Positions 1-64,000 of a stretch of 64,000 nucleotides of DNA are shown here, piece after piece. How positions within the stretch are numbered: the first letter of the stretch is position 1; each line of letters begins with the position of its first letter. The stretch is from Candidatus Omnitrophota bacterium. Its GTDB lineage: Bacteria > Omnitrophota > Gorgyraeia > 2-01-FULL-45-10. The stretch covers positions 8,884 through 72,883 of the forward strand of contig JBAYMS010000001.1 of the NCBI GenBank assembly GCA_041663425.1, written 5' to 3'. The translations under genes and the position numbers were made by a program. The notes beneath the pieces were generated by a model, which was not told the DNA's origin, searched no databases, and worked only from the letters and a program-made list of their open reading frames with translations.

Positions 1-168
1 CTCTGAGCCCAACTCTTTAAGTTCGCTGCGTGGGAGGGTCTTCTCCCTCATCTGCAATATATCCACACCGCCGGAAATCGCAAGCCTGGCGATTTCTGCC
101 GCAGGCCTTCCTTTGCCGCATTCTCCACTCAATACGAGATATAAGTTATGCTCTTTTAATTTGCTCAT
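1..168 (-). CDS. thiE: Thiamine-phosphate synthase (ThiE), N-terminal part; the gene runs off the window edge
   Basis: The reverse-strand translation starting at the ATG at 166-168 reads MSKLKEHNLYLVLSGECGKGRPAAEIARLAISGGVDILQMREK..., which resembles ThiE N-termini. It is open to position 1. Confidence 0.55.
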   Translation of the reverse strand, partial: MSKLKEHNLYLVLSGECGKGRPAAEIARLAISGGVDILQMREKTLPRSELKELGSE

Positions 169-219
169 AGATAAAAAACCCTCGCACCATACACCAAACT
201 TATGCTGTCAAGGCTGTTC

Positions 220-1218
220 TCACAGTCTTAAGCGTTCAACATCCTCGATTGTAGCAGGTTTTACAGAGATAGTCTTTTTATCCGCCGAACCCGCCTGCCA
301 ATAATAGACGTTCAGTAATGGTTCGTTCCTGAACTTTGTATGATACGCCGCGACGCCTGCGGCCAGGGCAATGGTATTTTCATCGCCACCACCACGCAAA
401 ACCGCCAGAGGTCCCTGGTAATCTTTTAACTTAAACATGATATCTGTCTTTCCTGCCATCTCCTGAAGCGCCTCATTCTCATCCTGGTCTCTTCCCACAG
501 CCAGCTTAGCCGCTGAAGATATCCTGAAGTGACGTCCGACCGTCAGGAACTTCAGATTCTGGGGTGAGAGTTCATTGTGCTGTATAAGGTCTTTAACCCT
601 CTTCGTAAAACCGGGGTCGGTAAGAAGACACCCGCCTGCCGGGTTCGGATATTGTTTTATACCATATTGTTCGGCCAGGGTAAATTGCGGCTTACGCGAC
701 CGGCCGGATATGGCAAGCAGCCTTTCTCTGTCAACAGCACCGTCTTTTTCCGGCACTGTAGGCTCGAGCAGTTTTGCCGATAGGGGTCTGAGCAGAAAAC
801 CTTTTAAACCGGAATCTCTTGTAATGATGTTAAGCGCATCGAGCCTCTGAGACATCGGCCGCTCACCGAGCACTTCTCCCGTTATGATAAATGATGCCCC
901 AAACTCGGCCATCATTTCTTTAGCTTTTTTAAGCATAAATATTTTACAGTCGATGCACGGATTTATATTTGCACCATATCCATGGCTGGGATTTTTGAGG
1001 ACACTTATATATTCTTCGGTAATATCGACGACTCTGATCGGCACGTCGAGCGCCTTGGCAGCTTTCGTCGCGACATTCTCACCATCCTGCATGATGCAGG
1101 CGCAGAAATCTATAGAAAAATTTACCGCCTGGACCTCGACATTCTGTTCCTGCATCAGCTTTACGGCAAGAATGCTGTCAAGTCCGCCTGAAAACATAGC
1201 AATACACTTTTTGTTCAT
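220..1218 (-). CDS. PP-loop superfamily ATP pyrophosphatase, ThiI-like sulfurtransferase
   Basis: It has an N-terminal SGGLDS PP-loop motif, a CIDCK cysteine motif and a ThiI-like GEVLGERPMSQ segment. It lies next to thiE. The exact family is uncertain. Confidence 0.5.
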   Translation of the reverse strand: MNKKCIAMFSGGLDSILAVKLMQEQNVEVQAVNFSIDFCACIMQDGENVATKAAKALDVPIRVVDITEEYISVLKNPSHGYGANINPCIDCKIFMLKKAKEMMAEFGASFIITGEVLGERPMSQRLDALNIITRDSGLKGFLLRPLSAKLLEPTVPEKDGAVDRERLLAISGRSRKPQFTLAEQYGIKQYPNPAGGCLLTDPGFTKRVKDLIQHNELSPQNLKFLTVGRHFRISSAAKLAVGRDQDENEALQEMAGKTDIMFKLKDYQGPLAVLRGGGDENTIALAAGVAAYHTKFRNEPLLNVYYWQAGSADKKTISVKPATIEDVERLRL

Positions 1219-1257
1219 ATTGATGATTATAGCTTAGTGCGGAGCAAAACTGAAGAA

Positions 1258-3705
1258 TTAGTTTCTGCGCGGCGGAATAAACCTCTCTATCCTGTCCAGG
1301 CAGAATATGACTTCCTTTCGATTTATAGCATCGAACGGAATATATATCTGATACACCCCTTTGCCGCCATTCTTTATTCCTCCCCAGATAAAATAACAGC
1401 CTTTTTTTATTATGGAGTTCAGACGCATCTGCGCATTATTCCAATCGACAAAATAAAAATTCTTAATAGCATCGGCAGGGTCATCATAGCTTGAATCCGA
1501 GAACCATCTTCCCTCTATCCATGATTTTTTCTCCACCTTGGTGCCGTTTTCATCACAATGGAAGAACCTGTTTATAAATATATTTTTTTTCGCAACATAC
1601 ACCTTCATCGGACCGTCAAAATTTTCTGCGTTCTGGCCCAGTTCAGCCATAAGTTTTTTCGCAATTTCAGGCGGGGCAGTATCGTATTGCAGCCTATCCT
1701 TTATATTAAATTTTACCGTATTGTGGCTCTCGCCGAACAGCTCATATGAATTATTTTCATTAAGCTCGTCATACTTTACCGGAACGCTCACCCACCGTCC
1801 TTTTTCCCCATCGCCCCCGGGACCCTTTTTAGCTTTTTGTCCGCGATCTATTACTATCGTTTTATACGATTCTTTCCATAGAGAATCAAATTTTTCTTTA
1901 TATTCTTTGACAGCGCACGGAATAAAGACAAGACTTTCTCTCTCTTTGGTTTTTTTACCATCCCAATCATAACTGCCGGTAACCGTCTCATTTCCTATGA
2001 CTACAAACTCATTGCTCATGAGGCGCTTGCTTACACGATCATAGGTTATCGAAATATCTCCCCTTCGATAATTATTGATTCCCGAGACAGCCTCCTGCCG
2101 TTCAGCTTTTTTCTGAAGATCGCAAAAGTACTTTTTTATGATCCCTTTCTTTTGCTGGCTCGGATCAAGCAGGATTTGAATATTAACTCCCGATTCTCTG
2201 GCATCGAATAACGCTTTTGCTATTTTTTTATTTGTGAAAGAATGTTGCGCTATGCGTATGCTGGTATCTTCTGCGGGATGTTCCAGTTTACGTATCTTTG
2301 CTTTGTGGATAGAATTTATTATTGCTGTTTCACATTCGCATTGGCTGGAAAAATATGCTCTTACACCGTCGGGCGGTGAAAGATTTCGCGGTAACAGCCG
2401 TTTTTCGCCTCCCCACAGATAATCAAATTCCTCCTGAAAGCCGTCGGCATATTGTGTTAGAACGAGGCTGTCTTCGTTTATTTTTCCCGCTTTCTCGTCC
2501 CAATCAGAGCTGCCTGTCACTACAACCTTTTTATCGACAATAATAAACTTATCATGCATAAGGCCATTGCGCGAATCATACATTATATTCACTCCGCACT
2601 TTACCAGTTTTTTACTTATATCATCGTCCGCCTGGTCCTTGTTTAACACGATCCTTACCCTGACACCCGGCCGCCTGTTTTTCAGTGCACTCAACAAGAC
2701 GTCGGATTTAAAATTATACATGACTATATCGATCGCATTGTGAGCATTTGCGATTTCTTTGGACAAAGAACCAAGGGAACTGCCGTCCGGTGAAAATAAA
2801 ACACGCGCAGGTTCGTATGCCTTCACACTGTCTATTACTGTATAGTTTAATTTGCCCTGTATCGCTTCTATGTCTTTACGATTTTTACCGTCATTGTGCC
2901 TGGCGAGGATCTCCAATACACGGCGCCGCTCAGCGGTATTGTCCATGAGATCATCCGTTATTCTGTATTCGTATCCACCGGACATTGCTGTATTTGCCGT
3001 AACCAATCCCATCTGCGCGAGCAGATCCAGGCTGCGATAAACCTTCTGTGGAGATATTTCCATTTTTTTTGCATATTCCGAAACTGTGGCTTTTCCCTTA
3101 AAGTTATACGTAAGGCATTTCAATACTTCGCTCACCGGCAAAGGTCCTGCCCTGTTATTTTCCTCTGTGATTTCTTTGTATTTTTCACAGCTTAACTCTT
3201 CAACAAAAATCCTGCGGAAAGACCGTGACCCGACCTCTATATGATTAAACGTTCTGGCCCTGCTTTTATTGCGGAAATAATGGAAAACTTTGGCACTCGA
3301 ACCGGGTCTTTGCCTATAAGTTATGTATACCCCGTCCTGTATATCGATTTTTTCTATTTTCACCCTGCTGCAATTCGGCAATTTTATAATACGCCGGAGA
3401 TCGCTAAGCGAAAGTCCTGCTTCCAGTCCTCTCGATACAAAAAAAGCTGTGTAAAGAAATGTTGTATCGCTTTCTAATTTTTCTTTCGTGTCGTTTGTAT
3501 CGCTACATACCTTAAGCTGATTATCGGCGTTTGTGATTTTCACCAATGGCGCAAATTGTGAGTTAGGGCTTATGCTTTGAATGTCGGGATAAATGGGGGC
3601 ATCGCTTAATAGCGCATATAATAAAAAAGACCATGCGGCGATCTTTATCCCACATGGTCTATGCGGCTTTTTTGCAAACCTGCTTTCTACTAAAACAATA
3701 CTCAC
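1258..3705 (-). CDS. Multidomain protein: HTH-like segment, one intact HKD (phospholipase D/Nuc-like) domain, a degenerate second HKD-like region and a C-terminal domain of unknown function
   Basis: The intact HKD motif is LMHDKFIIVDKKVVVTGSSDWDEKAGKINEDSLVL (HxKxxxxD...GS...N). A second copy, MSNEFVVIGNETVTGSYDWD, has lost the H and K. An upstream MarR-like stretch reads YAKKMEISPQKVYRSLDLLAQMGLVTA. The start codon is uncertain. Confidence 0.5.
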   Translation of the reverse strand: MSIVLVESRFAKKPHRPCGIKIAAWSFLLYALLSDAPIYPDIQSISPNSQFAPLVKITNADNQLKVCSDTNDTKEKLESDTTFLYTAFFVSRGLEAGLSLSDLRRIIKLPNCSRVKIEKIDIQDGVYITYRQRPGSSAKVFHYFRNKSRARTFNHIEVGSRSFRRIFVEELSCEKYKEITEENNRAGPLPVSEVLKCLTYNFKGKATVSEYAKKMEISPQKVYRSLDLLAQMGLVTANTAMSGGYEYRITDDLMDNTAERRRVLEILARHNDGKNRKDIEAIQGKLNYTVIDSVKAYEPARVLFSPDGSSLGSLSKEIANAHNAIDIVMYNFKSDVLLSALKNRRPGVRVRIVLNKDQADDDISKKLVKCGVNIMYDSRNGLMHDKFIIVDKKVVVTGSSDWDEKAGKINEDSLVLTQYADGFQEEFDYLWGGEKRLLPRNLSPPDGVRAYFSSQCECETAIINSIHKAKIRKLEHPAEDTSIRIAQHSFTNKKIAKALFDARESGVNIQILLDPSQQKKGIIKKYFCDLQKKAERQEAVSGINNYRRGDISITYDRVSKRLMSNEFVVIGNETVTGSYDWDGKKTKERESLVFIPCAVKEYKEKFDSLWKESYKTIVIDRGQKAKKGPGGDGEKGRWVSVPVKYDELNENNSYELFGESHNTVKFNIKDRLQYDTAPPEIAKKLMAELGQNAENFDGPMKVYVAKKNIFINRFFHCDENGTKVEKKSWIEGRWFSDSSYDDPADAIKNFYFVDWNNAQMRLNSIIKKGCYFIWGGIKNGGKGVYQIYIPFDAINRKEVIFCLDRIERFIPPRRN

Positions 3706-3879
3706 AGGATTTCACCTTTCTTTAAAAAGGCGGGCATAAAAAAATGCCTGGCGAAAATATGCCAAGCATTTATTCAGTATTTTTAAAGCCTATAAAAGCT
3801 TACATTAAGAATGGGGATAAAGCAATAGGCGGGAGGCTACCTTTTTTATCTTTAATCAACTAAATTTAACAAAAGATTA

Positions 3880-5184
3880 TCACTGCTTTTTAAGATTTTC
3901 AAGCCATTCTTTGATCTTTTTCTCGTAACCCATCTCGGTTGGGATGTAATAAGCCTTGCTGGAGGGCTTATATTCCTGCTTCACATAATGATTTTTGAAA
4001 TCGTGCGCATATTTGTAATCTTTGCCGTGTCCGAATGCATCGGAATCCATAGTAGCATCTTTGAGGTGGTTAGGCACTTCCAGGACCTTACCCTCCTCAA
4101 CATCTTTCATAGCTGCCTCTATGCCCAGATACGCCGCATTTGACTTAGGTGCACATGCTACATAAACGGCTGCCTGGGCAAGCGGTATGCGCGCTTCCGG
4201 CATTCCGACAAATTCCGACACCTGCAGCGCCGCATTCGCTATTACTATCGCCTGCGGGTCTGCGTTACCCACATCTTCTGCCGCACATATCACGATTCTG
4301 CGGGCTATAAACCGCGGATCTTCGCCTGCGTAGATCATCTTTGCCAGCCAATAAAGCGCTGCGTCCGGATCCGAGCCTCTCATAGACTTTATGAATGCGG
4401 AGATCGTGTCGTAATGCCCGTCTTCGTCTTTGTCATACAATACGGACTTCTTCTGTATCGACTCCTCGGCAACTTTAAGCGTAAAATGTATTTTTTTGTC
4501 TTTGGCGGCAAGGGTGGTCAGCGCTCCTACCTCAAGCGCAGAAAGAGCCCTCCTCGCATCACCATCTGAAACTTTAGCCAGATGCTCCAGCGCTCCGGCC
4601 TCTATCTCAACCGGCATCTTACCAAGTCCGCGCTCTTTGTCTGCCAAAGCCTTTTTTAATATTGTAATTATATTTTCGTCTGAAAGTTTCTTGTATTCGA
4701 AAACCTGGGACCGGGACAGTAAGGCGGCATTTACGTAAAAGAACGGGTTATGTGTTGTTGTGCCTATCAGTATTGGGTTGCCGGCTTCAACATCCGGCAT
4801 AAGCACATCCTGCTGCGCCTTATTAAACCGGTGTATCTCGTCGACTAAAAGTATTGTCCGTTTGCCGCTGGTCGCTTCGCGCTTATGCGCCTGTTCTATT
4901 ATACGCCGCATGTCCGCGACATTGTTTGACGCGGCGTTTATACGCTCAAAATGGGAATTCGTCTTCTCGCTTATTATAAGAGCAAGTGTAGTCTTGCCGC
5001 AACCAGGAGGGCCATAAAGAATTATCGAGGAGATAGTATCGGATTCGATCAGACGGCGCAACAGCTTATCTTTGCCGAGGATATGTTCCTGGCCTACAAA
5101 ATCATCGAGCGACCCGGGCCTCATACGCGAGGCCATAGGCTCATTTTCTTTTATTTTAATTTTTTCTTTTTCGAATAGATCCAT
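3880..5184 (-). CDS. rarA: Replication-associated recombination protein A (AAA+ ATPase RarA/MgsA)
   Basis: It has the Walker A motif GPPGCGKTTLA and the C-terminal MgsA-type helical domain WLAKMIYAGEDPRFIARR. Confidence 0.9.
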   Translation of the reverse strand: MDLFEKEKIKIKENEPMASRMRPGSLDDFVGQEHILGKDKLLRRLIESDTISSIILYGPPGCGKTTLALIISEKTNSHFERINAASNNVADMRRIIEQAHKREATSGKRTILLVDEIHRFNKAQQDVLMPDVEAGNPILIGTTTHNPFFYVNAALLSRSQVFEYKKLSDENIITILKKALADKERGLGKMPVEIEAGALEHLAKVSDGDARRALSALEVGALTTLAAKDKKIHFTLKVAEESIQKKSVLYDKDEDGHYDTISAFIKSMRGSDPDAALYWLAKMIYAGEDPRFIARRIVICAAEDVGNADPQAIVIANAALQVSEFVGMPEARIPLAQAAVYVACAPKSNAAYLGIEAAMKDVEEGKVLEVPNHLKDATMDSDAFGHGKDYKYAHDFKNHYVKQEYKPSSKAYYIPTEMGYEKKIKEWLENLKKQ

Positions 5185-5423
5185 ATTAAATAAAAAAATC
5201 CCCGCCTGTGCCGTGTGAACTTAATAATTTTGATCCCGATTCTCATCAGGTGGGAGCCCTCGAACAAACGCCAAAGCGTTTAACCAGTTAGGCCCCCGAT
5301 TCTAAATTATTGGGTCAAAATTTCTAATTCAATCACGCGCACCGCAGGGATATTTCTATTCCTAAATAAAGTATATCATACGATTACCGCAAAGGCAAAT
5401 TACGCCCGGGCGGTGCGATGGTT

Positions 5424-7463
5424 CTATCGTAATTTTGCGTCGAGTTTTTCTTCAAGTACACGCAGAATATTTGAATGGACAGACGTAACATCTTTTTCTT
5501 CGAGAGTTTTGGACAGATCAGCGTATTCAAGCCTGTAGGTAAGACTAACCTTACCGTCGGGAATCTGTTTACCGGCATATCTGTCGATCAGTTTTATCTC
5601 TTTTAGGATCGTCCCTGCCGTAGATTTTACCAGGTCGATAAGATCGGCATTTAAAACATCTTTGGGTACTACAAGCGACATGTCCCTGTGAGCTGACGGG
5701 TATTTCGGAAGCTCTACAAATCGCTTTTTAAGATTAGCGTGTTTTATTATAGTTTCCAGCGACAGCTCGCAGAAATATACATTGTCTTTGACGTCAAATT
5801 TATTAAGCATCTCCCTGTAAACCTCGCCTATCATGCCTATCACTTCTCCGGATATCTCAATAGATGCAGAGCATGAACGGGAATAAATATCGCCTGAGGT
5901 GGTTTTGAAAATTACTTTATCTATGCCGAGCGCTGATAAGGCCGCCTCTACCATTCCTTTTAGATCAAAAAAGCTGCAGGCCCTGGCGCCTTCTATCCAA
6001 CTCGTCACCTCTCCGGTAATGCCTATCGATAGATGTTTTTTTTCGGCAAATTTAATATCCGATTCTCTTATATATATTTTACCTATCTCAAAAAGTTTCA
6101 GATCTTTTGCTTTCCTGTTTATATTCCATAATATCGAGGAAAGCATGCCCGAGACAAGATTCGGCCGCATCACTTCCTGCTCGCTCGATAGCGGATTCTT
6201 TATCTCAACTATGGTGTTCAAAGCCGTATCAGAAACCGTAAGCATATTCTTACCAAGCAAACTATAGGTTATGATCTCGTCCGCACCCAATCCAGTCAGT
6301 ATTGTCCTTACTATTGTTTCGACTGTCATCTCAACGGGGATTTTGTTCTCCTGCTCCACTATTTCAGGTATGGTGCTCGGTATTTTATTATAACCATATA
6401 TGCGGGCCACCTCTTCCACCACGTCTATCTCTGTGTTAAGATCATACCGGAATGGCGGCGGTTCCACCACTATGCCGCTCTTTGAAGTTTTCTTTATCTT
6501 CATACCGAGGGAACTGATAATTCTCTTTGCCGTAAGCGCGGGTACTTCTATCCCCAAAGTTGCCTCAAGCTTTGAAAACCGTAACGTTATCGTTTTTTTA
6601 GCTGGAATATTTTTGCCTATGTCGATAAAATTACAAATTTCACCGCGGGCCGTTTCTTTTATAAGTGACGCCGCCCGCGAAGAGGAATACACTATATTAT
6701 TTATATCTATCTTTCTTTCAAACCGATAGCTTGAATCAGTAGATATGCCGAGCGATCGGGCAGTTCTTCTCACGGATATCTGGTCAAATGAAGCAGCTTC
6801 AAGTAGTATATTTTTCGTTGCGTTTGTAACTTCTGTATTTATACCGCCCATCACTCCGGCGATCGCGATCGCTTTCACTTTATCGGCTATTACAAGCATG
6901 GACTCGGTAAGAGTTCTTTCGACACCATCGATCGTGACTATCTTTTCGCCCTTGCGCGCCTTCCTTATAATGATCTCGCCGCCTTCGATTTTATCCATAT
7001 CGAAAGCATGCATGGGCTGGCCGGTTTCGAATAAACAGAAATTGGTTATATCGACAACGTTATTGACCGGGCGCAGGTTCATTGCATCAAGTTTTTTTCT
7101 GATCCCATCTGCGGAATCCGCGACTTTTACATCTTTTATAACCTGCAGCGTATATCTGGGACATAAGGTTTTTTCTTCAACGTTAACTTTTATCCCGGCT
7201 TTATCTTTGGAAGTTTTTATTTTCGGAAGGATGGGCAGTTTAAGTTTATTACCCGTAATGGCAGAAAGCTCTCTTGCCACTCCTATGTGCGATAGCCAAT
7301 CGGGCCTATTCGCAGTAACTTCTATTTCCAGAATGTAGTCGCTGCCTTCTTTATGCAAGATAGACTCTGTTGTAAGCCCGGACATTGTCAGCAGTTCTGC
7401 CAACTTTTCGGGCGCAGCATTCAGATTTATATAGTCTTTTAACCAGTTATAGCTTATGCGCAT
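5424..7463 (-). CDS. pheT: Phenylalanine--tRNA ligase beta subunit
   Basis: It begins with the PheT-typical MRISYNWLKDYINL and lies immediately downstream of pheS. It is a shorter form (679 aa). Confidence 0.9.
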   Translation of the reverse strand: MRISYNWLKDYINLNAAPEKLAELLTMSGLTTESILHKEGSDYILEIEVTANRPDWLSHIGVARELSAITGNKLKLPILPKIKTSKDKAGIKVNVEEKTLCPRYTLQVIKDVKVADSADGIRKKLDAMNLRPVNNVVDITNFCLFETGQPMHAFDMDKIEGGEIIIRKARKGEKIVTIDGVERTLTESMLVIADKVKAIAIAGVMGGINTEVTNATKNILLEAASFDQISVRRTARSLGISTDSSYRFERKIDINNIVYSSSRAASLIKETARGEICNFIDIGKNIPAKKTITLRFSKLEATLGIEVPALTAKRIISSLGMKIKKTSKSGIVVEPPPFRYDLNTEIDVVEEVARIYGYNKIPSTIPEIVEQENKIPVEMTVETIVRTILTGLGADEIITYSLLGKNMLTVSDTALNTIVEIKNPLSSEQEVMRPNLVSGMLSSILWNINRKAKDLKLFEIGKIYIRESDIKFAEKKHLSIGITGEVTSWIEGARACSFFDLKGMVEAALSALGIDKVIFKTTSGDIYSRSCSASIEISGEVIGMIGEVYREMLNKFDVKDNVYFCELSLETIIKHANLKKRFVELPKYPSAHRDMSLVVPKDVLNADLIDLVKSTAGTILKEIKLIDRYAGKQIPDGKVSLTYRLEYADLSKTLEEKDVTSVHSNILRVLEEKLDAKLR

Positions 7464-7466
7464 ATA

Positions 7467-8507
7467 TTAAAATTGTTTCAGGAACCTCTCGTCGTTCTCA
7501 AAAAACAGCCTTATGTCATTTACTCCATACTTAAGTATTGCTATCCTGTCAGCTCCCATGCCGAATGCAAATCCGGTATATTTTTCCGGATCATATCCTA
7601 CATTTTTAAACACCTTCGGATTTACCATGCCTGAACCCAATATCTCTATCCAGCCTTTACCGCCGCAGAGACTGCATCTGGCATGACCCTTAGATCCCGA
7701 TCCTTGCCCTCCGCAAAGTATGCATGATATATCTACTTCGGCGCTGGGTTCCGTGAAAGGAAAGAAACTCGGACGGAAACGCATTCTTGTAGATTTTCCA
7801 AATAACTGCTTTGCAAATACTTCTAAAACACCTTTGAGATCGGAAAATTTTATTGATTTTCCTACTACCAGCCCCTCGATCTGATGGAACATGAAGGAGT
7901 GAGATGCGTCGGTAGCGTCAGGCCTGTAAACTTTCCCCGGAACGATTATCGAAAATGGCGGTTTATTCTTTTCCATAAAGCGCGCCTGTACTGGAGATGT
8001 ATGGCTTCTTAAAAGATATTTTTCTGCGGACTTCAGATAAAAAGTATCGAAAGCATCCCTGGAGGGATGTTCCAGCGGTATGTTCAGAGCTTCAAAATTA
8101 TAACGCTCAGTCTCTATTTCCGGCCCCTCGACTATCTTAAAACCAAGCGAGACGAATACTGAGCATATTTCGTTTATTGTCTGCGTAATAGGATGTATCT
8201 TGCCGGGTTTTCTGGCAATGCCGGGCAGCGTTACATCAATACGGTCTTTGATTTCTTCGGCATGCGAAGCTACAGCCAGCTTATCATCAAGCGTCTTGGT
8301 AAGAGTGTTCTTAAGGGCATTTACAAGGACACCTACCTCGGGTTTTTCGGCAGCGGGAAGGAGCGCCATTTTTTTAAACAACTCCGTCACCACACCTTTA
8401 CGCCCGAGATATTTTATCCTTAGAGTCTCCAGACAAGCCTTGTCGGTATTTGATGAACCTATCTCGGCAAGTGCTTCGGCTTCTATTTTTTTAAGCTCTT
8501 CTTTCAT
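7467..8507 (-). CDS. pheS: Phenylalanine--tRNA ligase alpha subunit, with a CxxC...CxxC insertion
   Basis: It has the class II aaRS motifs FPFTEPSAEVD and GMGADRIAILKYG. The insertion reads CILCGGQGSGSKGHARCSLCGG. Confidence 0.9.
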   Translation of the reverse strand: MKEELKKIEAEALAEIGSSNTDKACLETLRIKYLGRKGVVTELFKKMALLPAAEKPEVGVLVNALKNTLTKTLDDKLAVASHAEEIKDRIDVTLPGIARKPGKIHPITQTINEICSVFVSLGFKIVEGPEIETERYNFEALNIPLEHPSRDAFDTFYLKSAEKYLLRSHTSPVQARFMEKNKPPFSIIVPGKVYRPDATDASHSFMFHQIEGLVVGKSIKFSDLKGVLEVFAKQLFGKSTRMRFRPSFFPFTEPSAEVDISCILCGGQGSGSKGHARCSLCGGKGWIEILGSGMVNPKVFKNVGYDPEKYTGFAFGMGADRIAILKYGVNDIRLFFENDERFLKQF

Positions 8508-8528
8508 CTGCTAAGCTTTACGTTCCTG

Positions 8529-8876
8529 CTATGCTTTTACTGCTTCTACAAGTTTTGTAAATGCCTTTTTATCAGAAACTGCAAGTTCCGCCAGTATCTT
8601 TCTGTCTATAAGAACTTTTATCTTCTTGAGGCCGTTCATGAACTTCGAGTAAGATATTTCGTTCTCTCTGCAGGCTGCATTGATCCTGACTATCCAAAGC
8701 GAACGGAAATCGCGTTTACGCGCTTTACGGTCTCTGGTGGCATACATCATGCCTTTTGCCACGGACTCCATAGCGCGTTTATGAAAACGCGACCTGCCGC
8801 CCCATTGGCCTTCGGCAAGTTTCATTACCCTTTTTTTACGTTTATGTGCCGCTACTGCATGTTTTACTTTTGACAT
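8529..8876 (-). CDS. rplT: 50S ribosomal protein L20
   Basis: It is 115 aa and very basic, and it sits in the infC-rpmI-rplT order. Confidence 0.9.
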   Translation of the reverse strand: MSKVKHAVAAHKRKKRVMKLAEGQWGGRSRFHKRAMESVAKGMMYATRDRKARKRDFRSLWIVRINAACRENEISYSKFMNGLKKIKVLIDRKILAELAVSDKKAFTKLVEAVKA

Positions 8877-8887
8877 TGATCCCCCTT

Positions 8888-9088
8888 TTAAGCGCCGTAG
8901 GGCAGAAGCTTATTCATAGCGGACTCAAAACCTTTCGCTACAAATCCTGCCTTAGATAATTGGCGTTTTCTTTTTGCCGTTCTGCCCGTCAATAGATGGC
9001 TCTTATTGGCTTTGAACCTTTTTATCTTGCCGGACTTCGTTGTTCTCATTCTTTTTTTAACACTTCTGTTCGTCTTTAGTTTTGGCAT
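8888..9088 (-). CDS. rpmI: 50S ribosomal protein L35
   Basis: It is 66 aa and reads MPKLKTNRSVKKRMRTTKSGK... Confidence 0.9.
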   Translation of the reverse strand: MPKLKTNRSVKKRMRTTKSGKIKRFKANKSHLLTGRTAKRKRQLSKAGFVAKGFESAMNKLLPYGA

Positions 9089-9201
9089 CGTCTTTCTCCT
9101 TTGTTATATCAAACCATTCATAAGTTGCAAATTATAAGCTGCGAATAAATGCCTTGCTGTTACGGCTAAAGCTTAAAGCTGGTATTTACCTGACTTTGCT
9201 C

Positions 9202-9717
9202 TTATTTCGCCCTTATAACCATATTTATAAACCGGCCTTCTTGTCTGGGCGGCTCTTCTATTTCGCCTATCTGGGAAATATCGCTCGATAATCTGTCCAG
9301 TATCTTTCTGCCAAGGTCGACGTGGGCCATTTCTCTGCCTTTAAACATCATCGTGACTTTCACTTTGTCGCCTCGTTTCAAAAAGTCTTCCAGATTTCTT
9401 ACTTTAAACTGGTAGTCGTGCTCTCCTATCTTAGGGCTTAGGCGTATTTCTTTAAGACGCACTACTTTTTGTTTTTTACGAGCCTCTTTTTCCCTCTTCT
9501 CCTGTTCGTATTTATACTTTGAGTAATCCATTATTCTGCAAACAGGCGGCACAGCTGTTGGCGCTACTTCGACCAGGTCCAGGCCCGCTTCTTCAGCTCT
9601 TTTTAATGCATCCGGTGTTGCTAATACTCCGAGCTGCTCGCCGGCTTCTCCGACAACCCTGACCTCCCTGACTCTTATCCGGTTATTGATCCTCAAGTCT
9701 TTCTTAGCGATAGTCAA
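9202..9717 (-). CDS. infC: Translation initiation factor IF-3; the apparent start codon is TTG
   Basis: It has IF-3 N- and C-domain sequence (RVREVRVVGEAGEQLGV...). The reverse complement of 9715-9717 is TTG, which fits IF-3 genes that use rare start codons. It abuts the thrS stop. Confidence 0.9.
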   Translation of the reverse strand: MTIAKKDLRINNRIRVREVRVVGEAGEQLGVLATPDALKRAEEAGLDLVEVAPTAVPPVCRIMDYSKYKYEQEKREKEARKKQKVVRLKEIRLSPKIGEHDYQFKVRNLEDFLKRGDKVKVTMMFKGREMAHVDLGRKILDRLSSDISQIGEIEEPPRQEGRFINMVIRAK

Positions 9718-11514
9718 TCACCTCACTTTCTCTTTGATCTCTTTATTTATCATCTGAATAAATTCTTCACCTGTCATTATACCCATATCTCCCTGAGCCT
9801 TAGACCTTATGGAAAGAACTTCTCCGGCGGCCTCTTTCTCGCCCACGATTATCATGTATGGGATCTTTTCAATCTCCGCATCCCGTATTTTTTTCTGCAA
9901 TCTTTCATTTCTGGAATCCAAAGAAACCCTTATATTCTGCTCAACCATATTCGCTTCAACTTTTTTCGCATAGCTGAGAGCTTTGTCAGATATCGGTATT
10001 ATAATACACTGAACCGGCGCAAGCCATAAGGGCATCGCACCCGCAAAATGTTCTATCAATGCGCCCATGAATCTTTCCAGAGAACCCAGTATTACCCTGT
10101 GAAGCATTATCGGGCGGTATTCTTTGCCGTCCTGGCCTATATATTTAAGGTTAAACCTCTCTGGAAGAGCGAAATCGCACTGGATCGTTGCGCACTGCCA
10201 TTCACGCTTAAGAGCATCTTTCAGTTTGATATCTATTTTGGGCCCGTAAAAAGCGCCGTCGCCTTCATTTATCGTGTAATTCAGGTATTTGCGTTTTAAT
10301 GCCTGGATCAGCGCCCGCTCAGCCGCTTCCCAGTCAGCATCGTTGCCTATAGATTTCTCCGGCCTGGTCGATACCTCGACGGAGAAATCCTCAAATCCAA
10401 AGACATTCAGAGTATCTATAACAAAGTTGATGACCTTTATTATCTCGTCCTCAACCTGATCTCTCAAACAGAATATGTGCGCATCATCCTGTGTAAATCC
10501 CCTGACCCTGAGAAGGCCGTGCAGAACTCCGGATTTTTCGTTTCTGTAAACAGTCCCCAGTTCAAAATATCTTAACGGCAGATCTTTGTAGCTTCTCGTT
10601 TTTGACCTGTAAACCAGGATGTGTCCCGGACAATTCATAGGCTTTATCGCATATTCCTGGCCCTCGATCTTGAACATGTACATATTTTCTTTATAATAAT
10701 CGTAATGGCCTGACTCTATCCAGATATCGCTCTTCATTATGTGCGGGCCCAGGACGAGCTCATAACCGCGCCTTAAATGCTCTCTTTTTATATAATCTTC
10801 TATGATGCTTCGAAGCCGCGCGCCTTTAGGATGATACAGCACTAACCCGGGACCAACCTCTTCATTGAAACTGAAATATTCCAGCTGCTTGCCAAGCACT
10901 CTGTGATCTCTCTTGCCGGCTTCTTCCAGGAGCGTCAAATAGCTCTGCAGCTCGTTTTCTGTTTCAAAAGCTGTCCCGTATATTCTCTGCAGCATCGGGT
11001 TGGTTTCTATACCGTGCCAATATGCTCCGGCTATCGAAAGCAATTTAAAAGCTTTTATCTGCCCTGTTGATTCAATGTGCGGCCCGCGGCACAGGTCTAT
11101 AAAATCTCCGTCCTGATATATGGTGACAACGGCTTCGGGGATTTTTTCGATTAACTCAACTTTATATTTCTCTTTTAATTTTTTAAAAAGCTTTATCGCC
11201 TCAGCCTTTTTCATCTCTTTTTTTTCAAACTTATAGTCTTTTTTTATGATCTCCTGCATCCTGTTCTCTATAAGCTCTATATCTTCCGGCGTGAAGGGAT
11301 CTTCCATGTCAAAATCGTAATAGAAACCATCTTCAATAGACGGCCCTATGGCAAGTTTTGCGTCGGGCCATAAACTTTTTACCGCCTGCGCCATAACGTG
11401 TGCAGTAGAATGTCTTAGTGTTGCTAAATCCATATACAATCTTTCTATTTTTTGTAGCCCCTCATCCTCATGAGCTAAACCGTATAGACCCGGGATAATC
11501 TTGCCCGAGCACAA
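9718..11514 (-). CDS. thrS: Threonine--tRNA ligase, short form with no obvious TGS domain
   Basis: It has class II catalytic and anticodon-binding regions and a RHSTAHVMAQA editing/N2-like start. An alternative ATG at 11433 would give 571 aa. Confidence 0.9.
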   Translation of the reverse strand: MCSGKIIPGLYGLAHEDEGLQKIERLYMDLATLRHSTAHVMAQAVKSLWPDAKLAIGPSIEDGFYYDFDMEDPFTPEDIELIENRMQEIIKKDYKFEKKEMKKAEAIKLFKKLKEKYKVELIEKIPEAVVTIYQDGDFIDLCRGPHIESTGQIKAFKLLSIAGAYWHGIETNPMLQRIYGTAFETENELQSYLTLLEEAGKRDHRVLGKQLEYFSFNEEVGPGLVLYHPKGARLRSIIEDYIKREHLRRGYELVLGPHIMKSDIWIESGHYDYYKENMYMFKIEGQEYAIKPMNCPGHILVYRSKTRSYKDLPLRYFELGTVYRNEKSGVLHGLLRVRGFTQDDAHIFCLRDQVEDEIIKVINFVIDTLNVFGFEDFSVEVSTRPEKSIGNDADWEAAERALIQALKRKYLNYTINEGDGAFYGPKIDIKLKDALKREWQCATIQCDFALPERFNLKYIGQDGKEYRPIMLHRVILGSLERFMGALIEHFAGAMPLWLAPVQCIIIPISDKALSYAKKVEANMVEQNIRVSLDSRNERLQKKIRDAEIEKIPYMIIVGEKEAAGEVLSIRSKAQGDMGIMTGEEFIQMINKEIKEKVR

Positions 11515-11526
11515 CTACGGCAAAAC

Positions 11527-11613
11527 TGGTGCCGGGAGGGGGGGTCGAACCCCCGTGGCCTTGCGGCCGAGGGATTTTAAGTCCCTTGCGTCTGCCAATT
11601 CCGCCATCCCGGC
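11527..11613 (-). tRNA. tRNA-Leu (anticodon TAA), with a long variable arm
   Basis: The reverse complement is GCCGGGATGGCGGAATTGGCAGACGCAAGGGACTTAAAATCCCTCGGCCGCAAGGCCACGGGGGTTCGACCCCCCTCCCGGCACCA. It has a cloverleaf, an anticodon loop CUUAAAA and an encoded CCA. Confidence 0.85.
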
Positions 11614-11928
11614 GTATTTATATCGTTCCCGGTCTTTTAAGGAAAATCACATAGACTTCCCAAGCACACAAAAGATATAAGATGCTAGGGATGATTTGTC
11701 TGGCTGAGATGACAGCAAATCACGAGACAGCTTCGCTATATTTACTATTTAAGCGGAACCGGTAGTAAAAAAAACACCTGCTCCTACAAAATTATCCTTA
11801 AATTCGTAAGCGCTATTATATAATTATTAATAATAATAGGCAAGGTTTTTCTCGATTAATAGAGGCGGGCCGGTGATATGTGGTCCAGAATGCTGAAATA
11901 CTTAAAAACAATGGGTATTTAACAAAAT

Positions 11929-12008
11929 TGGCGTCCCCATGGGGATTCGAACCCCAGTCGTCAGAATGAAAATCTGATGTCCTAGGCCAGGCTAGACGAT
12001 GGGGACGC
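11929..12008 (-). tRNA. tRNA-Glu (anticodon TTC)
   Basis: The reverse complement is GCGTCCCCATCGTCTAGCCTGGCCTAGGACATCAGATTTTCATTCTGACGACTGGGGTTCGAATCCCCATGGGGACGCCA, which has a GTCCCC...TTC Glu-type signature. Confidence 0.85.
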
Positions 12009-12017
12009 TCTTAAAAT

Positions 12018-14606
12018 TTACTTCTTCCGCTTTATCGTTTTCTTCTTGCTCTTGTCTTCTGTCTTCTTAGGCTCAGGCTTAACTTCTTTATCAACCTCTG
12101 CCGATACTTCTTCCTTAAGCTCTGTTTTTACAGTTTCTGGCTTAACAGGCTCTGCTTTAACCGGTTCTATTTTTTCGCTTTCATCTTCAGGAACTATTTT
12201 TGCTACAGACGCTACTTTGTCACCTGCATCCAGCCTCATCAGCCGGACACCTTGCGTAGAGCGGCCTGTGCTGCGGATATCTTTTATCGGGCAACGGACT
12301 ATCATGCCTTTTTCGGTCATGAGTATTATTTCATCTTTATCTGAAACGGTTGTAAGGCCTACCGCTTCACCGTTTTTACCCGTAACTTTGATATTTATAA
12401 TACCTTTTCCGCCCCTAGATTGCAACCTATATTCTTTAAATGAAGTTCTTTTGCCAAACCCCTGTCCCGTCACTGTCAGGACCGTCTGGTCGGCACGGAC
12501 AACTTCCATAGCAATACACTCATCTTTTTTGCCCAGAGTTACACCCTTAACACCCTTGGCTGCCCTGCCCATATCGCGCACTTGAGACTCTTTAAATCTT
12601 ATGGCCTTGCCTTCTTTGGTCGCCATCAGAAGCTCATCGTCGCCGGAAGTCATCTCTACTTCAATAAGCGCGTCATCTTTTTCAAGACCAATACCGATGA
12701 TGCCGCCTTTTCTCGGATTTGAGTAGGCTGTAAGAGCTGTTTTCTTGATAAGGCCGTTCTTTGTGCACATCATCAGGAAGCTGCCTTCTTTAAATTCTCT
12801 CACAGGCACAAATGCACTGATCTTCTCTCCTGCAACAAGCGAAAGCATATTCACTATCGCTTTGCCTTTGGATAGCCTACCGCCTTCGGGGATCTCATGA
12901 ACTTTGAGCCAGCGGACAGTGCCTTTATCACTGAAAAACAGCATATAGTCGTGGGTCGAGGCAATAAATAAGTGTTCGACAAAATCTTCTTCCTTCATAT
13001 CCGCACCGGTCACACCTTTACCGCCGCGATGCTGCTTTTTGTAACTGGAAACAGGGAGCCTCTTTATATAACCTGAGTGGCTAATCGTTACTACCACATC
13101 CTCTTCGGCTATCAGGTCTTCTATTTCCAGCTCTTCGGCCTCAGGCGCTACTTCCGTCCTTCTTTCATCGCCGAACTTTTCAGACAAAGCATTCATTTCT
13201 TCTTTTATGATCTCAAGGACTTTTTTCTCGCTCGCAAGAATAGATTTCAGGAATTCGATCTTCTTTATAAGTTCCAGGTATTCTTTTTCTATCTTGTCGC
13301 GTTCCAGGCCTGTCAGACGCTGTAATTGCATTTCAAGGATCGCCGTTGCCTGTTTTTCGGATAGCCCAAATTTTTTCATCAGCTCTACTTTAGCTATCTG
13401 CGGATTTGCCGATTCTTTTATAACTTTTATGATCTTTTCGAGATTGTCCAGCGCTATCTTTAATCCCTCAAGGATGTGCGCCCTATCCTGGGCTTTCGCA
13501 AGTTCAAATTTAGTTCTCCGGACAATTACTATTTTCCGGTGTTTTATAAATTCATCCAGAATTTCTTTCAGATTTAAAACTTTTGGTCTGCCGCCGACTA
13601 GCGCCAGCATAATAACACCGAAAGTTTCCTGCATCTGTGTATGTTTATACAGCTGATTCAATACGACATGCGCATTAGCACCGCGTTTCAGATCTATCAC
13701 TATCCGCATTCCGTCCTTATCGGATTCATCCCGCAAATCGGAAATGCCCTCTATTTTTTTATCTTGGATCAGGTCTGCTATAGATTTAATAAGATTTGCT
13801 TTATTGACCTGATATGGGATCTCTTTAACTATAATGGCTTCCTTGCCGCTCTTCTGTTCTTCGATGAAAGCCTTCGCATTTATTTTAAGACGCCCCCGCC
13901 CTGTCGTATATGCGTTCTTTATGCCGTCATAACCGCGGATTATTCCGCCCGTCGGGAAATCAGGTCCTTTTACTTTTTTTAGAAGGTCTTTCGATTCGCA
14001 CTCAGGATTGTCTATCACATAAATAACCGCGTCACATATCTCTCTTAAGTTGTGCGGAGGGATATTGGTTGCCATACCAACAGCTATGCCGCTCGATCCG
14101 TTAACCAGAAGATACGGCAGGCATGTGGGAAGAAGCGACGGCTCCTGAAGCGACCCGTCAAAGTTCGGAACAAAATCTACAGTGTCTTTTTCGATATCGA
14201 GAAGCATCTGATCGGTTATATGTTCAAGGCGCGCTTCCGTATACCTCATAGCAGCCGCGGAATCACCGTCTATCGAACCGAAATTTCCCTGCCCGTCAAC
14301 TAAAGGATAACGCAACGAAAAATCCTGTGCTAAACGCACAAGGGTCTCGTAAACCGCACTATCGCCATGCGGATGATATTTACCTAAAACTTCTCCGACT
14401 ATTCTTGCGCATTTTTTATATGGCTTAGTATGTTCTAGGCTAAGTTCCTTCATCGCGTAGAGGACTCTCCTGTGAACCGGCTTCAACCCGTCGCGAACGT
14501 CCGGCAGTGCGCGGCCGACAATAACGCTCATCGCGTAATTGATATACGAATCTTTCATCTCTTCTTCTATGTATCTCGGTAATACTTTTTCGTTACGTGT
14601 ATACAT
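12018..14606 (-). CDS. gyrA: DNA gyrase subunit A
   Basis: The N-terminus is [52 protein letters not shown]. It has a C-terminal beta-pinwheel region and a lysine-rich EPVK-repeat tail. Confidence 0.95.
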
Positions 14607-14625
14607 TTTCTCTCCTGAAATTTTT

Positions 14626-17392
<2,767 letters not shown>

Positions 17393-17396
<4 letters not shown>

Positions 17397-18490
17397 GTGA
17401 TTTGCATTGGAAGGACTACATATATATATTCGGCACCTATTCTAACAACGCCCGGTTTTTCCGGGTCGGTTACCTCGAAAGCGATTTTTTCAATTTCAGT
17501 ATTTTTTAAAAAGTCTATTAAGTAATTGGGATTGAACCCGACAGATATTTCCTTACCTTTATATTCTGCATCTATCTCTACCCGCGCCTCCCCTAAATAC
17601 GGTGTGCTTTTAGAGATCACCACTTTATCCTTACCGAGATCCATTTTTATTGCCGCGGAATCCTGGTTCGTAAACAAAGCTGCTCTTTTAACTGCCGATA
17701 AGAATATGTTTTTAGATAAGATTATTTTATCTTTGGCTTCTTTTGGTATAACCTGCTCGTAATTAGGGAATTCTCCCTCTATTAATCGTGATACAAGCCG
17801 CGTTTTACCCATATCAAAAAATATCTGGTTCTCGCTGAAACATATTTTAACTTCGCCGTCATCACCCAATGATTTATCAAGCTCATTAACAGCTTTTGTC
17901 GGCACTATAAATTTACGTTCAAGTGTTTTTGGTAATTGTAGCTTATCCTCAACCATTGCAAGACGTCTTCCGTCTGTAGCAACAAGTCTTATATATGTAG
18001 GTTTTATTACAAACAGAACTCCATTTAAAACATATCTGGATTCATCGTGGCTTATTGCGAATGATGTAAGCTTCATCATTGATTTTAGTTTTTTTTGCTG
18101 CAGCACCAAAGATTCTTTATCTTTAAATTCTGGCAGTTGTGGAAATTCTTCTTTTGGCAACCCCATTATTTTAAACACACTTTTCCCGCATTCAATGTTT
18201 ACGAGATTGTTTTTTTTCACCGAAACTGATATAGGTTCACCGTCAGGTAGTTCCTTAACTATATCTGAGAATTTTTTTGCAGGTATTGTTATAGCTCCGG
18301 TTATTTGTGGTTTTAGAGTTATTTTTGATGTTATTCCTATATCAAGATCTGTTGTTGTTAGTATTAAATTATCTTCCGTTGCTTCTATAAGAATGTTTGA
18401 TAGTATAGGAAGACTTGATTTTGAGCTTATAGCAGATTGAACTTCTTGGATACCTTTTAATAGCACATCTTTCGTTGTATTAAATTTCAT
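17393..18490 (-). CDS. dnaN: DNA polymerase III beta sliding clamp
   Basis: It is 365 aa and reads MKFNTTKDVLLKGIQEVQSAISSKSSLPILSNILIEA. It is directly downstream of dnaA. Confidence 0.95.
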
Positions 18491-18722
18491 CCCAAAAAAT
18501 CTCCCAAATTTATTCAGCCAAGGTGTCGGCTAAGTGTCGATATCCACCGATATCAACCTTCTATTACAAAACCTTATTTAATTTAAAAGTAACAGAATTA
18601 GTAGAGCCTGTTGATAAGTTAGTAACTTTTTAATATATTGCAAAATAACGACTTAAAAACAATTAAAACCAGCCGGAACCTATAAAACTTATCAACACAA
18701 CTAACAACATATACCCAAAAAG
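18491..18722. promoter_or_regulatory. AT-rich dnaA-dnaN intergenic region with inverted DnaA-box-like 9-mers (candidate oriC/DUE segment)
   Basis: TGTTGATAA at 18609-18617 (the reverse complement of TTATCAACA) and TTATCAACA at 18689-18697 each differ from TTATCCACA by one mismatch. The region is strongly AT-rich. Confidence 0.5.
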
Positions 18723-20096
18723 TTAATTCTTAATGCTTTGTATCAACTTATCCACTATCGTCTTTAAACCAGTTTTATTTTTTAGTTCGTTTTCAATTTT
18801 TTCACAGGCATGGATAACGGTTGTGTGATCCCTGCCGCCAAACTGGTCGCCGATTTCAGGAAGAGAAAAATCGGTCAATTGCCTGGCCAGATACATTGCG
18901 ATCTGTCTCGGGTATGCGATTGCCTTGCTTCTTTTCTTCGCCCGCATATCTGAAAGCTTTATATCAAAATATTCAGCGACTTTTTTCTGGATGAGATCGA
19001 TCGTTATTTTTTTCTCACCCTCTATTATCATATCTTTTAAAACTTCTTTAGCCAGCTCAACAGAAACGTCCTTGCCGATAAGTTTCGCATATGCAACTAC
19101 CCGGATCAGCGCACCCTCAAGCTCTCTTATGTTTGTCTTTACTTTCTCAGCTAAAAAATAAAACACATCTTCTGATAATGCTATCGTTTCCTTCTCGGAT
19201 TTCTTTTTCAGTATCGCGGTGCGCGTTTCGAAATCCGGCGGCTGGATGTCAGTCACAAGCCCCCACTCAAACCTTGAAATAAGGCGCTCTTCAAGAGACT
19301 GTATCTCTTTCGGAGGGCGGTCGCTTGTAACCACTATCTGTTTATGTGCATCATAAAGAGCGTTAAAGGTGTGGAAGAATTCTTCCTGGGTTGATTCCTT
19401 ACCCGCTATGAATTGTATATCATCTATAAGAAGAATGTCAACATTGCGGTACTTTTCTCTGAACTTCTGCGTCGAGCGATTCTGTATCGAGCTTATAAGC
19501 TGATTTGTAAATTCTTCACTCGAAATATACAGAACTTTTGATTTGGGTGTTTTGTGCAGAGCGCTTTGTCCGATAGCATGCATCAGGTGGGTCTTTCCGA
19601 GCCCGACGCCGCCGTATATAAAAAGAGGGTTGTATGCTTTTGCCGGCGACTCAGAAACAGCCATTGATGCCGCATGCGCAAACCTGTTGCTCGGACCTAT
19701 GACAAAACTGTCAAAAGTGTATTTTGGGCTCAATCCTATTTCTTTAGCTGTGTCCGACGCCTGCCTTACAAAAGGCCAGAAAGGTTTGGATTCTTTTTTC
19801 TGCTCTTCCGGTTTAATTTTTTTAGCCGTATCATCTTCAGGTTTTTCACACAAGACAAAATCTATACGCACTTCTTTACCGACAACTTTTTTTACAGACT
19901 CTGTAAGAAGCGGCATGTAACGATCGAGCAGCCATACCTGGAAAAATTTATTCGGCACTTCCAATAAAATAGCTTCATCTGAAAGAGAGATGAATTTTAT
20001 AGGGCTGAACCATATGTTGTAGGTCTGATCATTTGAGAGATCTTTTTTAATGATCTCCAAAGCCATAGACCAGATAGAGGTATTGTCTGATGTCAC
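18723..20096 (-). CDS. dnaA: Chromosomal replication initiator protein DnaA
   Basis: It has an AAA+ domain (GGVGLGKTHLMHAIG) and a C-terminal DnaA-box binding domain. Confidence 0.95.
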   Translation of the reverse strand: MTSDNTSIWSMALEIIKKDLSNDQTYNIWFSPIKFISLSDEAILLEVPNKFFQVWLLDRYMPLLTESVKKVVGKEVRIDFVLCEKPEDDTAKKIKPEEQKKESKPFWPFVRQASDTAKEIGLSPKYTFDSFVIGPSNRFAHAASMAVSESPAKAYNPLFIYGGVGLGKTHLMHAIGQSALHKTPKSKVLYISSEEFTNQLISSIQNRSTQKFREKYRNVDILLIDDIQFIAGKESTQEEFFHTFNALYDAHKQIVVTSDRPPKEIQSLEERLISRFEWGLVTDIQPPDFETRTAILKKKSEKETIALSEDVFYFLAEKVKTNIRELEGALIRVVAYAKLIGKDVSVELAKEVLKDMIIEGEKKITIDLIQKKVAEYFDIKLSDMRAKKRSKAIAYPRQIAMYLARQLTDFSLPEIGDQFGGRDHTTVIHACEKIENELKNKTGLKTIVDKLIQSIKN

Positions 20097-20327
20097 GGAA
20101 TGCCTTTAGTTTACGGAATTAATGTTATCCACAGCTAAACAAGCACGGTTTCAACACAAAACCGAAAGTTATGCACAAGTTGTGCACAACCGTTTTCAGC
20201 ATTGGGACACCATTATAATGAATGAAATAGGTTTTTGCAACACAAAAGATATATTTTTTGTTGACGGAATTATTTGTTATGATATAATTACGATACCGAA
20301 AGTGTCTAAAATTAGAAAGGGACAACA
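20097..20327. promoter_or_regulatory. dnaA-rpmH intergenic region with DnaA boxes and the rpmH promoter (candidate oriC/dnaA control region)
   Basis: TTATCCACA at 20125-20133 and TTATGCACA at 20169-20177 are perfect DnaA boxes. TTGTGCACA at 20182-20190 has one mismatch. A sigma70-like -35 TTGACG (20261-20266) and an extended -10 TGATATAAT (-10 hexamer 20283-20288) have a 16-nt spacer and lie upstream of rpmH. Confidence 0.6.
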
Positions 20328-20465
20328 ATGAAATACGGATTAACATGCAAATCGAACCTAAAACGTAAACGAAAACATGGTTTCAGGAAACGAATGAAAG
20401 ACCGTTGGGGCAGAGAAGTGCTTAAAAGGCGCAGACAGAAAGGCCGGCACAAGCTTACTGTATGA
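20328..20465 (+). CDS. rpmH: 50S ribosomal protein L34 (45 aa; not in the ORF track)
   Basis: My own translation is [45 protein letters not shown], which matches L34. Its stop overlaps the rnpA start (ATGA). Confidence 0.9.
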
Positions 20466-20821
20466 TCTCCGACGAGAGATTCTGTAAAAAAGAACATATT
20501 CTCAAGTCAAAAGAGTTCAGTAAAGTATATAAAAAAGGATCGGCAGGCAGGATAAGCGGAGTTGTTTTGTATTGCCTGGAAAATAAGCTTGAGCACAATC
20601 GTTTGGGTTTTTCAATAGGGTCAAAAAATATTAAGCGCGCCACGTCCCGCAACCGCATACGAAGGTTGTTTAGAGAAGCTTACCGGAAAAATAAACGTAA
20701 ATTTAAGTGCGGCTTTGATATTGTTATGGTAGTGCGAAAAGACCTGCACAAGGATCTGACTTACAATTCCGCAGAAGCCGCTTTTTTGAAACTTGCTAAA
20801 GAGGTAAATCTGGCGGTATAA
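20462..20821 (+). CDS. rnpA: Ribonuclease P protein component
   Basis: It is 119 aa, basic, and follows rpmH in the usual order. It reads [22 protein letters not shown]. Confidence 0.9.
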
Positions 20822-20837
20822 AAATCAGCGCGGGCAT

Positions 20838-21047
20838 ATGAAAAAAGTAGTAATTTTCCTATTAAATTTTTATCGTAAATATCTATCCCCATTGAAGTTG
20901 CAATGTTGTAGGTTCTATCCAACCTGCTCACAATATACTGTAGAATCCGTTGAGAAATACGGGGTTTTAAGAGGTTTGTTAAAAGGTGCAAAACGTATCC
21001 TTAGGTGCCATCCTTTTGCTAAGGGCGGATACGATCCAGTAGCATAG
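20838..21047 (+). CDS. yidD: Membrane protein insertion efficiency factor YidD
   Basis: It is 69 aa and reads [31 protein letters not shown]. Confidence 0.9.
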
Positions 21048-21077
21048 TCCTAAAAGGCGTGCTTAAAAAGGAGATCG

Positions 21078-22664
21078 ATGGAAAAGAAGCTTATAACAGC
21101 AATAGCATTATCGATATTAATCATCGTAACATTCCAGTATTTTTCGCCAAAACCAACTCCTCCCCCAGCCGTTCAGGTGCAAGGTGAAGCAGGCGCTATA
21201 AAGAAAGAGATCGAGGTCATACCTGTAGCTGAGCCAAAGAATTTACCCGAAGAGAAAGAAACCGAAGTCGTAACCGGTAAATATATTTTTACATTTAGTA
21301 ACATCGGCGGGTCAATTAAGGAAATAAAGCTGGTTGACTATAAAGCGCTTGATTCTAAAGAACCTTTAAAATTAGTAGAAATAATAAATCCAAAAGATTA
21401 TATTTTTAATATAAGTAACATTAAAGGCACAGAAGTGCTGGACCTTGCCGGATATAATTTAAAAGGTAATGGTTCGGATCTGATATATGTGCTTACCACA
21501 AAAGATTTTGAGATACGGAAGAAATATATTTTACGTAAGTCAAGCTATGGCATAGACTTAGAGCTAAATATAAAAAACATTTCGGGCACCCCGAAAGAAT
21601 TTTCATATAGCATAATAAGCGGTGCAGGCCTTACCGAAAAGAGCGAACAGGATAAGAGGCTTATAGAAGCATCGGCAAATATCAATGGGAAGATGGTTGT
21701 GAGCAAACGGCCAAAACCAGGTGAGCGCACAACAAACTATGGTATAGCGGTATGGCAAGCGCTGAAAAATAAATATTTTTCGGTTATTTTGAAGCCATTC
21801 GCACAAACAAGCAGTGTTTATTCCACGGAAGACAACTCCGGTAATCTAATAATTGGTGTAAATGTTGAAAAGACCATAATACAACCAGGAGAGTCGATAG
21901 AAAATAAATATAGTTTATATGCCGGCCCAAGCAGCATACCAGACATGAAGGAGTTTGGATATGGCATAGAAGAATCTGTCAATTATGGATTTTTTGGCGG
22001 GATAAGTAAGATTTTAATAGTTGTGATGAGAATGTGCCACATGGCAGTTCGTAATTGGGGACTATCGATTATTCTTTTATCAGTGCTGCTGAACCTTGTA
22101 ACGCTTCCTCTTACCATGAAAAGTTTTAAATCCATGCAAAAGATGCAAGAATTGCATCCGCAAATGGAAAAACTAAAAGGGCAGTATAAAGACCAGCCTC
22201 AAAAGTTGAATAAAGAGATAATGGAGCTTTACAAAAAGTACAATATAAATCCGTTCAGCGGATGCCTACCTATATTGTTGCAGATGCCTATATTCATCGC
22301 TCTGTATCAAGCGCTGATGAAATCGATAGAACTTAGAAACGCGGGATTCCTATGGATTCGCGACTTATCATCGCCAGAGGCTATCCCTATCCCCATTTCA
22401 TTGCCAATAATAGGCAACACTATAAATATTTTACCGCTACTTATGGTTGGAGCGATGGTCGTTCAGCAAAAAATTTCAACCGCATCAGCCGGTTCGGCCA
22501 TTACCGAAGAGCAGAAGCAGCAGCAAAAAATAATGCTGATTGTTATGCCAATAATGTTCGGATTTATATTTTACAATATGCCGTCGGGATTAGTTTTATA
22601 CTGGATAGTAAATACTATCCTGACGATCACCGAACAAGCTTCGATATTACGTAAAGAAGCATGA
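21078..22664 (+). CDS. yidC: Membrane protein insertase YidC
   Basis: It has an N-terminal TM, a periplasmic domain and the C-terminal 5-TM YidC/Oxa1 core (PILLQMPIFIALYQAL). Confidence 0.9.
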   Translation: MEKKLITAIALSILIIVTFQYFSPKPTPPPAVQVQGEAGAIKKEIEVIPVAEPKNLPEEKETEVVTGKYIFTFSNIGGSIKEIKLVDYKALDSKEPLKLVEIINPKDYIFNISNIKGTEVLDLAGYNLKGNGSDLIYVLTTKDFEIRKKYILRKSSYGIDLELNIKNISGTPKEFSYSIISGAGLTEKSEQDKRLIEASANINGKMVVSKRPKPGERTTNYGIAVWQALKNKYFSVILKPFAQTSSVYSTEDNSGNLIIGVNVEKTIIQPGESIENKYSLYAGPSSIPDMKEFGYGIEESVNYGFFGGISKILIVVMRMCHMAVRNWGLSIILLSVLLNLVTLPLTMKSFKSMQKMQELHPQMEKLKGQYKDQPQKLNKEIMELYKKYNINPFSGCLPILLQMPIFIALYQALMKSIELRNAGFLWIRDLSSPEAIPIPISLPIIGNTINILPLLMVGAMVVQQKISTASAGSAITEEQKQQQKIMLIVMPIMFGFIFYNMPSGLVLYWIVNTILTITEQASILRKEA

Positions 22665-22717
22665 GCTTGGCGAATGCCTTGACAAACATGTTTTTATGAG
22701 GTATAGTTAAGAAAAAT

Positions 22718-22749
22718 AGTTCCACGTGGAAATTGTTCCACGGGGAACA
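22718..22749. promoter_or_regulatory. Two abutting parS-like centromere sites
   Basis: AGTTCCACGTGGAAAT (22718-22733) and TGTTCCACGGGGAACA (22734-22749) compare with the parS consensus TGTTCCACGTGGAACA. Both lie directly upstream of parA. Confidence 0.65.
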
Positions 22750-22761
22750 ATTTCAGGGAAA

Positions 22762-23613
22762 ATGGCTAAAGTAATCGCGATCTGTAATCAAAAAGGCGGT
22801 GTGGGAAAAACCACCACCGCTATCAATCTTTCCGTCTATCTTGCCCTATCTGGAAAGCGAGTTCTTCTGATAGATATAGATCCGCAAGGTAATGCCACAA
22901 GCGGATTAGGTATCAATAAGCATAATATTAAAGCCAGCATATACGATCTTCTGATAGACGAGATAGATCCGAACGGCGTAACTATTAAAACAGCTATAAA
23001 TAACCTGTCTCTGATCCCCTCTACGATCAGTCTTACAGGTGCCGAAGTTGAGCTAGTTGGTATAATGGGCCGTGAATATAGGTTGAAAAAGGCTCTCTCC
23101 CCCATTTCTGGCACATACGATTACATAATAATAGATTGTCCACCATCTTTAGGTCTCCTTACGGTTAATTCACTTACCGTAGCCAATTCAGTTCTTATAC
23201 CTATCCAGTGTGAGTATTATGCCCTGGAAGGACTGAGCCAGCTTGTGAATACTGTTAATTTGGTAAAAGAAAATCTTAATGCAAATCTAGGGATTGAAGG
23301 TGTATTGCTTACCATGGCCGATTTCAGGACCAATTTAACCACCGAGGTTATTAAGGAAGTGCGAAATTTCTTTAAAGGCAAAGTCTATGAAACTATAATA
23401 CCGAGAAATATTCGGCTCACAGAAGCTCCGGGATTTGGTAAACCAATAGCGCTTTACGATAAAAATTCTATAGGAGCGCAAAAATATCATGAGTTTATGA
23501 ATGAATTGTTAGGGGTAAAAAAAGAAATCGCCACCAATATTATAGTAGAAGAAACGCCTAAACCAAATAATGATAATGATTTACAACAAATTAGTGAAGG
23601 AGAGATTAAGTGA
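22762..23613 (+). CDS. parA: Chromosome partitioning ATPase ParA/Soj
   Basis: It has the deviant Walker A KGGVGKTT. The probable true start is MAKVIAIC at 22762; the ORF-track start at 22726 would put the parS sites inside the coding sequence. Confidence 0.9.
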   Translation: MAKVIAICNQKGGVGKTTTAINLSVYLALSGKRVLLIDIDPQGNATSGLGINKHNIKASIYDLLIDEIDPNGVTIKTAINNLSLIPSTISLTGAEVELVGIMGREYRLKKALSPISGTYDYIIIDCPPSLGLLTVNSLTVANSVLIPIQCEYYALEGLSQLVNTVNLVKENLNANLGIEGVLLTMADFRTNLTTEVIKEVRNFFKGKVYETIIPRNIRLTEAPGFGKPIALYDKNSIGAQKYHEFMNELLGVKKEIATNIIVEETPKPNNDNDLQQISEGEIK

Positions 23614-24470
23614 TGGAAAAGAGAGCTTTGGGAAAAGGTCTTAGTGCCCTTATTCCCGGTAAAGAAGTAACGCAAGAGAATGGAGAGTCAGTTTTAAAGA
23701 TTGATATATCAAAAATTAAGACAAACAAATATCAGCCTCGTTTAGAATTTAATAAAGAAAAATTAGAAGAGCTTATGAGCTCTATAAAAGAAAAGGGAGT
23801 CGTCCAGCCCGTCCTAGTCCGAAAGATCGCGGATGGCTATGAATTAATAGCTGGAGAACGGCGTTTGCGGGCCGTTACCGGCCTGGGAATGACCACAATC
23901 CCTGTTATTGTTAAAGATGTTGCGGATCTGGACATGCTTGAGCTGTCATTGATCGAAAACATTCAGCGGGAAGAGCTTAACCCGATAGAAGAAGCGGTTG
24001 CGTTCCAGAAATTCATAACAGATTTCAATTTTACACAGGAAAAGATCGCCGCATCGCTTGGCAAAGACCGTTCCACGGTAGCCAATACGATCAGACTTCT
24101 TACGCTGCCTCAAAAAATACGTGAATTCATTTCCAGCGGCAGTATAACAGCCGGCCACGCCAAAGCGATTCTGTCTTTACCGACGGAAAACGAGCAGCTT
24201 AGAGTCTGCAATCTTGTTGTTAAAAAAGGCCTATCGGTCAGAGAAACAGAATCTCTGGCATCCCGCAGAGCCAGCGGGCAGGGGGAGAAGAATGTTAAAA
24301 TAGGTAAAGACCAGAGTCTGGTCGATCTGGAAAGCCAGCTTCAGCAGTTTTTTGGTACCCGCGTCAAAATAATGCAGGGTAAAAAGCGCGGCTGCATACA
24401 GATAGAGTACTATTCCAGCGATGATTTAAACCGCATATTGGACATCTTTTCGGCAAAATCTCAAGCTTAA
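23610..24470 (+). CDS. parB: Chromosome partitioning protein ParB/Spo0J
   Basis: It has the ParB box GERRLRA and an HTH, and its start overlaps the parA stop. Confidence 0.9.
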   Translation: MMEKRALGKGLSALIPGKEVTQENGESVLKIDISKIKTNKYQPRLEFNKEKLEELMSSIKEKGVVQPVLVRKIADGYELIAGERRLRAVTGLGMTTIPVIVKDVADLDMLELSLIENIQREELNPIEEAVAFQKFITDFNFTQEKIAASLGKDRSTVANTIRLLTLPQKIREFISSGSITAGHAKAILSLPTENEQLRVCNLVVKKGLSVRETESLASRRASGQGEKNVKIGKDQSLVDLESQLQQFFGTRVKIMQGKKRGCIQIEYYSSDDLNRILDIFSAKSQA

Positions 24471-24475
24471 ATATC

Positions 24476-24504
24476 TTGACTAAATAATATTAAAACAATA
24501 CAAT
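24476..24504 (+). promoter_or_regulatory. Sigma70-like promoter upstream of ndk
   Basis: The -35 is TTGACT (24476-24481), the spacer is 17 nt and the -10 is TACAAT (24499-24504). Confidence 0.45.
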
Positions 24505-24535
24505 ATTATATTCTATATATAATAAGGAAGGGTAT

Positions 24536-25033
24536 ATGATACAACAGACATTGGTTCTTATTAAGCCTGACGGCTTAAAGAAGTCTCTGACAGGTAACGT
24601 TTTAACGCGGCTTGCCGAAACTAAGCTTGAGATCGTGGCCGGGAAGATAGTAAAAGTTTCCAGGGAACTGGCCGCAGAGCATTATAGGGAGCTTAGAGAT
24701 AAGCCGTTTTTTGAAGATCTTCTGAAATACCTGATGGGTGAATACCATAAAAAGAAAGTAATGGCTCTTGTTTATTGGGGTGAAGATGCAATAGATAAGG
24801 TCCGTAAAATATGCGGATCGACAAACCCCGAAGAGGCGGACGCCGTTTCTATACGCGGTGCTTACGGAAGGATAACGACAAAAGGTGTTTATGAAAACGT
24901 TATTCACGCCTCGGCGAATATGACCGATGCCGAACGCGAAATAAAACTTTGGTTCCAGCCCGACGAGATAATCGAAGAAATATATCCATCAAAGCTTACA
25001 AAAGTTACTGTTGAAAAAAAGATCTGGGCGTAG
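24536..25033 (+). CDS. ndk: Nucleoside diphosphate kinase
   Basis: It has an NDK fold (LVLIKPDGL...NVIHASAN) with the active-site His. Confidence 0.8.
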   Translation: MIQQTLVLIKPDGLKKSLTGNVLTRLAETKLEIVAGKIVKVSRELAAEHYRELRDKPFFEDLLKYLMGEYHKKKVMALVYWGEDAIDKVRKICGSTNPEEADAVSIRGAYGRITTKGVYENVIHASANMTDAEREIKLWFQPDEIIEEIYPSKLTKVTVEKKIWA

Positions 25034-25053
25034 AGAAGAGGAAGAGGCAAAAA

Positions 25054-25932
25054 GTGATAAATTCAATGACCGGTTTCGGGAAGGGTGAGGCGAGTTTTAA
25101 ATCAGGTAAGGTAACAGTGGAAATAAAAACCGTCAACCATAAGTTTTTTGATGCCACTCTCAAGCTCCCCAGCGGGATAATACCCTTTGAAGATAGAATA
25201 AAAGAAGTGCTGCAAAAAAGGATAAAAAGAGGAAAAATAAATTTAAATCTCACTCACGACGGAGCGCTTCTTAAAAGCGATCGGATAGCGATAAATAAAA
25301 AAGCCGCAAAGAGTTATTTTAACGAACTTGAGGCGCTTAAAAAACATCTCGGATTGCAGGAAGAAGTAAAATTAAAAGATATAATAGCGTTACCCGGCGT
25401 TTTAAGTTTCGATTCGATGGAATCGGGGCTGGCCAGTTTTTGGCCGAAGATAAAAAAAGCGCTCGATATGGCCATTGACAGTCTCATCTCCGACAGAGAA
25501 AAAGAAGGCAAGGCTCTTTGTAAAGATCTGACGTCTAGGACAAAGCAGATAGAAAAAATGCTGGCAACGATAAAATCGCGCGCCCATTTAAATATCGACG
25601 AATACAGAAAAAGATTTGCTGACAGGGTGAAGGACCTGACCGGCGGCCGTGATATAGATATGGGAAGGCTTGAAATGGAAGTAGCGATCTTTGCAAAGAA
25701 TTGTGATATTTCGGAAGAGATAACCAGACTGCAGAACCATCTTTCCAATTTCAATAAGACCATATCTTCCGGCGGGGAGGTCGGGAAAAAAATAGATTTT
25801 ATAGCACAGGAACTCCATCGCGAAATAAATACCATCGGCTCTAAGGCCAGTGATTTTAAGATATCGAAGAACGTGATCGAGATAAAAGGCGAGATAGAAA
25901 AAATACGCGAACAGGCAAAAAATTTAGAATGA
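25054..25932 (+). CDS. YicC/YloC family protein
   Basis: It has the MINSMTGFGKGE N-terminus typical of YicC and lies upstream of gmk-rpoZ, as in many bacteria. Confidence 0.8.
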   Translation: MINSMTGFGKGEASFKSGKVTVEIKTVNHKFFDATLKLPSGIIPFEDRIKEVLQKRIKRGKINLNLTHDGALLKSDRIAINKKAAKSYFNELEALKKHLGLQEEVKLKDIIALPGVLSFDSMESGLASFWPKIKKALDMAIDSLISDREKEGKALCKDLTSRTKQIEKMLATIKSRAHLNIDEYRKRFADRVKDLTGGRDIDMGRLEMEVAIFAKNCDISEEITRLQNHLSNFNKTISSGGEVGKKIDFIAQELHREINTIGSKASDFKISKNVIEIKGEIEKIREQAKNLE

Positions 25933-26489
25933 AGGCTAAATTGTTCGTAGTCTCCGCTCCGTCGGGATCCGGCAAAACCACCTTATGCAACAAACTATTA
26001 AAAGATGATTTAGGTCTTGCCCAATCTGTTTCCATGACTACACGGCCGCCCAGAAAAGGCGAGCAGGACGGGGTTGATTATCATTTTGTGTCAGAAAGAT
26101 CTTTTAAAGACACGATAAAGAAAAAAGGATTTCTGGAATACGAGGAAAATTTCGGCTGTTTGTACGGGACGCCGAAGAAGCTCATAGAAAAGCGTCTTAA
26201 AAAAGGTTTAAATGTTCTTTTAAGTATCGATGTAAAAGGTGCGATGAAGGTAAAAAAAGAATATCCCGACGAGAGTATTCTCATTTTTATCCTTCCGCCG
26301 TCTTTAGGGGTTTTAAAAAACAGGCTTAATTCAAGAAGATCGGAGGACAAGAAAGCGATCTCAGAGAGACTTAAGCTGGCAAAAAAAGAAATCGCATATA
26401 AAAAGAAATACGATTACACGGTCGTGAACGATCGTCTGGATGTTGCATATAAAAAATTGAAAAAAATAGTGCTTTCAGAAATTAACTAA
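25929..26489 (+). CDS. gmk: Guanylate kinase
   Basis: It has the P-loop SAPSGSGKTTL and the TTRPPRKGE motif. Confidence 0.9.
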   Translation: MKAKLFVVSAPSGSGKTTLCNKLLKDDLGLAQSVSMTTRPPRKGEQDGVDYHFVSERSFKDTIKKKGFLEYEENFGCLYGTPKKLIEKRLKKGLNVLLSIDVKGAMKVKKEYPDESILIFILPPSLGVLKNRLNSRRSEDKKAISERLKLAKKEIAYKKKYDYTVVNDRLDVAYKKLKKIVLSEIN

Positions 26490-26501
26490 GGAGCTAAGAA
26501 A

Positions 26502-26708
26502 ATGCAGAATTTTGATATACAGAAACTGCTGGACAAGGTCGGAAGTTTGTACAAGCTCGTCATACTTACATCTCTGCGTGCTGTGGAGTTGAGCGATGGC
26601 GCAGCGAATCTTACAGGCGAAAAACCTGATGCAAAAACGATCAATACAGCTTTGAGGGAAATATCCGAAGGAAAGATCGAGTATAAAATAAAAGAGAAAA
26701 AAGAATGA
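26502..26708 (+). CDS. rpoZ: DNA-directed RNA polymerase subunit omega
   Basis: It is 68 aa and reads SLYKLVILTSLRAVEL. Confidence 0.85.
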   Translation: MQNFDIQKLLDKVGSLYKLVILTSLRAVELSDGAANLTGEKPDAKTINTALREISEGKIEYKIKEKKE

Positions 26709-27247
26709 ACAGATCCAAGCCGGTCGTACTTGGTGTAACCGGCAGCATAGCTGCTTACAGAGCGTGCGACATAATCAGCGCGTTCAGAAGAGAAGAGATA
26801 GAAGTGCAGGCCGTTCTTACCAAAGAGGCCGCAGAATTTATCACTCCGCTTTCTCTGCAGACCCTTTCACGTAATAAAGTCATTACGGACATGTTTGCGC
26901 TGCCTGAAAAATGGGATCCTGTACATACTTCAATAGCTGAGAAGGCAGGATTGATTTTAATAGCGCCTGCTACAGCAAATGTAATCGGCAAGCTTGCCAG
27001 CGGGATATGCGACGATCTTCTGACGTGCATTGTATTTGCAACAAAAGCGCCTGTTCTTATAGCGCCGGCTATGAATGAGAAGATGTATAATCACAAAATA
27101 GTCCAGGCCAACATAGCGAAGCTGAAAGCGATAGGATACAAATTTGTAGGACCGATAAAAGGCTACCTTGCATGCGGACATGTGGATACAGGACACATTG
27201 CCGACACAGATCAGATTGTGAAGGAAGCTAAAAGACTGCTGAAGTGA
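26705..27247 (+). CDS. coaC: Phosphopantothenoylcysteine decarboxylase (flavoprotein, CoaC part), as a separate ORF
   Basis: It is 180 aa and has the flavoprotein motifs GVTGSIAAYRA and PAMN. Confidence 0.8.
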   Translation: MNRSKPVVLGVTGSIAAYRACDIISAFRREEIEVQAVLTKEAAEFITPLSLQTLSRNKVITDMFALPEKWDPVHTSIAEKAGLILIAPATANVIGKLASGICDDLLTCIVFATKAPVLIAPAMNEKMYNHKIVQANIAKLKAIGYKFVGPIKGYLACGHVDTGHIADTDQIVKEAKRLLK

Positions 27248-27897
27248 AATCAAAAAACGGAAAGAATATAACCGTTCTTGTGGTTGCAGGCCCGACGAGA
27301 GAAAAGATAGATCCCGTCAGGTTTATTTCAAATTATTCTACCGGAACTTTTGGTTATGCAATTGCCGGTGAAGCATCCAGGCGCGGCCATAGAACTATTT
27401 TAGTAAGCGGACCTACCTGTCTCGAGGTTCCGGAAAAAGTAGAATTTATCAGTGTTGAAAGCGCCCTCGAAATGAGGCGTGAAGTTAGGTCTCTGGCAAA
27501 GTCAGCAACATGCGTGATAATGGCCGCTGCGGTTTGTGATTGGAGGGCTGAGCTGGTTCTGCCGCGCAAGATAAAACGAAAAGGCGGCGTTAAAGTACTT
27601 AAGCTGAAAGAAAATCCGGACATACTTAAAGAGCTCGGAGAAAAGAAAAATAGTATTTTGGTAGGTTTTGCCCTGGAAACCGAACACTTAGAGAAAAATG
27701 CTATTGAGAAGCTCAAAAAAAAGAATCTAGATCTCATAATAGCAAACAGGCTTACAAAAGATAGCGGATTGTTCGGGGATAGATTGACAGACGTTTTGAT
27801 GATAGACAGGTCTTTGCAGAAATTGGTATGCCGCCGCAAGACCAAGAAGGAACTGGCCAAGATTATTCTTGACAAGGCCTTAAAGTCTAAGATATAG
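27244..27897 (+). CDS. coaB: Phosphopantothenate--cysteine ligase (CoaB part), with a GTG start overlapping the coaC stop
   Basis: It is 217 aa and has a DFP/CoaB domain (VTVLVVAGPTREKIDPVRFISNYSTG). Confidence 0.8.
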   Translation: MKSKNGKNITVLVVAGPTREKIDPVRFISNYSTGTFGYAIAGEASRRGHRTILVSGPTCLEVPEKVEFISVESALEMRREVRSLAKSATCVIMAAAVCDWRAELVLPRKIKRKGGVKVLKLKENPDILKELGEKKNSILVGFALETEHLEKNAIEKLKKKNLDLIIANRLTKDSGLFGDRLTDVLMIDRSLQKLVCRRKTKKELAKIILDKALKSKI

Positions 27898-27958
27898 TCA
27901 TTTCCTCGACGAAGCTCGGGATCGATCCTGGGTATAGTGAAGGATCAGAATTTCGCAT

Positions 27959-28387
27959 ATGATGAGAAAAAGAGCTTTTACTATTATAGAATTGCTGGTC
28001 GTTATATGTGTATTTCTAATTATGTTTGCCGCGCTGGCTCCTTTTGTGCGTATGGCAAAAATATACGCGAACAAAATAAATTGCGCTAATAATTTGCGGC
28101 AGATAAGTTTAGGGCTGCATAAATATGCGCGGGATCACGGCAAAAAGTTTCCAAAAAGCCTCGGAGAATTATATCCGGCTTATATAAATGACGGCGGAAT
28201 ATTGGATTGCCCTTCGATAAAAGACAGGGCAGCGAAAAATACGCCGGATTATACTTATACGCAGGGCCTTACAGAGGCTTCGCCGGCCAAAGAAGTGATA
28301 GTGCAGGATGCTGACGGTAATCACAAAGGGGCCGGAAGAAATGTTTTAAGGGTTGACGGCTCTGTGGATTTGATTTTGGCGCGGTAG
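27959..28387 (+). CDS. Prepilin-type N-terminal cleavage/methylation protein of the DUF1559 (H-X9-DG) type
   Basis: It has the N-terminal FTIIELLVVI motif and then NKINCANNLRQISLGLHKYARDHG. Confidence 0.75.
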   Translation: MMRKRAFTIIELLVVICVFLIMFAALAPFVRMAKIYANKINCANNLRQISLGLHKYARDHGKKFPKSLGELYPAYINDGGILDCPSIKDRAAKNTPDYTYTQGLTEASPAKEVIVQDADGNHKGAGRNVLRVDGSVDLILAR

Positions 28388-28452
28388 CCAAGCGGTAAGG
28401 CAGGAGTCTGCAAAACTCTTATACAGCGGTTCAATTCCGCTCCGCGCCTCCA
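28378..28452 (+). tRNA. tRNA-Cys (anticodon GCA)
   Basis: The sequence is GGCGCGGTAGCCAAGCGGTAAGGCAGGAGTCTGCAAAACTCTTATACAGCGGTTCAATTCCGCTCCGCGCCTCCA. Its 5' end overlaps the stop codon of the upstream CDS. Confidence 0.85.
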
Positions 28453-28455
28453 GAT

Positions 28456-28532
28456 GGACGCGTAGCTCAGTTGGTTAGAGCACTACCTTGACATGGTAGG
28501 GGTCACAGGTTCGAGTCCTGTCGCGTCCACCA
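28456..28532 (+). tRNA. tRNA-Val (anticodon GAC)
   Basis: The sequence is GGACGCGTAGCTCAGTTGGTTAGAGCACTACCTTGACATGGTAGGGGTCACAGGTTCGAGTCCTGTCGCGTCCACCA. Confidence 0.85.
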
Positions 28533-28595
28533 TTCTACAGTTTGAGTCGGGAATTGTGGAGTGGAGACAAAAATTTAATTTTATTTAAGGTGTGT

Positions 28596-30455
28596 ATGTG
28601 TGGAATAGTAGGATACATAGGAACAAAAAGTGCGCAGGAAGTGCTGCTGAAGGGATTGAGCCGTCTGGAATACAGGGGCTACGATTCCTCCGGCGTAGCT
28701 ATTATTGAATCTAAGAAGCTAAACCTGGTAAAACGACAGGGCAAGCTGCGCATATTGGCCGACGTCTTAAAAGAAGGTCCTTCCAAGGGTACGGTTGGTA
28801 TAGGTCATACGCGCTGGGCAACACACGGTATTCCCAATGACATAAATGCGCACCCCCATTTAGACTGCACAGGCAAGATAGCCGTAGTTCATAACGGCAT
28901 TGTCGAAAATTATCTCGAGCTCAAAAAAATCCTGATGAAAGAAGGGCACAAATTTATATCGGAAACCGATACCGAAATAATTGCGCACCTGATCGAAAAA
29001 TATTATAACGGACATCTAGAAGCCGCAGTTTTAAAAGCAATCAAACTGCTCAAAGGTTCTTATGCGATAGCTGTTGTGCATTCTGGGGAGCCGGATAAGA
29101 TAGTCGGAGCAAGGTGTGATTCACCACTTATCATAGGTCTGGGCGACGGGGAAAATTTTCTGGCAAGCGATGTTCCCGCCGTGCTTGATTATACGAAAGA
29201 CGTCATATATCTCGATAACCATGAGCTTATCATTCTGACCAAAACCGGCGTCACCATCAAAGATTATGACGGACGAGTTTTATCGAAAAAACCGTCTAAA
29301 ATAAAATGGGATATTAAACAGGCGGAAAAAGCCGGCCATGAACATTTTATGCTCAAAGAGATTTATGAGCAGGGCGACATCCTCAGAAATATACTCGACG
29401 AAAGACTGCATGGCGGCAAGGTGGTTTTTGAAGAGCTTGCCATAGAAGCCGCAGCATTCAAACATTTTAAAAAAATAGCTCTGGTAGCATGCGGTACCGC
29501 TTATCATGCGGGACTGACCGGTAAATACATGATAGAGGAATATGTCAGGATACCATGCTGGGTGGATACCTCGAGTGAATTTCGATACAGAGATCCCATT
29601 GTTGACAAGGAAACGCTCTTCATAGTTATTTCGCAGTCGGGAGAGACAGCAGATTCTCTGGCGGCGCTCCGGGAGGCAAAAAGGCGCGGGGCGACAACCT
29701 TGGGCATATGTAATGCCGTCGGAAGTTCTATAGCGAGGGAATCGGACGGAGTGATTTATACTCATGCGGGTCCGGAGATAGCGGTGGCGTCCACAAAAGC
29801 CTATACTGCACAGCTGGCGATACTTTATTTGTTGACGCTTTATATGGGCACATTGCGCGGCAATATATCGAAGACGAAACTGGAAAAGCTTATTGCAGAA
29901 TTCCGAAGAGCACCCGATCTTATGGACGAGCTCATAAGCGAATATAAAGATCCGTATAATAATATTGCAGCTTATGCGAGTGAATTTAAACGATATTACT
30001 ACGAAAAACACAATAAATCCTATTTCCTGTATCTCGGGCGTAACATAAATTATCCCAATGCGCTCGAAGGAGCTCTGAAGCTGAAGGAAATATCCTACAT
30101 CAGCGCTGAGGGGTATCCTGCCGGCGAGATGAAACACGGGCCGATAGCTCTGATAGACGAAAATCCATGGGTTGTCTGCATTGCCACACAGGCAAAGACT
30201 TATGACAAGATGTTATCCAATATCCAGGAGATAAAAGCGCGCAGCGGCATAGTAATAGCGCTTGTGACTGAAGGCGACAAAGAGATACAGCACCATAATG
30301 TCAACTATGTTATAGAGGTGCCGAAGATAGACGAGCTGTTCAGCCCGCTTTTGGTGGTGATACCGCTCCAGCTGCTTGCTTATTATGTCGCGAAAAAGTT
30401 CGGTTATGATATAGATCAGCCGCGCAATCTTGCAAAATCGGTAACAGTCGAATAA
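28596..30455 (+). CDS. glmS: Glutamine--fructose-6-phosphate aminotransferase
   Basis: The true start is MCGIVGYIG (the N-terminal Cys nucleophile) at 28596, and there are two SIS domains. The ORF-track start at 28542 is an upstream extension. Confidence 0.9.
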   Translation: MCGIVGYIGTKSAQEVLLKGLSRLEYRGYDSSGVAIIESKKLNLVKRQGKLRILADVLKEGPSKGTVGIGHTRWATHGIPNDINAHPHLDCTGKIAVVHNGIVENYLELKKILMKEGHKFISETDTEIIAHLIEKYYNGHLEAAVLKAIKLLKGSYAIAVVHSGEPDKIVGARCDSPLIIGLGDGENFLASDVPAVLDYTKDVIYLDNHELIILTKTGVTIKDYDGRVLSKKPSKIKWDIKQAEKAGHEHFMLKEIYEQGDILRNILDERLHGGKVVFEELAIEAAAFKHFKKIALVACGTAYHAGLTGKYMIEEYVRIPCWVDTSSEFRYRDPIVDKETLFIVISQSGETADSLAALREAKRRGATTLGICNAVGSSIARESDGVIYTHAGPEIAVASTKAYTAQLAILYLLTLYMGTLRGNISKTKLEKLIAEFRRAPDLMDELISEYKDPYNNIAAYASEFKRYYYEKHNKSYFLYLGRNINYPNALEGALKLKEISYISAEGYPAGEMKHGPIALIDENPWVVCIATQAKTYDKMLSNIQEIKARSGIVIALVTEGDKEIQHHNVNYVIEVPKIDELFSPLLVVIPLQLLAYYVAKKFGYDIDQPRNLAKSVTVE

Positions 30456-30477
30456 TTTCGACGCAGAGCCTAAAATT

Positions 30478-31140
30478 ATGAACGGCACATTATATGTGGT
30501 TTCTACTCCCATAGGTAATCTGGAAGACATAACCCTGCGTGCCATAGAAACATTGAAATCGGTTGACCTTATCGCTGCCGAAGATACCCGCCACACAAAA
30601 ATACTGCTCGACAGATATGAAATAAGAACTCCGACGACAAGTTACTTCGAATATAATAAGATCCAGAAGACAGATTATCTTATAAAAGTTCTGCAGGAAG
30701 GTAAATCTGTTGCCCTGGTCTCTGATGCGGGCACGCCCGGCATATCGGATCCGGGGTATAGGGTTATCCATCTTTGTATAGAAAACGGAATATCGGTAGT
30801 GCCGATCCCGGGAGCCTCGGGGCTCATAACAGCTCTTACTATTTCAGGGAAACCTACTGATAAATTTACATTTGAAGGATTTTTATCAAATAAGGGTGCT
30901 AGAAGGAAAAATCAGCTTAAGAAATTGCACGAAGAGGGCAGAACGGCCGTTTTATATGAATCGCCGCACAGGATAGTGAAGATGCTGGAGGATGCCCTGG
31001 AAGTTTACGGCGATGTGGATATTGTTCTGGCCAGAGAGCTTACAAAGAAATTTGAGGAAGTGCGGCGCGAAAAGGTTTCCGCAACGATCGCGCACTTTAC
31101 ATCTCACGCGCCAAAAGGCGAATTTATTGTAATTATTTAA
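30478..31140 (+). CDS. rsmI: 16S rRNA (cytidine1402-2'-O)-methyltransferase RsmI, short form
   Basis: It reads LYVVSTPIGNLEDITLRAIETLKSVDLIAAEDTRHT. Confidence 0.8.
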   Translation: MNGTLYVVSTPIGNLEDITLRAIETLKSVDLIAAEDTRHTKILLDRYEIRTPTTSYFEYNKIQKTDYLIKVLQEGKSVALVSDAGTPGISDPGYRVIHLCIENGISVVPIPGASGLITALTISGKPTDKFTFEGFLSNKGARRKNQLKKLHEEGRTAVLYESPHRIVKMLEDALEVYGDVDIVLARELTKKFEEVRREKVSATIAHFTSHAPKGEFIVII

Positions 31141-31153
31141 GCCCAAAATTACA

Positions 31154-31299
31154 TTGACAAAATGCTTAAAGCGTGATACAATTACCACAATAAAGTTACC
31201 TTTTAATGCCGGTCCAGAGAGTCCGGAAAAGGAGAAGTAAGGATGAATACCAGACCCACTTATCTGTTTTGTAAAAATGATAGGTGGGATTTTTATTTT
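31154..31299 (+). promoter_or_regulatory. pyr operon promoter plus a PyrR-type transcription attenuator (binding loop and intrinsic terminator)
   Basis: The -35 is TTGACA (31154-31159) and the -10 is TACAAT (31177-31182). The stem-loop CCGG-UCCAGAGAGU-CCGG (31209-31226) matches the PyrR binding-loop core UCCAGAGAG. The terminator is CCCACTTATC...GATAGGTGGG followed by ATTTTTATTTT (31255-31299). Confidence 0.6.
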
Positions 31300-31310
31300 A
31301 AGGCGGCCAT

Positions 31311-31859
31311 ATGACGTTCAAAGAAAAGACCAAAATACTCGATAAAGACGATATAGACAGATCCCTTCAGAGGATAGCCCACGAAATAGTAGAAAAAATA
31401 AAGGCCACCGAGGAAATAGCGATAATAGGCATAAAGAACCGCGGAGCGTATTTGGGCCAGCGGCTTGCTGAAAAAATAGGAAAGATAACCGGCTCGAAAA
31501 TACCGGTCGGTGCGCTTGATATCACACTATACAGAGACGATCTTACTGAGGCTTCAAGTCAGCCCATAGTCCATGCCACAGAAATAAATTTTGATATCGA
31601 GGGAAAAAAAATAATATTGGTAGACGATGTCCTGTATACCGGCAGGACGATAAGGTGTGCTCTGGATGCATTGATAGATTTTGGAAGGCCCGCCCAGATA
31701 CAGCTTGCCGTATTGGTTGACAGAGGCCACAGAGAGCTTCCGATAAGGGCAGATTATGTAGGTAAAAATGTCCCGACGTCTCTTAAAGAGGTCGTGGAAG
31801 TTAAGTTATCAGAGACCGAAGGCAAAGACGAAGTAGTGCTTTGCGAAAAAGATAGGTAA
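31311..31859 (+). CDS. pyrR: Bifunctional pyr operon regulator / uracil phosphoribosyltransferase PyrR
   Basis: It has the PRTase motif [12 protein letters not shown] and sits first in the pyr operon. Confidence 0.9.
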
Positions 31860-31863
31860 AGGG

Positions 31864-32808
31864 ATGGCAGAGAAGAAGATAGTCTGGACGAAGAAAGACC
31901 TTCTGGGGCTCGAATATCTTTCCAAAGAAGAGATCGAGCTCATTTTATATACAGCCGGAAGCTTTAAAGAAGTTACAACACGCCAGATAAAGAAAGTGCC
32001 CGCCCTGCGCGGCAAAACGGTGGTCAATTTATTCTATGAGCCCTCAACTAGAACGCGCACGTCGTTTGAACTTGCCGCAAAGCGCCTCTCAGCCGATGTC
32101 GTGAATATAGAGATAGAGACCTCCAGTGTGCGGAAAGGCGAGACCCTGATAGATACGGGGCGCAATATCGAAGCGCTGAAGATAGATATAATAGTGGTTC
32201 GGCACAACTGCAGCGGCGCTCCGATGATACTGGCGCGCAATGTGCAGGCGCGCGTGGTGAATGCCGGCGATGGATGGCATGAACATCCCACGCAGGCACT
32301 CCTGGATATGTTCACCCTGAAATCAAAACTCGGAAGAATCGAAGATCTGAAGGTAAGCATAATAGGCGACATAGCTCACTCACGTGTGGCACGGTCAAAT
32401 ATATGGGGGCTTACAAAGCTGGGCGCTAAAGTGACCGTATGCGCGCCGAAGCTTTTGGTTCCGGAAGGAATAGAAAAGATGGGCGTTAAGGTAACGACCG
32501 ACATAAGCGAAGCGCTCGAAGGGGCTGACGCGATAAATGTGCTTCGCATGCAATTTGAACGGGACGGTGCCATGGCATTTCCTTCGAAGCTGGAATATTT
32601 CAAGCAATATGGCATTACGGCCGAGCGTCTTTCGAAATGCAAAAAAGATATAGTTGTAATGCACCCGGGGCCGATAAACAGGGGCGTGGAGATGTCGAGC
32701 GAGGTAGCTGACGGGAAGAACTCGGTAATACTTGAGCAGGTGACCAACGGTATAGCGGTGAGGATGGCGGTCCTGTATCTGGTGGCTCACACAAAAGAGG
32801 CAGCATGA
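31864..32808 (+). CDS. pyrB: Aspartate carbamoyltransferase catalytic subunit
   Basis: It has the STRTR motif (EPSTRTRTSFE) and HPTQ. Confidence 0.9.
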   Translation: MAEKKIVWTKKDLLGLEYLSKEEIELILYTAGSFKEVTTRQIKKVPALRGKTVVNLFYEPSTRTRTSFELAAKRLSADVVNIEIETSSVRKGETLIDTGRNIEALKIDIIVVRHNCSGAPMILARNVQARVVNAGDGWHEHPTQALLDMFTLKSKLGRIEDLKVSIIGDIAHSRVARSNIWGLTKLGAKVTVCAPKLLVPEGIEKMGVKVTTDISEALEGADAINVLRMQFERDGAMAFPSKLEYFKQYGITAERLSKCKKDIVVMHPGPINRGVEMSSEVADGKNSVILEQVTNGIAVRMAVLYLVAHTKEAA

Positions 32809-34094
32809 GTAAACAATATCTTATAAAAGACGGAAGAGTGGTCGATCCCGCCAATAAAATAAACGATATTTTCGATATATTAATATCCGACGGGAAAATA
32901 GAAAAAACCGGCAAAAATTTAAATATTAAATCAGGCGAGACTATCGATGCTAAAGGAAAGATAGTTGCGCCAGGATTTATAGATATGCATGTTCATTTGC
33001 GAGAGCCCGGGCGGGAAGATGAAGAGACGGTCAGAACCGGATCCAGGGCGGCAGTCCACGGAGGATTTACCAGCATCCTTTGTATGCCAAATACCGATCC
33101 GGCTATTGATAATCCGGCAGTCGTGAAAAACCTGAAAGATATAATCGCCAAAGATGCCGTCTGCAACGTTTTTATAGCCGGCGCTGTTACCGAAGGCCGC
33201 ACGGGTAAAAAACTTACCGATTTTGATAACTTAAAATCCGCGGGAGTCATAGCGCTCTCCGATGACGGATCTCCGACGCCGGATAGTATGATCGACGAAG
33301 CTCTTAAGCGTTCAATGAAAGCAGGGCTTCTGCTCACAGAGCATTGTGAAGTGCCGCGGCTATCGCAGGGCGGTGTTATGAATAAAGGATTTATTTCAAC
33401 GAAGCTTGGCCTGAAAGGCATTTCCGCGCAATCAGAATATGAAGCGGTAAAACGCAATATCGACATCGCTGAAAAATTATCCGCGCGCATCCATATTGCC
33501 CACGTCAGCTGTAAAGAGTCGGTAGAGTTTATAAGGCAAGCTAAAAAGAAAGGCGTTCAGGTTACTACGGAGACAGCGCCGCATTACTTTGCGTTGAGTG
33601 AAGAATGCTGCGCTACATATGACACAAACACCAAGATCAACCCGCCTTTGCGGAGCATGGCGGATGTTGACGCGATAAAGGCAGGGCTTGCGGACGGCAC
33701 CATAGATGTGATAGCGACAGATCATGCACCCCACACAGATTCAGAAAAAGATGTCGAGTTTGATTATGCGCCGTTCGGGAAAATAGGCCTTGAAAGCGCT
33801 TTACCTGTCAGCGTTATGGAGCTTGTCGATAAGAAGATCTTATCATGGGATGAGCTTATAAAAAAGTTGTCAGCCAATCCTGCTAAAATACTGGGCGTGC
33901 CAGGCGGTAGATTAAGTAAAGGCGATCCTGCGGATATAACCATAATAGATCCCGATAAAGAATATATATTGAAAAAAGATATTATAGAATCGAAATCAAA
34001 AAATTCACCCTTCATAGGCTGGAAGGTGAAAGGGAGAATATCCACGGTTTTTGTAAAAGGCACAATAGTAATGAAGGATGAAATAATGTTATAA
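32805..34094 (+). CDS. pyrC: Dihydroorotase
   Basis: It has the amidohydrolase motifs DMHVHLREPG and DHAPH. Confidence 0.9.
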   Translation: MSKQYLIKDGRVVDPANKINDIFDILISDGKIEKTGKNLNIKSGETIDAKGKIVAPGFIDMHVHLREPGREDEETVRTGSRAAVHGGFTSILCMPNTDPAIDNPAVVKNLKDIIAKDAVCNVFIAGAVTEGRTGKKLTDFDNLKSAGVIALSDDGSPTPDSMIDEALKRSMKAGLLLTEHCEVPRLSQGGVMNKGFISTKLGLKGISAQSEYEAVKRNIDIAEKLSARIHIAHVSCKESVEFIRQAKKKGVQVTTETAPHYFALSEECCATYDTNTKINPPLRSMADVDAIKAGLADGTIDVIATDHAPHTDSEKDVEFDYAPFGKIGLESALPVSVMELVDKKILSWDELIKKLSANPAKILGVPGGRLSKGDPADITIIDPDKEYILKKDIIESKSKNSPFIGWKVKGRISTVFVKGTIVMKDEIML

Positions 34095-34105
34095 GAGGGA
34101 CAGCA

Positions 34106-35341
34106 ATGCCATTTATCGCCGACTTCCATATACACTCAAAATACTCACGCGCGACGGCAAAAGATATGGATCTGGCCTCGCTGGCAAAATGGGCGAAGAT
34201 AAAAGGCGTTGCAATGCTGGGCACCGGCGATTTTACCCACCCTTCGTGGTTTTCGGAACTTAAAAATAAATTAAAAGAAACAGATGCACCGGGCGTTTAT
34301 GAATACGAAGGCATATTATTCATACTGACGGCTGAAGTTTCAAATATATATTTTAAGGCAGGCAGGACCAGGAAAGTACACAATATAATATTTGCCCCAT
34401 CGCTTAATGCGGCTGAGGAAATAACTTCCGCAGTATCGGAATACGGCGAACTTTCCAGCGACGGCAGGCCGATCCTGAGTGTAGAATGCGACAGGATGGT
34501 CAGGCTCCTTACCAGGATAGACCCGAAGATTTTCTTTGTCCCCGCTCATGCGTGGACGCCGCACTTCAGTGTGTTCGGTTCGAATTCCGGATTTGACCTG
34601 CCCGAAGAGTGTTACGAAGACCAGACGGACAAAATATTTTCGATAGAGACCGGGTTGTCGAGCGATCCGGCCATGAACTGGCGCTGGTCCAGGCTCGACA
34701 GGTTTTGCATGACGTCCAACTCTGATGCGCATTCTCCGTCGAAAATAGGGCGCGAGGCGAATGTATTTAAAGATAAAATAAATTACACTGAGCTCATTGA
34801 TATACTTAAGAAAAAAGATAAGGCGCGGTTCCTTTACACGATAGAATTTTTTCCTGAAGAAGGAAAATACCACTGGGACGGGCACAGGGACTGCAAGGCA
34901 AGGTTTCCGCCGCGGGAAGCGATGAAGTTAAATAATATTTGCCCTGTCTGCGGCAAGAAGGTTACAATAGGTGTTATGCACAGGCTCGAAGGCCTGGCAG
35001 ACAGAAGCGAAGGATATGCCGATGCGGCGAGCCCTTCTTATAAAAGATTGGTGCCGCTGGCGGAGATCATAGGAAGTGCTTTTGGTGTAGGTACGGAATC
35101 CCTGAAGGTAGAAAGGGAATATTTCCGGTTAATTAAAAATTTCGGAACAGAATTTAATATGCTCCTGTATATGAACGAAAAGGAGCTTCGCGAAAGTCTC
35201 CCGGAGAGGATCGCCAGAGGAATTATAAACGTCCGCAGCGGCGATATCGAAATAAATCCGGGCTACGATGGAGAATACGGGAAAGTAACGGTTTTCAAAG
35301 AAGGCGACACGGCTCAGGATAAGCAGATGAGCTTCTTATAG
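34106..35341 (+). CDS. PHP-domain protein with a C-terminal CPVCG zinc finger (EndoQ-like / TIGR00375-type)
   Basis: The N-terminus is MPFIADFHIHSKYSRATAKDM...LGTGDFTHP (PHP motif I), and it carries NICPVCGKK. It is embedded between pyrC and pyrK. Confidence 0.5.
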   Translation: MPFIADFHIHSKYSRATAKDMDLASLAKWAKIKGVAMLGTGDFTHPSWFSELKNKLKETDAPGVYEYEGILFILTAEVSNIYFKAGRTRKVHNIIFAPSLNAAEEITSAVSEYGELSSDGRPILSVECDRMVRLLTRIDPKIFFVPAHAWTPHFSVFGSNSGFDLPEECYEDQTDKIFSIETGLSSDPAMNWRWSRLDRFCMTSNSDAHSPSKIGREANVFKDKINYTELIDILKKKDKARFLYTIEFFPEEGKYHWDGHRDCKARFPPREAMKLNNICPVCGKKVTIGVMHRLEGLADRSEGYADAASPSYKRLVPLAEIIGSAFGVGTESLKVEREYFRLIKNFGTEFNMLLYMNEKELRESLPERIARGIINVRSGDIEINPGYDGEYGKVTVFKEGDTAQDKQMSFL

Positions 35342-35347
35342 GAAAAC

Positions 35348-36151
35348 ATGAAACAGCTGAACGAAAAAATACTGGATAATAAAAAGATGGGTGCAGGGTT
35401 CTGGCGCATGCGCATCTGTTCTGCGTATCTCGCCGGAAAGGCAAAGCCGGGGCAGTTTGTAGAGGTGAGGTGTTCGGCAGGCTCGGATCCGCTTTTGCGC
35501 AGGCCTTTGGGCATTCACAGGATCATAAAAGGCGGCGCGGAACTTTTATATGAAGTGGTCGGCAAAGGTACGGACATACTCTCTCAGAAGAAGAAGGGCG
35601 AGGAACTCGACCTGATAGGGCCCCTCGGAAACGGTTTTGATGTCCCCGGCCGTAAAGGGATAGCGATACTTGTTGCCGGCGGTAACGGAGTGGCTCCGTT
35701 ATTCGCGCTTGCGGAGAAAATTGAAAAGCTGGGATGGAAAGTTAAAGTGCTGATAGGTGCGCGCCACAATACGCATATTTTATGCGAAAAAGAATTTAAA
35801 TCGCTCGGGGCAGAGGTTATCGTTGCCACAGAGGATGGGTCAAAAGGACACAAAGGCCTTGTGACGCATCTACTGAAAACGGAGCTGGCAGGGGCACAAA
35901 CCGGTAAAGTAGTGAATGTATATGCCTGCGGGCCCATGGGGATGCTTAAGGCTGTCGCAAATATAGCGCGCGATTACAGAGCGCCGTGTCAGGTTTCGCT
36001 CGAGGAACGCATGGCATGCGGTGTAGGCGTGTGTCTGGGCTGCCCTGTTAAAATAAAAATAGGGCACGGGATAAACGAAGCCGGCTATACATATAAGATG
36101 GTTTGTAAAGACGGGCCTGTATTCGATGCAGAAGAAGTTTTCTGGGAATAA
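35348..36151 (+). CDS. pyrK: Dihydroorotate dehydrogenase electron transfer subunit
   Basis: It has an FAD/NAD-binding fold and a C-terminal Cys cluster CGVGVCLGCPV. Confidence 0.85.
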   Translation: MKQLNEKILDNKKMGAGFWRMRICSAYLAGKAKPGQFVEVRCSAGSDPLLRRPLGIHRIIKGGAELLYEVVGKGTDILSQKKKGEELDLIGPLGNGFDVPGRKGIAILVAGGNGVAPLFALAEKIEKLGWKVKVLIGARHNTHILCEKEFKSLGAEVIVATEDGSKGHKGLVTHLLKTELAGAQTGKVVNVYACGPMGMLKAVANIARDYRAPCQVSLEERMACGVGVCLGCPVKIKIGHGINEAGYTYKMVCKDGPVFDAEEVFWE

Positions 36152-36155
36152 AAAT

Positions 36156-37079
36156 ATGAAACCTGATCTTCAAGTAAAAATAGGAACGCTGAAACTTAAA
36201 AACCCGGTCATGGTAGCGTCGGGGACATTCGGCGCTGAATACCGGGAGCTTGTCGATGTCGGTAAGCTGGGTGCGATAGTCACCAAGACCATTACGCTAA
36301 ACGGTCGCGCCGGCAATCCTGCCCCGAGAGTGGCGGAGGCATCTTCAGGTATGCTCAATTCGATAGGACTGGAAAACAAAGGGCTGGAAGATTTTATAAA
36401 CAAAAAAATACCGGCTTTTCCGGGCGGTGATACCAAACTTATTGTAAGTATTGCCGGAGACACCGAAGGTGAATTTACGCGCATGGTCGGAGAGCTCGAC
36501 AAAGTGAAGAAGGTGAGCGCTATAGAGATCAACCTCTCCTGCCCAAACGTAAAGCACGGCAGCAGGACCGGACTTACTGCCCAGGATGAGGACGCATCAT
36601 ACAGTGTAGTGCGCGCTGTGCGCAGGGCGACGGGACTGCCGATCATAGCGAAGCTTACTCCGAACGTAACCGATATAGCGAAGATAGCTGTGGCTGTGGA
36701 GAAGGCCGGTGCCGACGCTATCCTCGCAGTTAATACATTTGCCGCTATGGCTATCGATATCGAGACCCGCAGGCCTAAGCTCGGGAACGTGACGGGCGGT
36801 TTAAGCGGTCCGGCGATAAAACCTATAGCGCTGAAGATGATATGGGACATTTACAATAAAGTAGAAATCCCTATAATAGGTGTGGGCGGTATCATGAATT
36901 ATAAAGATGCCGTTGAATTTATGCTCTGCGGCGCGGCAGCGATACAGGTCGGCACGGCTACATTTGTAAATCCAAACACAGCGATCGAGATCATAAAAGG
37001 ACTTAATAAATACTGCAGTGATAAAAATATAAAAAATATGTCCGAGCTCGTCGGAAATATTAATATAGGCCGCTTGTAG
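36156..37079 (+). CDS. pyrD: Dihydroorotate dehydrogenase catalytic subunit (class 1B)
   Basis: The likely start is MKPDLQVKIGTLKLKNPV at 36156. It has a TIM-barrel DHOD with GGIMNYKDAVEFMLCGAAAIQVGTA. Confidence 0.9.
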   Translation: MKPDLQVKIGTLKLKNPVMVASGTFGAEYRELVDVGKLGAIVTKTITLNGRAGNPAPRVAEASSGMLNSIGLENKGLEDFINKKIPAFPGGDTKLIVSIAGDTEGEFTRMVGELDKVKKVSAIEINLSCPNVKHGSRTGLTAQDEDASYSVVRAVRRATGLPIIAKLTPNVTDIAKIAVAVEKAGADAILAVNTFAAMAIDIETRRPKLGNVTGGLSGPAIKPIALKMIWDIYNKVEIPIIGVGGIMNYKDAVEFMLCGAAAIQVGTATFVNPNTAIEIIKGLNKYCSDKNIKNMSELVGNINIGRL

Positions 37080-37088
37080 AACTCGCGG

Positions 37089-37122
37089 CACTTAGCCACA
37101 CCGTGGCTTAATAAACTTGGAG
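37089..37122 (+). repeat. Copy A of the repeated leader motif CACTTAG-[GCCAC..GTGGC hairpin]-TTAATAAACTTGGAG, immediately 5' of pyrF
   Basis: The sequence is CACTTAGCCACACCGTGGCTTAATAAACTTGGAG. Two more copies lie at 55047-55133. It supplies a GGAG RBS 5 nt before the ATG. Confidence 0.5.
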
Positions 37123-37126
37123 CATT

Positions 37127-37840
37127 ATGACATCCATTAATAAATTGATAGTAGCGCTCGATGTAAATACCGAAGAAAAAGCGGTCGCCCTGGCTGAGAC
37201 GCTGAAAAATGAAGTGAGATTTCTCAAGATAGGCCTTGAGTTATTTTCAGCATGCGGGCCGAAGATAGTGGAGAGGATAAAAGAGACCGGCTGCGATGTA
37301 TTCCTCGACCTGAAATTTCATGACATTCCGACAACAGTTATGAAAGCCGCAGCAGCGGTAACTGCGCTCGAGCCTTTCATGTTCAATGTGCACGCGCTGG
37401 GCGGATATGAGATGATGAAACGGACTGCCGAGGCTGTAGCGAGCGAGACCTCAAGGCTCGAAATAGTAAAACCGAAAGTTCTGGCGGTGACGATACTTAC
37501 CAGCATGGACGAAAAGGCGATGAGAGAGATAGGGCTATCCTTAAATCCGAAAGACGCGGTTCTGAAATTGGCTGCTCTGGCGAAAAAAGCGGGCTTAGAC
37601 GGAGTGGTGGCTTCACCGTCCGAGACGAAAGCCATAAGGGAAGAGCTGGGCGAGGATTTTATTATAGTGACTCCGGGTGTGCGTCCGGAATGGGCCGCAG
37701 TAAATGATCAGAAGAGGGTCGCCACACCGAAAGCGGCAATAAAAGACGGCGCAAATTATATAGTTGTCGGCCGTCCGATAACGGAATATAAAGATCCTGC
37801 CGAAGCGGCCAGGCAGATACGAAAAGAGATGGAGATATGA
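37127..37840 (+). CDS. pyrF: Orotidine 5'-phosphate decarboxylase
   Basis: It reads LIVALDV...DLKFHDIPTT. Confidence 0.9.
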   Translation: MTSINKLIVALDVNTEEKAVALAETLKNEVRFLKIGLELFSACGPKIVERIKETGCDVFLDLKFHDIPTTVMKAAAAVTALEPFMFNVHALGGYEMMKRTAEAVASETSRLEIVKPKVLAVTILTSMDEKAMREIGLSLNPKDAVLKLAALAKKAGLDGVVASPSETKAIREELGEDFIIVTPGVRPEWAAVNDQKRVATPKAAIKDGANYIVVGRPITEYKDPAEAARQIRKEMEI

Positions 37841-38406
37841 ACGAGAAAGAAGTTTTGGATGTATTTAATAAAAAGAATGCGTTGTTAACAGGCCATTTCA
37901 AATTATCGAGCGGCCTTCACAGTAAAAATTATCTGCAATGCGCCCTGATATTGCAGTATCCGGACATCGCGGAAGAGCTTTCGAAAGAGATAGCGAAAAG
38001 AGTTTCAAAAGAAAATATAGATGTGGTTGTAGGACCAGCTCTGGGCGGGGTAACATTTGCTTATGAGATCGCGAGAGCACTTAAAGTGCGCGGGCTATTT
38101 ACGGAACGACAGGAAGGTGCGATGGTGCTGCGCCGCGGTTTTACTATATCGCCGGGTGAGAAAGTTCTTGTGGCAGAAGACGTTATAACAACGGGCGGTT
38201 CTACTAAAGAAGTCATCGAAGTTGTAAAAAAGCTGGGCGGTATCGTGGTCGGAGTAGCGAGCATAATAGACAGAAGCTCAGAGCCTGTGGACTTCGGCGT
38301 GCCGTTTACGGCTCTTGCCAGGATAAAGGTTGAGACTTTCAAAGAAGAAGATTGTCCTCTCTGTAAGGCAAAAACCCCGATAACAAAGCCCGGCTCGAGA
38401 AAATAA
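37837..38406 (+). CDS. pyrE: Orotate phosphoribosyltransferase
   Basis: It has the PRTase motif VLVAEDVITTGGS. Confidence 0.9.
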   Translation: MNEKEVLDVFNKKNALLTGHFKLSSGLHSKNYLQCALILQYPDIAEELSKEIAKRVSKENIDVVVGPALGGVTFAYEIARALKVRGLFTERQEGAMVLRRGFTISPGEKVLVAEDVITTGGSTKEVIEVVKKLGGIVVGVASIIDRSSEPVDFGVPFTALARIKVETFKEEDCPLCKAKTPITKPGSRK

Positions 38407-38466
38407 GCATAAATTCTAAATTATTGCGTCCGGACGGGCGGTTATGGTATTATATTTTCCACTTTA

Positions 38467-38541
38467 GGGCAAGTAGCTCAATGGCGGAGCAATCGGTTTA
38501 CATCCGATAGGTTACAGGTTCGACCCCTGTCTTGCCCACCA
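38467..38541 (+). tRNA. tRNA-Val (anticodon TAC)
   Basis: The sequence is GGGCAAGTAGCTCAATGGCGGAGCAATCGGTTTACATCCGATAGGTTACAGGTTCGACCCCTGTCTTGCCCACCA. Confidence 0.8.
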
Positions 38542-38616
38542 CTTCTCTGAATAACCCAAGCCATGCAGTCCCGAGGAGATGTGGTTTGACTGATGCGACG
38601 AGGGACACTTAACCCT

Positions 38617-38859
38617 ATGAGCAAGTGGACTGTTTATATTCTTAAATGTAATGACGCTTCTTTATATACCGGCATTACGACCGATCTTGAAAAACGGGTA
38701 AAAAAGCACAATGAAGGCCGTGCTGCGAAGTACACGAGAGCAAAAAGGCCTGTTTCAGTGGTTTATACTGAAGGCGCTGTTAATTCATCCTCAGCTAAAA
38801 AGAGAGAAGCCGAGATAAAAAAATTATCTCGACAAGCTAAGGTAGAGCTGATAAAATAA
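38617..38859 (+). CDS. GIY-YIG nuclease family protein (UPF0213-like)
   Basis: It reads WTVYILKCNDASLYTGITTDLEKRVKKHNEG. The likely start is MSKW at 38617. It lies between two tRNAs. Confidence 0.7.
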   Translation: MSKWTVYILKCNDASLYTGITTDLEKRVKKHNEGRAAKYTRAKRPVSVVYTEGAVNSSSAKKREAEIKKLSRQAKVELIK

Positions 38860-38873
38860 GCTTCCAGATTTCC

Positions 38874-38950
38874 GGGGACGTAGTTCAGTTGGTTAGAACG
38901 TCAGATTGTCGATCTGAAGGTCGCGGGTTCGACCCCCGTCGTCCCCGCCA
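38874..38950 (+). tRNA. tRNA-Asp (anticodon GTC)
   Basis: The sequence is GGGGACGTAGTTCAGTTGGTTAGAACGTCAGATTGTCGATCTGAAGGTCGCGGGTTCGACCCCCGTCGTCCCCGCCA. Confidence 0.85.
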
Positions 38951-38985
38951 TATAGAAACAGTAACTGGTTTAATACCAGATGATT

Positions 38986-39030
38986 AGCCGTAACAAGTTG
39001 TAAATTCAACTGGTTACGGCTATTTTATTT
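38986..39030 (+). terminator. Intrinsic terminator after tRNA-Asp
   Basis: A perfect 9-bp stem AGCCGTAAC / GTTACGGCT with a 18-nt loop is followed by ATTTTATTT. Confidence 0.55.
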
Positions 39031-39104
39031 ATCTTGCGTGTTTTGGAAATTAGCGCTATTCTTGGAAGTGATGGCACAAAAATGGCACAGTCATAGGGCT
39101 CCGA

Positions 39105-39599
39105 ATGGCGAATAATATTGATGTTTCAAAACTTCCGCTAAGCAAGATATTGATTTTGTTTGGCGACTTAATGGATGAGCTGAAGAAAAGAGGCGTTGTT
39201 AGAACGCGTAATAATCCGGTAGCTGACTATGCCGAATGGCTAACGGTAAGAGTCTTTAGTCTTGGCATCCAAACAAGCTCTAACAAAGGCTTTGATGCCA
39301 TTGATAAAAAAGGAATTCGATACCAAATAAAAGGCCGTAGGCTCGATGCTTCAAACCCATCCCGGCAATTGGGGGTTATTCGCGATCTTGATAAAAAGGG
39401 ATTCGATTTTCTTATCGCTATCATATTTAACAAAGATTTTACTATTCACGATGCCTATAAAATTCCGCACGAGCTCATAGGCGAATACGCTCGTTATAGT
39501 AAACATCAAAATGGATATATATTACACCTTAAAGGAAAAATTCTTCTGGCAAAAGGCGTTGAGAATATTACCGGAGCATTAAGCAAAGTTTCGGCATGA
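39105..39599 (+). CDS. Hypothetical small protein, possibly PD-(D/E)xK nuclease-like, 8 bp upstream of the PHP-ATPase gene
   Basis: It is 164 aa. Candidate catalytic motifs are GFDAID ... YQIKG (D...(E/Q)xK). I recognise no family for it, and the motif assignment is tentative. Confidence 0.35.
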   Translation: MANNIDVSKLPLSKILILFGDLMDELKKRGVVRTRNNPVADYAEWLTVRVFSLGIQTSSNKGFDAIDKKGIRYQIKGRRLDASNPSRQLGVIRDLDKKGFDFLIAIIFNKDFTIHDAYKIPHELIGEYARYSKHQNGYILHLKGKILLAKGVENITGALSKVSA

Positions 39600-39606
39600 G
39601 GAGATT

Positions 39607-42477
39607 ATGAACTATCCACGAGGGTCGGAATGGAGAAAATGGGACTTACATTTACACACACCGTCTTCTTATGATTACGATGACAAGAGCGTCACAGATG
39701 AGCAATTGATTAAAACCTTAAAAGAAAACGAAATTACCGTTGTAGCTATAACGGATCATCATTTTATAGATGTTGAAAAGATAAAGAAACTACAAGAATT
39801 AGCAAAAGACGAAATTACAATATTCCCGGGGATTGAGCTTCGAGCAGAGCTGGGAGGTAGCGAATCCATCCATTTTATAGGAATATTCCCAGAGGATTCT
39901 GATGTAAATGATATTTGGACAAAATTACAGGGGCAGTTAGAATTAACGCCAGCGGATGTAAAGAAAAAAGGTAATGATAAGATTTATTGCCATTTGAATA
40001 AGGCCGCCGAGCTTATTCATCAGTTGGGAGGCATTATAACTATTCATGCTGGCTCGAAAAGTAACTCGGTTGAAAAAATCACTAATGCGCTTCCATATAA
40101 AGAAGCGCTTAAAGAAGACATTGTGAAATCTATCAATGTCTATGAAATCGGGAATTCAGCCGATGTGGAAGGATACAGAAGCAATGTTTTTCCGAACATA
40201 GGGATTAAAATTCCTTTGGTAATTTGTTCTGACAACCACGATATAAAAAAGTATGTGTTAAAAGAGAATTGTTGGATAAAAGCAGATCCAACATTTACCG
40301 GGTTAAAGCAGATTATATTAGAGCCGGAGGATAGGGTATATATTGGCAAAGCTCCAACGAGGAGGAAAAACCTCGCCAGCGTAATCGACAAGATTGAGAT
40401 TAGTAATTCTAACGGGTGGTTTGAGGAATCCCCTATTGTTTTAAACGAAGACTTGGTCACCATAATAGGAGAAAAAGGTGCCGGTAAGACCGCGCTTGCC
40501 GATTTTATAGCTCTGGCGGGCGGGGATTTTGGGCTTCAAAAAAGCGATGCTAGCTCTTTTGTATTCAAAGCTCTAACCCCTACCAAACAAATCGAGAAGA
40601 CCATTGAAAATTGTCAAGTAACTATCAAATGGAAAGAGGGCAATCCCGACCAGATAACTATAAACAAAGAGCTGGTTGATTATAAACCTACGAAGAAAGT
40701 AAAATATTTATCTCAAAGTTTTATTGAGGAAAAATGTCGCCCAGAACACGCTGATGAATTGAGAAAAGAAATCGAGAATATCGTTTTTCAATATATACCA
40801 ACATCCGATAGGCTTGGGCAAACAACATTTAACGATTTAAAACGTTTAATGACGCGGGGTATTGAAGTAGAAAAAAGTAACTGCAGACAGCTTTTATTCG
40901 ACCTCAATGGTGAAATTTCTATTCTAAGAGACGAGATAGATAATCTCGAAGTACAAAAGTCAACTAAGAAGAAAACTGAAGATGAAATAACTCAGTTAAA
41001 TGAACAGAAACCAAAACCTGCTGATGCCGAGGAAAAAGCCATCGAAGATAAGCTGGCTATTTTATATACCAAGAAAAGTGAGATTAACGAAAAAGTTGCA
41101 GAATGCAAGTTGCAATTAAGCACCATAGAATCTATAAAAACAAAGCTGCTAGCTCTAAGTCAATACGTTGAAAAAGAATTGATTAGCATTAAGACGGACC
41201 TTGATTCAATAGCTTTAGGCAGTATTTACAACAAGCTAACATTTTCAATAAATCCAGAATTTCATACGAAGCTTGATGAAGCTAAGAATAAGCTGACGAA
41301 ACAGATTAAAGATTTTGAAGGAGCGCCGGAAAAAGTATCGTCCCTCACCGAAGATGAGAAAAAACTAGAGCTGATAACGACTGATTTTGTCAATGGGCTC
41401 ACACTTTCTCGTTTAGATGTAATTATAGAATGGCTAGAAACAAAATCGAGCATTGCCTATGATGCAAGAAAAGTTATTAAGGATTTCGAAGAGAAAATAG
41501 AGAAAAATAAGAAAGCAGTAGCATCTTTAGAAAAAAGCATCGCCGAGGTAGAGAAAACAAAAAAACCTACTCTTGCGAAGAAAATCGAGGAAAGAAATAG
41601 TGCCTATAAAAGTTATTTCACTTTGCTCCAAAAAGAAAAAAGTGTATTTGAAAGCCTGAGCGCACCTATTAAAACAAAAATTGATTCAGAGAATGTTGGT
41701 GATAAGCAGATAGGTTACTCAGCAAGAATTGAATTTGATGTTAATGGATTTTATGAAAAAGCATGTGAAATAATAAATTTCAAAGCAGCTGGTCATTATC
41801 ATCAAGATGGCCAACTGTTATTTAAAGATATCAAAGCCATAGCAGAAAAGATTGAGCTCGCAGAAGATGCCGATGTTTGCGCTTGTCTTGTAGACCGGTT
41901 CATTCAAACATTCGAAAAAGATGATGGTAGCGATGTTGATATTAAAACTCAACTGAAAAAAGGTAAAAAACAAATTGATTTTGATGCATGGCTTTTTGGT
42001 ATTTCATTCTTCAGCGTGACATATAGCATAAAATACCAAGATACTTATATTGAATTGCTATCTCCTGGAAAAAAAGGGATAGTGTTGTTACTAATGTATC
42101 TCACGTTAGATGCTGAGAGTGGCATACCGTTGATTATAGACCAACCAGAAGAAAATCTAGACAACAAATCCGTATATGCGCATCTAATAGAATACTTCCG
42201 CCAAGCCAAGAAGCGGCGGCAAATTATCGTTGTAACACACAATCCGAATTTAGTATTAAATACAGATGCCGAACAAGTGCTTGTTGCTGATTTTCAAGTC
42301 GTACCACCTGCGGGGCAAGCAAGAATAAGATATATAAGCGGGTCTATAGAAAATTCGTTTATTAACGAGTCTCTCAAAGACCCTCTCAGAAGACAGGGTA
42401 TTCGCGAGCATGGTGCCGAGATATTGGAGGGCGGTAAAAAGGCCTTTATTCAGCGAAAAGATAAGTACGAATACTAA
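39607..42477 (+). CDS. 956-aa fusion of an N-terminal PHP phosphoesterase domain with an SMC/Rad50/SbcC-like ABC ATPase that has a long coiled-coil insert (Ppl-like candidate defense protein)
   Basis: The PHP motifs are WDLHLHTPSS, AITDHH, ITIHAG and CSDNHD. The Walker A is GEKGAGKT (about aa 290). Roughly 500 aa of K/E-rich coiled coil follow. The ABC signature-like motif is LSPGKKG, the Walker B is LIIDQPEENLD and the H-loop is VVTHN. Confidence 0.7.
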   Translation: MNYPRGSEWRKWDLHLHTPSSYDYDDKSVTDEQLIKTLKENEITVVAITDHHFIDVEKIKKLQELAKDEITIFPGIELRAELGGSESIHFIGIFPEDSDVNDIWTKLQGQLELTPADVKKKGNDKIYCHLNKAAELIHQLGGIITIHAGSKSNSVEKITNALPYKEALKEDIVKSINVYEIGNSADVEGYRSNVFPNIGIKIPLVICSDNHDIKKYVLKENCWIKADPTFTGLKQIILEPEDRVYIGKAPTRRKNLASVIDKIEISNSNGWFEESPIVLNEDLVTIIGEKGAGKTALADFIALAGGDFGLQKSDASSFVFKALTPTKQIEKTIENCQVTIKWKEGNPDQITINKELVDYKPTKKVKYLSQSFIEEKCRPEHADELRKEIENIVFQYIPTSDRLGQTTFNDLKRLMTRGIEVEKSNCRQLLFDLNGEISILRDEIDNLEVQKSTKKKTEDEITQLNEQKPKPADAEEKAIEDKLAILYTKKSEINEKVAECKLQLSTIESIKTKLLALSQYVEKELISIKTDLDSIALGSIYNKLTFSINPEFHTKLDEAKNKLTKQIKDFEGAPEKVSSLTEDEKKLELITTDFVNGLTLSRLDVIIEWLETKSSIAYDARKVIKDFEEKIEKNKKAVASLEKSIAEVEKTKKPTLAKKIEERNSAYKSYFTLLQKEKSVFESLSAPIKTKIDSENVGDKQIGYSARIEFDVNGFYEKACEIINFKAAGHYHQDGQLLFKDIKAIAEKIELAEDADVCACLVDRFIQTFEKDDGSDVDIKTQLKKGKKQIDFDAWLFGISFFSVTYSIKYQDTYIELLSPGKKGIVLLLMYLTLDAESGIPLIIDQPEENLDNKSVYAHLIEYFRQAKKRRQIIVVTHNPNLVLNTDAEQVLVADFQVVPPAGQARIRYISGSIENSFINESLKDPLRRQGIREHGAEILEGGKKAFIQRKDKYEY

Positions 42478-42655
42478 GTTTAATAATCAATTGCTGAGAA
42501 TAAATATAAACAAGAACTGATTAATCGCTGGTCTAAGCTTTATGGTAAACAGATAACCGAAGAAGAATATCGACAGATTTGTGATAATTTAAGCGGTTAC
42601 ATTAAACTTTTGTATGAGTGGGATATGAAAGATAAAACGCAAAAAGGAGAGCACA

Positions 42656-42880
42656 ATGCCAAGGATAGCAAGTAATGTTTGCCCAGCGTGTCATAATAAG
42701 TTTCCTGCACACAAAGGTAACACGAAAACTTTTAGACAACTTACGCCGGCGGAGAGAAGTAGGTCTATTAGAATGATGGCTATCAATTTAAAGAAGGCTA
42801 TAAATGCTGACTTGCCATCGACCCGTATCAGACGGCTTTTTTGGGTTATAGATTATATGGCGCGGCAGGGAAGCAGGTAA
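42656..42880 (+). CDS. Small CPAC-motif protein, or a fragment of a degraded gene
   Basis: It is 74 aa (MPRIASNVCPACHNKF...). An upstream open frame at 42487-42663 has no ATG and changes frame into this ORF, which suggests decay. Confidence 0.3.
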   Translation: MPRIASNVCPACHNKFPAHKGNTKTFRQLTPAERSRSIRMMAINLKKAINADLPSTRIRRLFWVIDYMARQGSR

Positions 42881-42883
42881 CAA

Positions 42884-43026
42884 ATGATACATGAAAAAAA
42901 CGTATTTAACGATATCTTCGCTGATTTGATTTGCCATTCCCAGTTTGATGGAGGGCATAATCCTTTAGATTATTTGCACTATATGGACAAAATGGAACAG
43001 GCTAGAAAAAATAATAATGAAGAAGT
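42884..43026 (+). pseudogene. ORF whose 3' end is truncated by the IS insertion
   Basis: The ATG at 42884 opens MIHEKNVFNDIFADLICHSQFDGGHNPLDYLHYMDKMEQARKNNNE, and the reading frame continues into the IS inverted repeat. Confidence 0.3.
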
Positions 43027-43037
43027 GACCTTACCCC

Positions 43038-43751
43038 TTACACTGCACAGCTCGTAAGGTGAATTTCTGGTGTTTTTTGTTGTTCTTTCCAGGCCTTGGT
43101 GAACTCTGCCGGAGTTAGACCGTCTAACGATCCGTGAGGCCTGAATGTATTATACTCCACTCTCCAGTCTTCGATAATCTTTTTTGCTTCTTCAATCGTA
43201 ACGAAGTAATGTTGATTGAGGCATTCGTGCCGTAGCCTACCATTGAACGACTCGATAAAAGCGTTCTGTATGGGCTTGCCGGGCTTTATAAAGTCAAGCC
43301 TAGCACCGTTATCATACGCCCATTTATCAAGGGCTCGTCCCGCGAACTCAGGACCGTTATCGGTCGTGATTACTTGCGGACATCCTCTTGTAAGAACTAG
43401 CCAATCAAGCACTCTCGTTACTCTGTTACCGTCTATAGACGTATCGACTTCGATAGAGAGACATTCTTTAGTAAAGATATCAAGCACGTTCAGCGTCTTT
43501 ATCTTCCTGCCGTTCCATAACCCGTCTGACATAAAGTCCATCGCCCAGCGTTCATTGGGCTTCGAGGCTTCCGGTAGCTCTAGTCTGATCATTGAGGCTC
43601 TCTTGTGACGTTTGCGAAGCTTTAGCGCGAGGCTATTCTCCTTATAGATGCGCTCGGTGCGCTTATGGTTTACTACAAGTCCCTCACGATGCAATATATC
43701 GTGAAGCATCGGAAGTCCCCAGCTCTTATGCGTAGCTATAAGCTCCTTCAT
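43038..43751 (-). CDS. IS3-family transposase OrfB (DDE integrase catalytic domain); the N-terminal part is upstream in the -1 frame, overlapping orfA
   Basis: It has an rve-type core: ITTDNGPEFAG...LDFIKPGKPIQNAFIESFNGRLRHECLN. Confidence 0.85.
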   Translation of the reverse strand: MKELIATHKSWGLPMLHDILHREGLVVNHKRTERIYKENSLALKLRKRHKRASMIRLELPEASKPNERWAMDFMSDGLWNGRKIKTLNVLDIFTKECLSIEVDTSIDGNRVTRVLDWLVLTRGCPQVITTDNGPEFAGRALDKWAYDNGARLDFIKPGKPIQNAFIESFNGRLRHECLNQHYFVTIEEAKKIIEDWRVEYNTFRPHGSLDGLTPAEFTKAWKEQQKTPEIHLTSCAV

Positions 43752-43888
43752 ACGGTCTAATATCTTCGCATCGTTATTAGCTCTACTGGTCTTGTAATAA
43801 TAGCTTGATCTATTAAGCTCTACAAGCCTGCATGATCTAGCCTTCGACAGCCCAAAGCGCTCTTTTAACCGAGCTACAGCAAGTCTCT

Positions 43889-44167
43889 TTACTTTGGGCT
43901 TAGGAAGTTTTTTGAGTTGAGCGCCTTTAACGCCTGGTTATCGAGTGTTAAGTCCGCGACTATGTTCTTTAGTCTGCGGTTCTCATCCTCGAGCGCCCTT
44001 AGTTTCTTCGCGTCTGATACTTCCATGCCGCCATACTTCGATATCCACTTATAGATCGTGCCTTCACAGACATTAGCTTCTCTTGAGATATCTGAAACCG
44101 CCACTCCTTGCTCATGTCTCTTTAAAAAAGCTATTATCTGTTCCTCTGTAAATCTTTTGCGTGACAT
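43889..44167 (-). CDS. IS3-family transposase OrfA (HTH)
   Basis: It reads MSRKRFTEEQIIAFLKRHEQGVAVSDISREANVCEGTIYKW and has a leucine-zipper-like C-terminus. Confidence 0.85.
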   Translation of the reverse strand: MSRKRFTEEQIIAFLKRHEQGVAVSDISREANVCEGTIYKWISKYGGMEVSDAKKLRALEDENRRLKNIVADLTLDNQALKALNSKNFLSPK

Positions 44168-44517
44168 ATCCCGAGCCTCCTTTACGTAGCTATTGGTAGC
44201 TACGGTTATACACTAGGAAACTCGCCTTGTAAACTGTCTAGTTTAGCGGGGTAGGGTCACTTTCGTCAGTTTAAATTATGGCGAGCCCGCAGATTTTTAC
44301 ATTGTCCCAAGCAAAGTCGTTGCAACCTTCATAAAAAAACATAATCGAAAGTGGCTTAAGACCCCCGGCAGAAAAGGCCAGAAACACAACCAAACCTCAA
44401 TGAGACAATTTAGAGACGACGAACAGCGATATCGTAACGCATATTACCTCATGAAGTTGTAATATTTTGTAAATTTATATAATAGTTTAAGGGACGGTTC
44501 TGACGAAAATCTGACCG

Positions 44518-45084
44518 GTGACATACCACCGACAGGTTCCTATGATACTCAAAGACTATGACATATCGTTAGTATATAGGCTACTTGAGCCGGGCCCGGT
44601 TGTGATGGTAACAACATCGCGGGATGGCAGGCCCAATGTTATGACTATGTCCTGGCATACCATGATGGAATTTACCCCGCCTCTTATAGGATGTGTTATA
44701 AGTGACAGGAATTACACATTCGATGCGCTCAAAGCCACAAAAGAATGCGTTATTGCGATACCTTCGGTAAAGCTTGCAGGCAAAGTGGTGCAGGTGGGCA
44801 GTGTTTCAGGCCGGAACACGGATAAATTTAAAACAATAGGACTTACTCCGAAACCCGCCTTTATAGTGAAAGCGCCTATCATAGCCGAATGTTTTGCAAA
44901 CATAGAATGCAGGGTGGTAGATACCTCGCTGGTAAATAAATATAATTTCTTCATAATGGAAGCGGTGAAAGCTTCCATAGATCACGCGCAAAAAAATCCG
45001 AAAACCCTCCATCATCATGGTAAAGGAACGTTCGTTTCCGATGGCGTAAAAATAAGGCGTAAATTTAACAGCCTTGAGCCATAG
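44518..45084 (+). CDS. Flavin reductase-like (FMN-binding split-barrel) protein
   Basis: It reads PVVMVTTSRDGRPNVMTMSWHTMMEFTPPLIGCVIS. Confidence 0.7.
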   Translation: MTYHRQVPMILKDYDISLVYRLLEPGPVVMVTTSRDGRPNVMTMSWHTMMEFTPPLIGCVISDRNYTFDALKATKECVIAIPSVKLAGKVVQVGSVSGRNTDKFKTIGLTPKPAFIVKAPIIAECFANIECRVVDTSLVNKYNFFIMEAVKASIDHAQKNPKTLHHHGKGTFVSDGVKIRRKFNSLEP

Positions 45085-45126
45085 AAAATAAAAATCGCAC
45101 TTATATTTGACACTTGCACATACATC

Positions 45127-47085
45127 ATGTATACTTCATCAAAAACCGAAAGGAAATTAATGTCAAATAAATCTATATTTGCGGCAGTAATAACAGTATT
45201 TGTTTTATTTATAACTTCCGTTTCTTTTGCAAGTCAAGCGTCAACCACTTCCACCAATCAAAGCGAGATCAAACCCTACTGGTTTTTAGATGCGCCTAAA
45301 GAATGGCCCGCCCAGGTAATGCCTGGTATGCGCGGCGGGACTGAGAAACTTAAAAGCTATATCGACAATCTCATCCCTGTTTTTGGCACAAAAGATATCA
45401 TACTATTTGCTGATTATAAATCTGTTATGGGAGCCAGAGGTTCAAACGAAGAGAATATAGGAATAGGGTTAAGAGATCTTCTCTTCGACGAAAAGCTTAT
45501 CCTGGGAGGCAATTTCTTCTATGATACCCGCTATACGGAAAACAAGATAAGGCATCATCAGCTGGCATTTGGTTTGGAGGGTTTGACGAAATGGGTAGAT
45601 GTAAGGTCTAATTTTTACTTTCCGATATCGGGTAGGCAGATGCTAAGCGGTGATACTACATATTTATTCGGCTCGAAAAGCCTGGATGTGCAGAACACAT
45701 ACGAAGAACCGTTAACCGGCATTGATTACGAAGCAGGTGTTCTTATACCATGTTTGTCTGATTACGTTGAGACAAGAGCATTTCTGGGAGGATATAACTA
45801 TTTTCCCGGCATAGGTAAAGGGCTTAACGGTATAAAGGCAAGGTTTGAAGTCCGTCCCATAAAGGCGCTTACGGTAAATGTTGAGATGAAAAGCGATAAT
45901 TACGGTGCGCCCCAATATTTTGTTGAAGGTTTTATGACAATCCCTCTCGATACGATGAACGTATTCAAAATAAAAAATCCATTTACCGAATTTGGAAAAT
46001 ACTTCTCCTATAAAAAGGGCATTAGGTCTTTAAGAGAACGTATGGTTGATAGAGTAGTGAGAGACATAGACGTAACCGCTAAAAGCACTCCTACGGTACG
46101 GTCAAAAGCTCATGATCTTACCTATGTAGACAACACATATTATAGCGGATACTCGAATGGTTCGCTGGATCGCCCGTATACGACTATAGCCGATGGTATA
46201 ACAAATGCCACGGGAGACCATTGGATTTACGTAAAAGGCACCGGCACTAATTATGCCGGCAATCTTAACCTCCCCTCAAACTACGTTCTTTGGGGTAGTG
46301 CTTATAATGGAGGCTTCCAGAATCTCGGCGTAAGCGGTGTTTATCCCGTCATAAGCGGCGGCACTCAATGCTTAACTATTAATAATAATAATACGGTTAT
46401 GGGGATGAAGATGCAGAGCGCCACGGACAACGGTATCAAATTTACCGCAGGGACCACATTAACCGGAACGATAAAACATAATATCTGTAATAGCAACGGC
46501 AACAACGGAATAGATCTGGACAGCAACACAGCTACGATCACAAGCTTCACCATCGACAGTAATACGCTCAATAGTAATACCAGTAATGGAATAAACTTTG
46601 GAGGCAATAGCGGGACGATGCGTAACGTTACTATTTCCAATAATATGATAGACAGCAACGGGGATGATGCAATAAGGATGTGGGCAAACTCAGGGACACT
46701 GACCGGTTTTCTCATCTCTAATAATACGTGCAGCAATGCCGGCCTTCACCATGGAATAGATATGGATGGCAATGGTGGCACTATGAGTAATTTTACGTTC
46801 TTGCGTAACGTCATAACAGGTAATAACCGGGACGGAATAATGATGAAGGGCGGGACTATAACCGGCATTAATTTTGGCGATGGCACAGCAGGCGGCTATA
46901 ACTCCATCTATAATAACAACCAAGCGGCTGGCAGCTATTACGATTTTGAAAACCAAACCGGAAACGCTGTCTACGCCCAGTATAACTGGTGGGGACAGGC
47001 TACCGGACCGGGCGCAGGGCAGATTTACAATAGTGCCACTAGCAGCACAAATTCTTCAAATTACCTATCCTCAAATCCAAACTAA
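45127..47085 (+). CDS. Inverse autotransporter (intimin/invasin-type beta-domain) with a parallel beta-helix repeat passenger
   Basis: It has a signal peptide. The beta-domain motifs YEEPLTGIDYEAG and PCLSDYVETRAFLGGYNYF resemble intimin YDERPANGFDIRFNG and PSYPALGAKLIYEQYYG. The C-terminus carries repeated NGIDLDSN / NGINFGGN / DGIMMKGG beta-helix turns. Confidence 0.55.
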   Translation: MYTSSKTERKLMSNKSIFAAVITVFVLFITSVSFASQASTTSTNQSEIKPYWFLDAPKEWPAQVMPGMRGGTEKLKSYIDNLIPVFGTKDIILFADYKSVMGARGSNEENIGIGLRDLLFDEKLILGGNFFYDTRYTENKIRHHQLAFGLEGLTKWVDVRSNFYFPISGRQMLSGDTTYLFGSKSLDVQNTYEEPLTGIDYEAGVLIPCLSDYVETRAFLGGYNYFPGIGKGLNGIKARFEVRPIKALTVNVEMKSDNYGAPQYFVEGFMTIPLDTMNVFKIKNPFTEFGKYFSYKKGIRSLRERMVDRVVRDIDVTAKSTPTVRSKAHDLTYVDNTYYSGYSNGSLDRPYTTIADGITNATGDHWIYVKGTGTNYAGNLNLPSNYVLWGSAYNGGFQNLGVSGVYPVISGGTQCLTINNNNTVMGMKMQSATDNGIKFTAGTTLTGTIKHNICNSNGNNGIDLDSNTATITSFTIDSNTLNSNTSNGINFGGNSGTMRNVTISNNMIDSNGDDAIRMWANSGTLTGFLISNNTCSNAGLHHGIDMDGNGGTMSNFTFLRNVITGNNRDGIMMKGGTITGINFGDGTAGGYNSIYNNNQAAGSYYDFENQTGNAVYAQYNWWGQATGPGAGQIYNSATSSTNSSNYLSSNPN

Positions 47086-47107
47086 TTCTTAGGTAGATTG
47101 AAACCGC

Positions 47108-47156
47108 GGGGACGGCTCTGAATGTAATTTCAGAACCGTCCCCAAATTTTTATTTT
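47108..47156 (+). terminator. Intrinsic terminator after the autotransporter gene
   Basis: GGGGACGGCTCTGAA ... TTCAGAACCGTCCCC is followed by AAATTTTTATTTT. Confidence 0.7.
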
Positions 47157-47237
47157 ATATTATCATTATCAAAAACTTGTCAACCGTGCATTTTTAATGT
47201 AAGCTTAAACCGCTGATGTTAAAAACAGAGGAGCGGC

Positions 47238-47642
47238 ATGGCCCAGAAAATATTGATAGTAGATGACGAAAAAGATTTTATCGATATGCTTGCCGAAAGG
47301 CTTATGGCAAAAGGATTTAACATAGTCGAAGCCTTTAACGGAAAAGATGGGCTCGATAAAGCGCATGCAGAAAAGCCTGATGTGATAGTGCTCGACCTGA
47401 CAATGCCGGAGATGAGCGGTTATGATGTATGCAGAAAGCTTAAAATAGATAAAAATTATAAAGACATACCGATCATAATGTTGACTGGAAAGTTCCAGCC
47501 AAACGATATAGAGTTCGGCAGGGAAATGGGAGCAGATGCGTATCTGACAAAACCGCTGGAGTTGAAAGCGTTATCCCACAAGATAGACGCGCTCTTACGC
47601 CTTCGGGATAAAAATAAAAAAATAAAAGGAGTATCAAGATGA
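47238..47642 (+). CDS. Stand-alone response regulator receiver domain (CheY-like)
   Basis: It has DDE, a phospho-acceptor D in VIVLDLTMP, and the conserved T and K. Confidence 0.8.
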   Translation: MAQKILIVDDEKDFIDMLAERLMAKGFNIVEAFNGKDGLDKAHAEKPDVIVLDLTMPEMSGYDVCRKLKIDKNYKDIPIIMLTGKFQPNDIEFGREMGADAYLTKPLELKALSHKIDALLRLRDKNKKIKGVSR

Positions 47643-48745
47643 AGAAAATGCTTGTTGCGCTGTTCGGCATTGTGTTTTTAACATCATCAGTAATAATTCC
47701 TGCCGAGGCCTGCACAAGTTTTCTTTTAAAAACCAAAAACGGCAGCCCTGTTTATGGACGCACATGTGAGTGGGGTGCTTTTGATACCGAGCCAGATATT
47801 GTAATGGTGCCGCGCAACTATAAATTTACTTCTAAGCTGAAAGACGGCAAATTGGGAATGACCTGGAAAAATAAATATGGATACGTTGCTATAAACGCTC
47901 TTAACCTGCCATTCTACCTGGACGGCATGAATGAAACCGGTCTTACCATAGGCGGTTTGTATTTACCGGCGTTCGCCGAATTTCAGCCCTTTAAAGCCAG
48001 TGAGCAATCTGTTACTGTAAATAATCTCGATCTGATAGGTTATATACTGGGCCAGTTCAAGACGACAGGAGAGGTCAGGGCCGCATTGCCAAAACTACGC
48101 ATTGTAGAATTGTCTAAAGATGTTCTCAACGTGCCTATGCCTCTGCATTATGTTGTTACAGACAGCACGGGGAATTCTATAGTGATCGAATATGTTAAAG
48201 GCTCGCTGAATATTTACGATAATACAATCGGGGTTATGACTAATTCCCCGGGTTACGACTGGCATATAATAAATTTACGCAACTATACTCATCTTACGCC
48301 ATACGGCGAAGAACCAGGCGATAAAGAAATAAACGGTGCTAATTTTACTCCCGTTGGTGTAGGCGACGGTATGACGGGTCTGCCCGGCGACTACTCGTCG
48401 GCATCCCGCTTTATCCGGGCTTTTTTCTATACAGAGACGTCCCTTCCGCTCGAAGATGCTGACGCGGCGATAAATCAGGCATCCCGCATTCTTAATAACT
48501 TCGATTATCCCAAAGGTTTTGAACGCAATGGAACTTCGGAAAAATATACGCTTGGATATACGCAGTGGAGTGTGATAGGCGACATCCGGAATAAGCGCTA
48601 CTATTGGTGGACGGAATGGAACCGCCAGATGCGCATGGTCGATCTGAATAAATTGAGTTTCAGCGGCAGTGAAATTGCTGTCAGCCAGCTGGACAAGGTG
48701 CGGATGCAAAACGTAGACGACCGGACCAGGGATTTCCAAAAATGA
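47639..48745 (+). CDS. Secreted Ntn-hydrolase of the choloylglycine hydrolase / linear amide C-N hydrolase family
   Basis: After the signal peptide comes AEA|CTSFLLKTKNGSPVYGRT, which gives an N-terminal Cys nucleophile. Confidence 0.6.
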   Translation: MKKMLVALFGIVFLTSSVIIPAEACTSFLLKTKNGSPVYGRTCEWGAFDTEPDIVMVPRNYKFTSKLKDGKLGMTWKNKYGYVAINALNLPFYLDGMNETGLTIGGLYLPAFAEFQPFKASEQSVTVNNLDLIGYILGQFKTTGEVRAALPKLRIVELSKDVLNVPMPLHYVVTDSTGNSIVIEYVKGSLNIYDNTIGVMTNSPGYDWHIINLRNYTHLTPYGEEPGDKEINGANFTPVGVGDGMTGLPGDYSSASRFIRAFFYTETSLPLEDADAAINQASRILNNFDYPKGFERNGTSEKYTLGYTQWSVIGDIRNKRYYWWTEWNRQMRMVDLNKLSFSGSEIAVSQLDKVRMQNVDDRTRDFQK

Positions 48746-49833
48746 AACAAAAAAAACGGGAGGTGTGGGTGCATAAATATTTCGCAGTATTATTGGCATT
48801 TATTTTTGTATTATTTATTTCGCCAGCTGCATTATTGGCCGGTGAGAAATCGGCAGAAATAAAGAAGACGACATGGAATGATATCTTTTCCGGAGTGGTT
48901 GGAAATTACCCGCTTAGTATGGAACAGACCAGCCCTGAGCCAGCTCAAAAAAACAAGCTCAGCATACCGAAAAACTGGGAATTCAACGCGGAAATAAAAC
49001 GTTATCTTACAAGCCATACTTCGTATGAATTTGGAAGCCCTGAAGCTCCTTTTACAAAGCCGCTAAGCCGGCTCGAATTTCCAGTTAATACATGGTGGTT
49101 AAATCTTGATCTGCGCCGGACTTCTCCGCGATGGTCTGTCGGAGGCAGGGCAGGGTTAAGCCTTAACCGCAATTCAAACCAATGGATGGAGGATTCGGAT
49201 TGGGGCCCTTCCGGCAGCGTAAATGCGTTAACCAACTATTCCAGAAATTATTGTGATATAAGGAACGCATTCCTGTTCCGTGGAGATGTAGACGTGAATA
49301 TTTCGGACTGGCTGCGTCTGCCGTCCGCGTGGGAGATCAGACCGCTTTTTGCGTTCCAGTTCCAGAGGTTCAAAGCAGTGGCGCACGATGGTGTTCAGTG
49401 GAACTACGATAAAGATACTTCCGAGCCGCTGGACGGGGATGCCATAAGCTTCCGGCAGGATTGGTATACATATATGATCGGGCTCAGAGGCTCATATAGT
49501 AAGAATTTAAACAAGAATGTAACGATTAAACTCAGAGGAGAGGCTGATTGGGGACCTGCTGTCGGATATAACGAAGATCATCATCTTCTGCGCGGGAATA
49601 GGTTTACCTATGAAAAGACATCCGGCCAGGCTCTTTACTTCTCGACCGGACTGGACATGACCGTTTCAAAAACTATAACCATGGGTGTCGGTATAGACTA
49701 TCTGCAGATAAGAACTTCAGGTATACACAGATGGTGGGATACTGCAGAAGCCGCTGATCAATGCTGGTCAGACGGGGTGAAGGCCTGGTCCGATCAGTTC
49801 GGCCTGAGCACACACATATCGTATGCATTTTAA
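48742..49833 (+). CDS. Putative outer-membrane beta-barrel protein
   Basis: It has a signal peptide, alternating amphipathic strands and a C-terminal ...HISYAF. The terminal aromatic is an OMP signature. Confidence 0.4.
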   Translation: MKQKKREVWVHKYFAVLLAFIFVLFISPAALLAGEKSAEIKKTTWNDIFSGVVGNYPLSMEQTSPEPAQKNKLSIPKNWEFNAEIKRYLTSHTSYEFGSPEAPFTKPLSRLEFPVNTWWLNLDLRRTSPRWSVGGRAGLSLNRNSNQWMEDSDWGPSGSVNALTNYSRNYCDIRNAFLFRGDVDVNISDWLRLPSAWEIRPLFAFQFQRFKAVAHDGVQWNYDKDTSEPLDGDAISFRQDWYTYMIGLRGSYSKNLNKNVTIKLRGEADWGPAVGYNEDHHLLRGNRFTYEKTSGQALYFSTGLDMTVSKTITMGVGIDYLQIRTSGIHRWWDTAEAADQCWSDGVKAWSDQFGLSTHISYAF

Positions 49834-49853
49834 AAGAGTGATATAATTAATAT

Positions 49854-50480
49854 ATGCTTATACTGATCGAGAAAATACCGTTTCACAGGCTTGGAGCGCT
49901 GATAGACGGTGTATTTGCGATAGTCATGACGATACTTGTCCTCGATATAAAAGTTCCTCATGACATGGCTGTATTTAAAAGTTTAAGTTTAGAGCACTTC
50001 CTCACCGGACAGTTCCAGGATATAGTTATCTACATGGTAGTCTTTATGGTCCTCGCGTATCTGTGGATAATAAATCACAGCGAGTCACACTTTATAAAAT
50101 TTACCGACTATGTCCACTTATGGCTTACCATACTATGTCTTATGTTCGTAGCGCTTCTTCCTTTCTCATCCGCTCTGGTGAATAAATATCCGCAAGATGA
50201 GATCGCGGAGCTGTTCCTTGCGGGGAATGTTCTGATAATAGGCATATTTAACTATATCAGCTGGGCATATATTATAAAGCGTCCGGCGCTGCTGGAGTCT
50301 ACGCTCACTGAGAAACAAACAGCCACAGAGAAGAAGAAGCTTCTGATAATGCCTCTTGTGGCCGTTATGGCAATGGCGGTTGCTCTTATATATCCCCTGG
50401 GGTCATCGTATACGCTTCTTTTAGCTCCGGTAGCAATGTTCTTTATGGAATTGCGATGGGGAGCTAGGAATAAAAGGTAA
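49854..50480 (+). CDS. DUF1211 / TMEM175-like membrane protein (putative K+ channel family)
   Basis: LGALIDGVFAIVMTILVLDI matches the RLxxFSDGVFAIAITLLVL signature. Confidence 0.6.
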   Translation: MLILIEKIPFHRLGALIDGVFAIVMTILVLDIKVPHDMAVFKSLSLEHFLTGQFQDIVIYMVVFMVLAYLWIINHSESHFIKFTDYVHLWLTILCLMFVALLPFSSALVNKYPQDEIAELFLAGNVLIIGIFNYISWAYIIKRPALLESTLTEKQTATEKKKLLIMPLVAVMAMAVALIYPLGSSYTLLLAPVAMFFMELRWGARNKR

Positions 50481-50573
50481 GGCATTGTATTTCTCTTCAA
50501 CATATGCTATACTATAGGTGAGGCCAAGGGAGAAGGGATTTAGACAGTAGCCCATAAGCCTCACAAGGTTTTG

Positions 50574-50624
50574 CCCATCTACCAAATACGGTATAAACAG
50601 AAAAGGTAGGTGGGTTTTCTTTTA
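50574..50624 (+). terminator. Intrinsic terminator or attenuator between the DUF1211 gene and the TMTC-like gene
   Basis: A 10-bp stem CCCATCTACC/GGTAGGTGGG (one G-U pair) is followed by TTTTCTTTT. An upstream stem GTGAGGC(50518)...GCCTCAC(50564) also forms. Confidence 0.5.
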
Positions 50625-50654
50625 GATAAAAACAGCACAATATCCGCATATCTG

Positions 50655-52148
50655 ATGAATCAGGAACGAAAAAATATATTTTTCCTGCCTATTATTTCAA
50701 TAATCATTTTAGGGGCTATTTGTTATGCCGGCTCTCTGAATGGGAAATTTATACTGGATGATGAGCTTCTGGTAAAAGAGAACGCGCTCATAGCGAACAG
50801 GGCAGGTCCTGGTACATTTCTTTCTACCAATATCATGGCAGGGGCCGGCATGGTCTCCGCTTTTTACCGTCCATTGCAGATGATCACCTATGCGCTGGAT
50901 CATGCCATATGGGATCTTAATCCGTTCGGATATCATATTACTAATATATTTATTCATATTCTTACCGCACTATGCATATATTGGCTGATCAATATTTTAT
51001 ATAATGATAATAAATTATCCTTTTTAACCGCCGCATTATTCGTGGTTCATCCGATGCATACCGAAGCCGTAAGCTATATCTCTGGCAGGGCAGATCCTCT
51101 TTCCGCATTATCTATGCTTCTATGCGCGATAATATATATAAAACAAGTGAAGCTGGGCAGGGCAGGTGTTTCGGGCTGCGCACTGCTCATATTAACTTAT
51201 GTTTTAGCGCTTCTTTCGAAAGAGATGAGTGTGGTGCTGCCGCTACTGCTCCTTCTTTATCATTTTGTTTTCAAAAAGAAGGTGCGTTGGCCGGCATTTG
51301 TGTCTTTACTGAGCGTCCTGGCTGTCTATCTGTTAGTCAGGTTCACTTATCTTAGAGATATATCTTTTCCGACGAATATTGGGATCGATACGATGCTTAA
51401 CAGGATTCCCGGATTCTTCGCCGCAATACTGAATTATATAAAGCTTTTATTTGTGCCGATCCCGCTTCATATGGAATACGGGGCCAGACTGTTCCGATTT
51501 GCGGACCCAATAGTAGTTTCCGGCATGGTAGTAGTTTTTAATATACTCGTTTTTGCCTATACGAAAAGAAACAACAAGGTAGTCCTATTTTCAATAGGCT
51601 GGTTTTTTCTGGCCTTGCTTCCGTCGGCTAATTTATACAAAGTAAACGCATACATGGCGGAACATTTTCTTTATCTGCCTTCCATAGGATTTTTCCTGTT
51701 GGCAGCCTATGTTTTAACAAATATTTATAATAATAAAAGGTATAAAATTATCGGACTTGCGCTGATGGTGACTGCTATCTTATTTTATTCGGTCCTTACG
51801 ATAAAACAAAACGAATACTGGAGAGACCCTATAACATTTTACACAAGGACCATAGAATTTGCCCCACCCAGTGCGAACATTTATTATGGCCGTGGAATAA
51901 TTTATGATAAAAAAGGTGACTATGATAAAGCCATATCAGATTACACCATGGCTATTAAAATAAAACCTGACTATACGGATGCATACAATAATAGGGGTAT
52001 CGTCCACAGTAAAATGGGCAATTATGAACAAGCCATATCAGATTATGCTATGGCTATAAAGATAGATCCGGACTATATTCCCGCCCAGAAAAATCTTATA
52101 AAAGCACGTAAAGATAGCGGCAGGATTGCAGAGGGCCATAGCAGATGA
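50655..52148 (+). CDS. TMTC-like polytopic GT-C-fold protein with a C-terminal TPR domain (paralog of 60284-61870)
   Basis: The N-terminal TM region with FILDDELLVKEN aligns with SFQLDDHIVIIDN of the paralog. The C-terminus carries TPRs (YYGRGIIYDKKGDYDKAISDY..., YNNRGIVHSKMGNYEQAISDY). The likely start is MNQERK at 50655. Confidence 0.55.
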   Translation: MNQERKNIFFLPIISIIILGAICYAGSLNGKFILDDELLVKENALIANRAGPGTFLSTNIMAGAGMVSAFYRPLQMITYALDHAIWDLNPFGYHITNIFIHILTALCIYWLINILYNDNKLSFLTAALFVVHPMHTEAVSYISGRADPLSALSMLLCAIIYIKQVKLGRAGVSGCALLILTYVLALLSKEMSVVLPLLLLLYHFVFKKKVRWPAFVSLLSVLAVYLLVRFTYLRDISFPTNIGIDTMLNRIPGFFAAILNYIKLLFVPIPLHMEYGARLFRFADPIVVSGMVVVFNILVFAYTKRNNKVVLFSIGWFFLALLPSANLYKVNAYMAEHFLYLPSIGFFLLAAYVLTNIYNNKRYKIIGLALMVTAILFYSVLTIKQNEYWRDPITFYTRTIEFAPPSANIYYGRGIIYDKKGDYDKAISDYTMAIKIKPDYTDAYNNRGIVHSKMGNYEQAISDYAMAIKIDPDYIPAQKNLIKARKDSGRIAEGHSR

Positions 52149-53068
52149 AGCATCTTAATAAGATAGCCGGTTATTTTACGGAATATATGGTGGCATGGGT
52201 GGTTGTCGCCGTAGTGCTGGCATATATATTTCCATCTGCATTCATTCCTCTCAAACCTTATATAGACTGGCTATTTGCCTGCACCATGTTCGGCATAGGT
52301 GCGCTCCTTTCGGTAAAAGATTTCGAGCCAATAGTTAAAAAACCCAGGCTTGTTCTTTTAGGCATTCTGGCGCAATTTGCCATCATGCCGTTTGCAGCTT
52401 TTGTGATCGTGCGCATATTAAATCTTCCTCCCGCGATAGCATTCGGACTCATACTTGCCGGAGCGGTTCCCGACGCTATGGCCGCAGGTGTGATGTCTTA
52501 TATAGCGGAGGCGGATGTCGCGTTATCGGTAGCGCTTACTACAGGGACGACGTTAATCTCGCCATTGGTTACACCCGCGCTCATGTATATATTTGCCAGG
52601 GAATATATTCCGGTCCAGTTTTTCCCGATGTTCAAAAGCATAATGTTCATGGTTATTGTCCCGCTTTTCTTAGGACTTATGGTGCGGTATCGTTTCCAGA
52701 GGCATGTAGAAATGATACGTCCGGTATTTCCGGCCTTATCCACAATATTTATAGCGTTCATCTGCGGACTGGTAGTCGCGCTTAACAGAGATGCACTAGG
52801 TCAGATCACGGCGATAGTATTTTTTGCGGTCGTGCTTCTTAATCTGGCAGGATTGGTGTTGGGATATGGTGCGGGTCTGCTATTTAAATTTAACAAAAAA
52901 CAATGCCGCACTCTCGCCATAGGAGTGGGGATGCAGAATGCCGGTCTCGGCGCTGTTCTCGCGATAAAGTATGCCTCGCCCGAAGCTGCTATACCAAACG
53001 CGCTTTTCGCAACGTGGTGCATCGTCAGCGCGGCCATACTTGCCGGTGTGTGGAGCAGGAACGTATGA
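52145..53068 (+). CDS. Bile acid:sodium symporter (BASS) family transporter
   Basis: It is about 300 aa and has the GVGMQNAGLGAVLA motif. Confidence 0.7.
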   Translation: MKHLNKIAGYFTEYMVAWVVVAVVLAYIFPSAFIPLKPYIDWLFACTMFGIGALLSVKDFEPIVKKPRLVLLGILAQFAIMPFAAFVIVRILNLPPAIAFGLILAGAVPDAMAAGVMSYIAEADVALSVALTTGTTLISPLVTPALMYIFAREYIPVQFFPMFKSIMFMVIVPLFLGLMVRYRFQRHVEMIRPVFPALSTIFIAFICGLVVALNRDALGQITAIVFFAVVLLNLAGLVLGYGAGLLFKFNKKQCRTLAIGVGMQNAGLGAVLAIKYASPEAAIPNALFATWCIVSAAILAGVWSRNV

Positions 53069-54969
53069 AGGTCTCCGATTATTTAATCAAGCATGAGAGC
53101 CTCATAGTTTCTATAGCAGCCGTGATTCTATCAGCGCTGTCTGCATTTGTATACGGTTATGAATATGGAATAACCCCAAACCATATACAATCGCTTCCTT
53201 TTATAGCAAAGATCCACGACCCATCTCTTTTTCCTAATGATTATTTTGTAAATACCTTAAGCCGGTTTCCGAGCGTTTACACATATATAATGGCGTATTT
53301 ATCTAACTGGATAAATCTGGAGATGCTGCACCTTGTGCTGTATTTCGTATTTAAATTTGCACTTTTTATATTTGCTTATCAGCTGGCCTGTTTTTTATTC
53401 CGGTCCAGGCGGACGGGGATAATAACCATGTTCCTTTTTGCTTTCTCTCCGCTTATTAACGCTTACGGCCTTTTAGGGCACGACCCTTTCATGAAAACAT
53501 CGTTTTATCAGACGAGCGCAGTCTCGCCGCTTGCCCTCGCAGCTATCCTGATGTTCCTGAGGAAAAAATACATGACGGCATATACTATTCTTGCCTGCAT
53601 ATACTATATAAATGCGCTCATAGGGAATTTTCTGATAATACTTTTTATCGCAGCGTCGGGATATGAGTATATGCGCAAAAGGAATTTCGCAGAGTTTAAG
53701 TATATAATGCGCCCCGCCTTGTTCTTCGCGGCATTGATGATACCCGGCATAGTATGGCTCACACACCTGAACATAACAAATCCGGCGCATGCAGCAGCAA
53801 ATTTCCCCTTATATCTTAAATTGTGGTATACGGGCCATTACTTTCCATCGTTCTTTACGGCACACCAGTGGTATCATTTTGCCGTCATATGTATATTTTT
53901 CATTATTTTTTTCCGGAAGGGATTCGGACGTTGCAGTGAAAAAGACACGGTGCGAGTGTTCATATATACACTCTTCGCAATGTGGCTATTCGCGGCCTTA
54001 TGCGCAGAGATCCTGCCGGTGCGGAGTTTTATACTGCTCCAGTTCCTGCGCAGCGACGTATTCTTTATAGTCCTGGGTATTATATTCGCGGCAGATTATA
54101 TAAGGTCGCTTCTATATGGTAAATCGTTGCGCAGTATAGCTATCGGCGGGCTTATGGTGCTTGCGCTGACAGAGTTTTCTCAGCCATCTTATATAGAATT
54201 TATACTGATAGCGCTTTTATTGACAGAATTTGAACTTCCAATAAAAAATTTTTTGAGAAAAGCAACGCAAGACCCCGAAGGATTGTTTAATCTTCTGTGG
54301 TTTTTCTTCACATTGGCTATAGTCGCGTTTTCTGCCGTTCCTATCCTGCTTCATAAAGCATCGCCAAAAATGAGCTGTTTTTTATTTTTCGCGGTAATGC
54401 TGATGGTGTCGGGAGATAAAAAAGCACCGCAGCGGTTTAAAAATTTAGTTGCCGCGCTGGTGCTCGCAGCGGCTGTATTTGCATATATTCATATAATCGA
54501 ATACAGAGCGGTGAGTATGAATTTTTCTAATATGCTCACTGAAAGCGATGCTGACTGGAAAAAAGTTCAGCTGTGGGCCAGAGACAACACCCCGGTTTCT
54601 TCGGTATTCATTGCACCGCTTAATATGAACGGCTTCCGCGTTTTCTCAAACCGCTCTGTATTTTTTGATTGGGTTGACGGTGCGGCCATGCACTGGTCTG
54701 CGGGTTTTGAATATGAGTGGGCGCAAAGGCTTTCGAGGCTCGGAATGGGCGAAGGCCTGACGAAAGACCGTGCCGGGCTTATCTGCGGAATGGGTGCTGC
54801 GAATGAAAAGCCTATACATAGGCTGATATACGAAAATCTGACAGAAAATGATTTCAGACATATCGCTGAAGAATGCGGTGCGGGATATGTTGTAGAGTAT
54901 GTCACCCGACCGCTTAATTTTAAAACTGTATACGAAAACGCAACATTCCGTATCTATCGGATAAGTTAA
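53065..54969 (+). CDS. Large polytopic membrane protein with a C-terminal soluble domain (function unknown; possibly an envelope glycosyltransferase)
   Basis: The start is MKVSDYLIK at 53065 (ATGA overlap with the BASS stop). The ORF-track extension from 52903 overlaps the BASS gene in another frame, so I rejected it. Confidence 0.4.
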   Translation: MKVSDYLIKHESLIVSIAAVILSALSAFVYGYEYGITPNHIQSLPFIAKIHDPSLFPNDYFVNTLSRFPSVYTYIMAYLSNWINLEMLHLVLYFVFKFALFIFAYQLACFLFRSRRTGIITMFLFAFSPLINAYGLLGHDPFMKTSFYQTSAVSPLALAAILMFLRKKYMTAYTILACIYYINALIGNFLIILFIAASGYEYMRKRNFAEFKYIMRPALFFAALMIPGIVWLTHLNITNPAHAAANFPLYLKLWYTGHYFPSFFTAHQWYHFAVICIFFIIFFRKGFGRCSEKDTVRVFIYTLFAMWLFAALCAEILPVRSFILLQFLRSDVFFIVLGIIFAADYIRSLLYGKSLRSIAIGGLMVLALTEFSQPSYIEFILIALLLTEFELPIKNFLRKATQDPEGLFNLLWFFFTLAIVAFSAVPILLHKASPKMSCFLFFAVMLMVSGDKKAPQRFKNLVAALVLAAAVFAYIHIIEYRAVSMNFSNMLTESDADWKKVQLWARDNTPVSSVFIAPLNMNGFRVFSNRSVFFDWVDGAAMHWSAGFEYEWAQRLSRLGMGEGLTKDRAGLICGMGAANEKPIHRLIYENLTENDFRHIAEECGAGYVVEYVTRPLNFKTVYENATFRIYRIS

Positions 54970-55046
54970 AAATAAAATTTAAGTTCGATGAAACTTTTTT
55001 ATCCAATCTCTTGTCTAATATTCGAAGCCTACGCCAGGAGACATAG

Positions 55047-55133
55047 GCACTTAGCTAACTGTGTGGCTGAATAAACTTGGCTGATGTCAGAGACATCAGC
55101 ACTTAGTCAGCAGCGTGGCTGAATAAACTTGGA
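55047..55133 (+). repeat. Two tandem copies (B1, B2) of the leader motif, separated by a perfect hairpin
   Basis: B1 is CACTTAGCTAACTGTGTGGCTGAATAAACTTGG (55047-55079). The hairpin is CTGATGTC-AGA-GACATCAG (55080-55098). B2 is CACTTAGTCAGCAGCGTGGCTGAATAAACTTGGAG (55099-55133). A third copy lies at 37089-37122. Confidence 0.5.
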
Positions 55134-55143
55134 GGGATTGGAT

Positions 55144-55716
55144 ATGTTAAAACAAATACTAAAATGTAAGGTAACGACGGCTCTTTGTTTGGCGCTGGTT
55201 TTATGCTCTCAGGAAGCATTTGCCAGAGGGGGAGGCGGGCCCGGACCTGAGCCGCGGCATCGCGGAGATTATTATTATCGCGGAGATCAGTTGTATAGGC
55301 ATGGATGGCTAGGGTTTGATATTGCTGTTGCGGCGCTGACTATAGGCGCAATAGTAGATTCTCTTCCGCCAAGGTATAACACGGTTGTGGTCGGAGGGGT
55401 GCCGTACTACTATTATGGGAATGCCTACTATAGGCCATGTCCGGGCGGTTACGTTGTTGTTCCGCCGCCTATTGCAACTCAACCCATTATAGTAGCGTCT
55501 GAAGCGGTCCAGCCGGTTACCGTGGTTACTCCGGTGGTCGCTGCTCAAACTCAGGCCCAGACCGCTGAAACGGTGACAATCAATATCCCCAGTTCAAAAG
55601 GCGGGTATAAAGCGATATCGCTCAAAAAATCAGGCAACGGGTTTATCGGGCCTCAGGGCGAGTATTATTATGAGCATCCCACAGTTGAGCAGTTAAAAAC
55701 ATTGTATGGAAGTTAA
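55144..55716 (+). CDS. Secreted Tyr/Gly-rich protein of unknown function
   Basis: It has a signal peptide, then RGDYYYRGDQLYRHGW ... GVPYYYYGNAYYRPCPGGYVVVPPP. The ATG at 55144 is preceded by a GGAGG that lies inside repeat B2. Confidence 0.45.
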   Translation: MLKQILKCKVTTALCLALVLCSQEAFARGGGGPGPEPRHRGDYYYRGDQLYRHGWLGFDIAVAALTIGAIVDSLPPRYNTVVVGGVPYYYYGNAYYRPCPGGYVVVPPPIATQPIIVASEAVQPVTVVTPVVAAQTQAQTAETVTINIPSSKGGYKAISLKKSGNGFIGPQGEYYYEHPTVEQLKTLYGS

Positions 55717-55742
55717 AAACAGAAATAAAAAAGGAGGGCACC

Positions 55743-56288
55743 ATGAAGTATATTATGGGTATTCTGATAGTGTTGTGTTGTGCGGTAGCGATGGTATCGT
55801 CGAGCGTATTTGCCAACGAGTGTCCTATGGGTAAAGACGGGGTTGGGCCCCAGTATGGGAAAATGGCCCGTGGTATGGACAAGGACAACATCTTTTTTTA
55901 TAAAGCGCATTTCGTTATGGAAAATGCGGCCGAGCTGGGTTTAAGTAACGAACAGATAGAAAAAATAAAAACGCTTAAATACGGCATCGAAAAAAATAGC
56001 ATAAAGAAAGATGCAGATATAATGATCCTTGCCCTTGATATTAAAGAGGCGCTTGGCAAAGACGAGACAGATATTAATGCTGTAAATGCTCTCATAGACC
56101 AGAAATATGCGCTGAAAGCTCAGAAGGCGAAAGAAGAGATGGATGCATGCGTAAGCCTTAAGAAGATCCTGACTCCTGAGCAGCTCAAAAAAATGAAAGA
56201 GATGCATCGGAAAGGCCCTAAGGGATGGGGCAAAGGCCCTGATGCGGCAAAAGTGCCTATGGCTGAAATGGAAGAGCGCGGCGAATAA
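55743..56288 (+). CDS. Periplasmic LTXXQ-motif protein (Spy/CpxP/ZraP-like)
   Basis: It has a signal peptide, a helical K/E-rich body and LTPEQLKKMKEM. Confidence 0.55.
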   Translation: MKYIMGILIVLCCAVAMVSSSVFANECPMGKDGVGPQYGKMARGMDKDNIFFYKAHFVMENAAELGLSNEQIEKIKTLKYGIEKNSIKKDADIMILALDIKEALGKDETDINAVNALIDQKYALKAQKAKEEMDACVSLKKILTPEQLKKMKEMHRKGPKGWGKGPDAAKVPMAEMEERGE

Positions 56289-56306
56289 AAAAATAATACT
56301 GTAAGC

Positions 56307-56339
56307 GGGGCCGGGCAAAACGCCCGGCCCTTTTTGTTT
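56307..56339 (+). terminator. Intrinsic terminator
   Basis: GGGGCCGGGC-AAAAC-GCCCGGCCC is followed by TTTTTGTTT. Confidence 0.75.
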
Positions 56340-56386
56340 ATGACAGCTAAAAATACTTGCATAGTCGCAAAGATGTGATATAATTA

Positions 56387-56406
56387 TTATGAACATATGT
56401 TCATAA
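56387..56406. promoter_or_regulatory. Perfect 20-bp palindrome TTATGAACATATGTTCATAA (candidate operator), overlapping a promoter upstream of the DUF134/ars cluster
   Basis: The palindrome is exact. A possible -35 TTGCAT (56357-56362) and an extended -10 TGATATAAT (56373-56381) lie just upstream. Confidence 0.55.
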
Positions 56407-56414
56407 TAGAGGAT

Positions 56415-56723
56415 ATGATGAGACCGAAAAAAACGAGATGGATAAAGTGCCTGCCCGGCGAAAGATGTTTTAAACCGATGTGCAAACCTTTAAACAAAGT
56501 TAAATGTGTTTGTCTGACCCTGGACGAGTTTGAGGCTGTTAGGTTGGCCGACCTGGAAGGTATGGAACAGGCTGAGGCTGCCAAAATGCTTAAAATATCA
56601 AGACCGACATTCTCGAGGATAGCGGCTTCCGCCCGCAAAAAAATCGCTGACGGACTGGTAAATATCAAAGCTATCAGGATAGAAGGCGGCTGCTGCAAAG
56701 TCGTAAGGAGAAAAATAAGATGA
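56415..56723 (+). CDS. DUF134 (UPF0251) family DNA-binding protein
   Basis: It has the MMRPKKTRWIKCLP... N-terminus typical of DUF134, a Cys-rich region and a sigma-70 region-4-like HTH (EAAKMLKISRPTFSRI). Confidence 0.6.
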   Translation: MMRPKKTRWIKCLPGERCFKPMCKPLNKVKCVCLTLDEFEAVRLADLEGMEQAEAAKMLKISRPTFSRIAASARKKIADGLVNIKAIRIEGGCCKVVRRKIR

Positions 56724-58024
56724 AAGATTTGAAGAAATTCTGGTGGCTCGTAGGTATATTCATAGTGATGTACTTTCTGCCGCTGGGTAACCCCAAGGTA
56801 TCGAACGCCATCTTTGAGGCGTTTAAGCTTCTTCAATGGTATGTCATTAACCATACACTAGCCTGTGTTGTTCCAGCCATGTTCATAGCAGGGGCTATAT
56901 CGACGTTTTTGTCGCAGGCCTCAGTAATGAGATATCTCGGACCGGATGCGAATCGACCACTAGCTTATACGGTAGCGTCTGTCTCAGGGATTATCCTCGC
57001 GGTATGCTCATGCAGTGTGCTTCCGATGTTTGCGGGTATTTATACTATGGGAGCAGGTCTTGGGCCCGCAAGCGCTTTTCTTTATTCAGGCCCGGCGATA
57101 AATGTTATGGCTGTATTTCTTTCTGCGCGCGTTCTAGGGTTTGATATAGGACTGGCCAGGGCTATTGGTGCGATCGGTTTTGCCTTTATCATAGGTCTTT
57201 CTATGGCATTTATATTTAGGAAGTCGGAGCACGTGCGTAATAAAGCCGCTATGGCTCTGCCGCCAGCCCCGAAACCTACCAGACAACTCTGGAAGACAGG
57301 TCTTTACTTCTTCTGTATGATAATGTTCCTTGTCTTTAGCGATTGGTATAACACTAACGACGTCACTCTTAATTTGAAAACCGGCACTACAATGAAAGCA
57401 AGCATACAATACTCAACACAGGATTTCATCGAAGTAAAAGAATATAAGGCCGACGGGATGATAGCTATAGATGCTGTGCGCCTTGACCGTAAAGATATTG
57501 CTAAAATAACCCCGGAAGATAATTTCGTAATGAGGGTACACGCTATTAAGTGGTACCTTGCCGGTCTTATGTTGTTAGCTATCCTGATCATGCTAAAAAA
57601 ATGGTTTACTCGTGCTGAGATAAAAGAGTGGATGACTGCAACCTGGGATTTTGGGATGATGATCGTTCCTCTTCTTTTTGGAGGCGTATTTGTAACAGGA
57701 TTTATCGGCGGAATTATGCCGGAGAAGGCAGTGGCTACTTTTGTGGGAGGCAACGGATTCTTCTCAAACCTTGTTGCGTCTGTCATAGGCTCACTCTGGT
57801 ATTTTGCGACGCTAACCGAGATACCGATCACCGAAATGCTGATGCGTCTGGGGATGGGCAAAGGACCTGCGCTTGCGCTTCTTCTGGCTGGCCCGGCATT
57901 GTCGCTCCCGAGCATTTTAGTCATTAACAAAATATTAAAGTGGCGGAAAACACTTATATTCTGTTTGCTTGTAGTTGGATTTTCTACTATCGTGGGATAT
58001 ATCTTTGGAATGATAGCACATTAA
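56720..58024 (+). CDS. Two-domain permease (COG0701/DUF318), ArsP-like organoarsenical efflux permease candidate
   Basis: It has the membrane CSCS motif (AVCSCSVLPMF), like ArsP TPFcSCS. It sits in a cluster with arsM and thioredoxin-like genes. Confidence 0.5.
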   Translation: MKDLKKFWWLVGIFIVMYFLPLGNPKVSNAIFEAFKLLQWYVINHTLACVVPAMFIAGAISTFLSQASVMRYLGPDANRPLAYTVASVSGIILAVCSCSVLPMFAGIYTMGAGLGPASAFLYSGPAINVMAVFLSARVLGFDIGLARAIGAIGFAFIIGLSMAFIFRKSEHVRNKAAMALPPAPKPTRQLWKTGLYFFCMIMFLVFSDWYNTNDVTLNLKTGTTMKASIQYSTQDFIEVKEYKADGMIAIDAVRLDRKDIAKITPEDNFVMRVHAIKWYLAGLMLLAILIMLKKWFTRAEIKEWMTATWDFGMMIVPLLFGGVFVTGFIGGIMPEKAVATFVGGNGFFSNLVASVIGSLWYFATLTEIPITEMLMRLGMGKGPALALLLAGPALSLPSILVINKILKWRKTLIFCLLVVGFSTIVGYIFGMIAH

Positions 58025-58067
58025 ATATCAGTATCTGTATGTAATAATCTTTGCAAGTATCTACTAA

Positions 58068-58313
58068 ATGGAGGAGAGGATGAAAATTGAAATATTAGGA
58101 GTTGGTTGCCCGAAATGCAAACAGCTTACCGCCAATGCTGAAGCAGCGGTGCAAGAGTTAAATATTCAGGCCGAAATCGGTAAAGTCACCGATATTGTCA
58201 AAATTACAGAATATGGGATCATGATGACTCCGGCATTAGCGATCGATGGTACTGTTGTATCTGTGGGTAAGGTATTAAGTAAAGATGAGATCAAAAAGAT
58301 TATATCAAAATAA
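58068..58313 (+). CDS. Small thioredoxin-fold protein (redox-active disulfide protein 2 type)
   Basis: It is 81 aa and reads MKIEILGVGCPKCKQL, with a CPKC active site. Confidence 0.7.
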   Translation: MEERMKIEILGVGCPKCKQLTANAEAAVQELNIQAEIGKVTDIVKITEYGIMMTPALAIDGTVVSVGKVLSKDEIKKIISK

Positions 58314-58329
58314 ATACAGGGGAGGGTAA

Positions 58330-58767
58330 GTGAAAAAAATATTTCCAGTTCTTCTGGCGGTTGCCGTGCTAATTAGTAGCGGCCTAATTATTTCTTTGCC
58401 GGCCCAAGCAGAAGATAATGCCAAAAGCGCGCAAGTTGTTGCTTATTATTTTCACGGAGATATGCGTTGTCCCACTTGCCATAAGCTGGAGCAATATTCT
58501 AAAGAAGCGGTGGAGACTAACTTTAAGGATGCGGTTGCATCCGGAAAATTAGACTTTAAAGTTATCAATGTAGAAGATAAAGGCAACGAACACTATGCTA
58601 GCGATTACCAGCTTTACACCAAATCGCTTATTTTGTCTTTAGTTAAAGACGGTAAGGAAATAAAATGGAAGAATATGGATAAGATATGGGAGTATGTACA
58701 TAATAAAGAGAAATTTATTGATTATGTAAAGAGCGGGGTTGCCGATTTATTAAAGGAAACCAAATGA
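58330..58767 (+). CDS. Secreted thioredoxin-like CxxC protein
   Basis: It has a signal peptide, then VVAYYFHGDMRCPTCHKLE. Confidence 0.45.
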   Translation: MKKIFPVLLAVAVLISSGLIISLPAQAEDNAKSAQVVAYYFHGDMRCPTCHKLEQYSKEAVETNFKDAVASGKLDFKVINVEDKGNEHYASDYQLYTKSLILSLVKDGKEIKWKNMDKIWEYVHNKEKFIDYVKSGVADLLKETK

Positions 58768-59444
58768 CAGAGATGCTTATAGCTTTTGCGTCAGCATTAT
58801 GGCTAGGTATATTAACTTCAATAAGCCCGTGCCCTTTGGCTAGCAATGTAGCCGCTATTTCTTTTTTATCTAAAAAGATAACACATCCAGCGCTTGTGTT
58901 TATTTCAGGCCTTGCCTACATGTTTGGTAGAATGGTATCTTATGCGATCTTGGGATGGATTATTATTAGTTCCCTTATAAGTGTCCCTCAAGTCGCCCAG
59001 TTCTTACAGAAATACATGGGGAAGGCTTTGGGGCTCATTCTGATTCTTGTCGGCCTCGTCCTGCTTGAGGTGCTAACGCTTCGTTTGCCCGGGTTGTCGT
59101 TGTCGCAAAAACATCACAAAAGAATAGCAGAGTCCGGCGCTCCGGGGGCCTTTTTGCTTGGCTTTATCTTTGCCCTTTCTTTTTGTCCTATTTCCGCCGC
59201 ATTATTTTTCGGAAGCCTTATACCTCTTGCGGTAGATAGTAAAATAGGCCTGGCCCTGCCATTTGTATATGGAATAGGAACAGGCCTTCCTGTATTTATT
59301 TTTGCTCTGGGTATTGCGCTGGGGGTTGCATCCTTAAGTCATTGGTTTAAGAAGCTGATAGCGATCGAAATATATGCCAGGAAAATCACAGGGGTGGTTT
59401 TTATTGCTGTGGGGTTGTATTATATTTTAAGATACATAGTATAA
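58764..59444 (+). CDS. CcdA/DsbD-type transmembrane electron transporter
   Basis: It has six TM helices with LGILTSISPCPLAS and a second conserved Cys region. Confidence 0.6.
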   Translation: MTEMLIAFASALWLGILTSISPCPLASNVAAISFLSKKITHPALVFISGLAYMFGRMVSYAILGWIIISSLISVPQVAQFLQKYMGKALGLILILVGLVLLEVLTLRLPGLSLSQKHHKRIAESGAPGAFLLGFIFALSFCPISAALFFGSLIPLAVDSKIGLALPFVYGIGTGLPVFIFALGIALGVASLSHWFKKLIAIEIYARKITGVVFIAVGLYYILRYIV

Positions 59445-59451
59445 AGATAAT

Positions 59452-60282
59452 GTGAGGACATACATGAAAAATATAAAAAGCAAGGTTAGAGAAGGATACG
59501 CGAAGATCGCCAAAACAAACGGTTCATGCTGCGGCGGAAGCCCATGCTGTTCCGGGGCAAATCCGGCCGAGACTATAAGCAAGAATGTAGGATATAAAGA
59601 CGAGGATATGAAAAATGTGCCTGAAGGTGCAAACCTGGGGCTTGGCTGCGGTAACCCAATCGCTCTGGCATCTTTAAAGGCCGGTGAAGCCGTACTTGAC
59701 TTAGGGTCCGGTGCAGGCTTTGACGCGTTTCTGGCAGCTAAAAAAGTCGGAAAAGATGGCCGGGTGATAGGAGTAGACATGACGCCCGAGATGGTCGAGA
59801 AAGCGCGCGGCAATGCAGATAAGGGCGGATATAAAAATGTAGAGTTCCGCTTAGGAGAGATCGAAAGCCTGCCCGTCGCAGACGCCTGCGTCGATGTCAT
59901 AATATCGAACTGTGTTATTAATCTCTCGCCCGATAAGCAAAAAGTATTTCAGGAGGCTATGAGGGTTTTAAAGAATGGCGGAAGGCTTATGGTTTCTGAT
60001 CTGGTGCTTCGCAAAGAGCTGCCCGGGGTAATAAAAAAGTCGGTCGAAGCTTATGTAGGCTGCATTTCAGGAGCCGTTCTGAAAAAAGAGTATCTGGAAT
60101 ATATAAAAAATGCCGGTTTTGAAAATATTGACGTGGTTGGTGAGACATCATTTCCTATGGACGATATGGCTCACGATATAACCGCAAAAGCGATCAAAGA
60201 TAACATCGACTTAACTCCGGACGATATTAAAGCACTGGAAGGGTCAGTGGTCAGCATAAAAGTATCCGCTATAAAAAAATAA
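59452..60282 (+). CDS. arsM: Arsenite S-adenosylmethionine methyltransferase
   Basis: It has the SAM-binding motif VLDLGSGAGFD. The conserved Cys regions CCGG (N-terminal), SNCVINLS and GCISGA match ArsM catalytic cysteines. Confidence 0.7.
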   Translation: MRTYMKNIKSKVREGYAKIAKTNGSCCGGSPCCSGANPAETISKNVGYKDEDMKNVPEGANLGLGCGNPIALASLKAGEAVLDLGSGAGFDAFLAAKKVGKDGRVIGVDMTPEMVEKARGNADKGGYKNVEFRLGEIESLPVADACVDVIISNCVINLSPDKQKVFQEAMRVLKNGGRLMVSDLVLRKELPGVIKKSVEAYVGCISGAVLKKEYLEYIKNAGFENIDVVGETSFPMDDMAHDITAKAIKDNIDLTPDDIKALEGSVVSIKVSAIKK

Positions 60283-60283
60283 T

Positions 60284-61870
60284 ATGCATGAAAATAACAA
60301 TAAAATTTTAAACCCTGTTTTTTTAACGCTTATTTTATGTGTAGCTGGGTTTATTATTTATTCCAATACTCTTGCCGGCTCTTTTCAGCTCGACGATCAT
60401 ATAGTCATTATTGATAATACCGCAGTAAAAAATATATCAAACCCAGGCGGTATCTGGAAGTATTGGCCCACGCGCTTTATTACGAATTTTTCATTTGCTG
60501 TAAATTATCAGATGGGGAAGCTTAACGTGTTATATTACCATCTGTTCAATCTTCTTATTCATATAGGTTCTGCGATATTGGTGTGGCGGCTTATGCTGCT
60601 TACTCTTATATCTCCCGGCATGAAGGGGCAGGGAATCACAAATTATAGAGAGGAAATAGCATTCTTCGCAGGATTAGTATTTTTAACTCATCCTATTCAG
60701 ACTCAGGCGGTAAGCTACATAGTCCAGAGAGCCACTTCAATGTCAGGGTTTTTTTGTATCCTGTCTATGTATCTTTACGCCAGGGCGGCATTGTTAGATG
60801 GAAAGTTTTACTTTGGAGCATTGCTGGCAGGAATAATAGCTATGTTTACAAAAGAGAGTGCCGTGATCCTGCCATTTACCATAATGCTCTACGATTTCTT
60901 TTTTATTACTGAATCCCAGTCCTCCAGATGGAAGCGGATCGCGCCTTTTCTTTTTACGCTATTTATAATTCCTGCGACCATGTTTTTTACCAGATCAATC
61001 GATTTTGCGAATATGTGCAGGGTCCAGGAGGGCTCGCCCGGCATTGCACCCGCAAACTATTTAATGACGCAATTCGGAGTTATTGTAGAATATATGAAGC
61101 TTCTGATCGTGCCCGTGAGCCAAAACGTAGACCACGATTATCGCGTTGCTTTATCTTTTACACAGCCGCAGGTTTTTATGCCCATGACTGCCCTTATATT
61201 TGTTCTTATTATAGGAGTTAAAACATTTTCGAAATACAAGCTGATCTCATTCGGGATCTTCTGGTTTTTTATTACTCTTTTACCGGAATCGAGCGTTATT
61301 CCGATAGCCGACGTTATGTTTGAACACAGGCTGTATCTGCCGATGTTAGGATATAGCGTTTTTCTGGCAGGGTTAATATATTACGCCTTAGAACGCACTG
61401 GAATAAAGACTGTGAAGACAGTCATGATGTGTTTAGTAATCATTTATTGTGCGATGACTTATAGCAGGAACTTTGTCTGGCAGAGCGAGGTCAGTCTGTG
61501 GGATGACGCAGTGAGAAAATCCCCCGCTAAAAGCCGGGTTTATAATAACCGCGGCTATGCTTATCTCGAAAAGGATAGGTTTGACCTTGCCATAAAAGAT
61601 TTCGATAAAGCGATTGCCCTTGAGCCAGATATTGAAGCAGGATATTATTACAACCGCGGCAATGTCTATAATTACACAGATAAGCCCGACGCTGCGATCG
61701 CCGATTATAGCAAGGCTATTGAGATGAATCCTTATTATGGCTTTGCATATATCGGAAGAGCATTTGCTTATTTTAAAAAGAAGGACTTCGATAAAAGTAA
61801 GGCAGATGTAGCCCGGGCAAAATCTCTTGGCTATGAAACAGATGCGATAAGCGCCGCTTTAGGACAATAA
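60284..61870 (+). CDS. TMTC-like polytopic GT-C-fold protein with a C-terminal TPR domain (paralog of 50655-52148)
   Basis: Its N-terminal TM core is homologous to the first paralog, and its C-terminus has TPRs (NNRGYAYLEKDRFDLAIKDF..., YYNRGNVYNYTDKPDAAIADY). Confidence 0.55.
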   Translation: MHENNNKILNPVFLTLILCVAGFIIYSNTLAGSFQLDDHIVIIDNTAVKNISNPGGIWKYWPTRFITNFSFAVNYQMGKLNVLYYHLFNLLIHIGSAILVWRLMLLTLISPGMKGQGITNYREEIAFFAGLVFLTHPIQTQAVSYIVQRATSMSGFFCILSMYLYARAALLDGKFYFGALLAGIIAMFTKESAVILPFTIMLYDFFFITESQSSRWKRIAPFLFTLFIIPATMFFTRSIDFANMCRVQEGSPGIAPANYLMTQFGVIVEYMKLLIVPVSQNVDHDYRVALSFTQPQVFMPMTALIFVLIIGVKTFSKYKLISFGIFWFFITLLPESSVIPIADVMFEHRLYLPMLGYSVFLAGLIYYALERTGIKTVKTVMMCLVIIYCAMTYSRNFVWQSEVSLWDDAVRKSPAKSRVYNNRGYAYLEKDRFDLAIKDFDKAIALEPDIEAGYYYNRGNVYNYTDKPDAAIADYSKAIEMNPYYGFAYIGRAFAYFKKKDFDKSKADVARAKSLGYETDAISAALGQ

Positions 61871-61871
61871 T

Positions 61872-63233
61872 TTATTTTGGCAGGAAAGTTTTTACCTTGC
61901 TGAGCAGCTTCTCAGGAGCATATGGCTTCTGGATAAAGTCATCCGCGCCCATGTCGCGCACCTTCTTCTCAAGATCGTCTTCGACATTGCCGGTGGAAAT
62001 GATCACCGGAATATTGCGCGTAGCATCAATCTGACGGAGATTTTTCAGCACAAAATAGTCATCTACCCCAGGCAGGCTTAGATCGAGAATGATGAGAGAC
62101 GGATTTTCTGTCTGAGCGCTTTTCAGCCCTCCCGCAGCGTCGTTGTTTACCAAGGCTTCGTAACCATTCGCTATAACCATATTTGCGAGCGCGGAAGCAA
62201 AATTTTTGTCATCTTCTATTATAAGTATCTTGTTATTATTTGTATGCACGTGTCTCTCCTTTTGCGCCAACGGCGCTAAAATAGTAAAGCAGTTTGGTTT
62301 TCTAGGTCCGCTGGTTGCCCATACTCTGCCGTTATGAAGCTCTATTATATCTTTTGCTATTGCCAACCCGAGGCCGTGGCCTTCCACGGAAGCATCGAGG
62401 CGTTCAAATTTATCAAATATCTTCTCCAGCATATTTTCAGCTATGGGAGTTCCTGTATTCAAGAATTCCATCCGCGCAAAGCCAGGTTCGGGCAGCATCC
62501 GGATAATGACTTTGCCTCCGGGGGGAGTATATTTTATAGAATTATTCAAGAGGTTGTTGATTGCGCGAACCATCTTTTCCCGGTCAGCGTGGACGGCAAG
62601 TTCTTTTTTAGAAGGCTCTATCAGCAACGTAATATTTTTTGAAACGGCTATGGCTTCAAGCTCGCGTTTCTGTTCGTCAACGATATCGCGCAGATCGAAT
62701 AAGCTTAAATTTAATTTAGCTATGCGTGCTTCATACTTGTATGTGTCGATCAGCTCCATGATTATGGAGTTCATCCTGTCCGTAACGCTGTCGCAGCTCA
62801 AAATGCATTCTTTTTGTTTTGCCGTAAGGTCTCCGTGGTAGCCCGCCCTTAACCCTGCTATATCGGCTTTAATTGCGGACAGGGGGCTTTTGAGGTCGTG
62901 AGCAAGAGACATAGCAAATTTTGATTTTAACTCATCCGCTTTTTTTGCCCTCGTCGCATAACTAAGGATTTTATTAATTATCTCCTCGAGAACTTTATAG
63001 CCGATGGTATAACCGAGAAGAATTATAACGCCGGCCAGGATGCAGATCCGTGTGAGGTCGGCGACAGATGTCTCAGCAGTGAAATTATTACTATAAATTA
63101 TATAAATCAGGGTAAGGATAGGGATGATGCTTATCAGGAGAAATGCAAGGTTAAGCTGCCTGTAAGGATTTTCATTTAGTTCCTGCAGTAATAGCCGGAG
63201 CTTGCTGTCTTTTTTCATGATACAAGGATACAT
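61872..63233 (-). CDS. Hybrid sensor histidine kinase with a C-terminal receiver domain
   Basis: It has an N-terminal TM, HisKA (FAMSLAHDLKSPLSAI), HATPase (N, G1, G2 boxes) and a REC domain (ILIIEDD...LDLSLPG). Confidence 0.8.
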   Translation of the reverse strand: MYPCIMKKDSKLRLLLQELNENPYRQLNLAFLLISIIPILTLIYIIYSNNFTAETSVADLTRICILAGVIILLGYTIGYKVLEEIINKILSYATRAKKADELKSKFAMSLAHDLKSPLSAIKADIAGLRAGYHGDLTAKQKECILSCDSVTDRMNSIIMELIDTYKYEARIAKLNLSLFDLRDIVDEQKRELEAIAVSKNITLLIEPSKKELAVHADREKMVRAINNLLNNSIKYTPPGGKVIIRMLPEPGFARMEFLNTGTPIAENMLEKIFDKFERLDASVEGHGLGLAIAKDIIELHNGRVWATSGPRKPNCFTILAPLAQKERHVHTNNNKILIIEDDKNFASALANMVIANGYEALVNNDAAGGLKSAQTENPSLIILDLSLPGVDDYFVLKNLRQIDATRNIPVIISTGNVEDDLEKKVRDMGADDFIQKPYAPEKLLSKVKTFLPK

Positions 63234-63361
63234 TCAGGTGTAGGAAAAGTCAAGGCATGGCGTAAAAGATTTTGAGTAACAGCAAAAATACCGCCTGAAA
63301 ATTATTGCTATAATTAATTTTAACGGCTATAATAAAACAAATACCAAAATAACGGGATGCT

Positions 63362-64000
63362 ATGGGATATAAAAGGCATAAAAAAGCATTTACGATAATC
63401 GAACTGTTAATAATTTTTTCGGTTATTGTAATCATCATCGGCATCTCTATACCGCGGTTTAAAGGGATGGCAGATTCAGCCGCCTATGCCAAAGCCAAAA
63501 AAGAGCTGGTCATGCTCTCATCGGCGGTAGAAAGTTTCTCTATCCATAATAATAAAGTGTATCCTGTAGCCTTAGCAAATCTTGTTGCTACCGTGCCTCT
63601 TATAGTTAAATCGTTACCGTTGGACCCATTTAAAAAAGATGCTGATTATGGGTATTATTTATCCCCAAACGGTAAATACTACATAATTTTCTCCGCTGGA
63701 TTTAACGGTGTTGCCACAATAGGCGGTATAGACGATACAGGCACACCTACCGGATCAGTAGGGGACGATGTCTATGTATCCAACGGCGGGTCTTCTACGG
63801 GCGGACTTACGTATAGCTGGAGCATGAATGAAGGTTCCGGAAAGACGGTAGGGGAAGGGCTTTATTCCGGGCAGATAGTAGGAAATGCGGCGTGGACGGA
63901 TGGCAAAGTAGGTGCAGCCCTGGATTTTGACGGCACCGGCAGCCATGTTTCTGTGCCAGACTCTTCCGTGCTCGACCTGACTACACAAGGAACTGTTGCA
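63362..64000 (+). CDS. Prepilin-type N-terminal methylation-motif protein (pseudopilin-like) with a C-terminal LamG/concanavalin-like region; cut off by the window end
   Basis: My own translation is MGYKRHKKAFTIIELLIIFSVIVIIIGISIPRF... It stays open to 64000 and is not in the ORF track. Confidence 0.6.
   Translation, partial: MGYKRHKKAFTIIELLIIFSVIVIIIGISIPRFKGMADSAAYAKAKKELVMLSSAVESFSIHNNKVYPVALANLVATVPLIVKSLPLDPFKKDADYGYYLSPNGKYYIIFSAGFNGVATIGGIDDTGTPTGSVGDDVYVSNGGSSTGGLTYSWSMNEGSGKTVGEGLYSGQIVGNAAWTDGKVGAALDFDGTGSHVSVPDSSVLDLTTQGTVA

Follow-up and report, generated by a model that had tools for sequence, protein, structure and literature searches.

Within the window, by which we mean the whole analysed stretch of 64,000 nucleotides, four copies of a short repeat unit lie directly in front of genes: one before pyrF, two in tandem before the gene of a secreted DUF6515 protein, and one before dnaN. 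Copy A (plus strand, 37070-37120; 51 nt, 65.8 bits) is found in the Shine-Dalgarno sequence (SD) of pyrF and, at the same time, inside the 3′ end of pyrD. Its first hairpin, CCGCTTGT-AGA-ACTCGCGG (37070-37088), carries a 2x2 mismatch and contains the TAG stop codon of pyrD (37077-37079). This hairpin is followed by the heptamer CACTTAG (37089-37095), a second hairpin, AGCCAC-ACC-GTGGCT, and the tail TAATAAACTTGG. The rebuilt SD of pyrF, GGAG (37119-37122), takes its first two G from the 3′ end of the element, and the ATG of this gene (PyrF, PF00215) is located at 37127-37129.

Copies B1 and B2, also on the plus strand, form a tandem dimer. The first unit, B1 (55028-55080; 53 nt), is a partial match (39 bits) with a decayed first hairpin, CCTACGCC...GACATAGG (55028-55047), the heptamer at 55048-55054 and the end of the tail, CTTGG, at 55076-55080. 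In B2 (55081-55132; 52 nt, 74.5 bits), the first hairpin is CTGATGTC-AGA-GACATCAG (55081-55099), while the heptamer and the CTTGG end occupy 55100-55106 and 55128-55132, respectively. An earlier reading of this DNA, made from its sequence only, had described a perfect hairpin that separated the two B copies. The hairpin does exist, at 55081-55099, but it belongs to B2 itself and is not a separator. The SD that follows, GGAGGG, takes its first two G from B2 (the region from the SD to the ATG spans 55131-55146), and the DUF6515 gene starts with the ATG at 55144 and not at 55145. A terminator-like match in this array corresponds to the first hairpin read in antisense.

The sequence-only reading had listed three copies and had overlooked copy C, which is on the minus strand (18504-18556; 53 nt, 65 bits, fold z = -3.1) in the SD of dnaN. 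Its first hairpin is TTGATATC-GGTG-GATATCGA, its heptamer lies at 18536-18530 and its tail is GAATAAATTTGG, with the SD of dnaN, GGGAG, at 18505-18501 and the ATG at 18490-18488.

When these and other copies are aligned, the repeat unit measures about 52 nt (51-53 nt) and contains, from 5′ to 3′, a first hairpin (hp1), CACTTAG, a second hairpin (hp2) and the tail KAATAAACTTGG. The first of these hairpins is an imperfect, GC-rich structure of 8-9 bp, for instance CCGAGGTC-AGA-GACCTCGG, which is found directly 5′ of CACTTAG in every aligned copy and is preceded by an A-rich flank ending in GG. The second one has the form AGCYR...TGGCT with a 6-nt loop, and the tail is A-rich and single-stranded. 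The element of roughly 34 nt that had been proposed from the sequence is, consequently, a real repeat, but its true unit is longer, as it includes the 5′ hairpin.

At the three copies originally proposed, all of which are present, the core pattern CACTTAG-N9/10-GGCTKAATAAACTTGG was located at 37089-37120, 55048-55080 and 55100-55132. With up to three mismatches, the 18-nt core has four matches in the window, against an expectation of 0.08 from dinucleotide-preserving shuffles, and none of the 100 shuffles reached four, in agreement with the original claim that the pattern is not due to chance. A filter-free covariance-model search of the window detected no copies beyond the four.

Outside the window, one genome per bacterial or archaeal species was scanned with an exact pattern, which matched 25 stretches, all of them from Candidatus Omnitrophota (6 MAGs), and a metagenome scan in which the last two G were left free returned more than 117 further stretches; no copies were observed in the viral contigs scanned. 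Among the matches listed, and including the window, there are at least 151 arrays (110 monomers, 37 dimers, 3 trimers and 1 tetramer), and the non-redundant set among these matches comprises 137 arrays. The total number of copies exceeds 190. As every copy in the collection was retrieved by a search in which the core is fixed, and which misses diverged relatives, core conservation is partly a result of construction. This bias does not extend to hp1, to the flanks or to the spacing before the start codon; indeed, hp1 and the flanking GG fall outside the search pattern and are, nevertheless, seen in essentially all copies. One match, L125, was discarded as a chance occurrence of the pattern with no hp1, and a repeat of the type CACTTAGGTCAGACG... 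in L013 and L017 is a different one that shares only the heptamer. The unit family is restricted to one clade of Candidatus Omnitrophota. As tandem arrays with a period of 52 do occur, one might think of a local minisatellite without dispersal, or of chance similarity or an assembly artefact. However, the number of core matches in the window far exceeds its expectation, and the anatomy is the same at every one of the more than 140 dispersed loci, which come from independent assemblies and from at least 11 metagenomes. Such explanations are refuted by these data and have practically no probability left.

The copies are also placed in a uniform manner relative to genes. The sequence-only reading had remarked that they are positioned alike before unrelated genes and had proposed, as a test of its interpretation, a genome scan for the position of the motif. 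Many copies were found elsewhere, their placement is not random but nearly always at a fixed distance from a start codon, and the interpretation is therefore not refuted by this test. Among the matches listed, an SD-like motif and an ORF follow at least 104 of the 137 non-redundant arrays. The unit is in sense orientation, its final GG forms the SD of the downstream gene, and the start codon is mostly found 9-12 nt after CTT. Several further arrays are of the SD type with short or cut ORFs, and seven are followed by a diverged copy. On the upstream side, a same-strand ORF ends within 150 nt in 90 of the 99 evaluable arrays (within 10 nt in 54), and the upstream stop codon is inside the unit in 18 of these 99. 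The downstream genes are unrelated, and include nusB, gyrA, gyrB, fabZ, metK, hisD, panB, parA, a response regulator and lipoproteins, in addition to dnaN, pyrF and the DUF6515 gene.

The flanks of 100 SD-type arrays give the logos A69 A80 G89 G99 | element | G100 G95 A70 G88 G67, from which, once the terminal GG of the element itself is subtracted, the target can be reconstructed as AAGG|AGG, that is, as a canonical SD. Orientation is uniform in about 136 of the 137 arrays, and in the one that is reversed (L101) the left end lies against a G-rich SD. The unit also closes reading frames: stop codons block all three in 65 of 132 distinct copies, compared with 11% of shuffles, two or three frames contain stops in 131 of them, and no ORF spans the unit.

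About 12 arrays are not of the SD type. In eight of them, CTTG is fused to a canonical -35 box (TTGACA-N16/17-TATACT-like), as in the CTTGACA-N17-TATACT found before mraZ, and the left flank of such arrays, often ...CTTGG, resembles a 5′-truncated earlier copy. In another array (L054) a tRNA-Gly gene begins exactly after ...AAACTT, and the same is true for a 5′ fragment of a tRNA (L042). Taken together, the -35 fusions, the tRNA cases and the reversed copy indicate that the last invariant base of the unit is the G after CTT. Targeting of the SD alone does not explain the -35 fusions and the tRNA cases; either targeting is broader than the SD or the distribution is shaped by survival. Part of the bias towards SDs could reflect survivorship and not target choice.

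These exceptions also leave some room for the proposal that the unit is a portable promoter cassette, similar to the REP2 repeats, with its conserved blocks acting as -35 and -10 boxes and its variable hp2 loop as the spacer. The G after CTT would be the transcription start, so that mRNAs would have the SD at their very 5′ end and tRNAs would lack a leader, and the two tRNA sequences that start exactly after ...AAACTT fit this description. Two invariant blocks do flank a variable segment of 8-12 nt, and the consensus may be read as TCGGCA-N16/17-(TG)G-CTKAAT, 7 nt before the terminal G; furthermore, the GGCACTT of the unit resembles the sigma-E-type -35 sequence GGAACTT. However, the -11 position is T or G and not A, and no promoter was detected when the sense strand of the window array was scanned with the sigma-70 consensus. 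A promoter would also be unneeded in the tight same-strand junctions in which 90 of 99 copies are found, the upstream stop codon being no more than 10 nt away in 54 cases. In the eight fusion arrays, a separate TTGACA-N17-TATACT starts at the last TTG of the unit, which is therefore upstream of the real promoter, and arrays of promoters in tandem would have no obvious rationale. We consequently consider this proposal very unlikely.

Regarding the structure of the unit, covariation was evaluated in 36 genome sequences and in 110 metagenome sequences, the second set being aligned to the model. The folding and comparison of copies, which had been suggested in the sequence-only reading, reveal covariation in both hairpins and a predicted fold with two hairpins. 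In hp1, changes on both sides are observed at eight of eight pairs, and covariation exceeds that of 500 out of 500 shuffles and of all slid controls in the two sequence sets. In hp2, there are 61 G·U or U·G cells that would become A·C mismatches if read on the opposite strand. As these wobbles are valid on one strand only, the strand that folds must be the gene-sense strand, either as RNA or as single-stranded DNA. Both hp1 and hp2 are maintained by compensatory changes. The commonest hp1, CCTCGGTC-GGA-GACCTCGG, carries a 2x2 TC·TC mismatch, and a second variant, CCGCTCGT...ACTCGCGG, has a like mismatch in a shifted position, which suggests that this recurring mismatch is a recognised imperfection. 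In the predicted RNA folds (z from -1.8 to -4.3), AAUAAACUUGGAGG is found with the SD in the unpaired tail. Sequestration of the SD by the CCUC of hp1 was considered and discarded as too weak, the mean predicted pairing being 0.11 for the TC variant and 0 for the GA one.

A conserved structure of this kind at the SD may bring to mind a cis-regulatory RNA leader, in which an RNA-binding regulator or an RNase (for instance, a CsrA-like protein that reads the GGA of the hp1 loop and the SD) would recognise the hairpins, and each copy would have been selected for the gene that it precedes. Consistent with this idea are the fixed sense orientation and distance to the start codon, the covariation with wobbles that are valid only on the transcript-sense strand, and the stable predicted two-hairpin fold with a free SD. 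The hp1 loop is also most commonly GGA, but it varies, with TAAA, AGA, GCCA and GGTG being frequent, and thus the conserved GGA that a CsrA-type regulator would need is missing. Additionally, the SD is predicted to pair only weakly with the anti-SD-like CCUC of hp1 (mean probability 0.11), the downstream genes have no common function, and no match to Rfam 15 was obtained, either in the window at the gathering score or in the surroundings of the array at E<=10. A further objection to the RNA leader comes from sites at which the unit is absent.

Such empty sites were found at the pyrD-pyrF junction by retrieving PyrF homologues together with their contigs. In six relative loci (L026-L031; PyrF identity 76-85%), the junction is free of the unit and the two genes overlap, mostly by ATGA. 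One of these empty loci belongs to the MAG STD1_87, which bears the unit elsewhere. The relatives read ...AATATTAACATAGGAGCATTATGA, with a ATAGGAGCATTATGA-type overlap, and the window reads ...AATATTAATATAGG[51 nt]AGCATTATGA, which places the site at ATAGG|AGCATTATGA, with the SD of pyrF split precisely into GG and AG by the unit. As a consequence of this insertion, the stop codon of pyrD is now the TAG inside hp1, and the C-terminus of the protein, which is ...NIGAL* in the relatives (with the stop codon overlapping the ATG of pyrF), is ...NIGPL* in the window. Similarly, exactly 53 nt are missing before dnaN in four relatives with a DnaN identity of 86-90%. Here, the empty dnaA-dnaN site is TAATAGAAGG|GGGA, the relatives having TAATAGAAGGGGGA...ATG and the window TAATAGAAGG[53 nt]GAGA...ATG.

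Occupancy differs between genomes at other loci as well. For instance, the MAG mb.39 carries the unit at gyrA and gyrB but lacks it at dnaN, while in the window dnaN is occupied and the gyrA and gyrB sites are empty. The sites of nusB and of the response-regulator gene differ between STD1_87 and mb.39. Furthermore, L082 contains a filled and an empty paralogous site, ACAGG|AGGGGG, whose left flanks are 96% identical. G or GG is found at both junctions, a situation that is compatible with a duplication of 0, 1 or 2 nt, and some copies (L015, L017 and B1 of the window) have a single G on the left.

Accordingly, the unit is an insertion and not an ancestral leader. The insertions are lineage-specific, oriented and precise, they lie inside SDs, and the G residues that they displace are replaced by the terminal GG of the unit; as a result, the downstream gene keeps its SD at normal spacing. 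Upstream frames that reached the old SD now end at stop codons within the unit.

The units also multiply locally, and their number at a site is variable. Arrays contain from one to four units with a period of 52, and dimers recur in other genomes. Loci with 100% identical flanks have one unit in one case (L007) and two in the other (L104), and similar differences are observed between L016 (two) and L099 (one), and between L066 (two) and L087 (three). Recent activity is suggested by these differences and by identical 52-mers at unlinked loci of mb.39, and the mean pairwise identity between copies is 91% in this MAG, 77% in STD1_87 and 65% in the window, whose copies look old. Some sites are occupied across species with flank identities of 76-89%, which implies that some copies are old and have been retained. 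Within arrays, 22 of 41 pairs of adjacent units have the same hp2 loop, but only 12 of 41 the same hp1. This difference in sharing is explained neither by simple duplication nor by independent re-insertion.

The sequence-only reading had offered two interpretations for the pattern, a small mobile cassette and a conserved site of translational control or processing. The filled and empty sites and the variation in copy number argue for the first of them, and the second one finds no support as the origin of the pattern. It is true that the occupation of some sites across several species would also be expected for an RNA leader. On the other hand, orthologous sites are empty in close relatives that have the same genes and operon structure, near-identical copies coexist in a single genome, and identical flanks can enclose different numbers of units. 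A leader selected gene by gene is, consequently, improbable, and such a role would be conceivable only as a side effect acquired later. In other words, the unit may affect translation or mRNA processing after its insertion. Considering all of the above, the copies probably represent a non-coding, non-autonomous family of mobile repeats of about 52 nt that is present in a clade of Candidatus Omnitrophota and inserts into SDs.

By analogy with the "peel and paste" transposition of IS200/IS605 or with REP/RAYT systems, it can be proposed that this mobile unit moves as single-stranded DNA with the help of a hairpin-recognising enzyme provided in trans. Insertion would take place on the 3′ side of a short stretch similar to the unit's own 3′ end, and re-insertion behind its own ...CTTGG would give rise to arrays. 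Once inserted, the unit would be co-transcribed, with its two hairpins folding just 5′ of the unpaired, A-rich SD region. Translational coupling with the upstream gene would then be broken, and the unit may serve as an mRNA stabiliser or processing site. Its persistence would be mainly due to the fact that it is nearly harmless where it has landed.

No enzyme for such movement was found near the copies. Searches of 1.06 Mb around them, including those with only the head or only the tail of the unit, detected no autonomous parent sharing its ends, as they returned only chance 10-mers and 5′-truncated remnants of arrays. The clustering of ORFs near copies in the same 1.06 Mb contained no recurrent transposase, the top clusters being two-component proteins, epimerases, ABC ATPases and the pyr operon. 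Other candidates were discarded: an IS3-family element of the window has ends that are unrelated to the unit, and Y1_Tnp/RAYT-like genes at L018, L048 and L014, found with Y1 and RAYT queries and confirmed as members of the family by Pfam, are flanked by other palindromes, such as GTAGCGCACCC-TTAA-GGGTGCGCTAC. In the window, the GC skew changes sign near 20 kb, in the interval from dnaA to rnpA, and on either side of this point the copies are directed away from it, as movement of this kind would allow. At 80 of 90 loci the skew is positive on the strand of the element. Both observations are confounded with gene orientation.

A more elaborate version of this mechanism would give hp1 the function of a guide. 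In this model, the TC·TC mismatch would free an anti-SD-like CCTC that pairs with GAGG in the target, in the manner of the guide sequences of IS608, making the unit an RBS-specific, guided, single-strand DNA transposon that the host has perhaps co-opted to uncouple and re-tune translation within operons. However, copies with a CCGA-type hp1 are also found at SDs, and the comparison of hp1 variants with their flanks gives no support to pairing between guide and target. Guided targeting of this type is, in our opinion, unlikely.

Several known families of repeats resemble the one described here. The closest are MIRU, Neisseria REP2 and the Borrelia IR, and the IS200/IS605-type hairpin elements with the REPs; the Omnitrophota unit lacks defining features of each of them. 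MIRU are intercistronic repeats of 40-100 bp, found in sense orientation and co-transcribed with their neighbours, with a variable number of tandem units and no known transposase (Supply et al. 1997; PMC3184786). The size of the Omnitrophota unit (52 nt), its presence at tens of dispersed loci, its sense orientation at operon junctions and its probable co-transcription are similar to those of MIRU, as are the filled and empty sites, the strain-variable tandem number, the GC-rich internal inverted repeats and the lack of a known transposase. By contrast, the small ORFs of MIRU overlap neighbouring genes, while the Omnitrophota unit closes frames and supplies half of the SD. Besides, MIRU have tetranucleotide direct repeats and imperfect terminal inverted repeats (TIRs), while the present unit has no TIR and only the G/GG ambiguity. 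The two families are unrelated in sequence and belong to different phyla.

REP2 repeats of Neisseria are longer (120-150 bp), contain a promoter and an ATG, and precede a co-regulated set of genes (Parkhill 2000; Morelle 2003; PMC3184786). Like REP2 and the Borrelia IR, the Omnitrophota unit has no TIR, presents two stem-loops followed by the RBS, and is dispersed directly upstream of unrelated ORFs. However, with its 52 nt it carries only the 5′ half of the SD, no ATG and no convincing promoter, it is mostly found inside operons, and it has demonstrated empty sites.

IS200/IS605 elements and REP/RAYT systems use Y1 HUH enzymes that act on single-stranded DNA, favour the lagging-strand template, recognise imperfect subterminal palindromes and cleave at sites that are read by guide sequences, and both types insert 3′ of a short target with no duplication (PMC3201880, PMC5027513, PMC6006769). 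The unit described here shares with PATEs and REPs the absence of TIRs, the imperfect subterminal hairpins at both ends, an oriented insertion 3′ of a short sequence (AAGG), the lack of a clear target duplication, and wobbles and mismatches that are tolerated on one strand only. In IS608, the 3′ hairpin is about 8-11 nt away from the right end, and the Omnitrophota unit is alike in this respect. Nevertheless, the two hairpins of the unit are mutually unrelated, the left one abuts the junction, which is not the case at the left end of IS608, and none of the Y1 genes found is flanked by hairpins of the unit.

The initial description of the repeat as "MITE-like" is also only partially appropriate, since a small mobile leader cassette is supported but a classical MITE, with TIRs, is not. 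Classical MITEs, such as Correia (CREE), RUP and ERIC, have TIRs and defined target duplications (TA for Correia), and they insert in either orientation with no homing to the RBS. The unit is, as they are, small, non-coding, multi-copy and probably often co-transcribed, with filled and empty sites, but its ends, (G)GCCTCGG on the 5′ side and AAACTTGG on the 3′ side, are not complementary. In the literature and Rfam we found no description of a repeat that splits an RBS and repairs it with its own end.

In practical terms, the unit may be useful as a clade-specific marker for Omnitrophota and, similarly to a VNTR, as a strain marker. It is also a source of mis-annotated gene ends, such as the altered C-terminus of pyrD. 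If its targeting is real and not a consequence of survivorship, insertion would be near-neutral by design, since the unit contributes half of an SD together with stop codons and keeps the SD free of pairing, and the translational coupling of operons would be rewired by its movement, for instance between pyrD and pyrF or at dnaN, next to the origin. Targeting of this kind would also point to a recombination activity in this uncultured phylum.

Adjacent units of the 52-nt repeat in its tandem arrays often have an identical loop in the second hairpin (hp2), even when this loop is a rare variant, yet their GC-rich 5′ hairpins (hp1) have clearly different stems. In terms of adjacent pairs, hp2 was identical in 22 of 41, compared with 12 of 41 for hp1, and the combination of a shared hp2 with differing hp1 was observed in the arrays of the Omnitrophota loci L011, L012, L016, L047, L051, L060, L067, L103 and L137, among others. 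Neither plain duplication nor independent re-insertion accounts for this pattern.

At L071 (3100-3400 and 4367-4650), one and the same module precedes each of two putative DUF1016/YhcG-like paralogues, labelled by eye from their N-terminal sequence. The module combines the repeat unit with a TTGACA-N16-TATATT promoter and with a ~100-nt leader that has a terminator-like hairpin at its end. At L042, a tRNA 5′ fragment (~140-225, minus strand) begins directly 3′ of a repeat unit. Besides the acceptor stem and D arm, it has one half of an anticodon stem, with a CGT loop; no tRNA was reported at this fragment by ARAGORN. Additionally, two loci of the Omnitrophota MAG mb.39 have in common a repeat of ~170 nt, CGGCGGCCGAGTTCCGCAGGTTCCCC...CGCACTTAGGTCAGACGACG..., at L013:1150-1330, upstream of nusB, and at L017 ~5060-5340 (minus strand). 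The similarity of this repeat to the 52-nt unit is limited to the heptamer CACTTAG.

The replication origin region of the window is at ~18.5-20.5 kb. The GC skew changes sign at ~20 kb, the direction of dnaA-dnaN-dciA-gyrB-gyrA is leftward (minus strand), with one copy of the 52-nt repeat in the dnaA-dnaN spacer, and rnpA (20462-20818) is rightward. The gyrase ORFs are longer in mb.39 than in the window: 1806 versus 862 aa for gyrA (L014:501-5919) and at least 1011 (L004, from 4966 to the end of the locus) versus 813 aa for gyrB. This difference suggests the presence of inteins or other large insertions in mb.39.

Among the RNA genes of the window, 6S RNA was found at 5195-5353 on the minus strand (Rfam RF00013, 77.5 bits). 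A stand-alone GIY-YIG nuclease gene (38593-38856) lies between tRNA-Val and tRNA-Asp; this small gene (80-88 aa), just 3′ of pyrE, is kept in the window and in its relatives (L026:11423-11665, L030:11012-11254 and L031:2363-2605). Adjoining tRNA-Asp are a DUF6998 gene and then that of a 956-aa SMC_N/AAA_21 ATPase (39105-42477), which could be a defence-type gene pair.

The window also holds an IS3-family insertion sequence (43020-44265, minus strand), with orfA (43892-44167, minus, HTH_Tnp_1) and orfB (43041-43751, minus, rve integrase core) between 15-nt inverted repeats, AAGTGACCTTACCCC / GGGGTAGGGTCACTT, at 43023-43037 and 44248-44262. A relationship to the 52-nt repeat was rejected, as the ends of the two are unrelated.

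Other palindrome families accompany Y1_Tnp genes. A RAYT-like one at L048:4659-5294 (within L048:4400-5400) is flanked by TCGACCGGG(K)CGGTGGGACCGGGGCGGTCGA, with two copies upstream and one downstream. Another family, REP-like and distinct from the 52-nt repeat, consists of GTAGCGCACCC-TTAA-GGGTGCGCTAC followed by ATTGTGGATAAC, and was found at L018:1300-1900, L081:685-725, L136, L082:6040-6075 and 7350-7385, L112, L039 and L064. Its TGTGGATAA segment resembles a DnaA box but is part of the repeat. In L018, inverted copies of the palindrome flank a frameshifted Y1_Tnp (RAYT-like) gene, and gene and palindromes are probably a classical REP/RAYT pair of these Omnitrophota.

Follow-up and report, generated by a model that had tools for sequence, protein, structure and literature searches.

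Gene content and boundaries of the cluster

The window analysed here is a 64,000-nt stretch of Omnitrophota DNA. At positions 56415-60282 of its plus strand, we read six open reading frames that adjoin one another with overlaps or short gaps, in the order DUF134, ArsP_1 permease, arsE, arsF, arsG and arsM (Table 1). The end of the DUF134 gene and the start of the permease gene share 4 nt. The six genes, their order and each of their identities had been proposed in an initial annotation made from the letters alone, and all of them were confirmed, including by the TIGR00412 and ArsM profile searches that it had suggested.

Table 1. Features of the DUF134-led cluster and its flanks (cut-offs are those of NCBIfam).
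Feature	Position	Strand	Details
Intrinsic terminator of upstream LTXXQ/Spy-like gene	56307..56331	+	10-bp stem with 9 G-C pairs, then TTTTTGTTT
Sigma-70 type promoter	56357..56384	+	-35 TTGCAT 56357-56362, 16-nt spacer, extended -10 TGaTATAAT 56376-56384; read from sequence
Candidate operator	56387..56406		Perfect 20-bp palindrome, halves TTATGAACAT and ATGTTCATAA, over the expected transcription start
Ribosome-binding site of DUF134 gene	56408..56413	+	AGAGGA; read from sequence
DUF134/UPF0251 HTH protein, proposed autoregulated ars repressor	56415..56723	+	102 aa; PF02001 80 bits
ArsP_1-family permease	56720..58024	+	434 aa; PF03773 245 bits; CSCS motif
arsE, cytoplasmic MTH895-type thioredoxin-like protein	58068..58313	+	81 aa; CPKC; TIGR00412 105.8 bits (cut-off 62)
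arsF, exported thioredoxin-fold protein	58330..58767	+	145 aa; CPTC; GTG start; NF040494 120.8 bits (cut-off 60); N-terminal signal-like segment
arsG, CcdA/DsbD-type polytopic membrane protein	58764..59444	+	NF040495 275 bits (cut-off 200); PF13386
arsM, As(III) S-adenosylmethionine methyltransferase	59452..60282	+	NF008823 355 bits (cut-off 263)
Membrane protein with C-terminal TPR repeats	60284..61870	+	Start 2 nt past arsM stop

The terminator of the LTXXQ/Spy-like gene marks the 5' boundary of the ars unit. At the other end, no terminator was predicted between the arsM stop and the gene for the TPR membrane protein, which is possibly a co-transcribed passenger; this gene lies outside the conserved cluster, as the 80 related loci lack it downstream of theirs. 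A search of the window for acr3, arsB and arsC found none of them, so that arsenite efflux here would rest on the ArsP_1 permease, whose function is predicted.

Mechanical reading of the DUF134 frame gave a start at 56397. We rejected it in favour of 56415 because that ATG falls within the operator palindrome, DUF134 homologues are mostly 100-102 aa long, and a 100%-identical public protein (P0001) has 102 aa. A gene caller run on an identical contig placed the arsE start at 58080 rather than 58068.

ArsE, ArsF and ArsG form a named module

The initial annotation described arsE, arsF and arsG as an embedded thiol-disulfide relay. Their products all pass the NCBIfam cut-offs, so that this relay is the already named arsEFG module, which the annotation had missed. 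The literature ascribes to the arsEFG family the reduction of nitro groups and the export of aromatic arsenicals. Under these roles, ArsE and ArsF would together act on trivalent roxarsone or nitarsone by reducing its nitro group, ArsG would export the aromatic amino-arsenical with no transmembrane thiol relay, and the cluster would detoxify synthetic aromatic arsenicals. We regard this explanation as a credible one that is nevertheless probably wrong. All three proteins pass models built on the published work, which are named 'MTH895/ArsE family' (TIGR00412), 'nitrophenyl compound nitroreductase subunit ArsF' (NF040494) and 'aromatic aminobenzylarsenical efflux permease ArsG' (NF040495), and PGAP gives a 100%-identical ArsF protein the nitroreductase-subunit name. 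The system behind these models is that of Shewanella putrefaciens 200, in which Chen, Zhang and Rosen are said to have described, in 2019, nitroreductase subunits and an efflux permease.

The features of the Omnitrophota proteins point instead to a thiol-disulfide relay. ArsE matches MTH895 (PDB 1ilo, E=1e-17) and keeps C14 and C17 in 60/60 homologues, and no hydrophobic segment was found in it. All 55 ArsF homologues carry an N-terminal signal-like hydrophobic segment, which would place ArsE and ArsF on opposite sides of the membrane, and the ArsF fold is that of thioredoxin, not of a flavin nitroreductase. ArsG has only two cysteines, in the motifs SPCPL (TM1) and FCPIS (TM4); these residues, C23 and C141, correspond to the catalytic cysteines of CcdA and are kept in 51/51 homologues. 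The sole PDB match of ArsG is CcdA (5vkv), although a weak one (E=0.006). The module was found across the Omnitrophota genomes sampled, including those from groundwater, lake and marine sources, where synthetic nitroaromatic arsenicals seem unlikely as a long-term selective agent.

These features would match a relay from thioredoxin through CcdA to a periplasmic thioredoxin, and the published nitroreductase and efflux function appears to fit them poorly. The parts correspond to those of Trx-CcdA-ResA/CcmG/TlpA-type pathways, namely a cytoplasmic CxxC donor, a protein of about six TM segments with one cysteine each in TM1 and TM4 and, as acceptor, an exported CxxC protein with a thioredoxin fold. 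Unlike those pathways, the predicted relay belongs to an ars operon, and genes for cytochrome c maturation are missing from its surroundings. The relay proposed in the initial annotation is thus consistent with the proteins, and that annotation's interpretation as a whole is partly supported.

Related modules in Bacteroidota lie behind a different regulator. Plasmid pFA1 of Fulvitalea axinellae (NZ_AP025315) and a plasmid of Prevotella nigrescens F0103 (NZ_CP072340) carry ArsR/SmtB-controlled clusters, in which arsE, arsF, arsG and an ArsP_1 permease gene follow an HTH_5 ArsR. These clusters share with the Omnitrophota operon the MTH895-type thioredoxin, ArsF, ArsG, the ArsP_1 permease and a small regulator gene in first place. 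ArsG of Omnitrophota is 42% and 35% identical to that of Fulvitalea and Prevotella, respectively, Fulvitalea ArsF has the same N-terminal signal-like segment, and the Prevotella cluster additionally holds arsC and acr3. By contrast, the Bacteroidota regulator belongs to the HTH_5/HTH_20 ArsR family. The HTH of the DUF134 protein is of an unrelated, sigma-70-region-4-like kind, and its operator and the positions of its cysteines differ as well.

DUF134 leads ars clusters in 80 Omnitrophota genomes

The approach was comparative genomics throughout, with 80 species-level Omnitrophota genomes, assembled from metagenomes, as the comparison set. In all 80 of them, the DUF134 ortholog opens the cluster and shares its strand with the ars genes, while the genes flanking the cluster differ; this recurrence between different flanks argues that the arrangement is not due to chance. 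Minimal clusters consist of DUF134-acr3 (loci L038 and L065), DUF134-acr3-arsC (L068 and L080) or DUF134-arsM-acr3 (L053 and L092), and the acr3 genes of DUF134 clusters score 407-460 bits against TIGR00832 (cut-off 283). At locus L051, a classical arsR-arsD-arsA set adjoins the DUF134 cluster, so ArsR does occur within the phylum.

The ars-linked DUF134 proteins also carry their own cysteines. C18, C23, C93 and C94 are clade-specific, being replaced by Y/F, G, N/P and V/Y in generic DUF134 proteins (143 representatives); C18, C93 and C94 are specific to the ars-linked clade, in which C12 is nearly invariant, and C23 is present in most members. Proteins with C18, C93 and C94 have ars genes downstream in 97/98 cases, compared with 2/18 for proteins without this signature (97/1/2/16), counts that ignore shared ancestry; very few evolutionary events may lie behind the clade. 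In the AF2 model of the DUF134 protein, confidence is confined to the HTH core (residues 33-80). The tails that bear the cysteines have pLDDT <50, and one joint site for C18, C23, C93 and C94 is accordingly put forward here as a proposal.

One explanation of these data is that DUF134 regulates through the palindrome without sensing arsenic, its cysteines holding a structural or regulatory metal or an Fe-S cluster, or sensing thiol or redox stress; arsenic would then induce the operon only indirectly. Generic DUF134/UPF0251/COG1342 proteins adjoin Nitro_FeMo-Co, Fer4, CbiA-Fer4 and DUF5320 genes and many have other N-terminal or C-terminal cysteines, which suggests a family-wide tie to metal or Fe-S cofactors, and the low confidence of the modelled tails leaves room for such a site. 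We consider this explanation unlikely, as C18, C93 and C94 are almost confined to ars-linked members, some minimal DUF134 operons contain only acr3, with or without arsC, and a vicinal pair with distal cysteines has likewise been reported from an ars-regulating MarR subfamily. Vicinal pairs with distal cysteines are also found in some As(III) sites of ArsR proteins.

That subfamily offers a parallel for a DUF134 protein that would sense arsenicals. MarR_ars (AdMarR_ars of Achromobacter) is an experimentally validated ars repressor with clade-specific Cys36, Cys37 and Cys157 (bioRxiv 10.1101/2021.08.12.456183). In both cases, one clade within a transcription-factor family of general function was recruited to ars genes, and a vicinal pair is among the cysteines specific to that clade. 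MarR_ars differs in family and fold and has been validated by experiment, whereas the DUF134 case is a computational one.

A conserved candidate operator co-varies with the recognition helix

The palindrome TTATGAACATATGTTCATAA is present in 77/77 DUF134 ars loci, 2-3 nt past the -10 box, with the start codon usually following after 13 nt (range 8-19). It is exact in 41 of the 77 loci, some of the variants have symmetric double changes, and the window contains a single copy. Promoters across the loci have the form TTGACA-17-TAnAAT. TTGACA, with at most one mismatch, begins 27-32 nt before the operator in 71/78 orthologous loci, and a hexamer with at least 4/6 matches to TATAAT ends 2 nt before it in 60/78.

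Consistent with recognition of this site by DUF134, changes in the operator track those in the recognition helix, which reads ISRPTFSRI in the protein of the window. The operator variant TGCACA is paired with P64S in 6/7 loci, against 1/72 other loci (naive Fisher 1.7e-7 over at least three lineages, with shared ancestry not taken into account). Generic DUF134 paralogs from the same genomes combine a Q64/G67/N68 helix with the operators TTATTGGCATATGCCAATAA or TTATTAGCATATGCTAATAA; the half-sites TGGCAT or TAGCAT accompany a Q64/N68 helix in some generic paralogs. Generic members otherwise share PF02001, the promoter-operator-gene layout and, often, an identical GAACATATGTTC operator and SRPTFxRI helix, but they have neither C18, C23, C93 and C94 nor any ars linkage. 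Of 120 exact copies of the motif in metagenome contigs, 86 are followed within 40 nt by a DUF134-family gene, non-ars genes included, and 27 of these 86 precede divergent proteins, mostly in non-ars contexts. The gene for P0127, from a GC-rich organism, has an identical promoter-operator-gene layout. The palindrome is therefore likely to be the 20-bp DNA binding site of the DUF134 protein.

The same palindrome resembles the Gram-positive LexA consensus CGAACATATGTTCG, and its core GAACATATGTTC equals the GAAC-N4-GTTC core of LexA sites; an RNA stem would likewise survive symmetric double substitutions. It is nonetheless very improbable that the palindrome is an SOS box or an RNA hairpin of the 5' leader rather than a DUF134 site. 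No SOS gene, lexA and recA included, follows any of the sites examined, most of the motif copies stand directly upstream of a DUF134 gene, and the site co-varies with the DUF134 helix. Moreover, since the site begins 2 nt past the -10 box, a transcript begun about 7 nt downstream of that box would miss part of the left arm, and an Rfam search at the palindrome gave no match.

The permease and ArsM

In the permease, C49 and the C96-x-C98 pair are kept in 35/35 homologues. Its likeness to Campylobacter jejuni ArsP, whose function we take from PMC6205960, consists in membership of Pfam ArsP_1 and the conserved Cys-x-Cys pair, and it carries an insertion of about 100 aa. None of the ArsP models in NCBIfam was passed by the permease.

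The initial annotation had left room for a UbiE-like enzyme in place of ArsM. The methyltransferase scores at most 64 bits on UbiE models, against 355 on the ArsM model, its best PDB matches are the ArsMs 5evj and 4fs8, and its C66, C154 and C204 align with C72, C174 and C224 of CmArsM, which together identify it as a genuine ArsM. Its N terminus reads CCx4CC, and the cysteines are kept in 32/32 homologues. Like CmArsM (4fs8) and CrArsM (5evj), it reaches the curated score of the family, has the SAM fold and keeps four cysteine positions, but it is a short form that lacks the C-terminal domain. Its length is 276 aa if the GTG is taken as the start, and 272 aa if translation begins at the ATG of 59464.

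The cluster might instead concern a stress other than arsenic, from a different soft metal or from sulfur, against which the methyltransferase and the thiol proteins would act. This could be supposed from the Cu/Zn and other exporters among ArsP_1-family permeases, from the best NCBIfam matches of this permease (SaoE and SO_0444, a Cu/Zn efflux family, each far under its cut-off) and from a window without acr3, arsB or arsC. It is very improbable, however, given the bona fide ACR3 and ArsC-like genes of orthologous DUF134 clusters, an ArsM above its curated cut-off with all catalytic cysteines, the arsR-arsD-arsA genes at L051, and the ArsR, ArsC and ACR3 of Bacteroidota forms of the module.

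A model for the operon

We conclude that the region is probably a single arsenic-resistance operon, promoter-operator-DUF134-arsP-arsE-arsF-arsG-arsM, with DUF134 as an autoregulated repressor released by arsenicals and with a reductant relay. A dimer of the DUF134 protein would bind the palindrome and, as this lies over the transcription start just past the -10 box, would block RNA polymerase. The inducer would be As(III) or methylarsenite, a trivalent arsenical that may bind a thiolate site formed by C18 and C23 of the N-terminal tail and the vicinal C93-C94 pair of the C-terminal tail, upon which the protein would leave the DNA. Judging from family membership and conserved residues, ArsM would methylate As(III), the ArsP_1 permease would export trivalent, probably methylated, arsenic, and ArsE, ArsG and ArsF would most likely carry reducing equivalents out of the cytoplasm and into the periplasm, where their target may be arsenicals or arsenical-damaged thiols.

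The proposal of the initial annotation that DUF134 stands in place of ArsR is strongly supported by synteny, the conserved operator, protein-DNA co-variation and clade-specific cysteines, and by a Bacteroidota module that lies behind ArsR, all at the level of sequence. The regulator is apparently the new part of this operon: a member of DUF134, an uncharacterised family, would act as its autoregulated repressor in the role usually held by ArsR.

A DUF134 gene in the position of arsR

Six open reading frames run in one direction from 56397 or 56415 to 60282, joined by 4-nt overlaps or short gaps (ORF map of the window). We identified their products by Pfam and NCBIfam profile searches, which upheld the coordinates and gene descriptions of the initial annotation, including TIGR00412 for the small thioredoxin. 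Judging by its relatives, the DUF134 protein truly starts at the ATG at 56415, because homologues are mostly 100–102 amino acids (aa) long and a 100%-identical public protein (P0001) has 102 aa; the earlier ATG, at 56397, falls within a palindrome. The nearest public proteins are labelled as coming from Candidatus Omnitrophota metagenome-assembled genomes (MAGs). Searches by tblastn, ArsR queries included, found no acr3, arsB, arsC, arsR or second DUF134 gene elsewhere in the 64-kb window. The canonical minimal ars operon (regulator and As(III) pump, with or without ArsC) is absent from the window and present in many orthologous DUF134 clusters. An SBF-family transporter encoded upstream (52145–53068) resembles PanS/BASS proteins (233.6 bits, under the PanS cut-off); we rejected it as an ACR3 because it matched neither TIGR00832 nor, by tblastn, Omnitrophota Acr3.

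Features of the ars operon and its promoter
Feature	Position	Strand	Sequence or profile match
Terminator of upstream gene, strong	56307–56331
-35 box	56357–56362		TTGCAT
Extended -10 box	56376–56384		TGaTATAAT
Perfect palindrome	56387–56406		TTATGAACAT–ATGTTCATAA
Ribosome-binding site	between palindrome and ATG 56415		AGAGGA
DUF134	56415–56723	+	PF02001, 80 bits (cut-off 27)
ArsP_1 permease	56720–58024	+	PF03773, 245 bits
ArsE (MTH895/ArsE thioredoxin-like)	58068–58313	+	TIGR00412, 105.8 bits (cut-off 62)
ArsF family	58330–58767	+	NF040494, 120.8 bits (cut-off 60)
ArsG family, also DsbD_2	58764–59444	+	NF040495, 275 bits (cut-off 200)
Arsenite methyltransferase ArsM	59452–60282	+	NF008823, 355 bits (cut-off 263)

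The PF02001 match spans residues 8–99 of the 108-aa reading frame and places the regulator in DUF134/UPF0251, which has 3,590 relatives among 50%-identity representatives. The protein also matches sigma-70 region 4 type helix–turn–helix (HTH) models weakly in Pfam. Neither HTH_5 nor HTH_20 matched it, which sets it outside the ArsR/SmtB winged-HTH proteins, whereas the regulators at the same position in Bacteroidota clusters do match both models.

We scanned genomes with the DUF134 alignment and compared loci by tblastn with the window proteins. Orthologues with 72–88% identity came from 80 species-level genomes, all of them Omnitrophota, although some records are labelled Planctomycetia. The scan returned this clade only because the peptide patterns of the alignment are clade-specific; the wider family context comes from representative proteins and from a palindrome scan. 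The DUF134 gene was first in all 80 genomes, followed on the same strand by combinations of arsP, arsM, arsE, arsF, arsG, acr3 and arsC-like genes, with variable flanks. The commonest order was DUF134-arsP-arsM-arsE-arsF-arsG-acr3 (15 loci), and the window order, with arsM last and without acr3, was rare among related loci. Minimal operons consisted of DUF134-acr3 (L038 and L065), DUF134-acr3-arsC (L068 and L080) or DUF134-arsM-acr3 (L053 and L092), and are laid out like the classical arsR-acr3-arsC operon, but with DUF134 where ArsR would be. The acr3 genes of both types exceed the TIGR00832 equivalog cut-off (407–460 bits against 283); the arsC-like genes have the pI258 ArsC model as their best match, but below its cut-off.

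ArsR-like genes were nearly absent over 1.03 Mb of related loci. The sole exception was one Omnitrophota locus (L051:10788–13994), where a classical arsR (ELCVCE motif)-arsD-arsA and a gene for a 238-aa membrane protein directly follow DUF134-arsP-arsM-arsE-arsF-arsG. Synteny across the 80 genomes and in the minimal acr3 operons supports the proposal that a DUF134 protein, instead of ArsR, heads the cluster. A full-text search, with most subscription journals outside its coverage, found no literature linking DUF134, UPF0251 or COG1342 to arsenic or to an operator.

Genes for a DUF6515 protein and an LTXXQ/Spy-like periplasmic protein (55129–56288) lie immediately 5' of the operon, and the strong terminator that closes them argues against their membership in it. 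At another Omnitrophota locus (L064), genes for DUF6515, an ECF sigma factor, a zf-HC2 anti-sigma factor, Metal_resist/LTXXQ and Gly-zipper proteins lie 5' of the ars cluster, and the DUF6515/LTXXQ set may represent an envelope-stress module with a tendency to lie beside the cluster. On the 3' side, a gene for a 528-aa membrane protein with C-terminal TPR repeats (60284–61870) begins 2 nt past the arsM stop and may be co-transcribed, since no terminator lies between them; convergent with it is a hybrid histidine kinase/response regulator gene on the minus strand (61872–63233). We rejected the LTXXQ and TPR genes as members of the unit, as neither, used as a query, accompanies the cluster in related loci. 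Elsewhere the window encodes a 6S RNA (5195–5353, minus strand; RF00013, 77.5 bits) and six tRNAs.

A candidate palindromic operator tracks DUF134 genes

The 20-bp palindrome occurs once in the window. It was unchanged in alignments where the flanks fell to 45% column identity, and it was found in 77 of 77 loci with sufficient upstream sequence (41 identical, 25 differing at one position, 9 at two and 2 at three), where it follows the -10 box by 2–3 nt and typically leaves 13 nt (range 8–19) to the start codon. Certain variants differ at two symmetric positions, as in TTATGCACATATGTGCATAA and TTATGAGCATATGCTCATAA. In 71 of 78 loci, TTGACA with no more than one mismatch begins 27–32 nt 5' of the palindrome. 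A dyad spanning the start site of a promoter close to consensus is a classical repressor arrangement, and the cluster has the layout of an ArsR-like repressor system, with the regulator gene first and a dyad operator overlapping the promoter. The GAAC-N4-GTTC core of the Gram-positive LexA SOS box also matches, but we dismissed this resemblance because none of the sites, among the matches listed, precedes an SOS gene, and 86 of at least 120 precede DUF134 genes. An RNA hairpin was rejected on context.

Operator and recognition helix vary together. In six of the seven loci with the operator variant TGCACA, residue 64 of the helix is changed (P64S, ISRPTFSRI to ISRSTFSRI), compared with 1 of 72 others (naive Fisher test, 1.7e-7). 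This co-variation spans at least three separate lineages, including that of a DUF134 protein with 57% identity (P0122) that also heads arsP-arsE-arsF-arsG. Generic DUF134 paralogues in two of the same Omnitrophota genomes (L064:1466–1485 and L079:11703–11722) have an identical promoter-operator-gene layout with the half-sites TTATTGGCATATGCCAATAA and TTATTAGCATATGCTAATAA; their recognition helix is VSRQTFGNI and they adjoin Nitro_FeMo-Co genes. These differences in half-site and helix suggest a simple recognition code for the whole DUF134 family.

An exact-match scan of a metagenome collection with the 20-mer gave at least 120 sites on at least 119 stretches. An ars-type DUF134 gene began within 40 nt downstream of 59 of these sites, and a divergent DUF134 gene (36–63% identity), mostly with no ars genes nearby, within 40 nt downstream of 27; at 8 more, a DUF134 gene was 41–400 nt away. 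The remaining 26 among the matches listed comprised 9 inside a longer palindrome, 7 at contig ends and 10 others, several of which precede Nitro_FeMo-Co, DUF5320 or radical-SAM genes, the usual DUF134 neighbours. For a generic DUF134 protein of a GC-rich organism in a Fer4/NifX/CbiA context (P0127), the arrangement is TTGACA-17-TATCCT-2-TTATGAACATATGCTCATAA-18-ATG. Because the scan and P0127 place the palindrome at non-ars DUF134 genes, it tracks the DUF134 family and not the ars genes. This tracking and the helix–operator co-variation lend indirect support to direct binding of the operator by DUF134 proteins.

Several metagenome stretches (L115, L126, L136/L143, L165, L133, L118 and L116) carry the exact ars-type palindrome 5' of Nitro_FeMo-Co (NifX-like), DUF134–Nitro_FeMo-Co fusion, DUF5320 and radical-SAM genes, and two palindromes, GGGCATATGCCC and GAACATATGTTC, lie side by side on L116. 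On another stretch (L109:2308–2327), a TTGACA promoter and the ars-type palindrome lie 5' of a gene for an HlyD-type membrane-fusion protein, which may be a further target of a DUF134 regulator. The longer perfect palindrome, GGTCAGT-TTATGAACATATGTTCATAA-ACTGACC, is found on GC-richer contigs (L103, L104, L112, L150 with two sites, L155, L170, L186, L205 and L206), where it recurs beside unrelated genes with no DUF134 gene nearby. It may be a repeat element, and we set its copies aside as apparently unrelated.

Clade-specific cysteines as a candidate arsenic-sensing site

The ars clade of DUF134 has three invariant cysteines (C18, C23 and C93) and two near-invariant ones (C12 and C94). The columns of C18, C23, C93 and C94 are occupied in 143 representatives of the wider family by Y or F, by G (124 of 143), by N or P, and by V or Y, respectively. 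We compared distinct DUF134 proteins whose genes have 1.2 kb or more of sequence downstream: ars genes followed 97 of the 98 with C18, C93 and C94 and 2 of the 18 lacking this signature (naive Fisher test, 1.5e-16), a correlation that represents few evolutionary events because the signature clade is near-monophyletic. The alignment makes C18, C23, C93 and C94 a candidate arsenic-sensing site. Some As(III) sites of ArsR proteins have a similar cysteine pattern. The ars clade also shares its vicinal pair plus distal cysteines with the ars-regulating MarR subfamily, in which one clade of a general regulator family gained this pattern (bioRxiv 10.1101/2021.08.12.456183). An AF2 model of the DUF134 protein was confident in the HTH core alone, with pLDDT below 50 in the cysteine-bearing tails, and a PDB search found no solved DUF134 structure, the nearest entry being a weak match to the DeoR N-terminal HTH.

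Methyltransferase, permease and the ArsEFG module

The methyltransferase had been proposed to be ArsM, as opposed to a UbiE-like enzyme, and scores and structural matches agree: UbiE models gave at most 64 bits, against 355 for the ArsM model, and the best PDB matches are ArsMs. Its C66, C154 and C204 align with C72, C174 and C224 of the solved ArsM CmArsM, and C26, C27, C32 and C33 of an N-terminal CCx4CC motif are available for the fourth position (CmArsM C44). These cysteines are kept in 31–32 of 32 orthologues, and both family score and catalytic cysteines are those of an ArsM.

The permease combines an ArsP_1 fold with a C96-x-C98 pair (conserved in 35 of 35) in an ars operon, and its gene adjoins ars genes in most related loci. 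It passed no curated NCBIfam ArsP model, and its SaoE and SO_0444 matches were far below the cut-offs. Efflux of MAs(III) or Rox(III), but not of As(III), is known for C. jejuni ArsP only (PMC6205960), and we infer the probable substrate of the permease by analogy with that protein. At 434 aa, the window permease is longer than most orthologues (320–390 aa); an insertion of ~100 aa at residues ~175–300, which adds one hydrophobic segment and a soluble stretch, is common to six related loci (79–88% identity).

The three middle genes had been read as an embedded thiol-disulfide relay. The parts of a thioredoxin/CcdA/exported thioredoxin pathway are indeed present, but the genes belong to a module already named arsEFG in NCBIfam. 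ArsE, which matches the MTH895 structure (1ilo, E=1e-17), passes its family score, has no hydrophobic segment and carries its CxxC motif as CPKC in 60 of 60 sequences. ArsF passes its curated score and has a thioredoxin-like fold, not that of a flavin nitroreductase; the N-terminus is signal-like in all 55 homologues. ArsG, an NF040495 equivalog with about six or seven hydrophobic segments in a simple hydropathy scan, matches PF13386 (58.9 bits) and PF02683 (34.2 bits), and its only PDB match is CcdA (5vkv). Its sole two cysteines, C23 in TM1 (SPCPL) and C141 in TM4 (FCPIS), are both conserved in 51 of 51 sequences, so that ArsG has the CcdA/DsbD hallmarks of a DsbD domain and one cysteine in each of TM1 and TM4. 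These features are consistent with ArsE, ArsG and ArsF being parts of a pathway from thioredoxin through CcdA to an exported thioredoxin-like protein, which would act as a relay.

In published work, ArsE and ArsF reportedly form a nitroreductase for roxarsone(III) and nitarsone(III), and ArsG is said to be an efflux permease. The NCBIfam family names for ArsF and ArsG agree with these roles, and PGAP names an identical ArsF protein 'nitrophenyl compound nitroreductase subunit ArsF family protein'. The thioredoxin-like ArsF with its signal-like N-terminus argues against a cytoplasmic ArsE–ArsF enzyme, although this bears on location and not on activity. The published roles also sit awkwardly with the predicted placement of ArsE and ArsF on opposite sides of the membrane, and with the presence of the module across sampled groundwater, lake and marine Omnitrophota genomes. 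We regard relay and published roles as conflicting readings, and the relay as no refutation of those roles.

Clusters of cultured Bacteroidota contain the same arsEFG and ArsP_1 permease as the window, but an ArsR-family gene leads them. The order is ArsR–thioredoxin–ArsF–ArsG–permease on Fulvitalea axinellae pFA1 and ArsR-like–ArsF–ArsG–thioredoxin–permease–ArsC–ACR3 on a Prevotella nigrescens plasmid. Because arsEFG is a named module that travels with the ArsP_1 permease behind ArsR in Bacteroidota, the effector half of the operon is known biology.

Discussion

In the mechanism that we propose, a DUF134 dimer would sit on the palindrome in the absence of arsenic and block the strong promoter. 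A trivalent arsenical would bind the clade-specific thiolates and thereby release the protein. From the derepressed operon, ArsM would carry out methylation, the ArsP_1 permease would export trivalent, probably methylated, arsenic, and ArsE, ArsG and ArsF would most likely deliver reductant to the periplasm. Gene identities, synteny, the palindrome, its co-variation with the helix and the cysteine pattern are results of the comparison, from which binding, inducer, repression and relay are deduced.

A broader reading joins three parts, and we advance it tentatively, at rather less than even confidence: DUF134 proteins would be autoregulated repressors with an operator code family-wide, the Omnitrophota ars clade would have become an arsenic sensor by gaining cysteines, and ArsEFG would be a relay. 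Operators would share the frame TTAT-NNN-CATATG-NNN-ATAA, with helix residues 64, 67 and 68 setting the triplet (P..SR with GAA, S..SR with GCA, and Q..GN with TGG or TAG). The sensor would have arisen as the N-terminal tail gained C18 and C23 and the C-terminal tail the vicinal pair C93–C94. ArsEFG would pass reducing power from Trx through CcdA to a periplasmic Trx and work with the ArsP_1 permease, and would not be a nitroreductase and pump. The evidence throughout is comparative and drawn from MAGs, with statistics uncorrected for phylogeny.

The operon type and its effectors are already known; what seems to be new is the regulator family together with its operator and sensing signature. 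ArsR/SmtB proteins account for nearly all arsenic-responsive transcription, with one MarR subfamily a recent addition, and the joint reading, if true, would place a further arsenic-responsive regulator family beside them. If that sensor family is unrelated, As(III) sensing would again have evolved through a few cysteines on any available DNA-binding scaffold, and an annotation rule for ars regulation across a large uncultured phylum would follow. Annotation pipelines propagate a function for ArsE, ArsF and ArsG that the conserved topology and cysteines of the three proteins call into question, and the compact regulator–operator pair is a possible arsenic biosensor part. For DUF134/UPF0251/COG1342, a family of thousands of sequence clusters with no assigned function, the first concrete, testable handle would come from the 20-bp operator defined here, the recognition code proposed for it and the candidate ligand.
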